This document shows positions 1 through 64,000 of a stretch of 64,000 bases of DNA, in pieces. The notes under the pieces are model-generated. The model was not told the origin of the DNA. It did no database searches and was given only the letters and a program-made list of their open reading frames with translations. How positions within the stretch are numbered: position 1 is the first letter of the stretch; the number at the start of each line of letters is the position of its first letter. The translations under genes and the position numbers were made by a program. Source of the DNA: Saccharolobus islandicus REY15A (GTDB taxonomy: Archaea > Thermoproteota > Thermoprotei_A > Sulfolobales > Sulfolobaceae); assembly GCF_000189555.1 (NCBI RefSeq), contig NC_017276.1; one strand, written 5' to 3'.

Positions 1-7
1 ACCTAAT

Positions 8-418
8 ATGAGCGAACCATCCTATTTCGTAAGCTTTTGGTTAAGAAAAATACTAGTACCAGTAGATGGTTCTGAGAACAGTTTAAGAGCTCTGGATCTT
101 GCAGTAGACTTCGGTATGAGATACGGTTCAAAGATAACCATAATACATATATGTAGTGACTGTAACAATACCAACGATATACAATCGCTTATTGAAAAAA
201 GGGTAAATAACAAGATCGAATATGATTTAAAAATAGTTAAGATCAACATTAAAGAGTCCAGTGTTTCAAATGAAATTTTGAAAGTAATAAATGAGGAACC
301 TTATGATGCAGTAATAATGGGTGCAAGAGGAACTTCATTGAATAGTGATATAAATATAGGCTCTACAGCTCTAGCAATATCGATCAATGCTCCAGTCTCT
401 GTAATATTAGTCAGATGA
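8..418 (+). CDS. uspA: Universal stress protein (UspA family)
   Basis: [20 protein letters not shown]-terminus and VIMGARG C-terminal Usp motif. Confidence 0.9.
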
Positions 419-1712
419 TTAATTTTAATGATTTAGAAGAATATTTTTCTAGATCTTTCATATCGTCAAATGTATACTTAACCTCTAAGAAATTCTTCCT
501 CATGTCGATTACCTCTTTTTTAACTTCATTAACGTCCTTCTTGTCTATAATCACTTTCTTAAACAACTCAGCAATCTCCTCCATTTCACTTTCTTTCATC
601 CCATATCTGGTCATCTCTTGTACACCTATTCTTAAGCCACTAGGATCGGAAACGTTTTCTGGCTTATCATAAGGCAACAAGTTTTTATTTACTATGATAT
701 TCGCATCTTCTAATAATTTAGCTATCTTATTCCCTCCACCGAATTGTCTTACGTCTACCGCAACTTGATGACTCTTAGTATAGCCTAAATTCTCACCAAT
801 TACCTTAAATCCTCTTTCAGCTAAGGCTTCTGCTAAAGCCTTTGAGTTCCTCGTTATCTGATTAGCGTAGCTCTCACCAAAGTACTTCATCTCGATTGCT
901 GTTACTGCGGTTGCGGGCAATCTATGCAAATGATGATTACTAACAAACCATGGGAATATTGTCCTTGAAACTTGTTTAAAAACTTCCGAACCATTAGAGA
1001 AAATAGCCCCGCCTTGCGGACCAGGAAAAGTCTTATGAGTTGATACAGTCATAATGTCTGCCCCCTCTTTTAGCGGACTACTCCAGACTTTGCCTTCTAT
1101 TAATCCGTATACGTGAGCTGCATCGTAAACCAATTTAGCTCCAACAGCGTGAACATGTGGAGCTAGTTCTTTAGTAGGGTGAGGAAATAGATAAAGACTA
1201 CCTCCAAGTACTACAAATTTCGGTTTAACTTCTTCTATCATCTTTATTGCTTTATCAACATCCACATTGATGTTTTCTTCATCAAATGGCATTTCAATGT
1301 GTTGAATGCCTAAAGCTCCTAATGTTCCGAACTTAGTATGGCTGACATGAGCACCAGCTTGAACTGGAGCTATTAATGCCTTATCTCCTGGCTCAGCTAA
1401 AACTCTAAACACAGCAGCATTTGCTATAGTACCACTAGTAGGTCTCAGATCACAATCCTTCGAGTTTGTTATCTCATTCATCAAATCCATAGCAAGAGTT
1501 TCAATTTCATCCGTATATTTAGTCCCTTGATAATATCTCTTGTAAGGTTTGCCTTCTGCATATCTAGACATGAAGTCGCTCATATATACACTTTCAGCCA
1601 ATGGACTCATTACGTTTTCAGATGCAATAAGATTCAAAGTTTGTGTTCTTCTCCATACGTTTTGTGCCTTAGTAATTTCAAGAACTTTCTCCAATTCTTT
1701 AGGAAATGACAT
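411..1712 (-). CDS. glyA: Serine hydroxymethyltransferase
   Basis: [23 protein letters not shown] (PLP lysine), SGLRIG motifs. Confidence 0.97.
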
Positions 1713-1754
1713 AAGAGTAAAGTAGTTACAGAATATTTAAATTTTGATAAAAGA

Positions 1755-2987
1755 TTAAACTTTCATTGCTCTTCCAAGTCTAGCATGGGCCTTACCTAAC
1801 TCTCTGTTAGCTAAAGCTGCAAGAAGATTAAGTTCTCCAGATAATACAGTAGAAGCTATTATCTCTGCAAATTTCTTAGCGTTAGAGCTTGGCGGATTTC
1901 CACTACCATAAACTCCCATAATTGATAGTGCCTCTTTCTGTGTAGGTAATCTAGTACCTCCTCCTACAGTCCCTACTTCTAATGAGGGTAATGTAACTGA
2001 TATGTATAAGTCCTCTCCTCTTACTTCAGTCCACGTATATCCAGAACTGCTCTCAACTACTTGGGCTACATCTTGACCAGTAGCAATAAAGATCGCTGTA
2101 ACTATATTCGCGAAATGAGCATTAAATTGAGATAAGGATCCTGCTCTTGCTGTTCCGAGCCAATTCTTTCGCAGATTTATATCGTGAATTAGTTGTGCGT
2201 TAGAGCGTAATACATTTTTTATAACGTCTTTCTTTATGAGTGCCTCTGCCACGACAGTTTTACCTCTACCAAAGAGGCTATTGACATTGGTCTGTTTCTT
2301 GTCACTGCACATATTTCCACTCACAGCTAAACAGTCAGCTGATGGAAAGTTTTCCTCTATGAATTCACACACTTTTTCAACGGCTATAGTAACCATGTTC
2401 ATCCCCATGGCATCACCAGTTTCAAAGGAGAATCTTAACCAAACGTTATTGCCCAGTACGAAAGGTGTGATAGATTTTAATCTGCCGTGACTGGAAGTAG
2501 AATCTGCTACGTTCTTTATCTTTTCCACATTTTCCTCTATAAACTTTAGAAAATTTGGTATTTCTTCTATTGAATCAAACCTAAAGACAGGAGCTCTGGT
2601 CATTTCATCTTTTAAAACCTTAGCCCTAACTCCTCCGCTCAGCGTCGCAGCCTTACTACCTCTATTTACACTCGCTATTAGTGCACCTTCTGTTGTTGCT
2701 AGAGGGACGTAAAAATCACCCTTGGCGTAATCACCATTAACCCTAATCGGTCCAACTATACCTAGTGGTATTTGAACTGCTCCAATAACATTTTCTGCAT
2801 TTTTATTTTTTATTTCACTATAATCAATAACTGTAGAACCGATTGAGGGAAGGCCAATTCCTAAGATTTTCTCTAACGCAAGTCTCCTTGCAACCATCGC
2901 AGCATTTGCTTCTAATAAATTGTCAATCTCGTGAAAAGAAATTTCTCCCTTTATTAGTTTTTCTACGACTTCGTCAATTTTCATCAT
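1755..2987 (-). CDS. hmgA: HMG-CoA reductase (class I, NADPH)
   Basis: [31 protein letters not shown] motifs. Confidence 0.97.
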
Positions 2988-3382
2988 TCAGCTACCCTAA
3001 ACTTTATGCCATACTGTATTAAACCATTATATGAATCCGTGTAGACTCTCCTTAATGTAGCTTCTACCTTAGCTCCTTCTTTTAGTTTATCCAAATCTGC
3101 ATCTACTATAGGTGCAACTATTTCTACACCCTCGTCTAATCTAACTAGCCCAATAACGCTTGGAAGTCCTTTTTCATGTCCATCTCTAGATTGATATGAA
3201 ACAGTATAGGATTCTAAGATCCCCTTACCACTTATTTCAATCTTCTTAACGTTTTTACTACCGCATTTAGTACAATATGATGAATAAGGAAAGCTTATAT
3301 GTCCGCAACTTTCACACTTGCTCGCTGTTAGCTTGTACATGAATCTTTTGTTTCTCCAAACTTGAGGAGGAGCTATCTTCAT
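2984..3382 (-). CDS. DUF35 Zn-ribbon/OB-fold protein (thiolase-HMGS complex partner)
   Basis: CxxCG..FP...CxxCGS Zn ribbon plus OB fold; located between thiolase and hmgA. Confidence 0.9.
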
Positions 3383-3387
3383 TTAGA

Positions 3388-4466
3388 TCACCTCGATAAA
3401 CTAATACCATAACTTACTATACCTAAGTCGTCTGAGGAAATTACGAGATAATCATCAACATTAGCCTTTTTGCCTTTGAACGAACCAATTAGTTGCATAT
3501 GAGCCTCAGCGAGTTGATATAAGGTAGTAGCTCCACCAGCATGTCCTCTGGCTTTAAGCCCTCCACTTAAATTGACATTAACGTTATCTAAGTTATATAG
3601 GGACTTGCCACTCTCAAATACTCCCGATTCCTCTAACATTAATGCAGCCATAATACTATAGGAATCATGAATATCAATTCCAGTCTTCTCAGTGAGTCTC
3701 ATACCTAGCTTGTTCCTTAACATTTTTACAGAAGGCAAAGATGGAGAAAATTCATACCTAGCTTGTGCGGAGACAATCCGATTGATCTTAACAGAGGACT
3801 CAGTCTTGTTGCTTGAAAGTAAGACTATTGCAGCCCCATCTGCTCTAGCGCCAACGTCGAATAATCTTACAGGATCTGAGATTATCTGCGAATTAATTAC
3901 AGTATTTAAGTCCACCGGGAATCTTAAATACGCGAAAGGATTTTCTGCCGCGTTTTTGTGCATCTTAATAGCCCAATTTGCAAAATAATTTCCATCAACA
4001 TTATACTTTTTCATATATTGTCTCATTAATAAGGCAGCTACTGAGTGGGAAGAGATACCATTGTAATACATATAGTCATCCAAATTTGTAGCTATTGCAT
4101 CATAAAGATACTTGGAAGGGTAATCTGATTGCTTTTCAACTCCTATTATTAGAATTGAATTTACCATACCGCTCTTAATCATTGAATAAGCGGTAAGTAA
4201 AGCGACACCTCCACTGGCATCGGCATTGTCCACCTTAATAGCGGGTACATTAGGTTTCCCTATCTTTTCTGCAATCTTTGGTGCAATCAAGGATGCGTTA
4301 TTCAGTTTTTGTGAATAGGCGTTAGCGACTACAATTAAATCAATGTTATTTACATCATATTCTCCTTCAAAGTTCTTATAAGCCTCAATCACTAAATCAT
4401 AAATGTCATACTCATAATATCTATCAATTGGTATCATTGATGAGGAATTAATGTAAACCTCTGTCA

Positions 4467-4467
<1 letters not shown>
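3388..4467 (-). CDS. Acetyl-CoA C-acetyltransferase (thiolase family)
   Basis: VNLSGGLKARGH motif and DGAAIVLL; in mevalonate operon (catalytic Cys position reads NADASGG, so it is divergent). Confidence 0.85.
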
Positions 4468-5525
<1,058 letters not shown>

Positions 5526-5625
5526 CTAACTGCTTTAATCAAATATAAGGTTTTCGATTTTTGTCTATGAGCCTATAGACAGTTGACGAATGAATTAAAA
5601 AACAAATAGAGATTAATATAAAAAA

Positions 5626-6030
5626 CTATTGTGAACTCCTATCGGCATAAAACATTTGATAACGTTTGGGATTGAGGGCATTTACTATGTGAGCAAATGC
5701 AGATTGTGGATCACTATCTTCACCACATGTATAAACATCAAGAGTAGCATAGTTATACTCATTCCACGTGTGAAGCGCTATATGACTCTCCTCCACTAGG
5801 GCTATAACCGAAACCCCTCCTTTTTTACCACCAAAAGACCAAGCTTTAATTTCCACTAGCTTCATATGAGCTATATTTACAGCTTCTAGGACTAGCTTCT
5901 CTAGAAACTCCTTGTCGTTAAGTCTCTCAGCATCGATGTCATATAGGTTGCCAAACACATGTTTTCCTATTATTCTGTCTTCTTTGCCTTCGGGGGAATT
6001 ATTTTTTTGTAATACCTCCTGTTCTGACAT
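5626..6030 (-). CDS. Pyruvoyl-dependent decarboxylase proenzyme of the SpeD fold (probably the crenarchaeal arginine decarboxylase paralog)
   Basis: ESHIALHTW self-cleavage motif and DVYTCG; 134 aa with acidic N-terminal extension. Confidence 0.85.
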
Positions 6031-6141
6031 CTTTCTTTCTTATGCCCCCATCTCATTCTCAACAATATGAGAATAATAAGTGTATCTATCCCCATAAACC
6101 TTAGGATAAACGTTATAACTAGCTAATAAGTAGTACACGTA

Positions 6142-6960
6142 ATGACAAAAAGTATCGGGATTGGAACCATTTTGATAATAATAAGTATAATTATAATTGG
6201 ATCTGTTGCAACAATATTTTATCTTGAGAACACTGATGTTAATATTTCAATAAATCCGCTATATTGGAGAATATATTCAAATAGTTACGAAGTGATAGCG
6301 TTCTCGATAACAGCTATAAACAACGCTCCATTAACCCAAACGCTAAATATAACGCTATTATCACTTTATCTCATTCCAGGATCAAATGGAGTATTAAAGC
6401 CATTAGCCAACTCAACAACAATAATCGTAAAACCACACTCTTCCTCAACAACAATAATTTATTTAGCTTTCTCTTCTTCAACACTACTTCCAGAGATAGA
6501 GAAGTTTACAGTATTAGTACACGGACTTTACGGCTATTCAAAACAATTTGGTAATGTGAATACGATTTACACTACAGACTTAACTAGAAGTATGGCAATA
6601 TTTATGGGAATTAATCAAAACCAATTCCCATATTTTTCAATAGTGGGAAGCTTTACTCCAACTGCGAATTTCAACTACAGTTATAATATAGTATATTATC
6701 AATACAATTATACTTCGAATACTTCATTCCTACTTACAAAGTTCACCATATCGCCATTGGGTAACCAATATCTTCAACCAGGAAACTACAACGTAACATT
6801 TAGTTACTTAGATCATATCAACTCCTTCTTAATTAATATTCCAAGAAGTGCTCCAGCATATTTCTACTTACCAGTGCCCATGGCAGACTTCAATATGACA
6901 GTGATTTTACAAGGTCAAGGAGTTAAATATCAAGGTTATTTCACGGTAACCTTGGGATAG
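6142..6960 (+). CDS. Membrane-anchored/secreted hypothetical protein
   Basis: N-terminal hydrophobic helix; Asn/Thr/Tyr-rich with N-glycosylation sequons. Confidence 0.75.
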   Translation: MTKSIGIGTILIIISIIIIGSVATIFYLENTDVNISINPLYWRIYSNSYEVIAFSITAINNAPLTQTLNITLLSLYLIPGSNGVLKPLANSTTIIVKPHSSSTTIIYLAFSSSTLLPEIEKFTVLVHGLYGYSKQFGNVNTIYTTDLTRSMAIFMGINQNQFPYFSIVGSFTPTANFNYSYNIVYYQYNYTSNTSFLLTKFTISPLGNQYLQPGNYNVTFSYLDHINSFLINIPRSAPAYFYLPVPMADFNMTVILQGQGVKYQGYFTVTLG

Positions 6961-7002
6961 ATAAGAAAAACTTTTTAGGTAAATGACGAAAGATCTTATA
7001 AG

Positions 7003-7095
<93 letters not shown>

Positions 7096-7153
7096 CTAAC
7101 GTATTTTTGACGTAATTTTTAACGGCTTATCTGATGATTATATCAGATAAAAA

Positions 7154-7622
7154 ATGAACTTTGATGTTTCACAGCTTGATAATGAAACTAGACTAAAGAT
7201 TTTGGAATACGTTATAAAAGAAAAGAGAATCGATTACGATAAACTAGGAATTTCCAGGGTAATGTTCTGGTATTATAAGAAGGGTAAATACAAGATACCA
7301 GATGAAGTAATAAACAAGGCTATACAATTCCTGACTCCAGACGAACTGAGCAAATTTATAGTAGGAATAGACATCGAAAAAGTTGGCTATAACGAGGCAA
7401 TGGCTGTAATCATGAAGGCGTTAAAGGATCCAGAGTTCCGGGAGATCTTTCTAGCATTACTTCAACGTAACTTAGGAGACTATATACGCTCAGCGAGTTA
7501 CTCTTATGTTGTATCGAAAGAAGACTTAGAGCTGTTTAAAAAAGTGATTTCTAAGAGGAGCAAAAACACTTATGAAGATTATTGGCGTTATATTAACCGC
7601 CTCCTAAAGGACCTAAATTACA
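7154..7622 (+). pseudogene. int: pNOB8-type tyrosine integrase, N-terminal half only
   Basis: HTH-like N-terminus (KLGISRVMFWYYKKGKYKIPDEVI) and KDPEFR..FL.LL...LGDYIRSAS.SYVV typical of non-partitioning Sulfolobus plasmid integrases; sequence switches to IS-derived DNA at about 7622, so the catalytic domain is missing. Confidence 0.75.
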
Positions 7623-7690
7623 AAAAGTGGGGGTTAAGGGGGCGAAAAGCCTCGCCAGCGGGGATGGATAGCCCCCTTATATTTAAATAT
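7622..7690 (+). mobile_element. Remnant end of a tnpB-carrying IS (IS200/IS605 or IS607 type)
   Basis: GGGGGTTAAGGGGGCG..AAAGCCTCGCC..GGGGATGGATAGCCCC; near-identical copy at about 15558-15620. Confidence 0.5.
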
Positions 7691-7767
7691 TTCTTAGCAG
7701 TTGTTCTACTTTTCCTCGGTAATACAAAGTTCACGGTACTATCGATAAAGTTTTTAGATTTACGTTA

Positions 7768-8809
7768 GTATTTCCGGGAAGTTCTTAGACCTCAATTTTA
7801 TCTAATCCTAAGTACGTTATTATATTAAGATTAAACCTATACTTATTTTCCTCAAAGAACTACTTAATACAGTTTTTTAACGTCCTTTATCGTATAAAAT
7901 ATTTTATTACTCATGTAGTCCTTGAGGGACTTGAAGACTGCCTCGGCCATGTTAAGCTCGGGCGAATAAGGAGGAGTAAATATGGGATGAATGCCCTTCC
8001 TACGACAAACCTCAAGCGTACCCTTAGTCTTATGAGGAGAATAATTATCCATAACCATTTAGACCCTTCCACTACCAAAACGTCTCTTAAAGTACCTCAA
8101 GAAGTACTTAACAGACTCAGAATTAGGCCTCCTAACAAGAGAAACAACTACTTCACCAGTCCAAGCGTTTACAGCAAGAATGACATAGATCGAAGAAAAA
8201 CCTATATTGACGTGCATTACGGGCTTACTACCAATCTTAAAACCTTCCGGATCGACGTGCTAATTACTGCCCTACTCTCGTCTGGAAAGAAGAGAGCCTC
8301 TTCTTCCAACTTCTTTATTTTTTTTAAAGTCTTCCCACATGTCCTTTCTTGCTTGAACGTTAGTAGGCCTAGGTTTTACTAGATTGTATCCTAGTTCGTG
8401 AACTATCTCGTATAGCCTGGATTTCTTGTACTCTATTCCTTGTTGTAGTAGTGCTATTTTTAGTGTTCTCATTGTCCAGTACTCTTCTTGTATTCCGTAT
8501 TTTTGAGGCTGGTCTTCCAGAATTTGTTTTATTTTTTCTTCCTCAGCTTTTCTCGGTCTTCCCGATCTGGGCTTGTCTCTTAGTCCATCAAGACCTTCTT
8601 TCTTGTACTTGCCAACCCACAATTTTATTGTGGAATAACCCTTGTTCAGCATTTTCGAAACTTCTTTCTCCGATTTACCGTCAACCACATGCAGCTTCAC
8701 CGCAAGAATCCTCTCCTTAATTCCTGCGTCCTTCTCTTCCTCGTAAGCTTGAACCAAATCTTGTATAATTCAATTTGGTAATACTAGGCTATAAACTTTT
8801 CGGAAATAC
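7768..8809 (-). mobile_element. IS630-family element (about 1.04 kb), transposase pseudogene
   Basis: Terminal IRs GTATTTCCG...CGGAAATAC flanked by TA/TA; HTH ORF 8272-8757 plus DDE fragments (DES, MDN, AEAVF) broken by frameshifts and a TAA. Confidence 0.9.
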
Positions 8810-9345
8810 TAACGATAGACATAGAAAGTTTCGGAAACTCCAGCTGTAACAGTAGAAGACGACGATGACCCAGACCCTGGCGTCACTGTAATAGTTAATG
8901 AATATGATACTTGTTCTGTTTGAGTAGCGTATTGACAATACTGCCATGCATTATTAGGAGATGTATTGTATATCCATGTGTTGGGAGGGTTATTGGTTAT
9001 ATTAATATACTGAATCATCGTAGGACCATTACTATCTCCTAACCCTCCATCATCTTCATACCAACACCCAGAAGCGGCGACTAAACCCTGATTTACTACA
9101 AATATAGGCAGTATTGTCTCACCATTTAACGTTACTGTACCATCAGCGTAATATATGTTTACTTGATCTGCTACAACTGTATGATTAGTATCTGCACCTA
9201 TATAAGCCCATTTAGTAGAAATTACGAGGATGAGATTTTTAGTCGTATCTGAAGTAGTATAAGCATCAGTCCTTGTGATTAAAAGCATTGTAGTCAATAT
9301 TATTAATAACGTGACTATTCTTAAGATTTTTTTACTTTTCCACAT
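8809..9345 (-). CDS. Secreted hypothetical protein
   Basis: Basic-hydrophobic signal peptide and Thr/Ser-rich body; stop codon overlaps the IS630 TA target. Confidence 0.7.
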   Translation of the reverse strand: MWKSKKILRIVTLLIILTTMLLITRTDAYTTSDTTKNLILVISTKWAYIGADTNHTVVADQVNIYYADGTVTLNGETILPIFVVNQGLVAASGCWYEDDGGLGDSNGPTMIQYINITNNPPNTWIYNTSPNNAWQYCQYATQTEQVSYSLTITVTPGSGSSSSSTVTAGVSETFYVYR

Positions 9346-9716
9346 CTTATTTTTTTATCTTGGAGATATATAAACTTTAACTTTAAAGACATAGATGACA
9401 ACTGAGCTTCTTTGTGTTCGTTAATAAGACAAACAATCTGTCACTCTTTCTTTAACTAAGTTGCTTTTAAACTAATAGAGAGGCTAATTAATATAATCTT
9501 CTACTTTAACTATATCACCGTCTAAAATTTTTTCTCTTGTTTTTACAGTAGGGACGAGGTGGCTTCAACTGCTTATCTTAGGATTATCTTAAACCACGCT
9601 CAAAAAAGTTACCTTATACCTCACCTTCGCATCTGTATATAATGTGAGAAGGTGCATGTACACGAGTTTACTCGTAGAACGAATCAATCAGGGAACCTTC
9701 CTTTATTACGAGGAGG

Positions 9717-11198
9717 TTACCTTCTCCTTCTTGCCCTGAAACGATGAGATTTATGTTTACGTAACCTTTTCATCCATCTAATAAGCTTTCTTAAGGCCCA
9801 TATTATCACGGCTATGATGACTATTATTATTCCTAAACCTAGTGCGATATCTTCTATAGACTGATTTGTGAGCGAATTTTCAGTGTTCTGTAAGCTTAGT
9901 GTAGTATTTTCTATAGACTGATTTGTGAGCGAATTTTCAGTGTTCGGAAAGAACAGTTCAGGTACTGCACTAGCACCTTGAGTGTAGAAGTTATCATTCC
10001 CTAAAGTTACGTAGGCGTGACCGTTTACAAATACCGTTTGAAGGTTATCTGCGGACTCCTCTGTATCCGATCCAAATGTATATAGAGGATATGGATAGAC
10101 GTAATTACCGTTGGGTAATTCCATAGCTAAGGCTAAACTTGCGTTTAAAGAGTTAAAGTATGTATATTCTCCATTAGATTCTCCACCAAAGACTAATTCG
10201 AGGTCGTAAAAATGATTATCTCCAGTCATATTCATCGGGTCTATTAGCATATAGGCTGAGGTTACATCATTAACGTGTATTGTGACGTTGTCATACCATA
10301 TTACTCCGCCTCCTTTATTATAACCAAAAGAAACTATTACTCCGTTAGGAGTTACATTCTGTAGCTTTATATGTAGAATAACTGAGAAAGGAAATGTGTA
10401 GTTAAATCCTCCAACCGTATAACCATAATAATAACCGTGTTGCTCATCAGAAAAGTACACTGCACCATTACCGGTCACGCTCGAGTTGGTCAGAAGAGAA
10501 GGTCTTAATGTAGAGTTCCATACATTGTCATCTATACAGTAATAGTCTCCAGATGTAATGAATGTTATTACGTTTTGCAACCAGAACTGGTAACTGCTCA
10601 TCTCTGTGTTGATCTGTAGCATGACGTTTAGCTGTAAGCTAGCTCCATATGGATTTACTTGAGCAGGGGGTGTGGAGTTATAAGCCGAGATAGAATAAAG
10701 AGTGGCATAACCAATTGCTTCCTCGTACTTAACTGTAGTGTAATTCACAAAATTAGAGCCATTATATTCCCCGTAATACACTATGCCTATAGGAGCCGGA
10801 AGGGACTGACGAATATAGTATAAATCAACCGGTATAGAGGTATAATCAACCTTGACTGTGACGTCTTCTCCGCTTACGTTATTATAAATCACTATGTAAT
10901 AGCTACCTGGGTCCGATATTTCAAAGGTTTCAGCTTGGCTTACTTTAATGTAAAGGGATGAGGCTGAATACCCATTTCTAAAGCTATAGAAATCCTGTGG
11001 ATCCATGATCATAATAGTGACCAAGTTTGAGGCTGTTACGTTGAATATATAAACTTGCCCTTTAACAATGTTCACGCTGAAACAGTCGTAATAATTGGGG
11101 AGAAGTGTTATTTTTTCTGGATTGAATTGATATACAAAGGCTATTGATACTATTGAAGATATGAAGAAAGCAAGAAAAAGAATTAGAATGAGTCTCAT
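9717..11198 (-). CDS. Thermopsin-family (A5) protease, membrane anchored
   Basis: ASLQLNVML, QFWLQNVI, DLELVFGG, FGSDTEESA motifs; signal peptide, C-terminal TM helix and Arg/Lys tail. Confidence 0.85.
   Translation of the reverse strand: MRLILILFLAFFISSIVSIAFVYQFNPEKITLLPNYYDCFSVNIVKGQVYIFNVTASNLVTIMIMDPQDFYSFRNGYSASSLYIKVSQAETFEISDPGSYYIVIYNNVSGEDVTVKVDYTSIPVDLYYIRQSLPAPIGIVYYGEYNGSNFVNYTTVKYEEAIGYATLYSISAYNSTPPAQVNPYGASLQLNVMLQINTEMSSYQFWLQNVITFITSGDYYCIDDNVWNSTLRPSLLTNSSVTGNGAVYFSDEQHGYYYGYTVGGFNYTFPFSVILHIKLQNVTPNGVIVSFGYNKGGGVIWYDNVTIHVNDVTSAYMLIDPMNMTGDNHFYDLELVFGGESNGEYTYFNSLNASLALAMELPNGNYVYPYPLYTFGSDTEESADNLQTVFVNGHAYVTLGNDNFYTQGASAVPELFFPNTENSLTNQSIENTTLSLQNTENSLTNQSIEDIALGLGIIIVIIAVIIWALRKLIRWMKRLRKHKSHRFRARRRR
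9852..9945. repeat. 37-bp perfect direct repeat (9852-9888, 9909-9945) encoding NTENSLTNQSIE twice
   Basis: Visible in DNA and protein; 57-bp period, in frame. Confidence 0.9.
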
Positions 11199-11452
11199 GT
11201 GAATTGAAATGGCATTAAATATTATTAAGTATTGTGGGGCTTATTTTTGATCTGGCTTTTCTTGTTAGGGAATTATGGAAAACAGTCCATGCATATTACA
11301 TCTTAGAATACTACACGCTAAGTATGACTCCTTAGTTAACTTACCAGTAATCACACTCCCCTTGATCAGATACTCGTCTACATACTATTGATTGCTTAAC
11401 TATGCTACTCACCATGTATAAACTCCTTAACTATGTTAAGCCGGAGTGTGGA

Positions 11453-11660
11453 GATAGTGTCGTCGTTAAGCTATTTATATTTGTATAACCAGTATTACTT
11501 ATGGGTAGGAAGGCTGTAGTTAGGCAAGACGTTTCTTGCCCCTCTTGTGGTAGTCATCATGTTGTTAAGTGTGGTAGGCCTTTGGGTAGGCAGAGGTATT
11601 TGTGTAGGGATTGCGGTAGATACTTCTTGGGTGATGCTACTTACCATCATCATTCCAAGA
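11453..11660 (+). mobile_element. IS1-family fragment (left end plus InsA-like Zn-ribbon N-terminus)
   Basis: CPSCGS..VVKCG...GRQRYLCRDCGRYF; truncated by an IS630 end. Confidence 0.75.
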
Positions 11661-11663
11661 TGA

Positions 11664-11696
11664 TAATACTAGGCTATAAACTTTTCGGAAATACTA
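11664..11696. mobile_element. Isolated IS630 terminal fragment
   Basis: TAATACTAGGCTATAAACTTTTCGGAAATACTA is identical to 8779-8811. Confidence 0.85.
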
Positions 11697-11737
11697 ACGT
11701 TTTATTACACTTTAAAACGTTTTGGAATTTAATTTTT

Positions 11738-11767
11738 ACCCACCCCTTGGAAGGGGCGAGGCTTGTC
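11738..11767 (-). mobile_element. IS200/IS605-type subterminal hairpin remnant
   Basis: Reverse complement AAGCCTCGCCCCTTCCAAGGGGTGGG resembles the hairpin at 27581-27619. Confidence 0.45.
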
Positions 11768-11910
11768 GTTCGTTTTGTCAGTCTCTCCTCCTACTTCTTT
11801 TTAATTCTCAAATTCACTGAGCCGCTTATTAGATGAATTACTATAACAATGTATACAGTTAGCATTACAATAATTATTAGTTAAATCATAAGTTATTTGA
11901 ATTGGATATT

Positions 11911-13083
11911 TTAGAGTGCTTTAACTTCATATGCAATCACTAATGGTATAACTCCTACTAACGAAAGTATTCCTACAGCTATGTATGTAAAACTGTATCC
12001 ATAAGCATCAATTAAGTATCCTATTAATGGAGGAACTAGTATATACACTATCCTAATTATGAATGAAAGGGAGGAGAGTGTAGTAGCTCTATAGTTGCTA
12101 GGTATTAATTCATTCTCCCATGAGATAATATTTGATGAGCGTATAGGATAAATTAACGATAAGCCAAACAGAAGCAATAGTATCAGAATTAAGTTACTAA
12201 TTGATAACATCAATACGAAAAGTGATAATAAAAATACTGAAAATATGGTAATTAACCTATGATTTACCCTTTTCAATAACTTCTCGTTTATATAACCACC
12301 TAAAGCAACCGTTAAGAAATAAGCTGACAAGATAAATCCCCAATACTTTTGGGGAAATCTTAACATATTTACTACATACGGTGAGACGAACTGCATCCAC
12401 GCTACTAACGGAAATACTGTAAAAATTGAGGAAACTAATAATGCTAATAATGGTCTTTTACTTAATACGTATTTTACACCTTCTTTCATAATTCTTTGAG
12501 TAGGTAACGTCATTGTCTTTTCTCCCTTATTATCTTCACTAAATAATGCAATAGGTAAAGTTAGTAACATTATGAATCCAGCCACTAGAATGGGCAAATT
12601 TAGCTTATGATATAAAAGCACTAAAATACCAGCGAGTATATTTCCTAAAAATCCAGAAATCCCATTTACTATCTGCTGTCTTGAAAAAATTTTAGGTACT
12701 TTTTCACGTGAATTTAAAGAGTCTACAATCCACGCCTCTAACGTATTCGAGTAAATACCTAATCCTATACCCATTATTCCATAGGATAAAAACACAAAAA
12801 TTGGCGATGATGAGATGGATAAGCCAATTAATCCTAGACTGTAGATTAATGTACCTATTGCGAAAATCTTAAGCCTTCCATATTTATCTGCAAATGCAGA
12901 GGATGGCACATCTACTGGTAATGTTAAAATCATGTATACTGAAGTGATTAAACCTATTTCCGTGAAAGACAATCCTATACTATAAAACCATAGTATTAGA
13001 TATGCTCCCATTAATTGTAATGAGAATGAAATTATAAATGAAATTGAAAGAAACGAGAATTCATAATTTCTTAATACACCCAT
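11911..13083 (-). CDS. Major facilitator superfamily transporter
   Basis: About 12 TM helices; ADKYGR motif A; RATTLS. Confidence 0.9.
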   Translation of the reverse strand: MGVLRNYEFSFLSISFIISFSLQLMGAYLILWFYSIGLSFTEIGLITSVYMILTLPVDVPSSAFADKYGRLKIFAIGTLIYSLGLIGLSISSSPIFVFLSYGIMGIGLGIYSNTLEAWIVDSLNSREKVPKIFSRQQIVNGISGFLGNILAGILVLLYHKLNLPILVAGFIMLLTLPIALFSEDNKGEKTMTLPTQRIMKEGVKYVLSKRPLLALLVSSIFTVFPLVAWMQFVSPYVVNMLRFPQKYWGFILSAYFLTVALGGYINEKLLKRVNHRLITIFSVFLLSLFVLMLSISNLILILLLLFGLSLIYPIRSSNIISWENELIPSNYRATTLSSLSFIIRIVYILVPPLIGYLIDAYGYSFTYIAVGILSLVGVIPLVIAYEVKAL

Positions 13084-13314
13084 AATTAATCACTTGATCT
13101 TTAATTTCTCTTTAAATATAGGGGATAAATACTTTATATTCCTAGAGCATAGTGCTTTGTGGATTGCTTCAATTTTCATCAAGGCTTACGTTAAGCTTAC
13201 TTTTAAATCAACGCTTGAATTTAAGAAAATTTAATGAGCTTAGTATTTAAGAAAATCGAACTAGTCCACAAAACAAGCGCATGGAGAATCTTTATAAAAA
13301 GTGTTTTTGAAAAC

Positions 13315-13494
13315 TTGCAGACTGAGTCTTCAAACCCTATCAGTATATGGGTAATAAAGTATTTCATTCAGTAATAAAATTATAAACTGTACTAAACAAT
13401 TATTTAAATAAAAATAATTATAGATTTAATCTTAATGCAATAACATACTTAGGATTAGATAAAATTGAGGTCTAAGAACTTCCCGGAAATACTA
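13315..13494 (+). mobile_element. Degenerate IS630 3' remnant with intact terminal IR
   Basis: ...CTTAGGATTAGATAAAATTGAGGTCTAAGAACTTCCCGGAAATAC-TA matches the end of the other IS630 copies; homology decays leftward. Confidence 0.8.
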
Positions 13495-13780
13495 ACGTAC
13501 CCCTTTTTTCCTCTCCTAACCTCTATACCGTCATAAAAGAAGTTAAATAACTCGCCCTTGTTAAAACTCTCAGCTACCTTAGCTACAGTCTGGATAATGC
13601 TATAGTCATCCACCTTAGGCTTAAAGTTATATACTAATGTAATGTGGGATACTTTGTGGAGTTTTAGCCCGTGAAAAGGCCTTAATTCTTTAAAAGGGAC
13701 TTGAGTTTATACTTCTCTAATATAGGCCTTATTTCTAGAATATAATCATGTTCTCTGACTTCACGCAAAGGTTCTTTCAT
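13495..13780 (-). pseudogene. 2H-phosphoesterase (2'-5' RNA ligase/CPDase-like) N-terminal fragment
   Basis: Adding one A at about 13690 gives MKEPLREVREHDYILEIRPILEKYKLKSLLKELRPFHGLKLHKVSHITLVYNF...GKKGYV, then IS630; HITL is an HxT motif. Confidence 0.5.
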
Positions 13781-13891
13781 GTGCTTTTCCTTTCTTTTTA
13801 AACCCAGAAGCCCTTTCAGGAAATCTAGCACCTTTTGCCGACCTCAATGAGTTATTAACTGTCTGAACGGTTAATAAGATTTCAAGCATTA

Positions 13892-15088
13892 TCAGGACGT
13901 GATTGGTCCAGAAGATAAGAACTTATTAACACAGTTCAACAATCTATAAACTTCCCCTTCTCGCCCGTGCTTCAAAAGCTTTCCCGGAAACTGCTTGACC
14001 CAGTCCTCTCTGAACGCCTTTTTACCGTGTAGTGCCCCGAAAGCCGCTCCGAGCGCTGACCCTATAGTGTCGTTGTCCTTAGTGAAATTTATTGCCTCTA
14101 TGATCCCACTTTGAGGGTCGTTAAGGTATTTAATAAATATGAAAAGGAGGTTAGGGACGGTCTCCAGTAAATAACCACTTGATCCTACCATTTTAGCGAA
14201 CTCTCTAACACTCAGGTTTTTATGTAGGGCGTAGTAAACTTGGTCCCTTATAAATTCGGATGCAGGACCCTCGTACTTTACCTTGGCTTTTTCTCTTCTA
14301 GTTCTGTATTTCTTATCGCCCGTTAGTTTACTAATTATAAGGGTAAACCTGTCTAAAATCTTGTCCGCATTTATGTATTCACCCCCGTTAATGATTCCCC
14401 AGAGCAGGTCAGCAAAGGCTACAGACGAAGCTATGGCTAAAGGCTCGTTATGCGTTATAAATGTGGCTAGTACAGCGTCGACTAGGTAATTTTCGTTGGC
14501 CTTTAAGTTAGGGATTATAACTGGTGATATCCTCATGAGGGCACCGTTACTTGGCCTACTTAAACCAGCCTCATACCACGGTAGTCCTCTTTCCCTGTAA
14601 TTTTTCAGGAATCTTCTAATGGTACTTCCCATCCCGGTAATGCGATGTGACGCGAAAATTCTCGCCAGTTCCCAGGGTACTATCCTACCGTTTTCTAATA
14701 TCACCTTTACTGTATCAAAGGTAAGTTGAGTGTCGTCAGAAGGCGGTACTCTCCCGTTTATGTACGAATACGAAGTGATCAAACCGAATTTCTTTAACCT
14801 CTCATCTGGGGTAAAACGCTCAAACGGGTATCCAAGGCTATCTCCGACGGCAACCCCCAAAAGCATATAAATTACCTTTTCGGATTCTACTTTCTTGGGC
14901 TCAGGTCTCAAATAAAGGTCCTTCCATTCTACCGCGTTAACAAGACCTTGGTCGAAAAGTGCCTTGAGAATTTCAGTATTCGAACAAGAACGATAGTTTA
15001 ACTCACAGCTAAAATCTATATTATCACAATGTGTAATGTAAGGGCTTTTATTCCAATCTTTCATGTCTCTCTTGCTGTCACAACTCAT
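13892..15088 (-). CDS. ADP-ribosylglycohydrolase (ARH/DraG family)
   Basis: LLGVAVGDSLG, SDDTQLT, SNGALMRISP, ITH, DNDTIGSALGA motifs. Confidence 0.92.
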   Translation of the reverse strand: MSCDSKRDMKDWNKSPYITHCDNIDFSCELNYRSCSNTEILKALFDQGLVNAVEWKDLYLRPEPKKVESEKVIYMLLGVAVGDSLGYPFERFTPDERLKKFGLITSYSYINGRVPPSDDTQLTFDTVKVILENGRIVPWELARIFASHRITGMGSTIRRFLKNYRERGLPWYEAGLSRPSNGALMRISPVIIPNLKANENYLVDAVLATFITHNEPLAIASSVAFADLLWGIINGGEYINADKILDRFTLIISKLTGDKKYRTRREKAKVKYEGPASEFIRDQVYYALHKNLSVREFAKMVGSSGYLLETVPNLLFIFIKYLNDPQSGIIEAINFTKDNDTIGSALGAAFGALHGKKAFREDWVKQFPGKLLKHGREGEVYRLLNCVNKFLSSGPITS

Positions 15089-15557
15089 ACATGCCCACTA
15101 CCTTCTAATTTTTAACTTTTGCCGATGGAAAGCCTCACGATAAGTCAGCTCCCATCTGAAAATTTATCTCTTCAACATTGTATATTAATCTTTTCTCTAT
15201 CTCCGATTACCAAGTTCTCTCCTATGTTCCCTCAAAGTGCGGTGTAAAGCGTATCATAGATATGTATCTTTTGCTTTTAATAGATTTACGTAATCTTCGT
15301 AGGAAATTCACACTGTTATAAATAGTCGACAATTGAGGGCGGGTCATTATTATGTTTTTATATCCCTCGATTAACTTCTCCTTAGACTGCGAGATATATA
15401 CAGTAGACTCTCCTGGAGTAGGGCATTACGCCCACACTCCCGTATATTGTAGATTAGCTTATTACCCTCAATACATTTTCTCTATTTATGAAGTGCGAAA
15501 TCCAATATGATGAAGATATTTCGAAACTTCCACTGGATGACTTAAATGTTTACAAAT

Positions 15558-15620
15558 AAAGGGGGGTTAAGGGGGCGGAAAGTCTCGCCAAGGGGATGGA
15601 TAGCCCCGTGTTTAAATACT
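15558..15620 (+). mobile_element. Second tnpB-type IS end remnant
   Basis: Near-identical to 7622-7690. Confidence 0.5.
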
Positions 15621-15650
15621 TCTTTTTCTAGATATCTCTTAATGACGCTA

Positions 15651-16675
15651 GTATTTCCGAAAAGTTTATAGCGTAGTATTACCAATTTAAATTATGGAAA
15701 ATTTAGTTCAAGCTTACGAGGAAGAGAAGGACGCGAGAATTAAGGAGAGGATTCTTGCAGTAAAGATGCACATAGTTGACGGTATGAAGGAGATAGAAGT
15801 TGCAAGAGTCTTGAATAAGGGATACTCAACAGTGAGACTATGGATAAACAAGTACAAGAAAGAAGGTCTTGATGGACTAAGAGACAAGCCCAGATCGGGA
15901 AGACCGAGAAAAGCTGAGGAAGAAAAAATAAAACAAATTCTGGAAGACCAGCCTCAAAAATACGGAATACAAGAAGAGTACTGGACAATGAGAACACTAA
16001 AAATAAAACAACAAGGAATAGAGTACAAGAAATCCAGGCTATACGAGATAGTTCACGAACTAGGATACAATCTAGTAAAACCTAGGCCTACTAACGTTCA
16101 AGCAAGAAAGGACATGTGGGAAGACTTTAAAAAAAAGAAGTTGGAAGAAGAGGCTCTCTTCTTTCTAGACGAGAGTAGGGCAGTAATTAGCACGTCGATC
16201 CGGAAGGTTTTAAGATTGGTAGTAAGCCCGTAATGCACGTCAATATAGGTTTTTCTTCGATCTATGTCATTCTTGCTGTAAACGCTTGGACTGGTGAAGT
16301 AGTTGTTTCTCTTGTTAGGAGGCCTAATTCTGAGTCTGTTAAGTACTTCTTGAGGTACTTTAAGAGACGTTTTGGTAGTGGAAGGGTCTAAATGGTTATG
16401 GATAATTATTCTCCTCACAAGACTAGGCTTGAGGTTTGTCGTAGGAAGGGCATTCATCCCATATTTACTCCTCCTTATTCGCCCGAGCTTAACATGGCCG
16501 AGGCAGTCTTCAAGTCCCTCAAGGAATACATGGGCAATAAAATATTTTATACGATAGAAGACGTTAAAAACTGTATTAAGCAGTTCTTTGAGGAAAATAA
16601 GTATAAGTTTAATCTTAATGTAATAACATACTTAGAATTAGATAAAACTGAACGCTAAGAACTTCCCGGAAATAC
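15651..16675 (+). mobile_element. IS630-family element copy 2 (about 1.03 kb), transposase pseudogene
   Basis: Same terminal IRs and TA flanks as copy 1, opposite orientation; fragmented ORFs 15694-16233 and 16392-16658. Confidence 0.9.
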
Positions 16676-16715
16676 TAGTGTATTAAAAGACGAAACACTC
16701 TTACGGTGATGTTAT

Positions 16716-17096
16716 ATGGTGCAAATATGTATTAAAGGAGAGAATTTGATCATAAAGCTTAAAGGCTTTGAGAAAGTTGTAGCACTAAAGGGAAGTCTAA
16801 AGATTCCATTTAATTGCATAGAGAGAGTAGCTTACGTTAAAGATTTAGATGATACCGAGAAAGAACAGATATATCCGAAGATGAGGCTAGGCGGTCTATC
16901 TATTGGAGAAATTCTATATGGCAGATTCACTACTAGCTTAGGTCTAGCTTTCTTCGCTACTAAGAAACTGGAAAGATCTATTGTAATATATATAAAATGC
17001 TCTTTTCCTTATAAAATTGTTGTCATAGAGGTATCAGATTCAGAAACTTTAAGTGAATTAGAGAAAAAGTTAAAAAATAGTGATTCTAGTGATTAG
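16716..17096 (+). CDS. Hypothetical protein (PH-like beta-rich)
   Basis: Intact 126-aa ORF with GGTGA RBS; RLGG...G.F pattern. Confidence 0.65.
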   Translation: MVQICIKGENLIIKLKGFEKVVALKGSLKIPFNCIERVAYVKDLDDTEKEQIYPKMRLGGLSIGEILYGRFTTSLGLAFFATKKLERSIVIYIKCSFPYKIVVIEVSDSETLSELEKKLKNSDSSD

Positions 17097-17468
17097 AATT
17101 CCATTAGAAATTTTAACAATTTATATTCAAATAGAATCGTAAATGTTGAGCTTAGTACAGTATGTTAGCAAATAGCATAGCAACCTACATCAAGACATTC
17201 ATCCATTCTTGAATTATTACGTAATCTTATGAAAGTTAATCTTCTTTGCAAGGAGTGTGGAGATATTGTCATATTTAGGTATAAATTTATAACGTAAAAA
17301 GGTGTCTCTAAGAATCTGAACTAAGCTGTACTCTATATGGAGAATTCCTCTTAATAAATTTGTAACTTAATGACTACACTATCATCATATCAATCTTTAG
17401 AATCAGCTTCAGCAACAATCCTCATAACTCTTTAAACTATTAGTAACGTTAATACTCCTATCGGTCAA

Positions 17469-17499
17469 TGGTTTAACTTTTTAAACATTGGTTTAACTT
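17469..17499 (+). promoter_or_regulatory. vapBC promoter: TATA box flanked by 11-bp direct repeats TGGTTTAACTT
   Basis: Repeats at 17469-17479 and 17489-17499 bracket TTTTTAAA, about 25 nt before the ATG. Confidence 0.6.
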
Positions 17500-17506
17500 A
17501 TATTAT

Positions 17507-17746
17507 ATGGTTTATCAAATAAAGTTAAGGAAGAAAGGTATAATTATCTTACCTAAAGACGTTAGGGAAAAACTTGACATAAAGGAAAACGATATATTAA
17601 TAGGTGAAATTAAAGGTGGAGAGTTAGTTCTACGTCCCTTGAAACCTAAGATAGTAAGAGTTGATCCGAAAGTAGTGGAGGAAGTCCTTAAGGAAGAAGA
17701 GGAGGCTGAAAGGAGAAAAGAGGAGGAAATATTTAATGATAGTTGA
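17507..17746 (+). CDS. vapB: VapB antitoxin (AbrB/MazE/SpoVT)
   Basis: KKGIIILPKDVREKLDIKEND swapped-hairpin motif; overlaps the PIN gene. Confidence 0.9.
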   Translation: MVYQIKLRKKGIIILPKDVREKLDIKENDILIGEIKGGELVLRPLKPKIVRVDPKVVEEVLKEEEEAERRKEEEIFNDS

Positions 17747-18164
17747 CACTGGAATTCTAATAGAGTATATTAATGAGGAGGGGAAATATCATGAAAAGGT
17801 TAAGAAGTTAATTGAAAGCAATACTTCACTTTTCGTCACACCAATTACTTTAAGTGAAGTGTTGTACGTAAGTTATAGGGTTTATAGAGCGGCAGGGTCA
17901 AACGATGCTAACGATTACGCTAAGGAATTTGTTGAATGGTTATTAAGTAAACTTAAAGTAACGGAGATTAACCACGAAATAGTGATAAAAGCGGGAGAAA
18001 TTAAGAAAAAGTATGGAATAGCTTTACCAGACTGTTACGTAATAGCTACTGCAGATTATTTAAAAGATAAGGCCCTTTTTAAGAAGGAAAAAGAAATTGT
18101 ACAAGCTTTAGATAGGATTAGAAAGGAACTCGGAGATATTATTAGTTTTATTGACGAGATATGA
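17736..18164 (+). CDS. vapC: VapC PIN-domain toxin
   Basis: MIVDTGIL, TLSEV, LPDCYVIATA acidic PIN residues. Confidence 0.92.
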   Translation: MIVDTGILIEYINEEGKYHEKVKKLIESNTSLFVTPITLSEVLYVSYRVYRAAGSNDANDYAKEFVEWLLSKLKVTEINHEIVIKAGEIKKKYGIALPDCYVIATADYLKDKALFKKEKEIVQALDRIRKELGDIISFIDEI

Positions 18165-18703
18165 GAACTAACATTGATGTAAGGGATAGAATTCTCTTAC
18201 AAAGAAGGCTAACTACTCTTTTAGTTATTATTCCAAGATTGTTATACACAATAAATAACGGTTAATTAGCTGAGGGTCAATCTTTCATTAAGATATTTCA
18301 TATAAACCCATATCCTCATACTCCTTTTTGCTCCCCCACGTCTAAGTTAAAGAGCAGAGCCCCCAGCCACTACATGTGAAGCTTCGTTGAACCCGTCCTT
18401 CCCCTCACAATTCTCCTTAAGTTCACTGTAAGGATTCTCTTCTACAATATTAGTATGTAAATACAAAATTTATAAAATTTCTGAAGAGATAGTTAGGAAT
18501 GATAAATAATATTAAGTGACATGAAATTTATGATTTTTCGAAAACTATTGCAACAGCACACAGCATCGGCTTACTTAATAGCGTTAAAATAATTAGGAAT
18601 GATAAATAATATCAAAAAATAATATACACGTTACACTTTATTGTAAAATAGTGAGAGTAGCAATCTAAATCAAACTCGATGACTTACTGAACCTATATTA
18701 TTC

Positions 18704-19525
18704 TTAAATCATTTTGAAGAACTTTAAAATAATTTCAAAGATCGAGGCCACGGAATCTTCTCTCTTCTTTTTGGCTAACTCCGCTAACTTTTCTGAAAAT
18801 ATATGGTATTCTATGAGCGGCATATCAGTAATCCTTAAAACCCCTACGGCTCTCTTGCAGTAAAGGTTAGATAGTGAGTAAAAGGCACTTAGTTCCATGT
18901 CTATCGTATAAACGCCTATACTTTTTAAATAGTTGAGAAATTTTATGGTCTCAGAATAGAAGAGCATAACAGTTGCGTGAAGGTTAGAATGTATTTTAAC
19001 CTTAGTATTGATAGAGTATTCGTAAACCTCTCTCCAAAGGCCTTCATCAGCCTTTGGTATAGCTACCGACGGGTTTGCGTAAAAAGAGCTCACGTTTTCA
19101 AACGGGATAACATATTTAGGTATATTTATATCCCCCGTCGTAATTTCCTCAGAAAGTGATCCAGCAAGTCCGGTAAATAATAGGTCTTTGATACTCTCTA
19201 AACTTACTAATAGTCTTAACCTATCTGTGAACTCTATCAGCCCCCTTCCAATAAAGGCTATTAATCCCTTATTCTTACCCTTCTCTAATAGTAAGTTTCC
19301 CCCAAAGGATTTGAGCAGCATATCTTTTGGTTCCAGTTTTCTAATCAAAATTCCGAGTTTCTTAAGGTTCTCTTCCAAGTCCTTTGGAAATAGTGTTATG
19401 AGAGGTAAAGGTGTAACGACTATCCTCTCTGGTACTTCCTCCTCTTCTTCTATCCCTATTTCTTCTCTTAAAGCCTTCTTTCTGAGCTCTTTATTTTCAA
19501 ATATTTCACCGTAAACCATTAACAA
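18704..19525 (-). CDS. Nucleoside phosphorylase family protein (PNP/UDP superfamily)
   Basis: TGLAGSL, GDINIP, IDMELSAFY, ITD motifs. Confidence 0.8.
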   Translation of the reverse strand: MLMVYGEIFENKELRKKALREEIGIEEEEEVPERIVVTPLPLITLFPKDLEENLKKLGILIRKLEPKDMLLKSFGGNLLLEKGKNKGLIAFIGRGLIEFTDRLRLLVSLESIKDLLFTGLAGSLSEEITTGDINIPKYVIPFENVSSFYANPSVAIPKADEGLWREVYEYSINTKVKIHSNLHATVMLFYSETIKFLNYLKSIGVYTIDMELSAFYSLSNLYCKRAVGVLRITDMPLIEYHIFSEKLAELAKKKREDSVASIFEIILKFFKMI

Positions 19526-19582
19526 AATGTTGGCTTTAAGTATTTAATAAAGCTTATTCCTTATTTTTGAATTTTTATCGAT

Positions 19583-19599
19583 TAAACTGGGGAAGTTTA
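19583..19599 (+). repeat. Variant of Sulfolobus conjugative-plasmid recombination motif (TAAACTGGGGAGTTTA)
   Basis: TAAACTGGGGAAGTTTA (one extra A). Confidence 0.6.
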
Positions 19600-19725
19600 A
19601 CGGTTTAACGTGTTATGCGCAGTAGATGTGAAAATCAGATATTCATTGCAATAATAAAATAACGTATATTGTTATGCCTTTAACAAATCGCGTTAAATTA
19701 ATCGTTTCAATTTAACGTTTTGGAC

Positions 19726-19762
19726 ATCCGGTTGTCCGGGGTTCAAATCCCCGCGGCGGCAC
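19726..19762 (+). repeat. attR of element A (tRNA-Met 3' half duplicate)
   Basis: Identical to 7060-7096; preceded by inverted repeat CGTTAAATT-N9-AATTTAACG (19691-19717). Confidence 0.92.
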
Positions 19763-19869
19763 CTTAGCTAAATTTGCTAATAATTTCGGATAGTTTTCTC
19801 GATAAGAATAACTACCAAAAGAGTAAGCTTTGACAACAATAATTTATATAATCGTGTATGTTTAAGCTT

Positions 19870-20475
19870 TTATCTCTCTCCAAATCTATACTTATACGTC
19901 TCAATCATACTCCTTAAATTGTCAACCAACATTTTAGTCTCAAAGCTTATGCTCTTCCCTTCCATAGCCTCCTCAGCCCTTGCCAGATACTCCTTAGCCC
20001 TCAAGTAGAGGTCTTTGTTATCATAAGCTACAGCGTTTTGTAAATACATCATGCCAAGCTTAGCTAACTCTGCCACATAATTTTCTGACTCCTTATCTGA
20101 AAACTCTAACGCTTTCTCATACCTCTTAATCACTTTTTCATCAATAGGTTGCCCGCTCTCTGGAGAAATTGTATACTTAGTACTAGCTTCTTTTTTCCTT
20201 ATTCCAGGAGGTCTTATTCCACGCCTCATAAGATATCTGTTAAGGTAAGTTGACAATGTCGCACCTAATGTCGAAAATATTAGAGCGCTTAAGATAGTGG
20301 ATAATATTGAGCTATGCAAAAAGTTATAAATAATATCATTGGCTAAAATAAATACTATAGCTGATGGTAATGCATCAAATAATAGGATAAGTAAGACATA
20401 TTTTAAAGTTGATATCTCTTTAGTAGGACCAAAGATAACCTTCTTTGTTTAATGCTTTTTCTTCTTACTCACCAT
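19870..20475 (-). pseudogene. Membrane protein with TPR-like C-terminus, premature stop at codon 9
   Basis: Frame runs MVSKKKKH*TKKVIFGPTKE...FLHSSILST; TAA at 20449-20451; two TM segments. Confidence 0.6.
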
Positions 20476-20518
20476 AGTAATCACGATACTAAATATTTAT
20501 TACCTTTACCTTTATTTT

Positions 20519-20896
20519 TTAAACAAAATTTTGTTGCAAAGGGTAAGGTTGGTATAGTTTATCTGGTATTAACACTTCCTTATTCTCTATCCTCTTAGTC
20601 TTGGTTCCACACCCAGACACTCCTTCCTTAATTAAAACCCTATGCTTGTCCCCTTCCTTTCCTATGTACTTCACTTTAAAACTTCTAAGTATACTTTCGG
20701 AACCGTAATTTATCCTATAAGTTATCTCGTGCTCACCGAAAGGATCACCCTCTATTAACTGACTCCACTGAATTATCTTTGATGGAGCATCCTCATATTC
20801 TATTAATGTAACTCCTTGTCTAAAAACTCGCTTATCATCTTTCTTCTCTTCATAATGCAACAATTTAATACTCTTAGGCTTTAAACTCTGAGGCAT
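20519..20896 (-). CDS. Hypothetical protein
   Basis: Intact 125-aa ORF with typical composition. Confidence 0.65.
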   Translation of the reverse strand: MPQSLKPKSIKLLHYEEKKDDKRVFRQGVTLIEYEDAPSKIIQWSQLIEGDPFGEHEITYRINYGSESILRSFKVKYIGKEGDKHRVLIKEGVSGCGTKTKRIENKEVLIPDKLYQPYPLQQNFV

Positions 20897-21243
20897 AAAA
20901 AAAATTGAGATCCTTAAAAAAAGTTAACTATAATGGAGTATCTTAACATTATTCATCACTTGTTTTGCTTCTAACTTAACTAGGTTATAGTTTGAAAGAG
21001 TGTACAATTGTCTTTTGAAACTGGATGCAACAGAAGAATTCCTTAAATCAGCATATAGATACTAACAGCCTTAACAGATACCCAAGATATGATTAAGAGG
21101 GTTAAAGAGGATAAAGCTATGTAAAATACCGTAGTTGCATCAATAAAAAATTAATTAGTGTTGAGTATAAAGACAAAATTTACACGTAAGAAGATGGTGT
21201 ATAGAACTCTTTGTGTATTTAAAGAAAATTTGTAAATATTTAG

Positions 21244-21675
21244 TTAAAGATCGTTAGCCTTAATAATTAGTCTAATGTTTCTGTCGAAGCATATCATCGT
21301 TCTTGAAAAGAAATCTTCCCTACCTAAAATTAGGCTTGGATATATACCCTCACCTAAGTTTACGAAGTCTAAAGATGTCACGGGTATCTGTAACATCTCA
21401 TTAAATTCTATGAAGCGAAATTTTATGTTATACCTCTCTTTTGGAGTGAGCAGATTGGAAATAATAACTTTATCAACTAAACGGCTTTTTAATGAGGATT
21501 CGTCAAAGCACCTTAAGAACGTATCATTTCTAATTATAGAAAACCTACTTCCAGTATCTGGAAGTGCATAAATTAAATAATCACTACCTAGTTTTGGACA
21601 CTCCATTTCCACTTTAAGTAAAGGTAAATACGTATCATTAACCTTAACAAAAGGTACCTCTATCTCACGAGGCAT
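21244..21675 (-). CDS. Retropepsin-like (clan AA) aspartic protease
   Basis: ALPDTGSRFSII (DTG) and LILGREDFF motifs. Confidence 0.8.
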   Translation of the reverse strand: MPREIEVPFVKVNDTYLPLLKVEMECPKLGSDYLIYALPDTGSRFSIIRNDTFLRCFDESSLKSRLVDKVIISNLLTPKERYNIKFRFIEFNEMLQIPVTSLDFVNLGEGIYPSLILGREDFFSRTMICFDRNIRLIIKANDL

Positions 21676-21845
21676 TATTGACTCTCTACATACTTGATGG
21701 AAACTAAAATATCGTAAGTCCCTTTCTTGTAACCCTTCTCCTCCATAATCCTATCAATCTCCTCTTCTGAATCAGCTTCGGCAACAATTCTCCTATTATA
21801 ATCTATTGCATAATATTTCCTCATAACCTTGATGGGAGTAATCAT
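21675..21845 (-). CDS. Small 56-aa protein (DUF5678-like), not in ORF track
   Basis: MITPIKVMRKYYAIDYNRRIVAEADSEEEIDRIMEEKGYKKGTYDILVSIKYVESQ; TAATG overlap with the protease start. Confidence 0.7.
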   Translation of the reverse strand: MITPIKVMRKYYAIDYNRRIVAEADSEEEIDRIMEEKGYKKGTYDILVSIKYVESQ

Positions 21846-22339
21846 ACTCTCAAATTAAATATGAAATTGCGAGACTATAACTTTGTCTGCTATGCTCTAT
21901 TAACGAATTTTTGAACTAGAGATGTTAGTGCGCTTGGTTCTTTAGCATTTAAAAGCTTAGAATGTCTCTTCACTCAGAAAAAGAGGAGAAAAATAAGTGT
22001 TAGGAGACAATAATAACAATACCAGCTGCAAAAGTTAATGCATATTGGTTATTTGGTCTAAAAAGCTCGAATATGACAAAAATCTATTTTTTATAACGTT
22101 TTCAAAAATCAAAAAGGGAATAATATTTTGTTATAGATAAAATATTATGGCAAGAAGTTCAAGATTTATACACTAGAATAGAGGAGAATGACAAAGTAAC
22201 TGAGGTGTTTAAGGGTTTAACGTCTCATACGATGTAGATTCTTTCATCTAATACTTAATCTAAATTATATTATTAGAATGAAAATTAACCCTTCAACACA
22301 AAGGTGTTAAATCAAGCCTATTAATTTAACGTCTTAAAC

Positions 22340-22369
22340 ATCCGGTTGTCCGGGGTTCAAATCCCCGCG
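22340..22369 (+). repeat. Truncated att copy (30 bp of tRNA-Met 3' half)
   Basis: ATCCGGTTGTCCGGGGTTCAAATCCCCGCG, then diverges; same upstream GTTAAAT-N11-ATTTAAC IR as attR1. Confidence 0.85.
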
Positions 22370-22443
22370 ATAGCATGATATAAATTCAAGACCTTTGTCC
22401 AAAAAACTTTAAATTTCACCCTTTACTTATTTTATGAGGACGT

Positions 22444-22533
22444 GCCGCGGTGGTTTAGCCCGGTCAAGCGCAGGCACCGAAAGAATGCGGGCCTTTCGAG
22501 CCCGTGACCCGGGTTCAAATCCCGGCCGCGGCA
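22444..22533 (+). tRNA. tRNA-Glu(UUC) with about 15-nt non-canonical D-loop intron (about 22468-22482)
   Basis: GCCGCGG/CCGCGGC-A acceptor; CGGGC-CT-TTC-GA-GCCCG anticodon arm; extra GCGCAGGCACCGAAA in the D-loop; TATA CTTTAAA at about 22407. Confidence 0.93.
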
Positions 22534-22689
22534 CTTCATATCATAATATTCATTTACGATTTGTTCTAAAGAACCAATGTAATTATCCCTTCTCTGACCG
22601 TCTTCACCCTTCTCTATGATGTAAACATAATACTTTCCCTTAACCTCACGAATTCTTATATCACCAAATGTGAAAACTTTATTACCCAT
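22491..22689 (-). pseudogene. int: SSV-type integrase N-terminal fragment int(N)
   Basis: MGNKVFTFGDIRIREVKGKYYVYIIEK...RDNYIGSLEQIV...KCRGRDLNPG reading through the antisense tRNA half, the hallmark of partitioned SSV-type integrases. Confidence 0.85.
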
Positions 22690-22968
22690 GCCCTTCCACA
22701 GTTTAAATTTATCACGTAGGCATTTAAAAAGGCTGATAACTATCAAAATTTACGTTGAATTGAAAGGACGTGATAACAATTCCTCAGTTCTGCAAAAAAC
22801 TGAATATGTGATACTTAGCAGCTCTGTCTAAATTCAAGTGCTGCTGCACGCAGCTGCTAAGGAAATTTAGTCTGCAGCTGTAGTTAGAAAATTCAATGAG
22901 ACTCATCTAAGGTTTTCTGACTGTCTCAAAGTCTCAAAGAGGTATAGATAAAAATCGCTTTGTAGGAT

Positions 22969-22996
22969 TTTGTATGACAGACGTCTGTCATACAAA
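22969..22996. repeat. Perfect 28-bp palindrome TTTGTATGACAGACGTCTGTCATACAAA
   Basis: Checked base by base; lies in a long non-coding, repeat-rich stretch. Confidence 0.92.
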
Positions 22997-23136
22997 TTTT
23001 TTCTAAGTAGGTTTTGTTAGGTAGTTTTTTGAGTCTGAGACACTCCTTAGGAGCCCTTAATTCAGACTCATTAAAATAGTCTGTGCTACAGAGTTAAAAT
23101 TAGGAAATATCTGTCAGACAGAGAGATAAAAACCAA

Positions 23137-23430
23137 TTAGCTTAGGAGTTTCTCTATTTTAGTCAGCTTAGGTATGATGTCGTCTTTATATGCACCACTA
23201 GGAATATATGTTATGCCGTTTCTAAAGTTCCTCTCATTTAATGGATACCTTGTTAAGTAGTCTTCCATTTCTCTTAGCAATTGTTTAGCCTCTGGTGGAG
23301 CACTGTCCATGTTTACTAACTCGTCAATATATTAGAATATCTTCTTTGCTAAAGGCTTAGTAACCGGATAAGCATTATTTACTAAATTATCTGGAGTAAA
23401 GATTCTCTTTGTAAATAATGTAAAGAAGCC
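23137..23430 (-). pseudogene. C-terminal remnant of an unknown protein
   Basis: About 95 codons open except one TAA (GFFTLFTKRIF...KKIF*YIDELVNMDSAPPEAKQLL...KLLS*). Confidence 0.35.
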
Positions 23431-23622
23431 TTTGCATCGGCGTAATATAGTTTTCTAGAACTTACGGTTTAGCTCTATTGCTCCTCTTACTTTTTTGTTA
23501 TATTTAAGGTTTGTTTCTCTTAACTGTTACTTTTTGGATAATGAATTTAAAGGGAACTCTGACTAACTTTCTGTCTAAATTTTTTATGCACTCCGTGTAT
23601 TTTAATATTAGGGTTACTGGTT

Positions 23623-24084
23623 ATGTTAATCGATGACAGAATTTATCGCTTAATTAAATTACTGCTTTGCACTGCTAAAGAGGAGAATACAGAGGTTACT
23701 GCAACTAAACTGCAGAAGATTTTCTTTTTACTTGAGAAGGAGAAAGGGATTCAACTAGGACTGGATTTTAAGCCCTGGTTCTTCGGTCCTTATTCATCAA
23801 AACTACAAGATTATATTGATAAACTAATCGAATCAGGAGAGGTTGATGTTGAAGAGGAGGAAGTAAGAGATCCATTGAGCGGAGTAATAATAGGGTACAA
23901 GAGGAATTACGTTTTAAAGAGTGAGTTAAAGCCTGAGGAAGAGGAAAAGGAGATTGAGATGTTTTTCAGAGAATGGGTTAGGAAGAGTAGGACTGAGATT
24001 CTAAACTACGTCTACAAGAAATACCCGGAATACGCTAAATATTCCATGATTAGAGACAAAGTTTTAAGTAGGTTACAAGAATGA
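23623..24084 (+). CDS. DUF4065/Panacea (SocA-like) antitoxin-domain protein
   Basis: TKLQKIFFLLE...FKPWFFGPYSSKL signature. Confidence 0.75.
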   Translation: MLIDDRIYRLIKLLLCTAKEENTEVTATKLQKIFFLLEKEKGIQLGLDFKPWFFGPYSSKLQDYIDKLIESGEVDVEEEEVRDPLSGVIIGYKRNYVLKSELKPEEEEKEIEMFFREWVRKSRTEILNYVYKKYPEYAKYSMIRDKVLSRLQE

Positions 24085-25064
24085 AGAAGAAGAGGAAGTC
24101 GACTTTTGTTAACTTCCTCTTAAACTCCTTAAGCTTTTTCGATACTACACTAGCTATATACGAAAGTATTCAGAAAGGAGAAAAACCGTATTCAGACATA
24201 AAGTCTCTAGAGGAGCAAAAGATTTTTAATACTGCGAGATCTTTCGAAACCTTAAGTAAGGCCTTTCTTGCAACGTATGGTACACTGATAATTTATCCGG
24301 CCCTTTTGATATCCGTAGTAAAGAAGGGACATGTTAAAGCACCGAGACATTTTCAGAAAATGATTAATTCATTGAATATCTTAATAAGACAAGCCTTAAA
24401 CCGTGAGAAGATTATCGAAAAATTAGGTCACGACCCTATGGGAAGATCTCAAATTCCAGATCTTCTGTCAGCAACCGCGAAACTCTTAGAACAAATCAGG
24501 GAAAAACATTTAGCGGAAATTTATAAAAGCTTATCGAAATATTTAAGAGAGTCAGCTAATCAAAGAAGCTATGATAAACTACTAGAATTGAGAAAGAGAA
24601 TTATAGCCGCAGTCCAATTTAAAGACGCATACAAACAACTACTTGATATAATTGAAAAGTGTATAGAAAAACGCATGGAAGACGAGATTTGCAAAAACTT
24701 GCCAAATGAAAGCGAGCTATTATTAAACTTTTACAAAGAAAAACCATATTTAATCGATCAAGTAATAACAATGCTAGATCTAGGTTTCCAAGAACTTTTC
24801 GATAGTTTGCTATACACAGCCTATTTAGCTAGGGCTGCTGAAACTGCTGATTATATAGTAGGGAGGGAGGAAATAGATGAAAAGTATTTGGAAGAAGTTA
24901 GAGACCACCAAAATGAAATGATAGAGTTTATGAAAGGTATGGCAGAAATTAATAGGGAGTTGGTAAAAGCTGATGAATTAGATGAATTTATGGCAGAAGT
25001 TGAGAGTGAAGCAAGAAAGGAACTACAAAAAGAGACGGAAAAAGAGAAATCGAATAATTCTTAG
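24081..25064 (+). CDS. HEPN-like alpha-helical protein, candidate toxin
   Basis: IFNTARSFETLSKAFL resembles HEPN F.AQQA.EK.LKA.L; later KLGHD; ATGA overlap with the DUF4065 gene. Confidence 0.55.
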   Translation: MKKKRKSTFVNFLLNSLSFFDTTLAIYESIQKGEKPYSDIKSLEEQKIFNTARSFETLSKAFLATYGTLIIYPALLISVVKKGHVKAPRHFQKMINSLNILIRQALNREKIIEKLGHDPMGRSQIPDLLSATAKLLEQIREKHLAEIYKSLSKYLRESANQRSYDKLLELRKRIIAAVQFKDAYKQLLDIIEKCIEKRMEDEICKNLPNESELLLNFYKEKPYLIDQVITMLDLGFQELFDSLLYTAYLARAAETADYIVGREEIDEKYLEEVRDHQNEMIEFMKGMAEINRELVKADELDEFMAEVESEARKELQKETEKEKSNNS

Positions 25065-25446
25065 GGAATTTATTATGAAGAGAAAGAGAGGCTTTTTACA
25101 CGCCAAAAGCAGCAAAGCACTCTGGGCCTAAACTTTCATTTTACTCTTTTTGTAACTCAAGCTTTCAGTAGTAGTAAATACTATAGGTTGGATTTTGCAT
25201 AATATTCGGCTAAGCTAATAAGAGGGAATAAAATAATTATTGTTATGGAATACCATGCGGCTAGCTACGCGCTATATGCGGCTTCATGGCTGTACGAAGG
25301 TGAACTGATAAATGTCACTAACTCAGTGCAGACCAGACGAATTTGCATGCCCTTATTGCGGGGGATGTAATCATATGCCCAGGGTAGGTACGCTTCTAAG
25401 TCTAAGATAAAGGATGAACTAGACCTTATACCATGGGGTAAGTTAG

Positions 25447-26457
25447 ATGATTAGAAATGTGAAAGCTTGTATTAACCTTTTAGAGTGTATTGATAAGAGA
25501 ATAGATAGGATAAAGATTGCAGTAGCTTACGTTAAACTTTCCGGTGTAGAAAAGCTCAGTAGTTTATTAAAAAACGTTAGTGAATGCACTATTGTTACCT
25601 CATTAGATTTTGGGATTACTGAATTAGAAGGGATTAAGAAGTTAAAGGAAGTAGGATGTTCTGTATACATTTACAATAATAGGAAAGAGTTTCATCCAAA
25701 AGTTTACTTATTCGAATCAGAATCACAGAAGTTTGCAATAATAGGTTCCTCGAACCTAAGTGATGGTGCATTAACTGGGAAGAACGTTGAATTTAACCTT
25801 ATGACAAGCGAAAAGAATTTGATAGATTGTGTGGAATCGTTCATTAATAATTTAATAAGTGAGTCAATACTAGTTGATGATAATATATTATCAATTCTTG
25901 AAAGCGGGGGATATAACAACATTAGGCGTGAAAGTTATGATAAGACTGGTTGGAATATTCTTCCTAAGATAAATAAGAATTATTACTGTGAGAAGTTTAA
26001 AGAATTATACAATACTATTCAAGAATACAGGGAAAGGAGTGAATTAAACAGGGAGAGGTCAAGTATCCATAAAATGGCATTGTATAAATTAATTTGCGAT
26101 TTATCTTCTTACGGTTTAAATGTTAATTTGAATGAGGATAAAACCAGAGGTAATGCAGATGCTATTATAAAGGCCGGTAATGAGGTAAAAGTAGTTATTC
26201 AGGGAATGATATTAAATAATAAAACTGCAATCTTACATAAACTAGACGGTTTTGATTACTTTATAATTTTGCTAATTACTAGTCCTATGACATCAGAATA
26301 TTATATATTAAATAAAAGCGAAATAGATAAATTGATTAGAGAGAATATAATTACTTATAATAAAAATATTCAAGCATATAGAATATTTCCTAAAATTTAT
26401 GAAAAATATAGAAGCACATTAAACGAGTTTGTAAATACAATAGTAGGAAGTTCATAA
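25447..26457 (+). CDS. Phospholipase D-family (HKD) nuclease, NgoFVII/BfiI-like, with uncharacterised C-terminal domain
   Basis: IAVAYVKLSGV, TSLDFGITE, FHPKVYLF...IIGSSNLS...NVEFN. Confidence 0.82.
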   Translation: MIRNVKACINLLECIDKRIDRIKIAVAYVKLSGVEKLSSLLKNVSECTIVTSLDFGITELEGIKKLKEVGCSVYIYNNRKEFHPKVYLFESESQKFAIIGSSNLSDGALTGKNVEFNLMTSEKNLIDCVESFINNLISESILVDDNILSILESGGYNNIRRESYDKTGWNILPKINKNYYCEKFKELYNTIQEYRERSELNRERSSIHKMALYKLICDLSSYGLNVNLNEDKTRGNADAIIKAGNEVKVVIQGMILNNKTAILHKLDGFDYFIILLITSPMTSEYYILNKSEIDKLIRENIITYNKNIQAYRIFPKIYEKYRSTLNEFVNTIVGSS

Positions 26458-26580
26458 GTATATTAATCGTAAGTTAAGAATATAGTGTATAAATTAGAGT
26501 GATTTATTTCCTCTATTATGCGCAATATAGTTGTGGTTACTTAGTCTTGATGCATACACTATTATCCGGGCTTCGGAATT

Positions 26581-27054
26581 ATGGCACCGAAAGTAAGACA
26601 GAGTAGCACACAGAACGGAGGACAGGGTAACACTAACCAGAGAGTGATTACGGTTCCTGCCAGCATAGGGAGGCCTACAGGACCTATGGGTATAATAGGG
26701 AGGGTAAGGAATAGAGGCACCGGTACTATAGCCAGGGACGATATAGCCGGAGACAACTTAGAGAGAAAGCCCTACGTACCAAGAGGTTACAAGGTGACGG
26801 AAGAGAAGGACGAAGTAGCAGGTTTTGTACACATGAGGGAGTGGCAAATTAAGGAGACGAGGACGCATGCATTGACTTCGGGGCTTAAGGAGAACTATAA
26901 AGCTGCAGCAAAAGAGTTAGCTAAATCGCTGTCAGTAAAGTTTGACGACCTAATGCAAAAGTACACTGGAATCAGACCTATAGAGGCAGTAAGGAGGGAG
27001 GTTGGAGACTTAGGGAAGAGAAAAACCGAAAGAGTAGAAAAATATAATAAATAA
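26581..27054 (+). CDS. Hypothetical protein (GC-richer, possibly the C-terminal part of a longer gene)
   Basis: 157-aa ORF; frame stays open 10 codons upstream of the ATG. Confidence 0.55.
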   Translation: MAPKVRQSSTQNGGQGNTNQRVITVPASIGRPTGPMGIIGRVRNRGTGTIARDDIAGDNLERKPYVPRGYKVTEEKDEVAGFVHMREWQIKETRTHALTSGLKENYKAAAKELAKSLSVKFDDLMQKYTGIRPIEAVRREVGDLGKRKTERVEKYNK

Positions 27055-27101
27055 CTTCTCTCTTTTTAATCCTTATATATTATTTTGAGGAATCTTTATA
27101 T

Positions 27102-27545
27102 ATGGAGCAGATAATCGAATTTCCTGATATTTTAAAATTAATAGAACACAATAATTTGCCAACCGAAATATATGCACCCGACGGAACCCTGTTGATGAAG
27201 CCATATGGAACGTGGGGAGAACAGCCGTTAGTGCTAAACAGAAAAGTTTGGAGAGTATTTGCAAACTATAGTCTAACAAGTGACGATGAAATAGTCCAAG
27301 TAAACACCACTGGTCAGTTGATTAGAGTAGGAAAAGATGTAGATACAAACGAAATATTGGGCTATGTTAGGAGGTTTAACCCTGGGGCAACGGTAGAGGA
27401 AGTGATATCTGCAATCCTTGAACGTGTTATAGAGGATACTGGGCAATTTAAGAATGATGATGAATTCATGAGCTATGCGTTCTTATTGTATTTAACTCTA
27501 GCTTATGCTATTCATTACGGCCTTCTAATTCTCGTAAAAGATTAG
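27102..27545 (+). CDS. Hypothetical protein
   Basis: Intact 147-aa ORF with C-terminal hydrophobic helix. Confidence 0.7.
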   Translation: MEQIIEFPDILKLIEHNNLPTEIYAPDGTLLMKPYGTWGEQPLVLNRKVWRVFANYSLTSDDEIVQVNTTGQLIRVGKDVDTNEILGYVRRFNPGATVEEVISAILERVIEDTGQFKNDDEFMSYAFLLYLTLAYAIHYGLLILVKD

Positions 27546-27555
27546 ATTTTTTGAA

Positions 27556-27571
27556 TTAACTCCCCAGTTTA
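27556..27571 (-). repeat. Conjugative-plasmid recombination motif copy
   Basis: Reverse complement TAAACTGGGGAGTTAA (15/16 to TAAACTGGGGAGTTTA). Confidence 0.7.
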
Positions 27572-27580
27572 CAGACAGTT

Positions 27581-27619
27581 GAAAGCCTCGCCCCTTCTAG
27601 GGACGGGGAGGAAGCCGAC
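27581..27619 (+). mobile_element. IS200/IS605-type right-end hairpin remnant
   Basis: GAAAGCCTCGCCCCTTCTAGGGACGGGGAGGAAG GC-rich hairpin with the GGGGAGGA tail typical of Sulfolobus tnpB IS ends. Confidence 0.55.
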
Positions 27620-27681
27620 ATTATTCTTACAAATATTATTTCTGAAGAGATAATAAATGGGCAAAAATAAAAACAGAAAAG

Positions 27682-27689
27682 TTTTTAAA
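27682..27689 (+). promoter_or_regulatory. TATA box (TTTTTAAA) with purine-rich BRE upstream of C/D sRNA-1
   Basis: GAAAAG-TTTTTAAA about 25 nt upstream of the 5' stem at 27714-27716. Confidence 0.6.
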
Positions 27690-27715
27690 TGTGTTTTTAC
27701 AGAAGTAGAAAACGG

Positions 27716-27792
27716 GGGATGAGGGGATGATGAGCACGACACGAGTTGATCTATGATAGGACGCCGTTGCTCTGACCTGACCCCCTCATCCC
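27716..27792 (+). ncRNA. Box C/D guide sRNA-1 (element-borne)
   Basis: C ATGATGA 27727-33; 12-nt guide GCACGACACGAG; D' TTGA; C' ATGATAG; 12-nt guide GACGCCGTTGCT; D CTGA 27772-75; 11-bp terminal stem GGGATGAGGGG/CCCCTCATCCC. Confidence 0.82.
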
Positions 27793-27917
27793 TAATTCAT
27801 TACTTATCTTTTCAACTATTAAGCTTTTCTTTCATTGAATTTTGAAAAATTGTATTGAAAGAAGTATAAGCGCTTATCTTTGGATCCCAGCTTTCTTTAT
27901 GCGTTAGAAAAATTGTA

Positions 27918-27933
27918 TAAACTCCCCAGCTTA
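27918..27933 (-). repeat. Conjugative-plasmid recombination motif copy
   Basis: Reverse complement TAAGCTGGGGAGTTTA (15/16). Confidence 0.7.
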
Positions 27934-27946
27934 CCTAGTAAAAATT

Positions 27947-28174
27947 CTATTTAACTTTCTTTTCTAACTCCTCTACCCTCCTCTTCAATTCTTGCAGTTC
28001 CTTAACTATTTCTTCCAAACTCACTTTACTTCCTTCCTTTTCCTTCATATAACACTCAAAAGCGTCTTTCAGCACTTCATACACACTCACTTTCCTTTTC
28101 TCAGCCTCATCTACTATCTTCTTCCATAACTCTTCATCCGGGAAGTAAACCGATTTGTAACCGGGTCTGGGCAT
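27947..28174 (-). CDS. Ribbon-helix-helix (CopG-like) regulator with C-terminal coiled coil
   Basis: KSVYFPDEELWKKIVDEAEKRKVSVYEVLKDAF RHH pattern; heptad tail LEEIVKELQELKRRVEEL. Confidence 0.8.
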   Translation of the reverse strand: MPRPGYKSVYFPDEELWKKIVDEAEKRKVSVYEVLKDAFECYMKEKEGSKVSLEEIVKELQELKRRVEELEKKVK

Positions 28175-28192
28175 TTTTACCTCAATATACTT

Positions 28193-28264
28193 TATTGTAC
28201 TTCAATATAAAAACCTTATTGTACCACAATGTACTGCAGAATTTAGGTATGTGAAAGTACAATA
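28193..28264. promoter_or_regulatory. Divergent promoter with three TATTGTAC boxes
   Basis: TATTGTAC at 28193-28200 and 28217-28224; inverted GTACAATA at 28257-28264; extra GTAC at 28231 and 28267. Confidence 0.6.
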
Positions 28265-28270
28265 TGGTAC

Positions 28271-28344
28271 ATGGGGGGTCAGATGACGAATGGAGCGAGA
28301 ACTGATCCAATGATGAACCAGTTACGAACTGACCCGTCCCTCAT
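28271..28344 (+). ncRNA. Box C/D guide sRNA-2 (element-borne)
   Basis: C ATGACGA 28283-89; 12-nt guide ATGGAGCGAGAA; D' CTGA; C' ATGATGA 28310-16; 12-nt guide ACCAGTTACGAA; D CTGA 28329-32; complementary termini; T-rich tract downstream. Confidence 0.85.
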
Positions 28345-28524
28345 TTTTCCTTTTATGAAATAAGAGATAAAAAGAGTTGCGTAAACTAAGGAGTTAACGC
28401 TTTGAAACGCCTATCGCTTTCTGCTATCACTCTATTCTTCTTTTCTTTTACAAGATGATTCTATTTCTACTTTTACGTGCAACACAAAACGTTTTCTAGT
28501 CACGTTTCACTGAAATGCTATCTA

Positions 28525-28569
<45 letters not shown>

Positions 28570-28680
28570 AATTTTTAATTAAATTGAAAGAGAGTTGCAT
28601 TCTCCATGGAGATAAGGAATTTGCAACAGCAAAGGATATTTTTGTAACACTCTCACCATTTAATAATAGAATGTGAGATT

Positions 28681-28770
28681 ATGGTAAGGATTGACATAAA
28701 TAAATTAGATAGCGAGAAAAAATCCGAATATTAAAGAAAGCTACAGAAAAAAAGGATTAAGTTACGTTGT
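28681..28770 (+). pseudogene. int: Frameshifted N-terminus of a second pNOB8-type integrase
   Basis: MVRIDINKLDSEKK/IRILKKATEKK/GLSYV, homologous to the start of 7154; about 110 bp after the att copy. Confidence 0.6.
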
Positions 28771-29149
28771 GGGTCATTCACGCATTCTTTGCGAATTCAG
28801 TTTATTTAAAGAATCGTAATGAATTTAATCAAACACCACCCCACTGACTAGGTGGAGATTCACGCTCAGCAGTTTACTTTGTTTTATCCATCTTATTCAT
28901 GAATTACAATTCACAAAAGAGACTTGAATCGCCCATTCACCCAATTTCGCCGGAGCTCTTAAATAACATAATAAGATTACATAGAATTCTGAAAATGTAA
29001 AGTTTCAAAATTGGATCGGACAAGAATTGATTAACGTTACTGATCCATTATGGGAATTTTTAACAATCAGTTACGTAGATGGTAGAATATGATTCTAAAA
29101 TAAGATAGAAAACACATATTAATATTGTAATCAGTGCATGAATGGCTCG

Positions 29150-29482
29150 TCATCTTTTCTCTGTTTCTTCTTCCTCATCACTTAGGAATTTATTTAGAAA
29201 TTCGTCCACATATTGTTTCTCTCCAAATATAACTATATCATCAATTGCTTCATCATAATACTTTTTAATTTTATTTATCAGATTTGTCATGTTATATATA
29301 TCGAAGTCTAGAACTTCTCCTCCAGATAATTTATCCTCTTCGTATACGATTATTATCATGTTTTTATATACGGAAAATCTAAACGCAGATATTATCTTGC
29401 CGTCTTCAACTTTTTTATAGAGCATTATTAACATTAGGGGTTCTGTGATTCCATGCCTAGTGTATTCAGCATGTTTTATCAT
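29150..29482 (-). CDS. Conserved hypothetical protein
   Basis: Start moved to MIKHAEY to avoid overlap with the upstream gene; acidic C-terminus. Confidence 0.7.
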   Translation of the reverse strand: MIKHAEYTRHGITEPLMLIMLYKKVEDGKIISAFRFSVYKNMIIIVYEEDKLSGGEVLDFDIYNMTNLINKIKKYYDEAIDDIVIFGEKQYVDEFLNKFLSDEEEETEKR

Positions 29483-29513
29483 GAAATAATAAGAAGAGAG
29501 AGTGAATATATTT

Positions 29514-30500
29514 TTACTCTTGATTCTTCTGAATGTACTTTTCATAGAACGAGATTGCTTTTCGTAGATTAGACACCTCTTCCTCATAACTGGCTAGCTC
29601 TGAATAAGCCCTAGCTAGGAAAAGGTAGTCTTGAAGTTTTTCAGCAGTTTCTATTGCCTCTTTAAGAAATTGTACTATCTTCGTTCTCTTGTAAATGTCA
29701 TAGAGGATGTTTAGCTTGTCTTTACTATCCTCAAGATTTTTTATCTTTTCTAATATTTCCACAAGCAAAGATGGGTCTCTATTCGATAGTTTGTATAGTG
29801 GTTTTAATTGACTATTGTAATCTCCAAGTTTTTCATAAATTTGGATCGCTTTTCTTAGATCTTCCTCATTATCCGATATTGAAAGTATATCCGCTAGAAT
29901 TTTTTCATTTCCTAAAACTGTTGCAATACTTTTCGCCTTTTCTAGTAGTTTAGTGTCATTATAATATTTAGCTAATGCAGCATATGTTATTGCGAGATCC
30001 TCAGAGGGAATTTCGAATTCTTCCAACAATTCTCTCGCTTCTTCTACATATTTGATTTCCCCTAATGCTAGACAAACTTTCGCCAATAGTTTTTTGCTTA
30101 GCGCATTTATCTCTTCTTTCGAGTTTAATACTAAGCTTTTTAGTGTGTTATACGCGTTTGATAGCTCCCCTTTTTGAAAATAAGCTAAAGATAAATTATA
30201 TAGAATGATATTTTTATCTTCATTATTTAGATTATACTCGCTAAGTAATTCTTTAAAGGTTAAAATTGCAATATCTGGCTTTCTTTTCTCTAGATATATC
30301 AGCCCCAAAAAATTTAGGATAGTAGGGTTTTTCTTCTCAATTTCATTTGCTATAGATAATGCTCTATCTAGGAACTCCATATTTTTATATTTTTTATAAA
30401 GATTATAATATTCTTGAATAAGTGTAGTATATAGAATATTTCTCTTCTCCTTGTTCTTCTCCTTTTTTAGTTGTTCTTCAAGCTCTGCTATTCTTTCCAT
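29514..30500 (-). CDS. Tetratricopeptide-repeat protein
   Basis: Repeated helical TPR-like units (LNFLGLIY, YNLSLAY, LARAYSELA). Confidence 0.8.
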   Translation of the reverse strand: MERIAELEEQLKKEKNKEKRNILYTTLIQEYYNLYKKYKNMEFLDRALSIANEIEKKNPTILNFLGLIYLEKRKPDIAILTFKELLSEYNLNNEDKNIILYNLSLAYFQKGELSNAYNTLKSLVLNSKEEINALSKKLLAKVCLALGEIKYVEEARELLEEFEIPSEDLAITYAALAKYYNDTKLLEKAKSIATVLGNEKILADILSISDNEEDLRKAIQIYEKLGDYNSQLKPLYKLSNRDPSLLVEILEKIKNLEDSKDKLNILYDIYKRTKIVQFLKEAIETAEKLQDYLFLARAYSELASYEEEVSNLRKAISFYEKYIQKNQE

Positions 30501-30669
30501 TTTCGTAAAATTAGGAAAGGAAGCATAAAATTATTATGGAAACATTAGTATTTTTCATATAACTGTATAATTAATGCATTATATATTTAATAGGCCTTAA
30601 TAGTTTCAAGGATTGTCTTTTCTTAGAGTTTGATAAAATATTTAAACCTTCTTTTACTAATACATTTTT

Positions 30670-30825
30670 ATGCCAGTTGAAGAAGTTGTAAAGGTTTCTC
30701 GTAACTATCAAGTAACAATACCAGCAAAAGTAAGACAGAAATTCCCAGTAAAGGAAGGAGATTTAGTTAAGGTAATTTACGATGAAAACGAAGGAGTTGT
30801 AAAGATTCAGATTTTAAAGAGCTAA
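30670..30825 (+). CDS. AbrB/MazE-family small DNA-binding protein (Sso7c4-like), not in ORF track
   Basis: [51 protein letters not shown]; TATA TTTAAA upstream. Confidence 0.88.
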
Positions 30826-31757
30826 AACCAATTTAATAAATCATATATTTTTTCCATGAACATCCTCTTATTTATTTCATAAACTATTTCAGCATTAGGT
30901 TTGTCAGACCAGCTAGTGTCGGCATCGAATCTATCTACTAGTGTCATACCTCTTGTAATATTATCAGTGTTGTCTATTGCCACAAACCTTTTCTCTTTCC
31001 TTGTTGCTAACCTCTCATCGATAGCTATTGCAGTCGTAATTGCATCAGGGTGTGGATGTCCATTTATCTTCTGAATTGTTGAGGAGTATTTCCTATAATG
31101 TGAATACATCAAAACGTAAAGTTCGCTCATTTTGGTCCTCATGTTTTTAATTAGATTCCATTCTTCATCCGTTACTGGATAATTAATTATAACGTCCCAC
31201 GGTACCATGGTAATATCAAAACCAGCGTTAAATACTATTTTAGCAGCATCTGGATCTACCCAAATATTAAACTCTGCCACTGGAGTAATATTGCCTATTC
31301 CAAATACTGCTCCACCCATTATCCAGACTTTCTTAATTTTCTTTATTATCGAATTATCCAATAAGTAAGCTAGAGCTAAGTTAGTTAGAGGCGAAATCGC
31401 TAAGAATTCCAATTCTCCCGCATACTTGCTTGCCAAATCTATTATTGCTAATGCAGCATGCTTCTCTTTGGCTTTTAACCTCTTGGGTTCTACCAATATA
31501 TCGCCTATTCCACCTTTTCCATGAACCTTTTCTACTGTCATGTAATTTTTTATTAATGGCTTTTTAGCACCAGGGTAAACTGGAATTTCACGGTTAACTT
31601 GTTCCAAAGCCCATAGCGCATTCTTTATCTCTTGGTCATATAATATATTACCCTCAACAACAGTTAATGCAATTACGTCAATGTTGTTCTTTAACAAAAG
31701 ATATAGGCTTAATACGTCATCTTCAGCAGTATCACAATCTATTATAAAATGTCTCAT
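30822..31757 (-). CDS. Nucleoside hydrolase (IU-NH family)
   Basis: [30 protein letters not shown]. Confidence 0.93.
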
Positions 31758-31759
31758 GA

Positions 31760-34564
31760 TTATTCTATCACAATAGCTGGACTTAAAGGTAATGCTTGAG
31801 ACTTCTTTCCTTTTACGTCTGGTACTGTGGGGTCTTCTGCGTTGTATATTACAATCTCTGAAACTGCCAATCTCTTCAATAAGAAATTCATATTCTTCAC
31901 TATTATTTGCTCTTCATCCACCTCATTTTTCAATAGGTAATCTCTTATAGACTTGTCTAATTTAGAGACCACGACATAAACTTTTTCAGCAATCTTATCC
32001 CCAGTTTTCATAACGAATTCCCTTAGAGAGATTCCGTCATTAATTGCACTTATTGCATTTTTCATTAGTTCTTTGACTTTCTTACTCTCATTAATGTATA
32101 TTACTACTTTTTCAGCTTTCTTATGTACAAGGTCCTCCAGCTCCCTTACATTTTCTATGATCTCGTTAATATAGGATATCTCAAGAATTGCATCTGGGTA
32201 TAGATCCAATTCATTTGGGTCTGGATACTTTTCTAAAGAGACAAAAGTGCTTGAGATTTTATGCCATAATTCCTCTGCAATATGTGGTGCAAATGGTGCA
32301 AGAGCCCTTATCCATATGGACGATATCTTCCTTATTACCTCCTGATTGGGTATTTCAATTAGATCAAAATAATCTCTTAAAACATCATACATTTCATAAA
32401 GGAGAAAATTTACAGCATCTCTAAATTCAAAAGATGTGATGTCATTCTTCACCTTTTCTACTATTTCCCTAATTTTAGAAGAAAGCCACTCATCTGCTGT
32501 TCTTAGCCCTTTAATCTCAGTGTTTATACTTAACAATCTATCAATTAGATCATAAACCTTCTTTAGTTGTTCAGCTATTGGGTTTACCAAATTTTCATTA
32601 AAGTCTAAATCTTGCAGTAGATCAGAAGTTGAAGTCAATGTTATTCTCACTGGATCTACCCCAAATTCTTTGATTGCTTTTGATAGTGTATAAATATTTT
32701 TTAGACTTTTGCTCATTTTTCTTCCTCCAACCCTCACAAAGCCATTGATTACAATTCTTTTAGGAAGGTATTTCTCACCAAAAATTGCAAGATGATTATA
32801 AATATAAAATGGTATATGATTTTGGATTAAATCTCTTCCAGTATGTCTTTGATCTACCGGATACCAATATAAGAATTCTTCCCTTAGCTGGACAAGATCT
32901 GCGCCGTACTTCTTTTCCAGTTCTTTAGTATCTCCTTTTCCTAGAAACATAAAGTCAAAGAGCTCATTATCAATGTCGACGGGCATCTTGTAGATTATCG
33001 TATATAGGACAGTGTACAATGTGGAGTCGCTCAAACTTTCAACAATCTGCGACTCGTCCCATGGTAATTTAACTCCAATACCCCTACTTCTCCCTATGGG
33101 TTCTCTTCTAGTATTGAATATAGTTTTTTCTAGTTCACTTTTAGCTAGGTTTGGTATTAACTCAATATTATTAATAGCCTTAAGTACTGACGCTTTCCAC
33201 TTAGGATTATCATAAGCTATAAACCATTGATTCTTTATCTTTTTGGGTACGATTTCAGCTCCACATCTACAGTAAATGGGACCATTCGAGATTTCATAAA
33301 TAGTATCGTATATGTTTAGAGATTTCAATAACTCTATTGTATTTTTTCTTGCCTCTTGAACTTGCTTCCCAACGATGTTTTCCTTTACGTATTGTTTTAA
33401 GAAGTCTGGAACTAGAGATAATATTGTATCCTTCATATATCCCTTATAGTACTCAGTTCTGTAGATACTTTCCATGAAGTCCTTTAACGCATAAATGTTT
33501 TTGGTTTGTAAAACTGCACTTTCACCAGGGATCTCGTCGAGTTCTTCAGTCTCTATTACTGGTATTATTTCAAATTCCTTATTAGCCTCAGCAATTGCCA
33601 AATAATGAAATGGATCATGAGCTGGATAACTCATTACAACTCCAGTTCCTAGCGATGGATCAACGTGTTTGCTTTTAATAATCTCAAGCTTTTTTCCAGT
33701 TACTGGGTTTATACCGTATAATTTAACGATATCTGATGTAGAAATAGTTTTTATCATTTTCATATCCTTCTGATAGGATAATTTCTTGTAGGCCTTCTCT
33801 GATATTATGAAATTCTTGCCCTCATATTCAACCATTACGTAATTCGCGTCAGAGTTTACCATTAGTGCAACTACCCCGAATATTAGCTCCGGTCTTGAGG
33901 TAGCTACCATGAAATTATAGGACTCACTACCCTCAAATAAGATAACGTTCATTGTGGTGATTTCCGGTTCTATATCACCTCTTGTATCATGCATGCCAAC
34001 TGGAAAATTATCATTAGGACAATAGCCAACAACGTCATCTTCAGTAACTAAATAACCCAGTTCTTTTAGTTTCCTTAATTGCCAATGAATAAACTTCTCA
34101 AACCTAGTATCAGTTGTCGTAAAAGATCTCCTCCAGTCAATGCTCATTCCAATAGATTTCGCCGTATTTTTCATTTCTTCTTTAAAATATTCAGCCAACT
34201 TATATGGATCCCCCAATTCCTTGATTTTATCTTCTGGTACTCCATAAACGCTCTTAAAGAACTCTATCATATCAACATCCCCTCTTCTTATTGAATCTGC
34301 TATAGCCAATACCGGAGTACCTGTAAATTGAAACGCAAACGGGAATAGTACGTTATATCCTCTCATCCTTAAGTATCTAGCGTAAACATCTGCAGTAACA
34401 TAGGTTCTCCCATGACCAACATGCATTGGGCTATTTGTATAAGGAAAAGGAACTGTGATGAAAAATTTTGGTTTAGAGTAATCTATATTTGCTTCAAATA
34501 CCTTACTTTTTTCCCATTCCGCTTGCCATTTAGAAGCTATGGAATTGAAGAAATCATTATACAT
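31760..34564 (-). CDS. leuS: Leucyl-tRNA synthetase, divergent Sulfolobales paralog (LeuRS-I-like)
   Basis: HVGH and KMSKS motifs; degenerate CP1 editing motifs. Confidence 0.92.
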
Positions 34565-34602
34565 AAAACTAAAATGCTTTCTAATCTTAAAAACGTTATA
34601 AC

Positions 34603-35526
34603 TTAAGACTTTTTATATGCAGAGAAGTTAGCCGATTTCCGATTTGTTCTAGATAGTCTAGTAGCTTCTTTAATTCCTAGAATTATACTACTAATACCTA
34701 TTATACCGACAACACTAAGCACTAATAAGAATCCTATATCTATAGCATCAAGATTAGGTATTGGATTTCCGGTTGATATTGCAAAGTTGTCAATAACTGG
34801 GAACGCTATTATAAGCAAACCCACCATAGTAAATACCAAACCACCATAGTAAAGTACTCTCCCTGCAGTTTTCCTCGCAACATATGACATCTCCTCCTCT
34901 GTTAACCTTTTTGTACGCAATATATTGCCAAACATTGCACCAAATATCATCTGCATAATCATTGTACCTATTCCAAACATTAGCCCTGGCAACGGCGCAT
35001 AAACTATTGAGGGCAACTGGGGTGCTAAAACAAACGTTATTATACTAGCATAGGCTCCAAACCCAAAACCAGCAATTAGACCATGAACTATAGTCATTTT
35101 TAACGGTATATCATACAATTCTACTCCACTAGTTTTGGTACTATGATGTTTGCTCTTAAATAGAACGTCTATTGGTAAATGCAGATATCTCCCTTTTAGT
35201 ATATAAGAACCAGCAATAGCCATGACGATTCCAACTATAGTATATACTGGACCATCCAAATTGTATTTTTCGTAGATAGTTGCGAGACCTATAAAACCTA
35301 ATGTGGTTAGAAATGCCCTCTGAATGGTAAAACCTAGTGAAAATAAAAATCCAGCTTTCATTCCTTCTTTTGAACTATATTTTCCTACCGCATAACTGAA
35401 CGTTATTGGCCATGTATGCTCATCTGGAGTTGCACCATGAAGCATACCTAAAATTAACGAGATTACAAGTATTTCTGATAGAGTTAATCCTTCTGGTGGA
35501 TTTAGTAGTGTGGATAGGCTTATCAT
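34603..35526 (-). CDS. Nickel/cobalt transporter-like membrane protein
   Basis: GMLHGATPDEH and VHGLIAGFG His motifs; multiple TMs. Confidence 0.7.
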   Translation of the reverse strand: MISLSTLLNPPEGLTLSEILVISLILGMLHGATPDEHTWPITFSYAVGKYSSKEGMKAGFLFSLGFTIQRAFLTTLGFIGLATIYEKYNLDGPVYTIVGIVMAIAGSYILKGRYLHLPIDVLFKSKHHSTKTSGVELYDIPLKMTIVHGLIAGFGFGAYASIITFVLAPQLPSIVYAPLPGLMFGIGTMIMQMIFGAMFGNILRTKRLTEEEMSYVARKTAGRVLYYGGLVFTMVGLLIIAFPVIDNFAISTGNPIPNLDAIDIGFLLVLSVVGIIGISSIILGIKEATRLSRTNRKSANFSAYKKS

Positions 35527-35650
35527 TTTCTCACAATATTAGGGTTACCCTAATAAAATTTAAATTTTTCTGTCAATAATCTAAGTTAGATGATTGATTC
35601 GCCAGCGTCTGAAAAAATGATGAAAGTCTTAAGTAATGACTTTTTAAAAA

Positions 35651-35854
35651 TTAAAATACTAATTTTCCAAACTTTCCCCTTATAAATACACCCAATACTA
35701 AGAATGTTGCTGCAAATCCTACAACTGCTGGAATTGCTTGCCTCCATTGAGGAGCTAGAAACAGTAAATCAACAACCCATATTGTTATTATGAGGAATAC
35801 TGTTAAAGGAACCAATATTAGCAGCCAAGTTGTAATAAAGTACTTATCTTTCAT
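35651..35854 (-). CDS. Small two-TM membrane protein
   Basis: MKDKYF... 67 aa, hydrophobic. Confidence 0.65.
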   Translation of the reverse strand: MKDKYFITTWLLILVPLTVFLIITIWVVDLLFLAPQWRQAIPAVVGFAATFLVLGVFIRGKFGKLVF

Positions 35855-35936
35855 AATATATCTTACTTCAACTAGGGTTTTAAGCATTAACCATAAAAAC
35901 AATTTAATTGTTCATAATGGATCTTTTTCATGAAAT

Positions 35937-36401
35937 CTAGTTATTTTTTAATGCTTTCATTATCTCATTGTACATTTCCTTATCTCTTTCCTCTATTCTC
36001 TTTAATGACCAAGGAAGCAATCCTTTCTTTTTAACTCCATTTAGTACAGATTTTAACCAAGATTCATAAACTTTCCCAGATTGCAATTTATAGTAGAACT
36101 CTTTTAAGATATTTAATGCAACATCTTCATCAATACCTTTTACATTTACTAAATATCTGGATGCAACATAAAGTATAAATCTTTTCCTTGAGTCTTGTAA
36201 TCCTTTTTCTAAAACCTTCTCTATCCACGAATAATCTGACGACTTTTTAGGTGGAGGTGGAAATTTTCCTTCCACTTTAAACAAGAAATTTCCCTCATTG
36301 TCATAGATTGAGGAAAAACCATCGGCATACTCTATGTGTCCAGCAGGCGTATCATCGGGGTAGTGAAGAATAATTCTTCTAACTTTTTTCTCTTGGCTCA
36401 C
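35937..36401 (-). CDS. priX: DNA primase non-catalytic subunit PriX
   Basis: GTG start gives 154 aa; DYSWIEKVLEKGLQDSRKRFILYVASRYLVNVKG and YESWLKSV motifs. Confidence 0.88.
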   Translation of the reverse strand: MSQEKKVRRIILHYPDDTPAGHIEYADGFSSIYDNEGNFLFKVEGKFPPPPKKSSDYSWIEKVLEKGLQDSRKRFILYVASRYLVNVKGIDEDVALNILKEFYYKLQSGKVYESWLKSVLNGVKKKGLLPWSLKRIEERDKEMYNEIMKALKNN

Positions 36402-36460
36402 AATAGATGATTGATACTCAAGGAAAAAAATATAGCTTAAAATCTGTACTACTACTCTAA

Positions 36461-37150
36461 ATGCAAATATTAGTAGAACTACATCCCAAGAAAAAAATCG
36501 AGAAACTGCTAAAGGAAATAAAAACTTTATCCCCATTTGATGGATTTGATATACCCGACTCACCTCTAGGTATACCATCGCCTATGCCATCATTTATAGC
36601 TTCGTTAATTAGATACTCTCTATCTCTAGATAAAAAAACAATAATTATAAACCAAAGACTATTAGATGTTAACGAATTATTTATTCGTTCGTTGTCAATA
36701 ACTGCTAAGATGTTAGATGTCCAACTAGCTTTTACAAAAGGAGATAAACCAAAATATGGCAAAGAAGTGGGTTATTTGTCGTCAGATGATGCTGTAAATG
36801 TGGCAAAGGAATATGGTGTGAAAAGTGGAATGATGATAAGTTTAAGAAAAAACGAGAACGAAGTTATGGCTAGATTGGAGTCAAATGCTGATTTCTTCCT
36901 AGTTCTTAGGATGAAAAACGTAGATCAGATTAAGTATTATGGTTCAAAGCTTGTTGATAGAGCAATCCCTTATTTAATAGTGATAACTGAAAAGAATAGA
37001 GAACTAGTAAAGAATCTTGATCAACCTTATTTCTTAGAGAATGAGATATTTTCAATTATCCATTCACTTGATAATTTAGGAGTAAAGGCAGTCTTAATTT
37101 CATCTCTAGGTGATTTGAGCTTCTTCGAAAGGCTATACTCAAAACTATGA
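36461..37150 (+). CDS. Methylenetetrahydrofolate reductase-like protein
   Basis: VELHPKK, DIPDSPLG, NQRLLD, GD pattern of the MTHFR fold. Confidence 0.6.
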   Translation: MQILVELHPKKKIEKLLKEIKTLSPFDGFDIPDSPLGIPSPMPSFIASLIRYSLSLDKKTIIINQRLLDVNELFIRSLSITAKMLDVQLAFTKGDKPKYGKEVGYLSSDDAVNVAKEYGVKSGMMISLRKNENEVMARLESNADFFLVLRMKNVDQIKYYGSKLVDRAIPYLIVITEKNRELVKNLDQPYFLENEIFSIIHSLDNLGVKAVLISSLGDLSFFERLYSKL

Positions 37151-37186
37151 AAGAATAGTAAAAGGTTGAGATTTAAGCCTGAAAAA

Positions 37187-37852
37187 CTAACTTAACTGAG
37201 TACGAATTTGCTTTATAATGTTAAGAATTTCTTGAGCATGGTCTGGCATTTTATTTATTAAATCATTGAGCTCGAGGTACCAATAATTTTCCTTTTTAGC
37301 ATCAATTAATTGCACGTAAACTTTCCTTCTAGTTGCTATAACTTTCTTTACACATAAAGAACTTTTATTGCATTCTACAGAAACTTCTCTCTTATAGAGT
37401 ATTGTTAAAAGTTGTTCTAAATTACGTTTAATATCTTCATTTATATTTATCTTTTTACCTTCTACTAAAATTTCCTTTATCCCCTTGTTTTGTTTGTAGC
37501 AAATCTCTTGGGTATTACAATTTTCACTCATTAGTACTAAAGATTCATATAATCTGTTTTCTATCGATGCAATATGGTAAATGAATGAATTTGCATCAAT
37601 CTCATTTCCATCGTAAGTTATTCTATCCTTGTTTACTCTTATATAAAACGGTTTTTTCTTGTTTCCGCATTTTGCACTTATTCTAACAGTCGTATTACTT
37701 CTACTTACGACAATTATGATATTACCCACGAAAGCTACTAATTTCGAAGGTGAATAGGATTTTATTGCATACACTGTACAAAAATTTTCGTAAGCGGCTT
37801 TCCTAACAACATTAAAAACTATAGTGTCAATATATGCTAATATCGCATACAT
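37187..37852 (-). CDS. Conserved hypothetical protein
   Basis: Intact 221-aa ORF in core region. Confidence 0.7.
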   Translation of the reverse strand: MYAILAYIDTIVFNVVRKAAYENFCTVYAIKSYSPSKLVAFVGNIIIVVSRSNTTVRISAKCGNKKKPFYIRVNKDRITYDGNEIDANSFIYHIASIENRLYESLVLMSENCNTQEICYKQNKGIKEILVEGKKININEDIKRNLEQLLTILYKREVSVECNKSSLCVKKVIATRRKVYVQLIDAKKENYWYLELNDLINKMPDHAQEILNIIKQIRTQLS

Positions 37853-38082
37853 TCACTTACCCTAAAAGTAATTTTTTCAAACTCCTCTAAGGTAATGCTT
37901 GGTACGAAGATTCTCCAACTTTCGTCATTAAGTGAAGGCATACTCATTATTGCATTTAGAAGCTCCCTACAAGACTCCACAGAATCATCCCATTTCTCTT
38001 GATTTTCTATTACATAATCCTTTAGGAACATTAGAGCATATAATATCTTCCCTTTTCTCGCCAACTGTAAAGCTGTTTCCAT
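37837..38082 (-). CDS. Small conserved hypothetical protein
   Basis: METALQLARKGK... helical ORF. Confidence 0.65.
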   Translation of the reverse strand: METALQLARKGKILYALMFLKDYVIENQEKWDDSVESCRELLNAIMSMPSLNDESWRIFVPSITLEEFEKITFRVSECMRY

Positions 38083-38139
38083 CCAAAAGAGTTTATGAAA
38101 AATATGTATAAAAATGGTTAGCAATTATAAAAGGGCAAA

Positions 38140-39405
38140 ATGAAAGAAGAATCTTACCAACTCCTTGAATATATTATAGAACACAGTTTAGAAGGAACTT
38201 TTACTGCATTAGAGACGAGTAATGGAACGCAAATCGTTTTAGCCAAGGAAGATCCTCATACGTTAACTGCAATTCTCTGCAATAATGGAATAGCGAAAAG
38301 GATAACAAAGAGATTTACCAGAACCACGGTTCACAAGGCAATATATGAGCTAATTGATGAGATAGAGGATATAATATCGCAACCTATAGAGGAATTAAAG
38401 ATTTCGCAAAGAGTTTCTTTCGGGAATTGTATAGATGAAAGAGGAGAAGAAGAAAAATCAAAGAGAAGAAAAAGGGAAAGACCAAAACCACCTTCAATTG
38501 ACGAATACAAGAGAATTGAAATACCACAAAAACACATTATTCCTTTATTGCATTTAGGTGAGAAAAAGTATTTGTATTTAACATTGGAATTGGGTGTGAT
38601 AGATATTATGGAATTGCCTTCTTCCTCACCAATCATCGTCGAAAGAAATCAAGTCACGCCATATAAAATTAGAGAAATGAGAACAGTATATAACGTTCTT
38701 TCATTATTTAAACTAGATAGATTTAATACTTCTAATCCTTTCTCGACCACCAGTTTAAATGGAAAATCGTTAACTTTCTTTACTGCACTATACAACGATG
38801 TTGAGTTATTAGGCCAGACTTCCGTCAGTATGTTGCAGAGAAATCTAAAACTAGTAAAGCATAAAGTGAATATGTTCTCAGTAAGTAAAAAAGGTAGTTT
38901 ACATACCGAAGAAGTTGAAATATTAAACAATAAAAATAGTTTAGATAGAAATAATGTCAAAGTTGGTTTATTCTTGGGAAGTGATGGTAACAATATTGTT
39001 CAGATTGGCGATATAAATCTTGGAGAACTTCATGAGAAGAACGTATTTACGGTAAATGAATATATATATTCTTCATTATATATACTGAGAAATGAGGATT
39101 ACTCGTTCTTTGATAACATATTAATGAAGTTACTAAACACTTACATTGCAAAGAGTAACTACTCTAGGTTGACTAAAGATATAATAGAGAGAGAAACTAA
39201 CGTTAACTACTCGATACCTATAGTGATGAGAACCATGGAGAATCGAATAGAACTAGCGAATCCAATCCTATATTGGTACTCTAAGGAGATTTTGAACAGT
39301 GACGAAATATGTACGAATTGTCCTATTACGGAATACGTCAACAAGCTTAACGAATTCTTAAACAATTACGTAAAACTAGGATATTTCAAAAGCGTTTTTC
39401 TCTAG
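38140..39405 (+). CDS. Conserved hypothetical protein
   Basis: Intact 421-aa ORF. Confidence 0.75.
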   Translation: MKEESYQLLEYIIEHSLEGTFTALETSNGTQIVLAKEDPHTLTAILCNNGIAKRITKRFTRTTVHKAIYELIDEIEDIISQPIEELKISQRVSFGNCIDERGEEEKSKRRKRERPKPPSIDEYKRIEIPQKHIIPLLHLGEKKYLYLTLELGVIDIMELPSSSPIIVERNQVTPYKIREMRTVYNVLSLFKLDRFNTSNPFSTTSLNGKSLTFFTALYNDVELLGQTSVSMLQRNLKLVKHKVNMFSVSKKGSLHTEEVEILNNKNSLDRNNVKVGLFLGSDGNNIVQIGDINLGELHEKNVFTVNEYIYSSLYILRNEDYSFFDNILMKLLNTYIAKSNYSRLTKDIIERETNVNYSIPIVMRTMENRIELANPILYWYSKEILNSDEICTNCPITEYVNKLNEFLNNYVKLGYFKSVFL

Positions 39406-40999
39406 CAAAAATATACGCTACCAATAAGAACAAAAGTACAATAAATAAAAATAGTGTATAGTAGTCTACAGCTACATCAATACTTTTTTCCTCAACTGAT
39501 ATGACGTTAGCAAGAATATATAAATTGCTTCCACCTTTTATTAATGGTATTATTAAGGTTACGTTTGTCGATGAATTAACCCAAACGATCCTTACGTATT
39601 CATAAGATGTTGTTAAGGGATATATTATGGGTAATGGAAGTGAAAATTGACCATTGGAATCAGTGTGACCTTTATAATAAAGTTGCAAGTTTGATAGATT
39701 ATCGCCAAGATATACGTAGAATTCTTGATTCGGAACAGCAGTAGCGTTATTTCCTAAAAATTCAAACGTTAGAATGCTTTGTAATCCTATTATGAAATTT
39801 GGAAGAACAAAGAAAATTTTTGAGATACCATTATCGGTTCTCCATCCAATATAACTTATATTCGACCAAGGTATAGGTGTAGTAATGTTTAAATAGTATG
39901 TTTTACTAGCGTTAATAATTTCATATAAACTTATATTATTATTATTATTATCCAAAAACACTATACTCAGTAACCCTCCTCTAATAACTGGCAAAGTATT
40001 ATTGATAATTCTAAAACCTGAGTTTGGTAGCTTAACTTGTAATTGTCCATTATTTACAGAATATAACAAAGCATAAACTTTTTGTGAGAGATCGGTCTTT
40101 GTCAAATTTAGATTGCTTCCTAAAAGTTCAACCCCAACATCGCTTCCATTATAATACGTAAAGTTAACCGTTAAAATAAGATAATTCAATCGTGATATAT
40201 TATAGAACTGAGCTACATAACTACCACCCACTAGCCCTTCTACTGTCTCATACGTTGAAGTTATGTTAATAATTTTAGCAACTCCAAGTTTCCATGTTGG
40301 AGAGCTAACAATATCTGGCGATAAGTAAGTTTCTCCAGCTATCATTGGTTGAGTTTCCACACACTTAGCTAGTGCAACGTAATATACGTAGGAAAAACCA
40401 TAATTTTGAAACCAACCAGCATATTTCACCTCAGACCAAGGTATAGGCGTTATATAAACTAATCTGGTAATGTTACCGTTTAATGAAATATAGACGACTG
40501 TTAAATTACCTTCAACATTTGAAAATTGAATTAAAAGAAAACCACTTACGCTAATTGGTAGATTATTTACTACAGTTAGCAAACTAGTGTTGGGAGTCTT
40601 AACTAATAATTGGCCGGAGGTTACAGAATAAATTAACACATACGGCTGTTGATTTGCTGGTTTTTTCAAATCTACGTTTCCACCTAATATTATAGCGCCT
40701 GCCTGAACACCTGATAAGTAACTATATCTAGTTGAATAGTTGAAGTTATAATAATTAGAAAAATTTACCTCTTGTACAGCATAACTATAAGGCGAACCTA
40801 TTACTGACTCATAAGTCGTATTGTGAATCACTATGGCGGTTCCGTTGGACCATAATGGACTACTGGAAACACTATTTCCAACTTGCTGACACGATAAAAC
40901 CCTTAATATGTTAGGCGATATTATCACAATCGAGAAAGATGAGATTACGAATGTAGAAAGGGAAAGTGACAATATCGCTAATGCCAGCAATACTTTCAT
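39386..40999 (-). CDS. Secreted, C-terminally anchored glycoprotein
   Basis: Signal peptide, internal duplicated domain (LIYSVTSGQLLVK / LLYSVNNGQLQVK), C-terminal TM. Confidence 0.75.
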   Translation of the reverse strand: MKVLLALAILSLSLSTFVISSFSIVIISPNILRVLSCQQVGNSVSSSPLWSNGTAIVIHNTTYESVIGSPYSYAVQEVNFSNYYNFNYSTRYSYLSGVQAGAIILGGNVDLKKPANQQPYVLIYSVTSGQLLVKTPNTSLLTVVNNLPISVSGFLLIQFSNVEGNLTVVYISLNGNITRLVYITPIPWSEVKYAGWFQNYGFSYVYYVALAKCVETQPMIAGETYLSPDIVSSPTWKLGVAKIINITSTYETVEGLVGGSYVAQFYNISRLNYLILTVNFTYYNGSDVGVELLGSNLNLTKTDLSQKVYALLYSVNNGQLQVKLPNSGFRIINNTLPVIRGGLLSIVFLDNNNNNISLYEIINASKTYYLNITTPIPWSNISYIGWRTDNGISKIFFVLPNFIIGLQSILTFEFLGNNATAVPNQEFYVYLGDNLSNLQLYYKGHTDSNGQFSLPLPIIYPLTTSYEYVRIVWVNSSTNVTLIIPLIKGGSNLYILANVISVEEKSIDVAVDYYTLFLFIVLLFLLVAYIFAREKRF

Positions 41000-43152
41000 A
41001 CTCTCATCCCTCTTCTTATTAATAGTACTAAAGATGCTACACTAAGGAATATTGAAGCATAGCTTACATATTCAATCTTTTCATCAGAAATCACGATAGT
41101 ATACTTGCCTGGAGGGAGAATTATTGAGTGATTTACTACTTTTCCGTTAATAGTTAAGCTCTCGTGTATTGAAAGGTAAATTGAATAATTCGACTCTATA
41201 ATTTCAGTAATTTCGCCAATCGCTATACTTGTTGTTATTTTAGGTTTATAATAGGATGAAAAGATTGATCTATTATCTACAGTTACTTTACCTCCTATTA
41301 TGGTTAAGGAACTATTAGTAGTAATCTCAACTGTATCGTTCTTTACCAGACCTTTTATTCCACTAATGTTATTAATCTGCGTCGGAAATACTATTGCAAT
41401 TTTTGATGGTGTCACGTTAGAGTAAAGTATGAGGCCTAACGGTTTATCAAAGGGCGAGTAGATTACCTTAACTGAAGAATTAGAGTAAATGTAAGAAAAC
41501 GTTAATTGTGGCGTGTAGTTAGGTATAGCTGGAATTGGAAATCCAAAGTAAAGGGGATTCTCAATAACACGTGAGTTATATATAAAGTACCTAACATTAT
41601 AGGATATTGATTGTGTTGGCATTCCACTAGCAGTTAGGTTTAGATCGTTAACTTGCGTCATAATTCCAAATCCATACTCTCCAGGTTTAGGTAAATTAGG
41701 CAGATTGTATGTGTAAAACGCTGTATTTGCGTAACTTGAAATTAAGCCGTATGAAAAACTACTAATAGATAGAATAACTAGACCAGTAAACAAGGTCAAG
41801 TAAAGAGCACTGATGTCTCTTAGGCTTCCAAATATTAAAATAGTAGCAAGAAGAATTAATGGTCCCGTATTTATTCCCAATATTTGTAGAATGAATGATA
41901 TAAAAATCATATAAACTATCTCAATATTTTTAAGCCTCAATTGATATAAAAGAACAGACATTGAAACTAGAATAATTGAGATAAGAACTTCTATGTTAGA
42001 TACGTTAAATGTAAATCTATAATAACCAAAGATTAAGAAGGGAATTAGCCAAAACGCATTAACACCTAGGGCGTATAATAGGAAGTAATACCTACGGTAT
42101 ACCAATGGAATTACCAGAGTAGATATGAAGATCGGGATAGAAGATGCTGCAGTTAGCGTTAGAATTGAATAGAGTACTTTATTCTTATTATATGCAAAGA
42201 ATAGGACTAAAGGTAGAAATGCGTATGAAAAAACTGAAATTGAGTGAGATATTATGGGATTAAATATATTAATCTGATATAGCACTGAGAAAAGTAGTGG
42301 ATATTTCAAATTAAGTCTCTTAAATACATAATATGACGTTAAACCGGATAAGAATGTAAAAATCCACAGAAATACTTCCGCTGTTATTAAAGGGTTCTCT
42401 ATGAGAAGTGCTAAAAGATAAGCAAAAAACCAGCCCGCGATTAAGTGCTGATTCGAATTATAACCTATTTCGTATATCCAAGGTAAATATAAGTGCGAGA
42501 AATAAAATGAGTGTAATGACCAATAAATAAAGGAAGAATCGCTTGGGTATCCTAACATTATTGATGCAAAAGATGCGGGAATGAAAGACAAATATGGGAG
42601 AATTTTTCTTAACGTAATTCTAGTAATTCTTTTATCTTCAACAATTATCCCTATTATTCCAAACATTAGATAAAAGTATGATATCTGTGAAATCTGATTA
42701 GCTAGTGCTTCATTATTTGGAAATATTATACCGGAATAGATTAAATATAAAATACCCGAAATGATTATAGCCCTTGGTTCACCTCCAAGTTTTATTAATA
42801 GGGGAATCAGTAATGCCAATATAATTAATAAGAGGTAGAGATTATTTATAATTAAACCCGGCGCAAGGGTTATAAGAATTGAATAAATCCATTTATTATT
42901 TTTCCCAATAATCGAGATCAACATCAGAATAGATAATATAATCAGTTTTTGTAATTGGATAGTAATAATATGTAATAAAACTAATGATGCGAATAAAACT
43001 GTTGGTACAATCAAGGACAGTTGAGATTCATAAAGGATAGACAAGGCGGAGGAAATAAAGAAGAACCCTATGAACGATTCGTATAATGGAAATTCAAATA
43101 TACCTATAATATTTACTATACTCAATATGATTGTCGCTATACGCTTATCCAT
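40996..43152 (-). CDS. Polytopic membrane protein (GT-C glycosyltransferase-like)
   Basis: Many TM helices plus extracellular C-terminal domain; NAFWLIPF pattern. Confidence 0.6.
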   Translation of the reverse strand: MDKRIATIILSIVNIIGIFEFPLYESFIGFFFISSALSILYESQLSLIVPTVLFASLVLLHIITIQLQKLIILSILMLISIIGKNNKWIYSILITLAPGLIINNLYLLLIILALLIPLLIKLGGEPRAIIISGILYLIYSGIIFPNNEALANQISQISYFYLMFGIIGIIVEDKRITRITLRKILPYLSFIPASFASIMLGYPSDSSFIYWSLHSFYFSHLYLPWIYEIGYNSNQHLIAGWFFAYLLALLIENPLITAEVFLWIFTFLSGLTSYYVFKRLNLKYPLLFSVLYQINIFNPIISHSISVFSYAFLPLVLFFAYNKNKVLYSILTLTAASSIPIFISTLVIPLVYRRYYFLLYALGVNAFWLIPFLIFGYYRFTFNVSNIEVLISIILVSMSVLLYQLRLKNIEIVYMIFISFILQILGINTGPLILLATILIFGSLRDISALYLTLFTGLVILSISSFSYGLISSYANTAFYTYNLPNLPKPGEYGFGIMTQVNDLNLTASGMPTQSISYNVRYFIYNSRVIENPLYFGFPIPAIPNYTPQLTFSYIYSNSSVKVIYSPFDKPLGLILYSNVTPSKIAIVFPTQINNISGIKGLVKNDTVEITTNSSLTIIGGKVTVDNRSIFSSYYKPKITTSIAIGEITEIIESNYSIYLSIHESLTINGKVVNHSIILPPGKYTIVISDEKIEYVSYASIFLSVASLVLLIRRGMRV

Positions 43153-43372
43153 ATTGAGCGCAATAATTATTTTCGCATGTTATTATTAAGCTTAATTATC
43201 ACCTCCTTATTTGCTATTATTCCTAATACTCTTGTCAATCTCATTGCCTATTTCAACTGCCCTCTTATATGATGCCTCTATTGTCTCAATTAACGCTGAC
43301 TTAACGCTCTTAGCTTCCATAACCATGAGTCCCCTTATTGTGGTACCGACTGGTGTAGTAACTTGATCACGT

Positions 43373-44600
43373 GAGAGTGTCCGGAATGTAAAAAACTGAA
43401 TTTTAATTTTTGAGAATAAATTGATTCTTAGCATTATTTTGGATTAAATTGTAGTAATACTTAAGTTATGGGAGGAGAGAGTAGTACCATGGCACGTACA
43501 CTAAGACGCATCCCAAACTTAGTGTACTATTCTCTCCCCCCAAGAGAGGATATGCCGTGGAGGGAAAAATGGTTAACGGATATCAAACCCGTGCTAGACA
43601 CCCTAGATCTAGAAAGAGTTCTAGGAGAAGGCACTCTGATTTACCTGAAGTTACTAATCGTCATGGTACTCTACTCCTGTTCCTATAGAGACGCGGTAAA
43701 GATGGTCAACGTGAACGTCGTTGTGGCGTGGTTCGTTGGGAGGAAAGTGGGTAAGAGCACATTACACGATTTCGTGGGAAGAGTATACGAAGTGAGGAAG
43801 AAGTTGCTGGAAATTTCCTTCAAGCTTGAGGAGAAGTGCCTACCCAGTTACCTCCCTGCCAGTGCCCACTCCCTGGACTTCATTGCGTGGCTCGTTGACT
43901 CCTTCCTTCTAGACTTACCTTTTGGGAAGAGGAGCGTGGAGACCTTCCGAGAGAAGGCAGAGCTGGAGAAGAAGGAAGGTAACTTGAAGAAGGCCAAGAA
44001 GCTGCTCTCCTTGGGGAGAACTAAGAGGAGATTCAAGGGGAAGTGGACCAAGAAGAGGGGAGTCTCTCACTTCGGGCTGAAGGCCCTAATAGTTATCTCC
44101 ACTTCCCTCTTCGTAAGGTCCATCACGGTGAAGCCTGCCAACTTCTCGGATAAGAGATTTAAGTCCCCGCTCAAGGGGATTAAGATAGCTGATAGGGGTT
44201 TCTCGCCCTCCCCAACCCAGCTCATAGCTATGGAGAAACCTTTCACGACTCTGAGGGCCCACGTGGAGTTCTTCGGTACCTTCCTGTACAAGTTCTGGAG
44301 GCCCTATGGGACCACGGTGTGGAGGAACGAAGCCTTCCTCCACGTCCTGGGAGTCTTCTACAATATCAGGATGTTCCTAGCCGTCCAACGGAGAACCCCT
44401 CCAGGACGTCGAATAGTTCAACTCTAAGAAACGTCATCACGCACTCAAGCATCACCATGCATGACAAATAAATCTTCTTAACTTGATATTTTTCCATGAT
44501 CAAGTTTTTCCAGATTAACCAGGTTTTATACTTCTGATAATATTAATATTTATCATTCCATTTATATATTCATTCAGATAATTACATTCCGGACATTCTC
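43373..44600 (+). mobile_element. IS5-family element (1228 bp, ISC1234-like)
   Basis: IRs GAGAGTGTCCGGAATGTAA / TTACATTCCGGACATTCTC; 4-bp TSD ACGT (43369-72, 44601-04). Confidence 0.85.
43468..44427 (+). CDS. DDE transposase (IS5 family)
   Basis: LVDSFLLD, KIADRGF, HVEFF DDE residues; spans the element. Confidence 0.82.
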   Translation: MGGESSTMARTLRRIPNLVYYSLPPREDMPWREKWLTDIKPVLDTLDLERVLGEGTLIYLKLLIVMVLYSCSYRDAVKMVNVNVVVAWFVGRKVGKSTLHDFVGRVYEVRKKLLEISFKLEEKCLPSYLPASAHSLDFIAWLVDSFLLDLPFGKRSVETFREKAELEKKEGNLKKAKKLLSLGRTKRRFKGKWTKKRGVSHFGLKALIVISTSLFVRSITVKPANFSDKRFKSPLKGIKIADRGFSPSPTQLIAMEKPFTTLRAHVEFFGTFLYKFWRPYGTTVWRNEAFLHVLGVFYNIRMFLAVQRRTPPGRRIVQL

Positions 44601-44770
44601 ACGTAATAGCATAGGATGATCTATTCTACCCTCCTTAAGCATAATTATAGTTCCACTTATCATATCCAAAACCGCATTGTAGGCTATCTCTCTTTGCATT
44701 CCACAAGCAACTGCACCTAAACTTAACGCATCTATAATTTCAGATATAAAAGCTGGACCACTGCCTACTA

Positions 44771-45991
44771 CGGTAGACCCAAAATCATATTAGAAAAAAT
44801 ATTTCTGGTAGGATAATATCGAATTTATAAAAGATAAAGAAATTTATAAGAGTATAAAGAATTCAATTGAAGAAAGGATTTAAGGTGAGGGAGATGGCGT
44901 ATTACCATGTGAATAACCAAGATGGTAACACCAAGTCTCCCTCACCAAAATAATATTCAACAAATAGGATATAAATTACTTTCCATGCTAAACTTCCAAG
45001 GGGAAAAGGTAGAGGAGGTAGCGAAAACTCTCATCTCCGCGTGTTTGTGGAACGATTCAGTAGAGAACAAGTCCAGAGCGTATGACGTATCCCCACAGAC
45101 CGTGAGGAATTACGTAGAGAAACAAGGGATGGAAGTGACTGAAAAGCTATTGGAAAGAGCTAGGAAAATATCCTTGGAGATATTAAAGGGAGTGAATGAG
45201 ATAGATCTTTCAATAGACTGGACAACCAAGATATGGTACGGGAAACCAGTGAAAGGGCTCGGGAGCTCTGAAAAAGGAAACTCGTGGAACTACGCAACTG
45301 CAACAACCAAGTATAAGGGGAAAGTGCTTTTACTTGCCTTTATTCCGCAAGTGAACGGTATGACTAAGGACGAGATAGTGAAGGCTCTTGTTGAACAAGT
45401 AATGGCAATGGGATTCAAGATAAGGTTGATAACTCTTGACGCTGGTTTCTATACTGTTGACGTGCTCAACTTCATTTCACAGTTTAAGTACATAATTGCT
45501 GTTCCGGTTGGGGACGTGAAGGTGTACGAGGAGTTTGACGGGGATTACACAACTAATAGTAAGAGGCATAGGAGGGATGAGCAGGTCAAGTTCAGGCTTC
45601 TCGTGTACAGCAAGGAAAAAGTGGGGAGAAAGAAGAAGAGTCTTGTTTACTTCGCTAGGGCTACTAACCTAGACCTATCCAAGAGGGAAGTGTTGGATTT
45701 GTACAATAAGGTAAGAGGTCCCATAGAGACCTCTTATAGGAACATTAAGGCTTTTCTTCCATTTACTAGTTCTACTAAGTTTGTTTTCCGCACGTTGATC
45801 TTCGTGCTGGCCCTTGTACTCTACTCCTTATATACCATATTCAAGGGGGAGGTGGGGAGAGAGGAGTTTAGATTATTATTAATTCTTTTATTTCCTGATT
45901 TATTCAATCCAGAGAATTTTACATTTAATATAGTTGAAACGCTTATTTATACTATAGATTTATTTTTAAGGAGGTGATTTTGGGTCTACCG
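44771..45991 (+). mobile_element. ISH3-family element (1221 bp, ISC1225/ISC1200-like)
   Basis: Perfect 17-bp IRs CGGTAGACCCAAAATCA; 5-bp TSD TACTA (44766-70, 45992-96). Confidence 0.88.
44922..45977 (+). CDS. DDE transposase (ISH3 family), apparently intact
   Basis: SIDWTT, LDAGFY, RGPIETSYRNIK motifs. Confidence 0.88.
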   Translation: MVTPSLPHQNNIQQIGYKLLSMLNFQGEKVEEVAKTLISACLWNDSVENKSRAYDVSPQTVRNYVEKQGMEVTEKLLERARKISLEILKGVNEIDLSIDWTTKIWYGKPVKGLGSSEKGNSWNYATATTKYKGKVLLLAFIPQVNGMTKDEIVKALVEQVMAMGFKIRLITLDAGFYTVDVLNFISQFKYIIAVPVGDVKVYEEFDGDYTTNSKRHRRDEQVKFRLLVYSKEKVGRKKKSLVYFARATNLDLSKREVLDLYNKVRGPIETSYRNIKAFLPFTSSTKFVFRTLIFVLALVLYSLYTIFKGEVGREEFRLLLILLFPDLFNPENFTFNIVETLIYTIDLFLRR

Positions 45992-46515
45992 TACTAGTGC
46001 AGTCCAAATATCCAAGTATTCTTCTGGAAGCCAGTATACGTTACCTAGTGTCTTAAATATGTTCTCCACTAATTCTCTACTTTTCCCGTTATTCTCAGCA
46101 ATTGTAGTAGTAGACTTATATACTATTGCATTAATGTTTGGCATGGCTCTATAAACCTCAGCATTATTAAGTAGGGTAGATAATGTAGATAACTTAACTC
46201 CTGCCATTATTGAAATTACTACCTTATCTCTCCATGACTCTATGCCAACTTGCCTTAGAACAGTAGGAAAATGCTGAGGCTTAACGCTTAAGATAATTAC
46301 ATCTGATTTATTAACTGCATAATTATTATCCTTAGTAGTCTCTACCTCTAGATCTTTTACATTTCTTAAAGTCTCATCTTTTCTCGCAGTAGCAATTACG
46401 TGGATGCTAGGATACTTTAGCCTTATTGCCCTTACTATTGCAGAACCTATTTTACCAGCTCCTAATATTCCAATAGTTAAATCTTCCATAATTTTCAAAA
46501 TGCTCTGGAACTTAA

Positions 46516-46572
46516 ATATTCAGACGGGTAAGTTATCTTCACCACTCCATGTGGTCCCTTATCATCACACAC
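46516..46572 (-). ncRNA. Chromosomal box C/D guide sRNA
   Basis: C GTGATGA (46568-62); guide TAAGGGACCACA; D' TGGA; C' GTGAAGA; guide TAACTTACCCGT; D CTGA (46523-20). Confidence 0.8.
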
Positions 46573-46573
46573 T

Positions 46574-47236
46574 TTAAGATTTCTCAGTTAAAATTTTAAG
46601 CATATATCTAGCATTATCAAGCATCCAATGATTGTTATTAAAGAACACATAAACGTACTTAGGATTCAACGAGATTATTTTATCTGCTAACTCCTTTAGT
46701 TCCTTCTCAGAGTAGTCATAAGTGTACCAAACATCTCTTCCATGCAATCTTAGGTAAACGTAATCGTTATTCTTTATAACATAAGTACCTATTGGTGAAT
46801 CTATTGAGACAATTACACAAGTAACATTAAGGGGCTTTAAGTACCATTCAATGTCCCTAAACTCAACGGCCATTTTATCCTTTAATACTTCAGCAAATTG
46901 AAATACTCTCTTCTCATTTTCTGAATTCCTCTTAAAAGTTGGTGGTAATTGAAACAAATAAAAATCTGGATTCAATGAGTCAACTATTTGTTGAAACTCT
47001 TTCCAAGACTGAAAATCTTTTAGCCTTTTCATGTGCGTGATTCTCCTATTTACCTTTACTATCCATCTAATCTCCTTAAATTTACTCCACCTTTCAACTT
47101 GTTTTCTTGTAGGATATCGATAAAACGACATATTAACCTCTACTGCGTTAAGCCCACTATTCTTAACATACCACTCTAAAGTACCATCATCATTCCAGTC
47201 ATACGCCCAGCCAGAGGTTCCAACAAAAATCTTCAT
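46574..47236 (-). CDS. DUF72 family protein
   Basis: [26 protein letters not shown]. Confidence 0.9.
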
Positions 47237-48270
47237 AATACCTTTAATCCGCTACCGGTTAAAACTAATACTGCATCGTTAACACTGTATTTCTTATAAG
47301 CAGCAAATACAGTAGCAGAACTATATTCTACCAGCAGCCCCATTTTAGCCAATTCTTTCCAAGCTTCTACTATTTCATTATCGCTTACAACTATGCATTC
47401 ACTAGAAGCCTTTACCATATAATCTAATAGAAATGGTCTAGTTGATACTAAAGCGTCTGCAATGGAGGTAACCTTTTCTGGTGGTGTGTAAGAAATCTTT
47501 TTGAATTTAGCACAAAGTGGCATAACTTGCTCTGTTTGGACTGCTACGATTTTAGGCATTTCCGATATGACACCAGAATCTAGCAAGTGCTTGAACCCCT
47601 TATAAACACCTAAAAGTAAAGTTCCTGCTGATACTGGAATGAAAACATAATTAGGAATTTTCCAATCTAAATCCTTTGCAATTTCATATGCCAGAGTTCT
47701 AATCCCATCTCTAAATTGAGGTTGTAAAACATGTGATGCGTAATAGTAACCAGAATTCTCTGCAGCTTTTGCTACATCTTCTCTACTCCCCCTTACTCTA
47801 ACAACGTGAGCACCGTAGGATTCTATTTGCTTAAGTTTTCCTCCTTTTGCCGTTTCAGGAACGAAAATGTATGCCTCAATACCAGCAGCTGCAGAATACG
47901 CAGCTATTGCTGATCCTGCATTTCCAGAAGAGTCTTCACTAATTTGTTTTACACCTTTTTCCGCAAGATAAGAGACCAGAGTCACTGCTCCTCTATCCTT
48001 GTATGATCCTGATGGATTTAAGAAGTCGAGTTTAAACCATATGTTCCCCTTTTTAATTAATGGAGTTCTTCCCTCTCCTAGGGATATGAAATGTTTGATG
48101 TAAGGGAAAATCTTTTCACTATAGGGAAAACCTCTCTCAGAATTCTTATCAAATTCAAAATCTATCAGGATCTCGAATGGTCCTCCGCATTTGTTACACT
48201 TAATCTCGTATATACTTTCCCTTTCCTTTCTGCATTTCATACAAACCTCTTTTACCATACTACTAATCAC
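47233..48270 (-). CDS. thrC: Threonine synthase-like PLP enzyme
   Basis: [25 protein letters not shown]. Confidence 0.85.
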
Positions 48271-48479
48271 GAATCTAAAGTATATAACAAGTTTGCTGGC
48301 TTTGATTATATAGGAACCTAAGAACGGGTTAAATGATAAAACTTATTCATAGTATTACTATTAAGCTATAAATTCTCTTCCTAATATACTAAACGTACAT
48401 TAAGTAAATCAGTTTAATGCCTTCTCTTCTTGAAGGTTAATTAAATTAATTGATTTGTAGGTCAATGATGACAATGTGT

Positions 48480-49112
48480 GGAAAGTCAACATTATTAAAA
48501 GTTTTGAATAGATTAATAGAGATCTATGATAGTAAAATAAAGGTTAATGGAAAGGTTCTATATTTCGGCAAAGATGTCTTTCAAATAGATGCTATAAAAC
48601 TTAGAAAAGAAGTAGGAATGGTATTTCAACAGCCTAATCCATTTCCACATCTTAGCATTTATGATAACATAGCATATCCGCTAAAGTCACACGGGATCAA
48701 AGAGAAAAGGGAAATAAAGAAAATAGTGGAGGAGTGCTTAAGAAAGGTAGGGCTATGGAAAGAAGTAGATGATAGGCTAAATAGTCCAGCTTCTCAACTC
48801 TCAGGTGGACAACAACAAAGATTAACAATAGCCAGAGCACTTGCGCTTAAGCCAAAAGTACTTTTAATGGACGAGCCTACATCTATGATTGATATAGTTA
48901 ATTCTCAAGCTATCGAGAAATTAATAACGGAGCTAAAAAATGAAATAGCTATAGTTATTGTGTCACATAATCCTCAGCAAGTCGCAAGAGTTGCTGATTA
49001 TATAGCCTTCTTATACAATGGAGAATTAGTAGAATGGGGATCTTCTAATGAAATATTTACCTCGCCAAAAAACGAGTTAACTGAAAAATACGTTATAGGT
49101 AGGATAAGTTAG
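48480..49112 (+). pseudogene. pstB: Phosphate ABC ATPase PstB, 5'-truncated within Walker A
   Basis: GKSTLLKVLNR, VFQQPNPFP, LSGGQQQRL, LLMDEPTS; GPSGS and the N-terminus are missing. Confidence 0.8.
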
Positions 49113-49252
49113 ATTTAATTAATTTCTTTGATGAAAACATAGTTAAGTTATAAAAATTTGCAACCTAATGAAAACTTAACTACATCGTGATCTAATAGAA
49201 ACATAAGCTTTAACTACAAATACAAATTACTCTGCCTCCCTTTAAACGCTTA

Positions 49253-49912
49253 TTATCCCGTAACATTAAAGAATGTTTTACCGTCAACTTGTATTTTTTT
49301 GAACTTTATACCATATACGTTGGAAAGTAGATCGTCAGAAAGATCGCTAACTCCTCCATCATATTCCAATTTTCCTTTATTGATCACGATAGCTTTATCA
49401 GCATACCTTAAAGTTTCTAGCTCATGAGAAGTAATCAGAAAGGTCTTATGGTTAAACTTCTTTAAAATATTCATCACAAAGAATTTATTTTTAACGTCAA
49501 GATTTGAAAGAGGTTCATCCATTATTACATTGTCTCCCTCAGCTAGAGCCTTTGTTACTAAGATTAGTTTTCTTTCACCAGAGCTTAAGGTGGAGAAATC
49601 TCTCTCAAGAAACTTCTCCACATTTAACTCCTTTATATATGATTCATAATTAGCCCTTTTTCTACCTGCTTTTAATACATCTAGAACTTTCATACTAGGA
49701 GAGAAAAACTCAGCTGGAGCGTATGATATTTCACCATCGACTCTTATTTCACCATCATACTTTATCATCCCAATTATCGCTCTTAGTAGCGTAGTCTTAC
49801 CACTTCCATTTGGTCCTAAAATCACATTAATACCCTTTACTGCACTAAAAGAAATGCTTGACAAAATTAATTTGCCTCCTAATCTTACACTAATATTCCT
49901 CAACGTTAACAT
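49253..49912 (-). CDS. Fe/cobalamin ABC transporter ATPase
   Basis: GPNGSGKTT, LSSGE, MDEP. Confidence 0.9.
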   Translation of the reverse strand: MLTLRNISVRLGGKLILSSISFSAVKGINVILGPNGSGKTTLLRAIIGMIKYDGEIRVDGEISYAPAEFFSPSMKVLDVLKAGRKRANYESYIKELNVEKFLERDFSTLSSGERKLILVTKALAEGDNVIMDEPLSNLDVKNKFFVMNILKKFNHKTFLITSHELETLRYADKAIVINKGKLEYDGGVSDLSDDLLSNVYGIKFKKIQVDGKTFFNVTG

Positions 49913-50876
49913 CTTTTCTCACCAACGCGAATATCATTATTGGAGCTCCCATGATTGAAAGAAGCGCAGTTAGAGGAATAAAATAACCAAAGATACCATG
50001 AGATAAAATGTTACTTAGAATTAAGATTGTTGAACCTAATAGTGAGGAATACATCACTAGCTGGCTTGTGTTTCCTCCAATTAATCTCCTAATAATATGT
50101 GGAACTATTATGCCTAAAAATCCTATAATACCGGCTATTGAAACACAGTAAGCTACTACAAGACTTATGAATAATAGCCAGAAGACTCTCTGCTTATTAG
50201 GATTTACCCCTTGAGAATAACTAATCTCATCACTTATTGATAGTAAGTCTATCAATCTAGAATTTGATAGGCTAAAGTAAAGTAAGAGAATGGCAAATAA
50301 TGATAATATTATGGCATTAAACCAGCCAACTACGCTAATATCTCCCAAGAGCCAAAAGGTAAGTGGGGGTATTTGAGGATATTTAGCGCTCATTACTGAT
50401 AATATGACCGTTACCAGAGATGAGAAAATGAACGAGACTAAAACACCACCAATCACAAGACCAAGATATCCTGATTTCTTTCCAATCATTATGGTTATCA
50501 AGGTTGCTAGCGTTGCAGTGAAGAATGCTACCAAAGGTTGGAAGTATATTATCCATGAAAAGGGCAAATTAAGCATCAGCAGTAAATACGTAAGAACTGC
50601 CCCAAAAGCCCCACCAGATGCTGTCCCACTTATATAGGGATCTACGAGTGGATTTCTCAATAACATCTGAAGAACTGCCCCAGATGTGGATAAGATTGCA
50701 CCTATGAGAATTGCCACAGTTAAGGTAGGTAATCTTATGTTAAGCAATATATAAGCGTAAACTCCGCTAGGATGAAAAATCTCGCTAATCGGTATAGTAA
50801 CATCACCGTAGAGTAACCCAAGTAAAAATGAGATAATAAATCCTATAATTAAAAAAATACCACTTAAACGAACCAT
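49890..50876 (-). CDS. FecCD/BtuC-family permease
   Basis: RNPLVDPYISG, GIIGFLGIIVPHIIR. Confidence 0.92.
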   Translation of the reverse strand: MVRLSGIFLIIGFIISFLLGLLYGDVTIPISEIFHPSGVYAYILLNIRLPTLTVAILIGAILSTSGAVLQMLLRNPLVDPYISGTASGGAFGAVLTYLLLMLNLPFSWIIYFQPLVAFFTATLATLITIMIGKKSGYLGLVIGGVLVSFIFSSLVTVILSVMSAKYPQIPPLTFWLLGDISVVGWFNAIILSLFAILLLYFSLSNSRLIDLLSISDEISYSQGVNPNKQRVFWLLFISLVVAYCVSIAGIIGFLGIIVPHIIRRLIGGNTSQLVMYSSLLGSTILILSNILSHGIFGYFIPLTALLSIMGAPIMIFALVRKDVNVEEY

Positions 50877-51833
50877 CTAAAACACCGGGAGAGTTACATT
50901 AAGATTGTTTATCACCCAATTGTCTGAAATGAAATGTGGCGCCTTTCCCTCAATTATGAGTTTAATAACTTGTATGGAATACACCGAAAGTGGTCCTGGT
51001 TCATTTAATAGGTTAGTTGCTAGATTTCCCATTATATAGACGTTACTACTATTTATTCCCTTATATTGGGAAATTAAGTAGTTGGTGTAAGTTAAATTAT
51101 ATACTTCCTGCGCAATTACGACAGAGGGTTTTATTATCAATAGTGGTGACGGGGTTAATAATGGATAGCCAGAGTAGTTCGCAAAAACGTTAATACCGCC
51201 TGCTTGAACAATTATGCTATTTATAAAAACGTTCCCGCCAGCGGTGTAGAAACTTAAATCTGGGCATATCCATAATAAATAAGCTACGCTTACATTTCCC
51301 GCAGTAGAGAAATCGCTTATTTTCTGATTCATCCAATCTATTAACTGTTGAGCTTTACTAGTTACATTAAAATACTCTCCTACTTTTAATATACAATTTT
51401 CTATCTGGGAATAGGTACTTGCAAAATCATTATTCGTAATTAAGACGTTAAGTCCAGCTTCTTTCATTTGCTCTATGTAACTTCCTATAAGCCCTTTTTC
51501 AACTACAATAACCGTTGGATGTAATAGTAGCAGGCCAGAAATATTTGGAGGAGATATTTGAGAAAACACTGTAATATTAGATGGTATATCCTTTGTGAGG
51601 TTAAGAGATTGCAATAACTGGTATGAATAGTAATCAGTTCCCACTATATATTTACCTAAGCCTAAACTTATTAGAATTTGTGTATCACTAGGTGCTAATG
51701 ATACAATTCTAAGACTATTGTTAACAGTAGCCGGTTGTAATGTAGAAGAACTCTTGTAATAATAGTAGACGGAAATTACACTCACTACTATAATTATAGC
51801 TACTATCGTACCAATCACTTTTACGCTTGGCAT
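50877..51833 (-). CDS. Fe/cobalamin ABC substrate-binding protein
   Basis: RIVSLAPSDTQIL; N-terminal anchor. Confidence 0.9.
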   Translation of the reverse strand: MPSVKVIGTIVAIIIVVSVISVYYYYKSSSTLQPATVNNSLRIVSLAPSDTQILISLGLGKYIVGTDYYSYQLLQSLNLTKDIPSNITVFSQISPPNISGLLLLHPTVIVVEKGLIGSYIEQMKEAGLNVLITNNDFASTYSQIENCILKVGEYFNVTSKAQQLIDWMNQKISDFSTAGNVSVAYLLWICPDLSFYTAGGNVFINSIIVQAGGINVFANYSGYPLLTPSPLLIIKPSVVIAQEVYNLTYTNYLISQYKGINSSNVYIMGNLATNLLNEPGPLSVYSIQVIKLIIEGKAPHFISDNWVINNLNVTLPVF

Positions 51834-51966
51834 AATGTCTGGATAGACTATCCAAACTATAAATTTTTTGGCTCAGTTAGAATAAGAAAATATTAAATTG
51901 AAGTTTATTCTATCGGCTGCCTTAGTCGTATGGTTAAAACTTCATAAACCGAATCACGTAATTTTT

Positions 51967-52851
51967 CTAAATTCTTTCCAAAGTTTTCTGGGATTCTTTC
52001 TTCCTACCCTTTTCCATAAACTTACTTATTAATGCACCAATAAAATATAGGGTAGATAAGGTTATTCCTATTACTGTTTCTATTATACCTCCAGTTGTAC
52101 CTGGTGAAATTATCCATGCGATAATAAAGGATACCAGAACTCCCCATCTCCAATTTTTAAGCCACGTAATTGACTTTACAACTCCAACGCCCGTTAAGCC
52201 GCCCATTATTAAGGGTAGTTCAAAAGACAATCCAGTAGCAATTAGCAACGTCATTACTGTACTTACAAAGGACCTTAGGCCTAAAGTTGGCTCCACTGCA
52301 GAACCTAAAGCAGTAGCATACAAGAGTATTATCCTTAACATTAAGGGAATAAGAAGAAAGTAAGCAAAGGCAGAACCTAAGGCAAACAATAAAAAGGCAG
52401 GAAATATTATACTCTTGAAAAGTTTCTTCTCATGTTCATATAATCCCGGAGCTACAAATGCCCAAATTTCCCTTACAATGATAGGGATTGTAGTAAATAT
52501 TGCCAGATACAGGGAAATATAAAAGGATGCGAAAAGTGGGTCGAACAAATTTATGATTATCAATTTCACGCCTTTAGGTAGCTCATTATATATGAAAAGC
52601 TGTGTCAGTTGTACAGATATACTATCAAATAGAGATGGGTATAAAACGGGAACTTCCGCTAAAACGTATTTAAGACCAAAGAATGGATAAGGTAAATATA
52701 CTCTAACTAATTCTAAACCCAGCATGAAATATATCATAAAAGTTATTGCGAGAGCAATTAAAATTCTCCTTAATCTGTACGCCAATTCTCTCAAATGTTC
52801 TATTAAAGGTCTTTCTTCAAGCTTTTCAACCTCTCTAGTTCTTTCCGTCAC
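51967..52851 (-). CDS. tatC: Twin-arginine translocase subunit TatC
   Basis: PLIEHLRELAYRLRR, FVAPGLYEHEK, FELP. Confidence 0.95.
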   Translation of the reverse strand: MTERTREVEKLEERPLIEHLRELAYRLRRILIALAITFMIYFMLGLELVRVYLPYPFFGLKYVLAEVPVLYPSLFDSISVQLTQLFIYNELPKGVKLIIINLFDPLFASFYISLYLAIFTTIPIIVREIWAFVAPGLYEHEKKLFKSIIFPAFLLFALGSAFAYFLLIPLMLRIILLYATALGSAVEPTLGLRSFVSTVMTLLIATGLSFELPLIMGGLTGVGVVKSITWLKNWRWGVLVSFIIAWIISPGTTGGIIETVIGITLSTLYFIGALISKFMEKGRKKESQKTLERI

Positions 52852-53152
52852 TAGCTTTCAGCCTCTCCAATTCCTCTTGTAATCGTTTTATTTGAGCCTC
52901 TAATTCTTTAACTCTTTCTTGATTTGTAACCTTTACGTATTTGAAATTAGACCCAGTAAAAGGAGTGTTATTAGTAGCCTCTACACTATTCAATTCCCTC
53001 ATTAACTCGTTCTTGAATTCGTTTTGTCTTTTCCTTATTTCACCTAAAAACCTCCCTATTGACTTAGCGGTATTTCCAGCATTTTTATCTCCGGCCATCA
53101 ACAGTATAAACACAACTACCACTACTAAAAAGTCACTTAAGTTGCTAATCAT
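52835..53152 (-). CDS. TatA/TatB-family subunit
   Basis: Single TM, amphipathic helix (KSIGRFLGEIRK), coiled-coil tail. Confidence 0.75.
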   Translation of the reverse strand: MISNLSDFLVVVVVFILLMAGDKNAGNTAKSIGRFLGEIRKRQNEFKNELMRELNSVEATNNTPFTGSNFKYVKVTNQERVKELEAQIKRLQEELERLKASDGKN

Positions 53153-53188
53153 TCCTATCTCACCTAAGTAAAAAAAGTATTTATTATT

Positions 53189-53473
53189 TTATTGATTCTG
53201 CTTAGATTTCTTTAACTCCTCTAACTGTTTCTGTAATTCGGCTATTTGTTTCTCTAGGTCTTGAACATTAGGTTGCTGTTGTTGAACTAACGGTTGTTGA
53301 AGGTTTTGTGCTTGCATTTGCTGCAACTCCATTTCGGCCTCTACTCTACCCTTCTTGAACTCTCCAACAGCTCTCCCCATCGATCTAAATAGTTCTGGTA
53401 TTTTGGATGCTCCAAAGAATAGTACAGCAACTACTACTAGTATTATGATCCAATCGTAAGGGTATGTTAACAT
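53189..53473 (-). CDS. tatA: TatA subunit
   Basis: LFFGASKIPELFRSMGRAVGEFKKG. Confidence 0.9.
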   Translation of the reverse strand: MLTYPYDWIIILVVVAVLFFGASKIPELFRSMGRAVGEFKKGRVEAEMELQQMQAQNLQQPLVQQQQPNVQDLEKQIAELQKQLEELKKSKQNQ

Positions 53474-53549
53474 TTTCCCATCCTTATAAGAAAAGTCGTA
53501 TTGTGAGATTAAAAACTTTGTTTTCATTCGAGTGGGAGGTTAGATAGTA

Positions 53550-54182
53550 TTAAAATAATTCAAACCAATCCGATATTTCACATAATGAATCCAATATCTT
53601 TGCATCGTACTTTCTTGCCTCTTCTACATTTAGAGGAACACTACTCCTTACCACTATAATCTCCCTTATTCCAGCTGAATAGTATGCCATTACATCATAG
53701 ATTGTATCTCCTACTCCTACGCTTTCATTAGGATCTACACTTAATCTTTTAATTGCCTCTATTACCGGCATAGGATTAGGCTTTCCTAGTTTAACATCAT
53801 CCCCTGTAATTAGGACATCTGGTTCTACATTAATTACCTTTAAAACTTGAACAGCAGAGTTACGCATCGACGAGGTTACCACTGCAATAGGTATTTCCAC
53901 ATCTCTTAAACGATTTATTAGCTCCATTACGCAAGGTTTAGGTTTTGCCAAAGTTTTCACTAATTCGTTATAAATTTCGGTTTTTACAGAAGCCAATTTT
54001 TCCGCATGACTCTCCCCAATCAAAATCTTTGCTATGTCTATCGTTTTCCTACCAAGCAAATATCTAATATCCACTTTAACGTCATATCCCAGTTTTCGTA
54101 AAGCAATTTCCCAGGCTAATTTGTGAACTTCATCCGTATTCGCTAAAGTGCCATCTAGGTCAAATATTACTGCTTTTCTCAT
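53550..54182 (-). CDS. HAD-family phosphatase (beta-phosphoglucomutase-like)
   Basis: FDLDGTL, VVTSS, GKPNP, GDTIYD. Confidence 0.88.
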   Translation of the reverse strand: MRKAVIFDLDGTLANTDEVHKLAWEIALRKLGYDVKVDIRYLLGRKTIDIAKILIGESHAEKLASVKTEIYNELVKTLAKPKPCVMELINRLRDVEIPIAVVTSSMRNSAVQVLKVINVEPDVLITGDDVKLGKPNPMPVIEAIKRLSVDPNESVGVGDTIYDVMAYYSAGIREIIVVRSSVPLNVEEARKYDAKILDSLCEISDWFELF

Positions 54183-54258
54183 AAGTTATAACCTTAATGG
54201 AAATATTAAAGTTTTAACACAGTAAGTCCTAAATATGAATAAAGAGTAGTATAGTTTA

Positions 54259-55680
54259 ATGCAAGTAATAAGGAAACCAACTAGAATGCTTTCTGGCGTT
54301 ACGATAGTATCGATAATGACTCACCCGCATTCTTGTCCGCATGGAAAGTGCGTATTCTGTCCCGGAGGAGTAGATGTGGATACCCCCCAAAGCTACTATG
54401 GTAGAGAACCCACTTTAATGAGGGCAATAGAAAACGACTATGATCCATTCCATCAAGTACAGTCAAGATTAAGACAATATGTTGAGAATGGACATACTCC
54501 AAGTAAAGTAGAGTTAATAATAATGGGTGGTACTTTCCTATCATTACCCATAGATTATCAAGATTGGTTTGTGACCTATGCCTTAGAGGCTATGAATAGA
54601 TTTCCTAGTTATGATAAACCTTCTTTTGTATATTTAGAAGATGCACAAGTGAAAAACGAAAAGGCAGAAGTACGTTGTGTAGGAATGACGATTGAAACGA
54701 AACCGGATTGGGCTAAGGAGTGGCACGCAGATCAAATGCTAAGATTAGGTGCAACCAAAGTTGAATTAGGAGTACAAACTGTATACGATGACATTTTAAA
54801 GTTCACCAATAGGGGTCATACCGTAAAAGATTCCATAGAATCTACTAGAATACTGAAGGATTCAGGGTTCAAAGTGGTCTATCATGTAATGCTTGGTCTT
54901 CCTAAATCAGATCCTGATAAGGATCTGGAGGCATTTAAGACAATATTTTCTGATCCTAATTTTAGGCCGGATATGTTGAAAATATATCCTACCTTAGTAG
55001 TTGAAACTGCGCCGTTAGCGAATTTATGGAGAAGGGGATTATATAAGCCTTATGGTACGGAGACTTTAATTGAATTAATATCTGAAATGTATAGATATAT
55101 TCCTAAATGGGTTAGAGTGATGAGAATACAAAGAGATATTCCTGCTAATGTAATCTTAGATGGTAACAAAAAGGGAAACTTAAGAGAATTGGTAGAGAAA
55201 AAGGTCTTGGAGAAAGGAATTAAGATTAATGAAATTAGATTTAGGGAAGTTGGGATGATGTGGCAACATAGGGGATTATTACCAGATCATACTAAAATTC
55301 ATCTTTACAAGGAAGTTTATGAAGCAAGTGAAGGTACTGAAATTTTCCTATCTTTTGAGGATGAAAAAGAGATTTTAATAGGTTATTTACGATTAAGAAT
55401 ACCATCAAATAAGGCTCATAGAAAAGAGATAGATGGAAAGACGGCCATAGTAAGAGAACTTCACGTATACGGGATAGAAGTACCTATAGGAAGCTGGGAT
55501 GAATTGGGTTTCCAACATAGGGGGTATGGAAGTAAGTTATTAAGCGAAGCTGAAAAGATTGCGAGAGAGGAATTCGATATGCGGAAAATTTCTGTTTTAT
55601 CTGGAATAGGTGCTCGAGAATACTATGCTAAAAGAGGCTATGTAAAAGAAGGTCCTTATATGTCTAAGCAGTTGATTTGA
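54259..55680 (+). CDS. elp3: Elp3 radical-SAM/KAT tRNA U34 carboxymethyltransferase
   Basis: [32 protein letters not shown]. Confidence 0.95.
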
Positions 55681-56212
55681 TACCGTAATAAAGGGAATTA
55701 TTTGGCAATAAACTATTTACTCTATATAACTTATAGATTTTTGTAACGAAACCCTTGCTTTCCATTATTCGCTTTAATTCCCAAGGGTAATAAAGTCTAT
55801 AGAAACGTCTAACCTCTTTGCCGTTTATGAGACTTCTCTTGATTATATATCTTCTTAAGAAGAAAAACTTTAGTTGTACTAACCATACAGTAACCAGTAT
55901 TTCACCTTTATCTTTTAGCACCCTTTGAGCTTCCCCTAAAGCTTGAGATGGATCTCTCAAATGATGAAGAGACGCTATATAGGCTAGAGAATCAACTGAT
56001 GAATCTCTAAATGGTAAATATTCCATATCTGCTTGTACTAAATTTTGACATCCTTTTTTACGAGCTTGATTTAATTGATTTAGTGAAAGATCTAAGCAAA
56101 TAACCAGTCTTCCCTTAAATTGGTCACAATTTTGACCAGATCCACAACCTACATCAATAATCTTAGCTCCATTTATCAATTTGACATAAGGATTAGGCTT
56201 TCTTCTATACAC
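55664..56212 (-). CDS. SAM-dependent methyltransferase, Trm9/ALKBH8-like
   Basis: [31 protein letters not shown]. Confidence 0.7.
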
Positions 56213-56244
56213 TATATTATCATATGCATTTATTATATCTTGCT

Positions 56245-57342
56245 TTAGTACAATATCGCTCTTACCTTCATTCTTACGTATGGAGTTACACCTCCATGTT
56301 CCTCGTCAATAAATACCCCTCTATTCTCTCTAGTAACAGCATCAATTGTAACCAGTTCTTGAAGTGGAATTGCAATCTCCCTAAAGAATATTTGTCCTTG
56401 GCCTATTTTAACTACACTTCTCGGAGTTATTCTAATACTATTACGTATTAATTCCGACTTCTTAACACCCATGGCAATGTACGCCCCTCTACTTTCATCA
56501 ATTAGTTCATTAAGAGACCAGTCTCCTTGCTTTACTTCTAAGGAGAAATAATCTGGTTTTGGTAAAATACCTCGTGCGTTCCCTGCTTCACCGTACTTTG
56601 AAGTAAGTGTTCCTAAATAATTTGTAATTATCCCATCTCCAATAATCTCTTTCTTCTTTGTTTTTACTCCCTCATCATCAAAGACTGAAAAGGATGAGGA
56701 GAATGAATTTAATGGATTATCATAAATTGTAATTTCACTTGATATTTTTTCATTTAATTTCAACTTAGGTGAGTTACCATTTAAAAAATTCCTAAGAACG
56801 TAATGGAAAATGGAGGCTACTATTTCAGAATCTAATATGAAAGTTAGTCTGCCACTCTCAGTTAAGACTTGTCTAGATGGAGAAGTAAGTTGAGACTGAC
56901 TTGCCCTTAAATATTCTACAATTGACGGTATATCTTTAGGGTTACCAGCATATGAGAAATTTAAATCGTTATACTCTACATAGTTTACTACTTTTTCTTC
57001 GCGGCACTCCTTAACATCGTGAATTAAGATAGACTTTGAAATTTTCTTGCTTATAACTTTTAGTTGGTCATCTTCATTTAATTTAATATTAGTGAAGAGT
57101 CTGGAATACTTTTCCTTATTCGGCCACGCCTTCACTGATTCATGATAAAAGTCTTCACAAATTTCAAACTCCTTTATTTTTTGACTACTCTCTAATCTGT
57201 TACCATCATAAACTATCCATTTACCATTAACTAAAGCTCGACTTAACGTATAAGATCTTTTATAATCGACGAGGCTATACCCTTCAACTGAAAATTCAGC
57301 CTCTATCACTTCTTCAGAATATTTAACATCTTGCTGTAACAT
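56245..57342 (-). CDS. TldD/PmbA-family protein
   Basis: TIYDNP...[13 protein letters not shown]. Confidence 0.8.
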
Positions 57343-57553
57343 CTTAATATTATTTAAATTATATGCCTCCCTTTTTAACTTTCTCGCATAGTAAGATTGT
57401 TTACATTTAACTAGCTAAAAGTAATTAGACGTAATAGTTCCAAGCTTTAGTATAATTCTATATACAATAAAAAAGTTTACGTAAATTAAATATTACTCTT
57501 TTATACGCCCTATAATGAATACTTTTTATAGTAGGAAAGTAAAATATAATATT

Positions 57554-59140
57554 ATGGCATGGGAGATCATATTAACCGCGGATAAAGGGTCTTTTACAGA
57601 TTATGGGGGTTCCAGTGTATTAGGTTATGTAGCTTGCATGCCATCAAGACTAATACCCAAATTCTTTATGCATAGATTCTTCACTCCAGATGTCCCAGTG
57701 GATTCTGAAGGAAGAGCAATAGTAGCACCGTACGCTCTTAGAAAAGTAGAAAGTACGCTTGTTCATGCGGGATTCGATAGCGTTGTAGTAATACCTCCGC
57801 ACAGACTAGAGAAAGCAATAAACCAGAAGACTAAAGTAGTGGGATTAACAGTTCATGATCCCTTTGGCCTAAATCCAGTTAGCTTTAAGTTAAGTATGAT
57901 ATTTGGAGGTGGTCCTACATGGACAGCCAAATATTTCGAAGAATTTGGAGAAAAGATCTCGAAGCTTAAGTCAAAGTATAATTTTAAAGTAATAGTAGGT
58001 GGGCCAGGGAGCTGGGAGTTAACCAAGGAGAATAAGGATTGGGCAGATGTTATATTCATAGGAGAAGCTGAAGCAGATTTACCACGAGTTGTAAAATCCA
58101 TAATTGATGGACAAGAAGTCCCTAAAGTTGTCTATGGCAAGAATCCAAAGGTAAATGAAATACCACCAATAATAAACCCTGCAAGACTAGGGGAAGTTCA
58201 AATAACCAGAGGATGTCCAAGAGGATGTCAATTCTGTCCAATAACTCCTGAAACCTTTAGAACGATACCATTAGACGTTGTGAAGAAGGAAGTTGAAGTT
58301 AACATGAGGGCTGGTATAAAGAGGGTTGAATTCATAACTGATGATGTCCTACTGTACGGTTCACAGAAGTTGAGGGTAAATCACGAAGCTATTACAAAAT
58401 TGTTCACCGAAACCATGAATATGGGAGTAGATGGGATATGGTTTCCACATATCTCTGCCCCAGCTGTTAGAAGTAGTCCACAAACAGTAAAGGCTATGTC
58501 TGAGATTGCAAGATATGATGAGGATAGAGCTGCTGCTCCAGTGGTTGGACTAGAGAGTGGAAGTGAGAAGATACTAAGTAAGTACATGAGAGCAAAGCCA
58601 TTCCCTTGGACTCCTAGAGAGTGGAAAGATGTCATACTTGATGCGACTGCGATAATGAACGATAATTACATCTATCCTTGTTACACTATGACAATAGGTT
58701 ATCCAGAGGAGACAAATGAAGATGTTGATCAATCAATTGATTTAGTTCAGTCCATAATTGATCATAAACTTAAAGCCTGGATATTCCCATTGCCGGTCAT
58801 ACCTATGGGAGTTTCTTATATAAGAAATAATCCATTTCCAGTGTTAGAAAAAATGCCCACCAGATATTGGGATCTACTATACATATCGTGGAAATACGAT
58901 TTACAGATAACGAGAGAGATGATACCAATTCTCACTGGAGGTATCAAGAACAAATTCGCTCAAAGGACTGTCCAATACATGATAGACAAAATATTCTACA
59001 ACATTGAATGGGTATTTAAACAACTAAAAGAGACACAAGGGAAATATGCGTACACTTTCGCAAGTATCAATCTCAATAACACGACGGGAGTGATAAAGGC
59101 GATCTACTGGTTATTCAGGTTAGCCTTTAAACCTCTTTGA
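57554..59140 (+). CDS. B12-binding radical SAM protein
   Basis: GCPRGCQFC CxxxCxxC; VIVGGPG...FIGEAE cobalamin-domain pattern. Confidence 0.85.
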   Translation: MAWEIILTADKGSFTDYGGSSVLGYVACMPSRLIPKFFMHRFFTPDVPVDSEGRAIVAPYALRKVESTLVHAGFDSVVVIPPHRLEKAINQKTKVVGLTVHDPFGLNPVSFKLSMIFGGGPTWTAKYFEEFGEKISKLKSKYNFKVIVGGPGSWELTKENKDWADVIFIGEAEADLPRVVKSIIDGQEVPKVVYGKNPKVNEIPPIINPARLGEVQITRGCPRGCQFCPITPETFRTIPLDVVKKEVEVNMRAGIKRVEFITDDVLLYGSQKLRVNHEAITKLFTETMNMGVDGIWFPHISAPAVRSSPQTVKAMSEIARYDEDRAAAPVVGLESGSEKILSKYMRAKPFPWTPREWKDVILDATAIMNDNYIYPCYTMTIGYPEETNEDVDQSIDLVQSIIDHKLKAWIFPLPVIPMGVSYIRNNPFPVLEKMPTRYWDLLYISWKYDLQITREMIPILTGGIKNKFAQRTVQYMIDKIFYNIEWVFKQLKETQGKYAYTFASINLNNTTGVIKAIYWLFRLAFKPL

Positions 59141-60584
59141 TCTTTTCTACAATTGCATCGGAAATGTTTTTCCAGACAATTTTATAACCTAGATAATCTA
59201 TAATGTCAACTATATAATTTCCATATTTGTTAACTAATGAAGAAAGTTGCGTATTTGAGAAATCTTCCTTTTTTAGCTCTTCTATAAACGTTTTCTTTAT
59301 AGCGTAATTTTTAAGTACTATATAATCAGGTCTTTGCATCAACTTGCTTCTAACTATCTTCTCATTAACATTATATTTGGCAGACAGTTCCTTAATCAAG
59401 ATAATATCGTCATTAACATCACTTAAGTCGATATCCTCGTTAACATTTGCTTGAAAGCCTCTTAAAGCTGAATACAGTTTACCTATATCAATTTTTTTCT
59501 TAAATTTTATTACATTTAAAGTATCCGGTATGTAATTTTCGTATGAAAGCTCTTCATTCAAGAGAACTAAAATCGGATATTTGAAGTTTCTCAGTTTCTC
59601 TATCTTAGAATTTACATATTCTTTAGTCCAAAATCCCATTATCTCTACATACACTTTGATATTACCTTTACTAAGTACGAAATCCGGAAAATAAAGCCTT
59701 TTTTCTATCACTATAGGTTCTGGTTCCCTTACTATATTCCAATCCCTTATGACCCTTCTGAACTCCTCGTAAAACTTTTCCTCAATTGAACTATCAAACC
59801 TCTTTTCCATCTCTTCATCATTAATATACTTAAAGAGTTTAGAATAGCCGCTCGAGAGTTCCAGTCTATAGGTTCTTCTTTTATTTTTGCCTAAAACTAT
59901 ATCAGCTATAATAGTCCACTTATTCTTAGAGACTAAAAACGGTACTAATGCAGCTAAATTTCTCCCATATTTCTCTGTCATCTTTACTAGGGACAATGGA
60001 CCAAAAATCTCTATTCTAAGCGGATTTTCATACGCTAAATACATTAATCCTAGCATTTTTATTCTTCTCGCGATTTCTTTCCAGCCATCACTAACGGAAA
60101 CTGTAACCTTATACGCGTTGAAAATAATGGTTTGCAAAAGGGAAAGATTATATATTTTTAATAGATCTTCTGGAGAAAATTTAGGGAGTTCCACTATTTT
60201 CTTTTCAACGTCAAGGTCTTCATACATAGCCTTTATGGGATCAACGTGAAAAAGGTCACCGACCTCTTTTAATACTCTCTCCTTATCATTCTCCTCTAAT
60301 ACTGGACCCCTACTAAATAATTGCCTACGCAATTCTATATAATCGATCTTAGTCGCACTTTCAACGGTACAATATCTTAGATAAATTTTCCCTAATCCCT
60401 TGACTAGTTTATAATCATATATTTTAGATAAATATTTTAAATCTTCTAGAATATCACCAACTTTTGCTCCTATTTTAAACATGTCAATGACTTCCTTTGC
60501 TACATCTATGTCAGAATCTGTAGCAAATAGTGGAATTATCCTCTGATTTTCTATCTTAAACCTCGCTAGATCAGAGGTTAGCAT
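59127..60584 (-). CDS. bax1: Bax1 endonuclease (DUF790)
   Basis: MLTSDLARF, FPDF..VEIMGFWT PD-(D/E)XK motif; coupled to XPB. Confidence 0.88.
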   Translation of the reverse strand: MLTSDLARFKIENQRIIPLFATDSDIDVAKEVIDMFKIGAKVGDILEDLKYLSKIYDYKLVKGLGKIYLRYCTVESATKIDYIELRRQLFSRGPVLEENDKERVLKEVGDLFHVDPIKAMYEDLDVEKKIVELPKFSPEDLLKIYNLSLLQTIIFNAYKVTVSVSDGWKEIARRIKMLGLMYLAYENPLRIEIFGPLSLVKMTEKYGRNLAALVPFLVSKNKWTIIADIVLGKNKRRTYRLELSSGYSKLFKYINDEEMEKRFDSSIEEKFYEEFRRVIRDWNIVREPEPIVIEKRLYFPDFVLSKGNIKVYVEIMGFWTKEYVNSKIEKLRNFKYPILVLLNEELSYENYIPDTLNVIKFKKKIDIGKLYSALRGFQANVNEDIDLSDVNDDIILIKELSAKYNVNEKIVRSKLMQRPDYIVLKNYAIKKTFIEELKKEDFSNTQLSSLVNKYGNYIVDIIDYLGYKIVWKNISDAIVEKIKEV

Positions 60585-61905
60585 TTTGTCTTCGCCTTTT
60601 ACTTAAATTATAATCACTAGTACCTTTAGTTATTATTTCTATCAATCTAGCTTTTTTATTCTCTTTCTTCCTTAAGATTCTACCTAACCTCTGTATGAAT
60701 TGCCTAGAGGTTCCATAACCTCCTAGAACTATACCAATAGAAGCATCTGGAACGTCAATACCTTCATCGAGGACACTAGAAGTTACTATTACATTGTATT
60801 TTCCAGATCTAAATTTCTCCAGAATCTCTATCCTTTCTTGCTTATTCGTCTTGTATGTAACTGCAGGAATTAAGAATAGTCTTGATATCTCGTATACCAT
60901 TGACGTATTTCTAGTAAATATTATAATTTTCTCACCATTTAGCTCCTTGAGCAAGTCTTTAAGCTTCTCTAACTTTGCCTTGGAATTTACAGCTATCTTG
61001 AGAGCTTCATGCCATGCTAATAATGCCTCTCTAGCTTCCTTATCCTTAACTGCTAGCCTAAGTAGCCTATTGAAATCATTCAATGACTTTAACTTAAGAT
61101 TACGTTGAGATAAAAATTTCTTTAGGATTCCTCTATAGTACCTATATAATTTCTCTTCGTCTTCAGTGAGATTTACGTATATACGTTGAATTTCAAAACT
61201 TGAAAGATATTTTCCGACTAGGTTAGAAACTGTAATCCTATATACTAAGGGCCCAACGAGTGATGGATACAGTTTGTGTCTTCCGTCACTTCTTTCTGGC
61301 GTAGCAGTCAAGCCTAATCTATATGGGGCAGCTAAACCTTGAGCTATTATGGAATATCCTTCCGAAGGTAGATGATGAACTTCATCAAAAATTACTAATC
61401 CAAATTTATTTCCTATTTTCTCTAGCTGAGTGTACGCTGAATCATACGTAATTACGGTTATTCCCTTAAGTTCATCATATCCTCCCCCTACCCTCCCCGC
61501 CTCAACTCCAAGTAACTCTCTTATATTTTCATACCATTGCTGTAATAAATCGATTGTAGGCACTATTATTAGTGTAGCAAGCCTAATCAGAGCTATGGCC
61601 TTCAATCCTATTACAGTTTTTCCACCTCCAGTGGGAATCACTATTATCCCTAGCTTACTCTTTAACCATGCATTCAAAGCCTCTTGCTGATATTCCCTTA
61701 ATTTTATTCGATCTACAATTAAAGGAAAAGGTAATAACTCTAGGACGCTATCCTCAACTTCAACGTGAGACCTCTTATAGTAATAAAGGACTTCTCGATA
61801 CTTGTTTGCTTGGCCTATATAGCACTTAAACTCATCATTCCAGCTTAAACCGGGAGCTGAAAAATCGGATAGTAATAAACCTTTAAAGTATCGTAATCGT
61901 ACCAC
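60571..61905 (-). CDS. xpb: XPB (Rad25) helicase
   Basis: PTGGGKT, DEVHH, GLTATPERSD (RED-like), QRLGRILR. Confidence 0.93.
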   Translation of the reverse strand: MVRLRYFKGLLLSDFSAPGLSWNDEFKCYIGQANKYREVLYYYKRSHVEVEDSVLELLPFPLIVDRIKLREYQQEALNAWLKSKLGIIVIPTGGGKTVIGLKAIALIRLATLIIVPTIDLLQQWYENIRELLGVEAGRVGGGYDELKGITVITYDSAYTQLEKIGNKFGLVIFDEVHHLPSEGYSIIAQGLAAPYRLGLTATPERSDGRHKLYPSLVGPLVYRITVSNLVGKYLSSFEIQRIYVNLTEDEEKLYRYYRGILKKFLSQRNLKLKSLNDFNRLLRLAVKDKEAREALLAWHEALKIAVNSKAKLEKLKDLLKELNGEKIIIFTRNTSMVYEISRLFLIPAVTYKTNKQERIEILEKFRSGKYNVIVTSSVLDEGIDVPDASIGIVLGGYGTSRQFIQRLGRILRKKENKKARLIEIITKGTSDYNLSKRRRQNANL

Positions 61906-61984
61906 GATATAATGAATAGTTTTCGCAGTTATAAAGGGAGATGTTTAGAAATGTTTAAATATGATTATACTGTACCTTATACTA

Positions 61985-63076
61985 ATGAAAGGAGCAATAT
62001 TGTATAAATATAATGAGCCATTAATTATTGAGGATAATATTCAAATAGATGACCCTAAGGTAGGTGAAACAAAGATTAGAATTGAGGCAACTGGCTTATG
62101 TCATTCAGATGTAAATGTATTTGAAGGAAAAACTCCAGTCCCTCCACCAGTCATTGCGGGACATGAAATAGCTGGTGTTATAGAGGAGGTAGGAAATAAC
62201 GTTACAGACTTTAAATCTGGCGATAGGGTTATATCAGCATTTATTCATCCCTGCGGTAAATGCAAAAATTGTATAACGGGAAAGGAGAATTTATGTGAAG
62301 TCTTTGCGAAAAATAGACTAAATGGGACATTACTAGATGGTACAACTAGATTACACTTTAAGGATGGAACTCCGATAAGGGCATTTTTAGGAGGAGGATT
62401 TGCAGAATACGCAATGGTACCTTATACTGCATTAACTAAAGTTCCGGAAGATTTGGATTTAAGAAAGGTTGCAGTATTGGGTTGTGCAGGTTTAACTGCT
62501 TATGGTGCTGTAAATTCCGCTAAAATAGAGCCTGGTGAAACAGTTGCTGTAATTGGAGTTGGCGGTGTAGGATTGTCTGTGATACAGATGTTAAAGATTG
62601 CTGGTGCCGGAAGGATAATAGCAGTCGGGACTAGAAAATGGAAATTGGAAAAGGCGTTAGAGCTAGGAGCTAGTGATGTAGTTAACTCTAAAGAGACTGA
62701 TGTTGTTAGAGCTGTTAAGAATATTACTGGAGGAGGGCCGGATGTTGTAATAGAAGTAGCAGGAACTACGGAAACAGTGAAAATGTCTTTAGAAATGGTT
62801 AGAATAGGAGGAAAGGTAGTACTAGTGGGATTACCTCCAACTACTGCTGAAATTCCAATTAGGATAGCAAGTATAGTTAGAGGGGGTATTAAAATCATAG
62901 GAGACTATGGAGGGAGGCCTAGAGTAGATATGCCTAGACTTATTGAACTTGTAAAATTGGGAAAATATGACCCTACTGCGTTAGTGACTGGAAAGTTCAG
63001 ATTAGAAGAAATTAACGAGGCAGTAAAATTATTGGAGCAAGGAGAGGCAATAAGAAGTTTAATAATTCCTAACTAA
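61985..63076 (+). CDS. Zn-dependent alcohol dehydrogenase, likely succinate semialdehyde reductase (3HP/4HB cycle)
   Basis: GLCHSD, GHE, structural Cys cluster; closely resembles recalled Sulfolobales SSR sequence. Confidence 0.8.
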
Positions 63077-63354
63077 AATGGAGCTCTGGTAGTTTTTCTT
63101 CCAATTATAAACATTATTAAATAGATGATTAACATTATTATGGTAAATACAACACCTACTATAATTAGGTTACTTAAGACCGATGGTGGGACATTGCCAA
63201 AGGCTATTGGAATTGGTCCTAATAACACTAATCCTGCGAATTGCGGAGAAGATGAAGTAGTTGTCTGGGGAGTTTGAACTTGGAATACTACACCTAGGAA
63301 GAGTAGGATGAAACCAAGAAATATTAATGTGAGACCAGCCGCAATTAACTTCAT
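63073..63354 (-). CDS. DUF131 small membrane protein
   Basis: [13 protein letters not shown] motif. Confidence 0.85.
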
Positions 63355-63404
63355 ATGTTAATCTTTTGTTATAAGCTTTATAAACTTTATATTAAGGTGA
63401 GCGT

Positions 63405-64000
63405 ATGTATTACGGCAGTATAATTACAGTCTTATCGTCAGATAAGAATAAACTAACTGGGATAGCCGAAAAACTAGGTAAGCTTCATGAAACCGCCAAG
63501 ACAAAAATATATTATAGAAAAAAGGGGGAATACATTAGATCAATCCTATTGACTACAGAGTATCCGGAAAAAATTATAGATTTAGCTGAAGCATTATCAC
63601 TCTCGTCGACTGCAATATTATATATACCAGAAACTTTAACGTGGATGGATGGAGAGCTAGCACTTTTAATTGATTCTCTAAATACGCATAACAAGATAGT
63701 AATATCCAACTTAGATCAAGGTAAAATAAATAATATTTTAGGCTCTTTAAGCTCCTTTACTAAATTCGATCTATATAATGATATTCCAGACTTAAGCGAG
63801 ACCGAAGAGGAGGATAAGGGAATAGTATATGTAGATAGAGTATTCACAGTCAAAGGTGTTGGAACCGTAGTTACTGGATTCTCATTTACCAATGTTGAAG
63901 TTCATGAGAAATTAGTGGCGTTACCTTATAATAAGGAGGTTGAAATAAAGAGTATTCAAGTTTTAGATGAGGATCAAAAGAGTGTTTCAACCGGAGTTAG
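63405..64000 (+). CDS. SelB/EF-Tu domain-II-like protein (runs off window)
   Basis: MYYGSIITVL... then YVDRVFTVKGVGTVVTG, VEIKSIQ; no recognisable GTPase P-loop. Confidence 0.8.
   Translation, partial: MYYGSIITVLSSDKNKLTGIAEKLGKLHETAKTKIYYRKKGEYIRSILLTTEYPEKIIDLAEALSLSSTAILYIPETLTWMDGELALLIDSLNTHNKIVISNLDQGKINNILGSLSSFTKFDLYNDIPDLSETEEEDKGIVYVDRVFTVKGVGTVVTGFSFTNVEVHEKLVALPYNKEVEIKSIQVLDEDQKSVSTGV

Follow-up and report, generated by a model that had tools for sequence, protein, structure and literature searches.

Two box C/D sRNA units separated by a gene for a probable ribbon-helix-helix (RHH) protein were identified in a 64,000-nt stretch of Saccharolobus islandicus REY15A DNA, referred to here as the window. 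Both units are a real and mobile form of a known RNA class. They are probably genuine methylation-guide RNA genes belonging to a family on Sulfolobales conjugative plasmids and integrative elements, the REY15A copies being survivors in a remnant of such an element. No description of C/D sRNAs on Sulfolobus plasmids was found in the full-text literature, and the key plasmid papers or the REY15A C/D RNA profile may hold an earlier mention; the plasmid-borne C/D cassette is apparently without prior description.

Anatomy of the two units and the intervening gene

The preliminary description had proposed two complete C-guide-D'-C'-guide-D units with four 12-nt guides, and this arrangement is read directly from the sequence. 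Unit 1 (27714-27792, + strand) was located by sequence, regex search and Rfam placement. It starts with the 5' stem GGGGGATGAGGGG (27714-27726), followed by box C ATGATGA (27727-27733), the 12-nt D' guide GCACGACACGAG (27734-27745), the D' box TTGA (27746-27749) with the spacer TCTA, the C' box TGATAG (27754-27759), the 12-nt D guide GACGCCGTTGCT (27760-27771), box D CTGA (27772-27775) and the 3' stem CCCCCTCATCCC (27781-27792), all on the + strand. The terminal helix comprises 12 bp, and the RNA folds with -32.5 kcal/mol (z -4.1). In the k-loop, the combination of D' UUGA with C' UGAUAG puts an A-U pair in place of the usual G-C pair. This A-U variant is preserved in pNOB8, pSOG1, pAH1 and pYN01, and the unit 1 core from box C to box D differs from that of pNOB8 by 1 nt, located in the spacer. 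Upstream lies a conserved promoter block (27620-27712, + strand, delimited by blastn against plasmids), which includes the TATA box TTTTTAAA (27682-27689, + strand) about 25 nt upstream of the stem and is 84-90% identical to pSOG1, pHVE14, pARN3, pYN01, pARN4 and pAH1. Promoter and flank identities were taken from blastn, and an ungapped identity calculation was set aside because indels make it underestimate conservation. Judged by its sequence, unit 1 looks intact.

Unit 2 (28273-28344, + strand), also located by sequence, regex search and Rfam placement, consists of box C ATGACGA (28283-28289), one change from RUGAUGA, the 12-nt D' guide ATGGAGCGAGAA (28290-28301), the D' box CTGA (28302-28305), the C' box (A)TGATGA (28310-28316, with TGATGA from 28311), the 12-nt D guide ACCAGTTACGAA (28317-28328) and box D CTGA (28329-28332), again all on the + strand. 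A T-rich run on the same strand, TTTTTCCTTTT (28345-28355), is a likely archaeal terminator of this unit. The terminal helix of the REY15A copy is weak (fold z -0.1), and homologues have a helix of 7-13 bp. In addition, the TATA-like sequence TTTAGGTA at 28242-28249 carries GG in place of AA relative to the consensus TATA ATTTAAATAT of eight other elements. Because of the mutated TATA, the variant box C and the weak stem, the REY15A copy of unit 2 is probably decaying. The S. ohwakuensis copy, which has the same guides, contains the degenerate boxes GTGATAA and TAATGA, which suggests that this sub-lineage of unit 2 is not under selection. The two promoters of the preliminary description, a TATA box of its own for unit 1 and one divergent to the RHH gene for unit 2, were both located, but that of unit 2 is mutated relative to the consensus.

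Terminal C/D boxes, D'/C' boxes, guides of about 12 nt and a terminal helix are features of archaeal C/D sRNAs, and the guide length is exactly 12 nt in all four window guides and 11-12 nt in homologues. It could be argued that the units are chance box-like motifs in AT-rich intergenic DNA that yield no RNA, since the boxes are short and no Rfam family reached its gathering score on either window unit (best match snoPyro_CD, 28.1 bits, E = 0.002, vs. a gathering score of 45). However, units 1 and 2 are among four loci that the box C/D regex found in the 64-kb window, whereas 100 dinucleotide-preserving shuffles of the window averaged 0.18 loci, no locus having two or fewer box mismatches. In an Rfam E-value scan, many archaeal C/D families fell exactly on units 1 and 2. 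Moreover, the full C/D architecture recurs at more than 20 homologous loci, where boxes, promoters and helices are kept, and a chance origin is extremely improbable and effectively refuted by these comparative data. One S. solfataricus homologue barely met the threshold of Pyrococcus sR3 (41.5 vs. 41); identity with sR3 was rejected, as this Pyrococcus-family score derives from the boxes alone and S. acidocaldarius sR3 is a different RNA. A covariation count on a MAFFT alignment of the G-rich terminal stems gave no signal and is uninformative because the G-rich and C-rich arms misalign.

The gene between the units (27947-28174, - strand) encodes a 75-aa protein with 59 homologue clusters across Sulfolobaceae, for which UniRef gives the names CopG/RHH. 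An exact match to the window protein is encoded in the REY15A record CP002425.1 (1,391,947-1,392,174), and its gene neighbours there are those of the window. The AF2 model (pLDDT 79) shows an extended N-terminus followed by helices 14-27, 31-48 and 53-74. Foldseek searches of the PDB with this model returned MatP, CopA(SO), CdbA, pRN1 ORF56 (3ft7), CopG and Arc as top matches, nearly all of them RHH proteins, with TM-scores to the target of about 0.7 but E-values of only 0.5-2. The regulator assignment made earlier is therefore upheld by fold and not by sequence, where Pfam RHH_1 scored 11.9 bits (E = 0.23) against a cut-off of 20.5 and a PDB profile search gave mainly coiled-coil matches. The modelled protein has a probable RHH fold with a C-terminal coiled-coil helix, and DNA binding is predicted.

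The divergent control region between this gene and unit 2 (28175-28272) contains the RHH TATA (~28206-28213, - strand) and, according to a repeat search, five GTAC repeats (28197, 28221, 28231, 28257 and 28267), which likely form an operator. Both the GTAC pattern and the consensus TATA are conserved across the eight other elements.

Host element and distribution of the cassette

The cassette lies inside a 6-kb att-bounded remnant at tRNA-Glu(UUC), in agreement with the location first assigned to it. The repeat search identified two 45-nt att direct repeats (22491-22535 and 28525-28569) that are 98% identical, the right copy corresponding to the 3' half of tRNA-Glu. The tRNA gene itself (22444-22533, + strand; Rfam tRNA, 56.8 bits) has a 23-nt D-loop insertion and is the integration target, its 3' part forming attL. 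An ARAGORN call of this tRNA as Ser was rejected, as the anticodon loop CUUUCGA is that of Glu(UUC). An N-terminal fragment of an SSV-type integrase (22432-22746, - strand; Pfam SSV1_ORF_D-335, E = 2e-13) runs into the tRNA; it does not resemble the integrases of pKEF9 or pNOB8, and its C-terminal counterpart is absent at attR, where the minus-strand translation is full of stops. No PlrA and no TraG- or TrbE-like conjugation genes were found between the att sites. With its truncated integrase and the loss of PlrA and conjugation genes, the REY15A element is an immobile remnant, and on sequence evidence it is a mosaic, more than a plain conjugative-plasmid remnant.

A neighbouring HEPN-like ribotoxin had been suspected in this element. 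This suspicion failed, as Pfam, NCBIfam and PADLOC found no HEPN domain in the ORFs at 23623-27545, which include instead a PLD-type nuclease and a PDC-M19A/DarG-C-like protein. The motif TAAACTCCCCAGTTTA is located directly after the stop of a 147-aa ORF (27556-27571, + strand), and a second copy, TAAACTCCCCAG(C/T)TTA, follows 14 nt past the RHH stop codon (27918-27933, + strand). The motif occurs 15-23 times per conjugative plasmid, frequently right behind gene ends, and a specific bracketing of unit 1 by it was rejected on the basis of this copy number. The interval from unit 1 to the 3' end of the RHH gene contains a non-coding element (27832-27917) with two GAAAAATTGTAT repeats around the palindrome ATAAGCGCTTAT; it is conserved in all the conjugative plasmids and also in the fusellovirus SSV2, where it adjoins the int 3' end. 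A terminal inverted repeat is present, each unit is single-copy in the window, and one or two sRNAs occur per plasmid.

The plasmid character attributed to the cassette was confirmed by homology, as it is 74-95% identical to the Sulfolobales conjugative plasmids pNOB8, pKEF9, pSOG1, pAH1, pYN01, pARN3/4 and pHVE14. Plasmids of Sulfolobus, Saccharolobus or Acidianus account for 15 of the 16 matching PLSDB records, and the remaining one is a weak 55-bp match to a Clostridioides plasmid. RNAs in the position of unit 1 (slot 1) were found on pNOB8, pSOG1, pAH1, pYN01, pARN3, pARN4, pHVE14 and pRT2, and RNAs in that of unit 2 (slot 2) on pKEF9, pB12E5, pRT2 and six chromosomal integrated elements, the non-plasmid homologues of unit 2 being those of M. 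sedula, S. shibatae, S. solfataricus P2, an S. tokodaii-like element, Sulfuracidifex tepidarius and S. ohwakuensis. All homologues found reside on a plasmid or on an integrated element beside integrase/PlrA genes, with none in an obvious core context; a restriction to the core chromosome, which would have spoken against a mobile family, is not what was observed. The RHH gene is likewise accompanied in other genomes by integrase fragments, PlrA and tRNAs, and the pKEF9 order is RHH, sRNA, PlrA and integrase, the last two being deleted in the window. A metagenome scan with the loose pattern AGAAGTAGAAAN{5,25}TGATGA returned chance matches only, and IMG/VR gave no matches to two specific box patterns.

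Conserved boxes with variable guides, the pattern anticipated at the outset, were found in both slots. In slot 1, identity is 0.82-1.00 for the boxes and 0.44-0.49 for the guides; in slot 2, it is 0.90-1.00 for the boxes, 0.46 for the D' guide and 0.79 for the D guide, whose core is GTTACGA. The non-coding flanks are 84-90% identical by blastn vs. about 44-50% for the guides, except for the one guide at 79%. The homologues keep terminal helices (-11 to -29 kcal/mol) even though their sequences differ.

The slots also exchange content. Depending on the plasmid, slot 1 is occupied by a C/D sRNA gene or by a RelE/ParE toxin gene; on pRT2, a unit-2-type RNA occupies the unit-1 slot; and in the S. 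tokodaii-like element, the unit 1 terminal stem surrounds other inner boxes and guides. The last two cases lend some support to the initial idea of one family with swapped guides. By contrast, the related 3' ends of units 1 and 2 on which that idea had drawn are indeed present but are weak evidence of common descent because the unit 2 tail in other elements is CCCCGCCTTATAC.

Candidate guide targets and functions

Taken together, the expected course of events would be as follows. The two RNAs would be transcribed from separate promoters, unit 1 from the slot 1 TATA block and unit 2 divergently from the RHH gene across the putative GTAC operator, with the RHH protein probably regulating its own gene and the unit 2 RNA jointly. 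The transcripts would form the terminal helix together with C/D and C'/D' k-turns, which would recruit the host proteins L7Ae, Nop5 and fibrillarin, and the resulting RNP would 2'-O-methylate the nucleotide opposite guide position five, counted upstream from D or D'.

Candidate targets were searched in the rRNA of Stygiolobus, Metallosphaera and Acidianus. Between the unit 1 D' guide and 16S rRNA, 11 contiguous pairs are possible (10 Watson-Crick and one G-U; P ~0.003 vs. shuffled guides) at the conserved site CUCGUGUUGUG, about U1073 in E. coli numbering; the best rRNA site has -17.8 kcal/mol and the next -12.6. This guide is identical in four independent elements, among which the D guide differs. 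Methylation of the 16S U that corresponds to E. coli U1073 would be its most likely outcome. For the unit 1 D guide, the only match is imperfect and bulged and lies 27 nt downstream of the U1073-equivalent site. This guide and both guides of unit 2 reach no more than 7-8 contiguous rRNA pairs, whereas 9 or more pairs across the D+5 position are expected of a methylation guide.

Guides of the unit 2 family are built for pairing with both strands atop 16S helix 44, the decoding centre (E. coli 1398-1412 and 1494-1505), to which they are complementary. Over 11 nt, the D' guide of pKEF9 is a perfect match to 16S CCCGUCGCUCC in four Sulfolobales species, and that of the S. tepidarius D guide to GUCGUAACAAGG extends over 10 contiguous pairs; both 16S target strings are present in S. 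acidocaldarius 16S. The REY15A unit 2 guides have 8 and 7 contiguous pairs with helix 44 left.

These complementarities raise the possibility that exchangeable cassettes reprogramme the host C/D machinery toward ribose methylation at critical 16S sites (helix 44 at ~1402-1407 and 1498; head at ~1073), a tentative proposal that we regard as unlikely. If true, guide turnover would reflect selection, possibly through altered ribosome sensitivity to targeting compounds or toxins, through translation tuned to favour the element, or through conflict between elements. The cassettes would then parallel plasmid-borne rRNA methyltransferases, with RNA as the guide, and be the first mobile C/D guide RNAs in archaea.

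It is likewise doubtful, yet conceivable, that the RNAs form C/D RNPs as selfish or neutral passengers whose guides drift or are swapped without a selected target. Most guides are no better than shuffled controls on rRNA, with 2 of 36 mobile-element guides clearly beating shuffled guides against Stygiolobus rRNA, in a test that is conservative (a likely genuine host guide reached only P = 0.037). Unit 1 D and most slot-1 guides of other plasmids are orphans with no demonstrable target in the rRNAs searched. When the guides were compared with the window and with seven complete plasmids, the matches were limited to the trivial antisense of their own genes and one perfect 12-mer (pARN4 D guide vs. 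window position 20216), with ~0.6 expected by chance; no self- or cross-plasmid target exceeds chance. Guide identity of 0.44-0.50 is close to that of unrelated sequence, and decayed copies exist in REY15A (unit 2) and S. ohwakuensis. Against this, boxes, promoters and helices are preserved in plasmids whose origins span Iceland, Japan, China and the USA, a pattern that speaks for selection acting on the RNP. In addition, the guide that is unchanged in the four elements is the one that matches 16S strongly, the slot-2 D guide core is conserved, and the flanks are so far above the guides in conservation that replacement or diversifying selection fits better than simple drift. CRISPR repeats, which are AT-rich in Sulfolobus, were dropped as possible targets, as the guides are GC-rich.

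The tight linkage of the RNA to the RHH gene with a common operator region, its replacement by a toxin gene in slot 1 and the many orphan guides would also suit RNAs that work through the k-turn RNP or as antisense, in copy-number or replication control with the RHH protein, as an L7Ae-binding translational regulator or as a sink for C/D proteins. However, the exact 12-nt spacing, the double C/D and C'/D' arrangement and the compensatory C'/D' change are what a guide needs and go beyond the needs of a decoy, and neither the RHH mRNA nor the neighbouring transcripts showed complementarity to the RNAs. Sulfolobus hosts carry many C/D RNAs, against which a sponge of one or two genes would be weak. 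Such roles are quite improbable, and genuine methylation guides remain the preferred reading of both units.

Comparison with known systems

Archaeal C/D guide RNAs, whose repertoires are large and change fast, have so far been seen as chromosomal housekeeping genes; a 2021 specialist review noted that mobile features of archaeal C/D guide genes were yet to be found (PMC7994747). A cassette on self-transmissible plasmids, with promoters, an RHH partner and swappable guides, would provide a route for horizontal spread and guide renewal, and mobile elements might conceivably edit the way host ribosomes are modified. pKEF9 conjugates into REY15A (PMC4872121), a genetic model for which methylation profiling has been published and whose C/D RNAs were profiled by Wang, Wu & Ye 2023, according to the article citing that work (doi 10.1007/s11427-022-2412-3, as cited in PMC11077068).

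The units resemble the chromosomal C/D sRNAs of Sulfolobus, Pyrococcus and Pyrobaculum (sR) in their boxes, 12-nt guides, terminal helix and length of ~55-80 nt, as well as, for the unit 1 D' guide, in rRNA complementarity by the D+5 rule and, for the unit 2 family, in dual guides to adjoining strands of one rRNA helix, an arrangement that has been described (Dennis et al. 2015, PMC4644070). What sets the cassette copies apart is their location on conjugative plasmids or integrative elements, their dedicated, conserved promoters and their linkage to an RHH gene; moreover, the 12-bp GC-rich terminal helix of unit 1 is unusually long and no curated Rfam family fits. The MITE-like C/D sRNA elements of Pyrobaculum calidifontis are multi-copy and chromosomal, with degenerate internal boxes (Lui et al. 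2018, PMC6009581). They share with the cassette inverted-repeat flanks, orphan or non-conserved guides and unstable genome regions (PMC6009581). The cassette units, apparently single-copy and carried as plasmid cargo, differ from them also in their canonical boxes, in having promoters of their own and in being partnered with a protein.

Outside the archaea, Epstein-Barr virus v-snoRNA1 is a virus-encoded eukaryotic C/D RNA derived from an intron, and we know of no rRNA target established for it. The likeness is that the C/D box RNA of a mobile element uses host core proteins, in this case in a different domain of life. The bacterial ArmA/Rmt (G1405) and NpmA (A1408) enzymes are plasmid-borne 16S helix 44 base methyltransferases with a demonstrated resistance phenotype. 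They offer an analogy only, that of a mobile element changing methylation of the decoding-centre helix; unlike these protein enzymes, the cassette would act by RNA-guided ribose methylation through archaeal host enzymes, and it is not known to confer a phenotype. Finally, pMV158 and pRN1 (ORF56) contain plasmid control modules that combine CopG (RHH) with a small RNA. The cassette shares with these modules the side-by-side placement, within a plasmid control region, of genes for a small RHH protein and a small RNA, whereas the RNA of the cassette is a C/D guide and not a counter-transcript antisense to rep mRNA.

Two box C/D sRNA genes within a tRNA-Glu element

On inspection of the sequence, a 75-codon minus-strand gene (27947–28174) has on either side of it a complete plus-strand box C/D sRNA gene of archaeal type. 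Unit 1 (27714–27792) has a GC-rich terminal helix of 12 bp and comprises box C (ATGATGA), D′ guide GCACGACACGAG, box D′ (UUGA), a 4-nt spacer, box C′ (UGAUAG), D guide GACGCCGTTGCT and box D (CTGA). Unit 2 (28273–28344) comprises box C (ATGACGA), D′ guide ATGGAGCGAGAA, box D′ (CTGA), box C′ (TGATGA), D guide ACCAGTTACGAA and box D (CTGA), with a T-run 3′ of the gene. The C′/D′ combination of unit 1 (UGAUAG with UUGA) places A–U where a k-loop normally has G–C, a paired change of the kind that the pairing geometry of k-turns allows a real k-loop to tolerate. A regular expression for C/D architecture matched four loci in the 64 kb, including both units, and dinucleotide-preserving shuffles yielded a mean of 0.18 loci, none of comparable quality. 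In an Rfam E-value scan, a dozen archaeal C/D families piled up exactly on the two units; all scored under the gathering thresholds, as expected because these families are guide-specific. Boxes, guides, shuffles and Rfam stacking thus agree with the preliminary description of two C/D units flanking a small gene, and the units very probably belong to a mobile family of genuine C/D sRNA genes.

The proposed att-bounded element was also borne out. A 45-nt direct repeat (22491–22535 and 28525–28569), the left copy of which forms the 3′ portion of the tRNA-Glu(UUC) gene, defines a 6-kb integrated element. The N-terminal fragment of an SSV-type integrase runs into tRNA-Glu, and the C-terminal half is absent at the other end of the element, indicating an immobile remnant. 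The 75-aa protein is encoded exactly, among the same neighbours, in REY15A CP002425.1, so that the window corresponds to this genome at ~1.39 Mb. Other cargo (23623–26457) looks defence-like: a 153-aa PDC-M19A/DarG-C-like protein overlaps a 327-aa protein without a family, followed by a 336-aa PLD-family nuclease with NgoFVII N-terminal, ZacB or DrmC-like matches. No HEPN domain was detectable in these neighbours, and the HEPN-like ribotoxin suspected beside the cassette is not supported.

An earlier, separate integration probably left as its scar the 3′ tRNA fragment at 22340–22372 (TCCGGTTGTCCGGGGTTCAAATCCCCGCG), which lies 75 nt before tRNA-Glu and duplicates the 3′ half of the intron-bearing tRNA at 7004–7095. 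ARAGORN (bacterial mode) named SeC (7004–7096) and Ser (22444–22534) because of the intron and a D-loop insertion; these names were rejected, since the anticodon loops in Rfam alignments fit CAU (Met) and UUC (Glu). Host DNA just past attR, the right-hand repeat, and thus outside the element, contains a third candidate C/D sRNA (29131–29181, minus strand; GTGATGA-GGAAGAAGAAA-CAGA-GAAAAGA-TGACGA-GCCATTCATGCA-CTGA), overlapping ORF 29150–29587 at the latter's 3′ end. S. shibatae B12 has this RNA too (record L271, 303–353), and the candidate probably represents a true guide RNA of the host.

Exchangeable slots on conjugative plasmids

Sulfolobales conjugative plasmids share a region with the cassette at 74–95% identity: pNOB8, pKEF9, pSOG1/2, pAH1, pYN01, pARN3/4, pHVE14, pING1, pB12E5 and pRT2. 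The position of unit 1 (slot 1) has a conserved promoter block with TATA TTTTTAAA, 84–90% identical among plasmids. A C/D sRNA follows this promoter in pNOB8, whose guides are those of the window, and in pSOG1, pAH1, pYN01, pARN4, pHVE14 and pARN3, whose guides differ. In pKEF9 (L001, 1419–1990), pING1 (L010, 1955–2530) and pB12E5 (L004, 1974–2530) the promoter instead drives a RelE/ParE-family toxin gene, and a small convergent ORF nearby may be its antitoxin. Slot 1 behaves as a cargo position, with an sRNA in most plasmids and a toxin in three. The pARN3 RNA (L007, about 1529–1615) is aberrant: a 32-nt segment from box C to a CTGA, with a possible hairpin (CCCTCG/CGAGGG), precedes a normal C′-guide-D half.

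Between the 75-aa gene and the position of unit 2 (slot 2), which point away from each other, lie five GTAC repeats and a consensus TATA, ATTTAAATAT. C/D sRNAs occupy slot 2 in the plasmids pKEF9 and pB12E5; integrated elements with one there come from M. sedula, S. shibatae, S. solfataricus P2, an S. tokodaii-like strain, Sulfuracidifex tepidarius and S. ohwakuensis. Slot 1 of pRT2 holds a slot-2-type RNA, and in the S. tokodaii-like element the retained unit 1 terminal stem encloses other inner boxes and other guides, indicating that the modules are exchangeable. Every homologue context examined was a plasmid or an integrated element with integrase fragments, PlrA or flanking tRNAs; a restriction to core chromosome context, considered in the preliminary description, was thus not found.

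Mean pairwise identity of the boxes was 0.82–1.00 in slot 1 and 0.90–1.00 in slot 2, against 0.49 and 0.46 for the D′ guides and 0.44 and 0.79 for the D guides, and the terminal helix was kept in every copy with differing sequences. The unit 1 core, from box C to box D, is one spacer base from that of pNOB8, and its promoter is intact. Unit 2 has AA to GG inside the TATA consensus, C at position 5 of box C, a weak helix and weakened complementarity, and the boxes are degenerate in the S. ohwakuensis copy that shares the unit 2 guides. From these changes, unit 2 reads as decaying in REY15A.

Further elements were noticed. An ~85-nt conserved non-coding element (27832–27917), in which two GAAAAATTGTAT repeats flank the palindrome ATAAGCGCTTAT, is common to all the conjugative plasmids and to fusellovirus SSV2, where it directly follows the integrase gene; one possibility is a site for protein binding or recombination that plasmids and viruses have in common. 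The near-palindromic motif TAAACTCCCCAGTTTA (27556, 27918 and 28382 in the window), the proposed recombination motif of these plasmids, occurs in 15–23 copies per full conjugative plasmid (L296–L302), often just downstream of genes, a placement equally compatible with terminating transcription or binding a protein. Since the motif is ubiquitous in these plasmids, its bracketing of unit 1 carries little weight. A further canonical C/D sRNA (ATGATGA-AGAGATGACGTG-CTGA-GAGTA-TGAGGA-AAGACTGCCACA-CTGA) is conserved with one guide change between pAH1 (L297, 10095–10144, plus strand) and pYN01 (L298, 24961–25010, minus strand), in the conjugation section just upstream of the gene for a large DUF87/TraG-like ATPase; no rRNA target was found for it. 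Yet another lies in pRT2 (L011, 2442–2488).

Guide complementarity to rRNA

Sulfolobales rRNA operons were retrieved via a 16S 3′-end pattern, and every guide was compared with 16S and 23S rRNA, requiring pairing across D+5 and using shuffled guides as control. The test is conservative: the D guide of the likely host RNA at 29131–29181 pairs over 10 nt with 23S GCAUGAAUGG at a P of only 0.037. Two guides stood out at P of about 0.003, the unit 1 D′ guide and the pKEF9 slot-2 D′ guide. The former forms 10 Watson–Crick pairs and one G–U pair, 11 contiguous, with 16S CUCGUGUUGUG (-17.8 kcal/mol vs. -12.6 at the next best site), placing D+5 at the equivalent of E. coli U1073, and the site does not vary among four Sulfolobales and S. 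acidocaldarius. For the unit 1 D guide, a bulged match (7 + 3 pairs) lies 27 nt downstream of the D′ target and is only suggestive. That unit 1 actually guides methylation of the 16S U equivalent to U1073 in REY15A is, in our estimate, an even bet.

The slot-2 family shows complementarity to both strands of the upper end of 16S helix 44. The pKEF9 D′ guide matches CCCGUCGCUCC (E. coli 1402–1412) perfectly over 11 nt; slot-2 D′ guides slide along 1398–1412, the S. solfataricus version placing D+5 on C1402. The D guides share a core, GUUACGA, that pairs with 1495–1501 (D+5 at U1498), and that of S. tepidarius reaches 10 contiguous pairs. In REY15A unit 2 the contiguous pairing here is down to 8 and 7 pairs, yet the two sites are still its best and second-best in 16S.

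Most slot-1 guides of other plasmids were orphans in this conservative comparison with 16S and 23S rRNA. Methylation selected for the element's benefit is rather unlikely. One main rival to the methylation-guide reading as a whole is that the RNPs are functional and have no selected target.

The 75-aa protein and known systems

The preliminary description of a CopG/RHH gene held in part. Sequence profiles of the 75-aa protein fall short of RHH thresholds, but its relatives bear CopG/RHH names in UniRef, and its AF2 model (pLDDT 79; an extended N-terminal segment, then two helices, then a coiled-coil helix at the C-terminus) has as best structural matches, at modest significance, almost exclusively RHH repressors, including pRN1 ORF56 and CopG. 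In the divergent region the conserved GTAC repeats overlap the promoters on both sides, and one more GTAC precedes plrA in the plasmids, making an autoregulatory operator plausible. The other main rival to the methylation-guide reading is a non-guide regulatory role of the RNAs together with the RHH protein.

C/D sRNAs as a class are already well known. We found no account, in the searchable literature, of C/D sRNAs residing on conjugative plasmids in cassettes that have their own promoters, are linked to a regulator and swap guides; that literature did not include the older plasmid papers or the 2023 C/D RNA profile of REY15A, which may hold prior notice. A 2021 specialist review regarded mobile features of C/D sRNA genes as still undiscovered (PMC7994747). 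The nearest precedent is the MITE-like sRNA elements of Pyrobaculum (PMC6009581).
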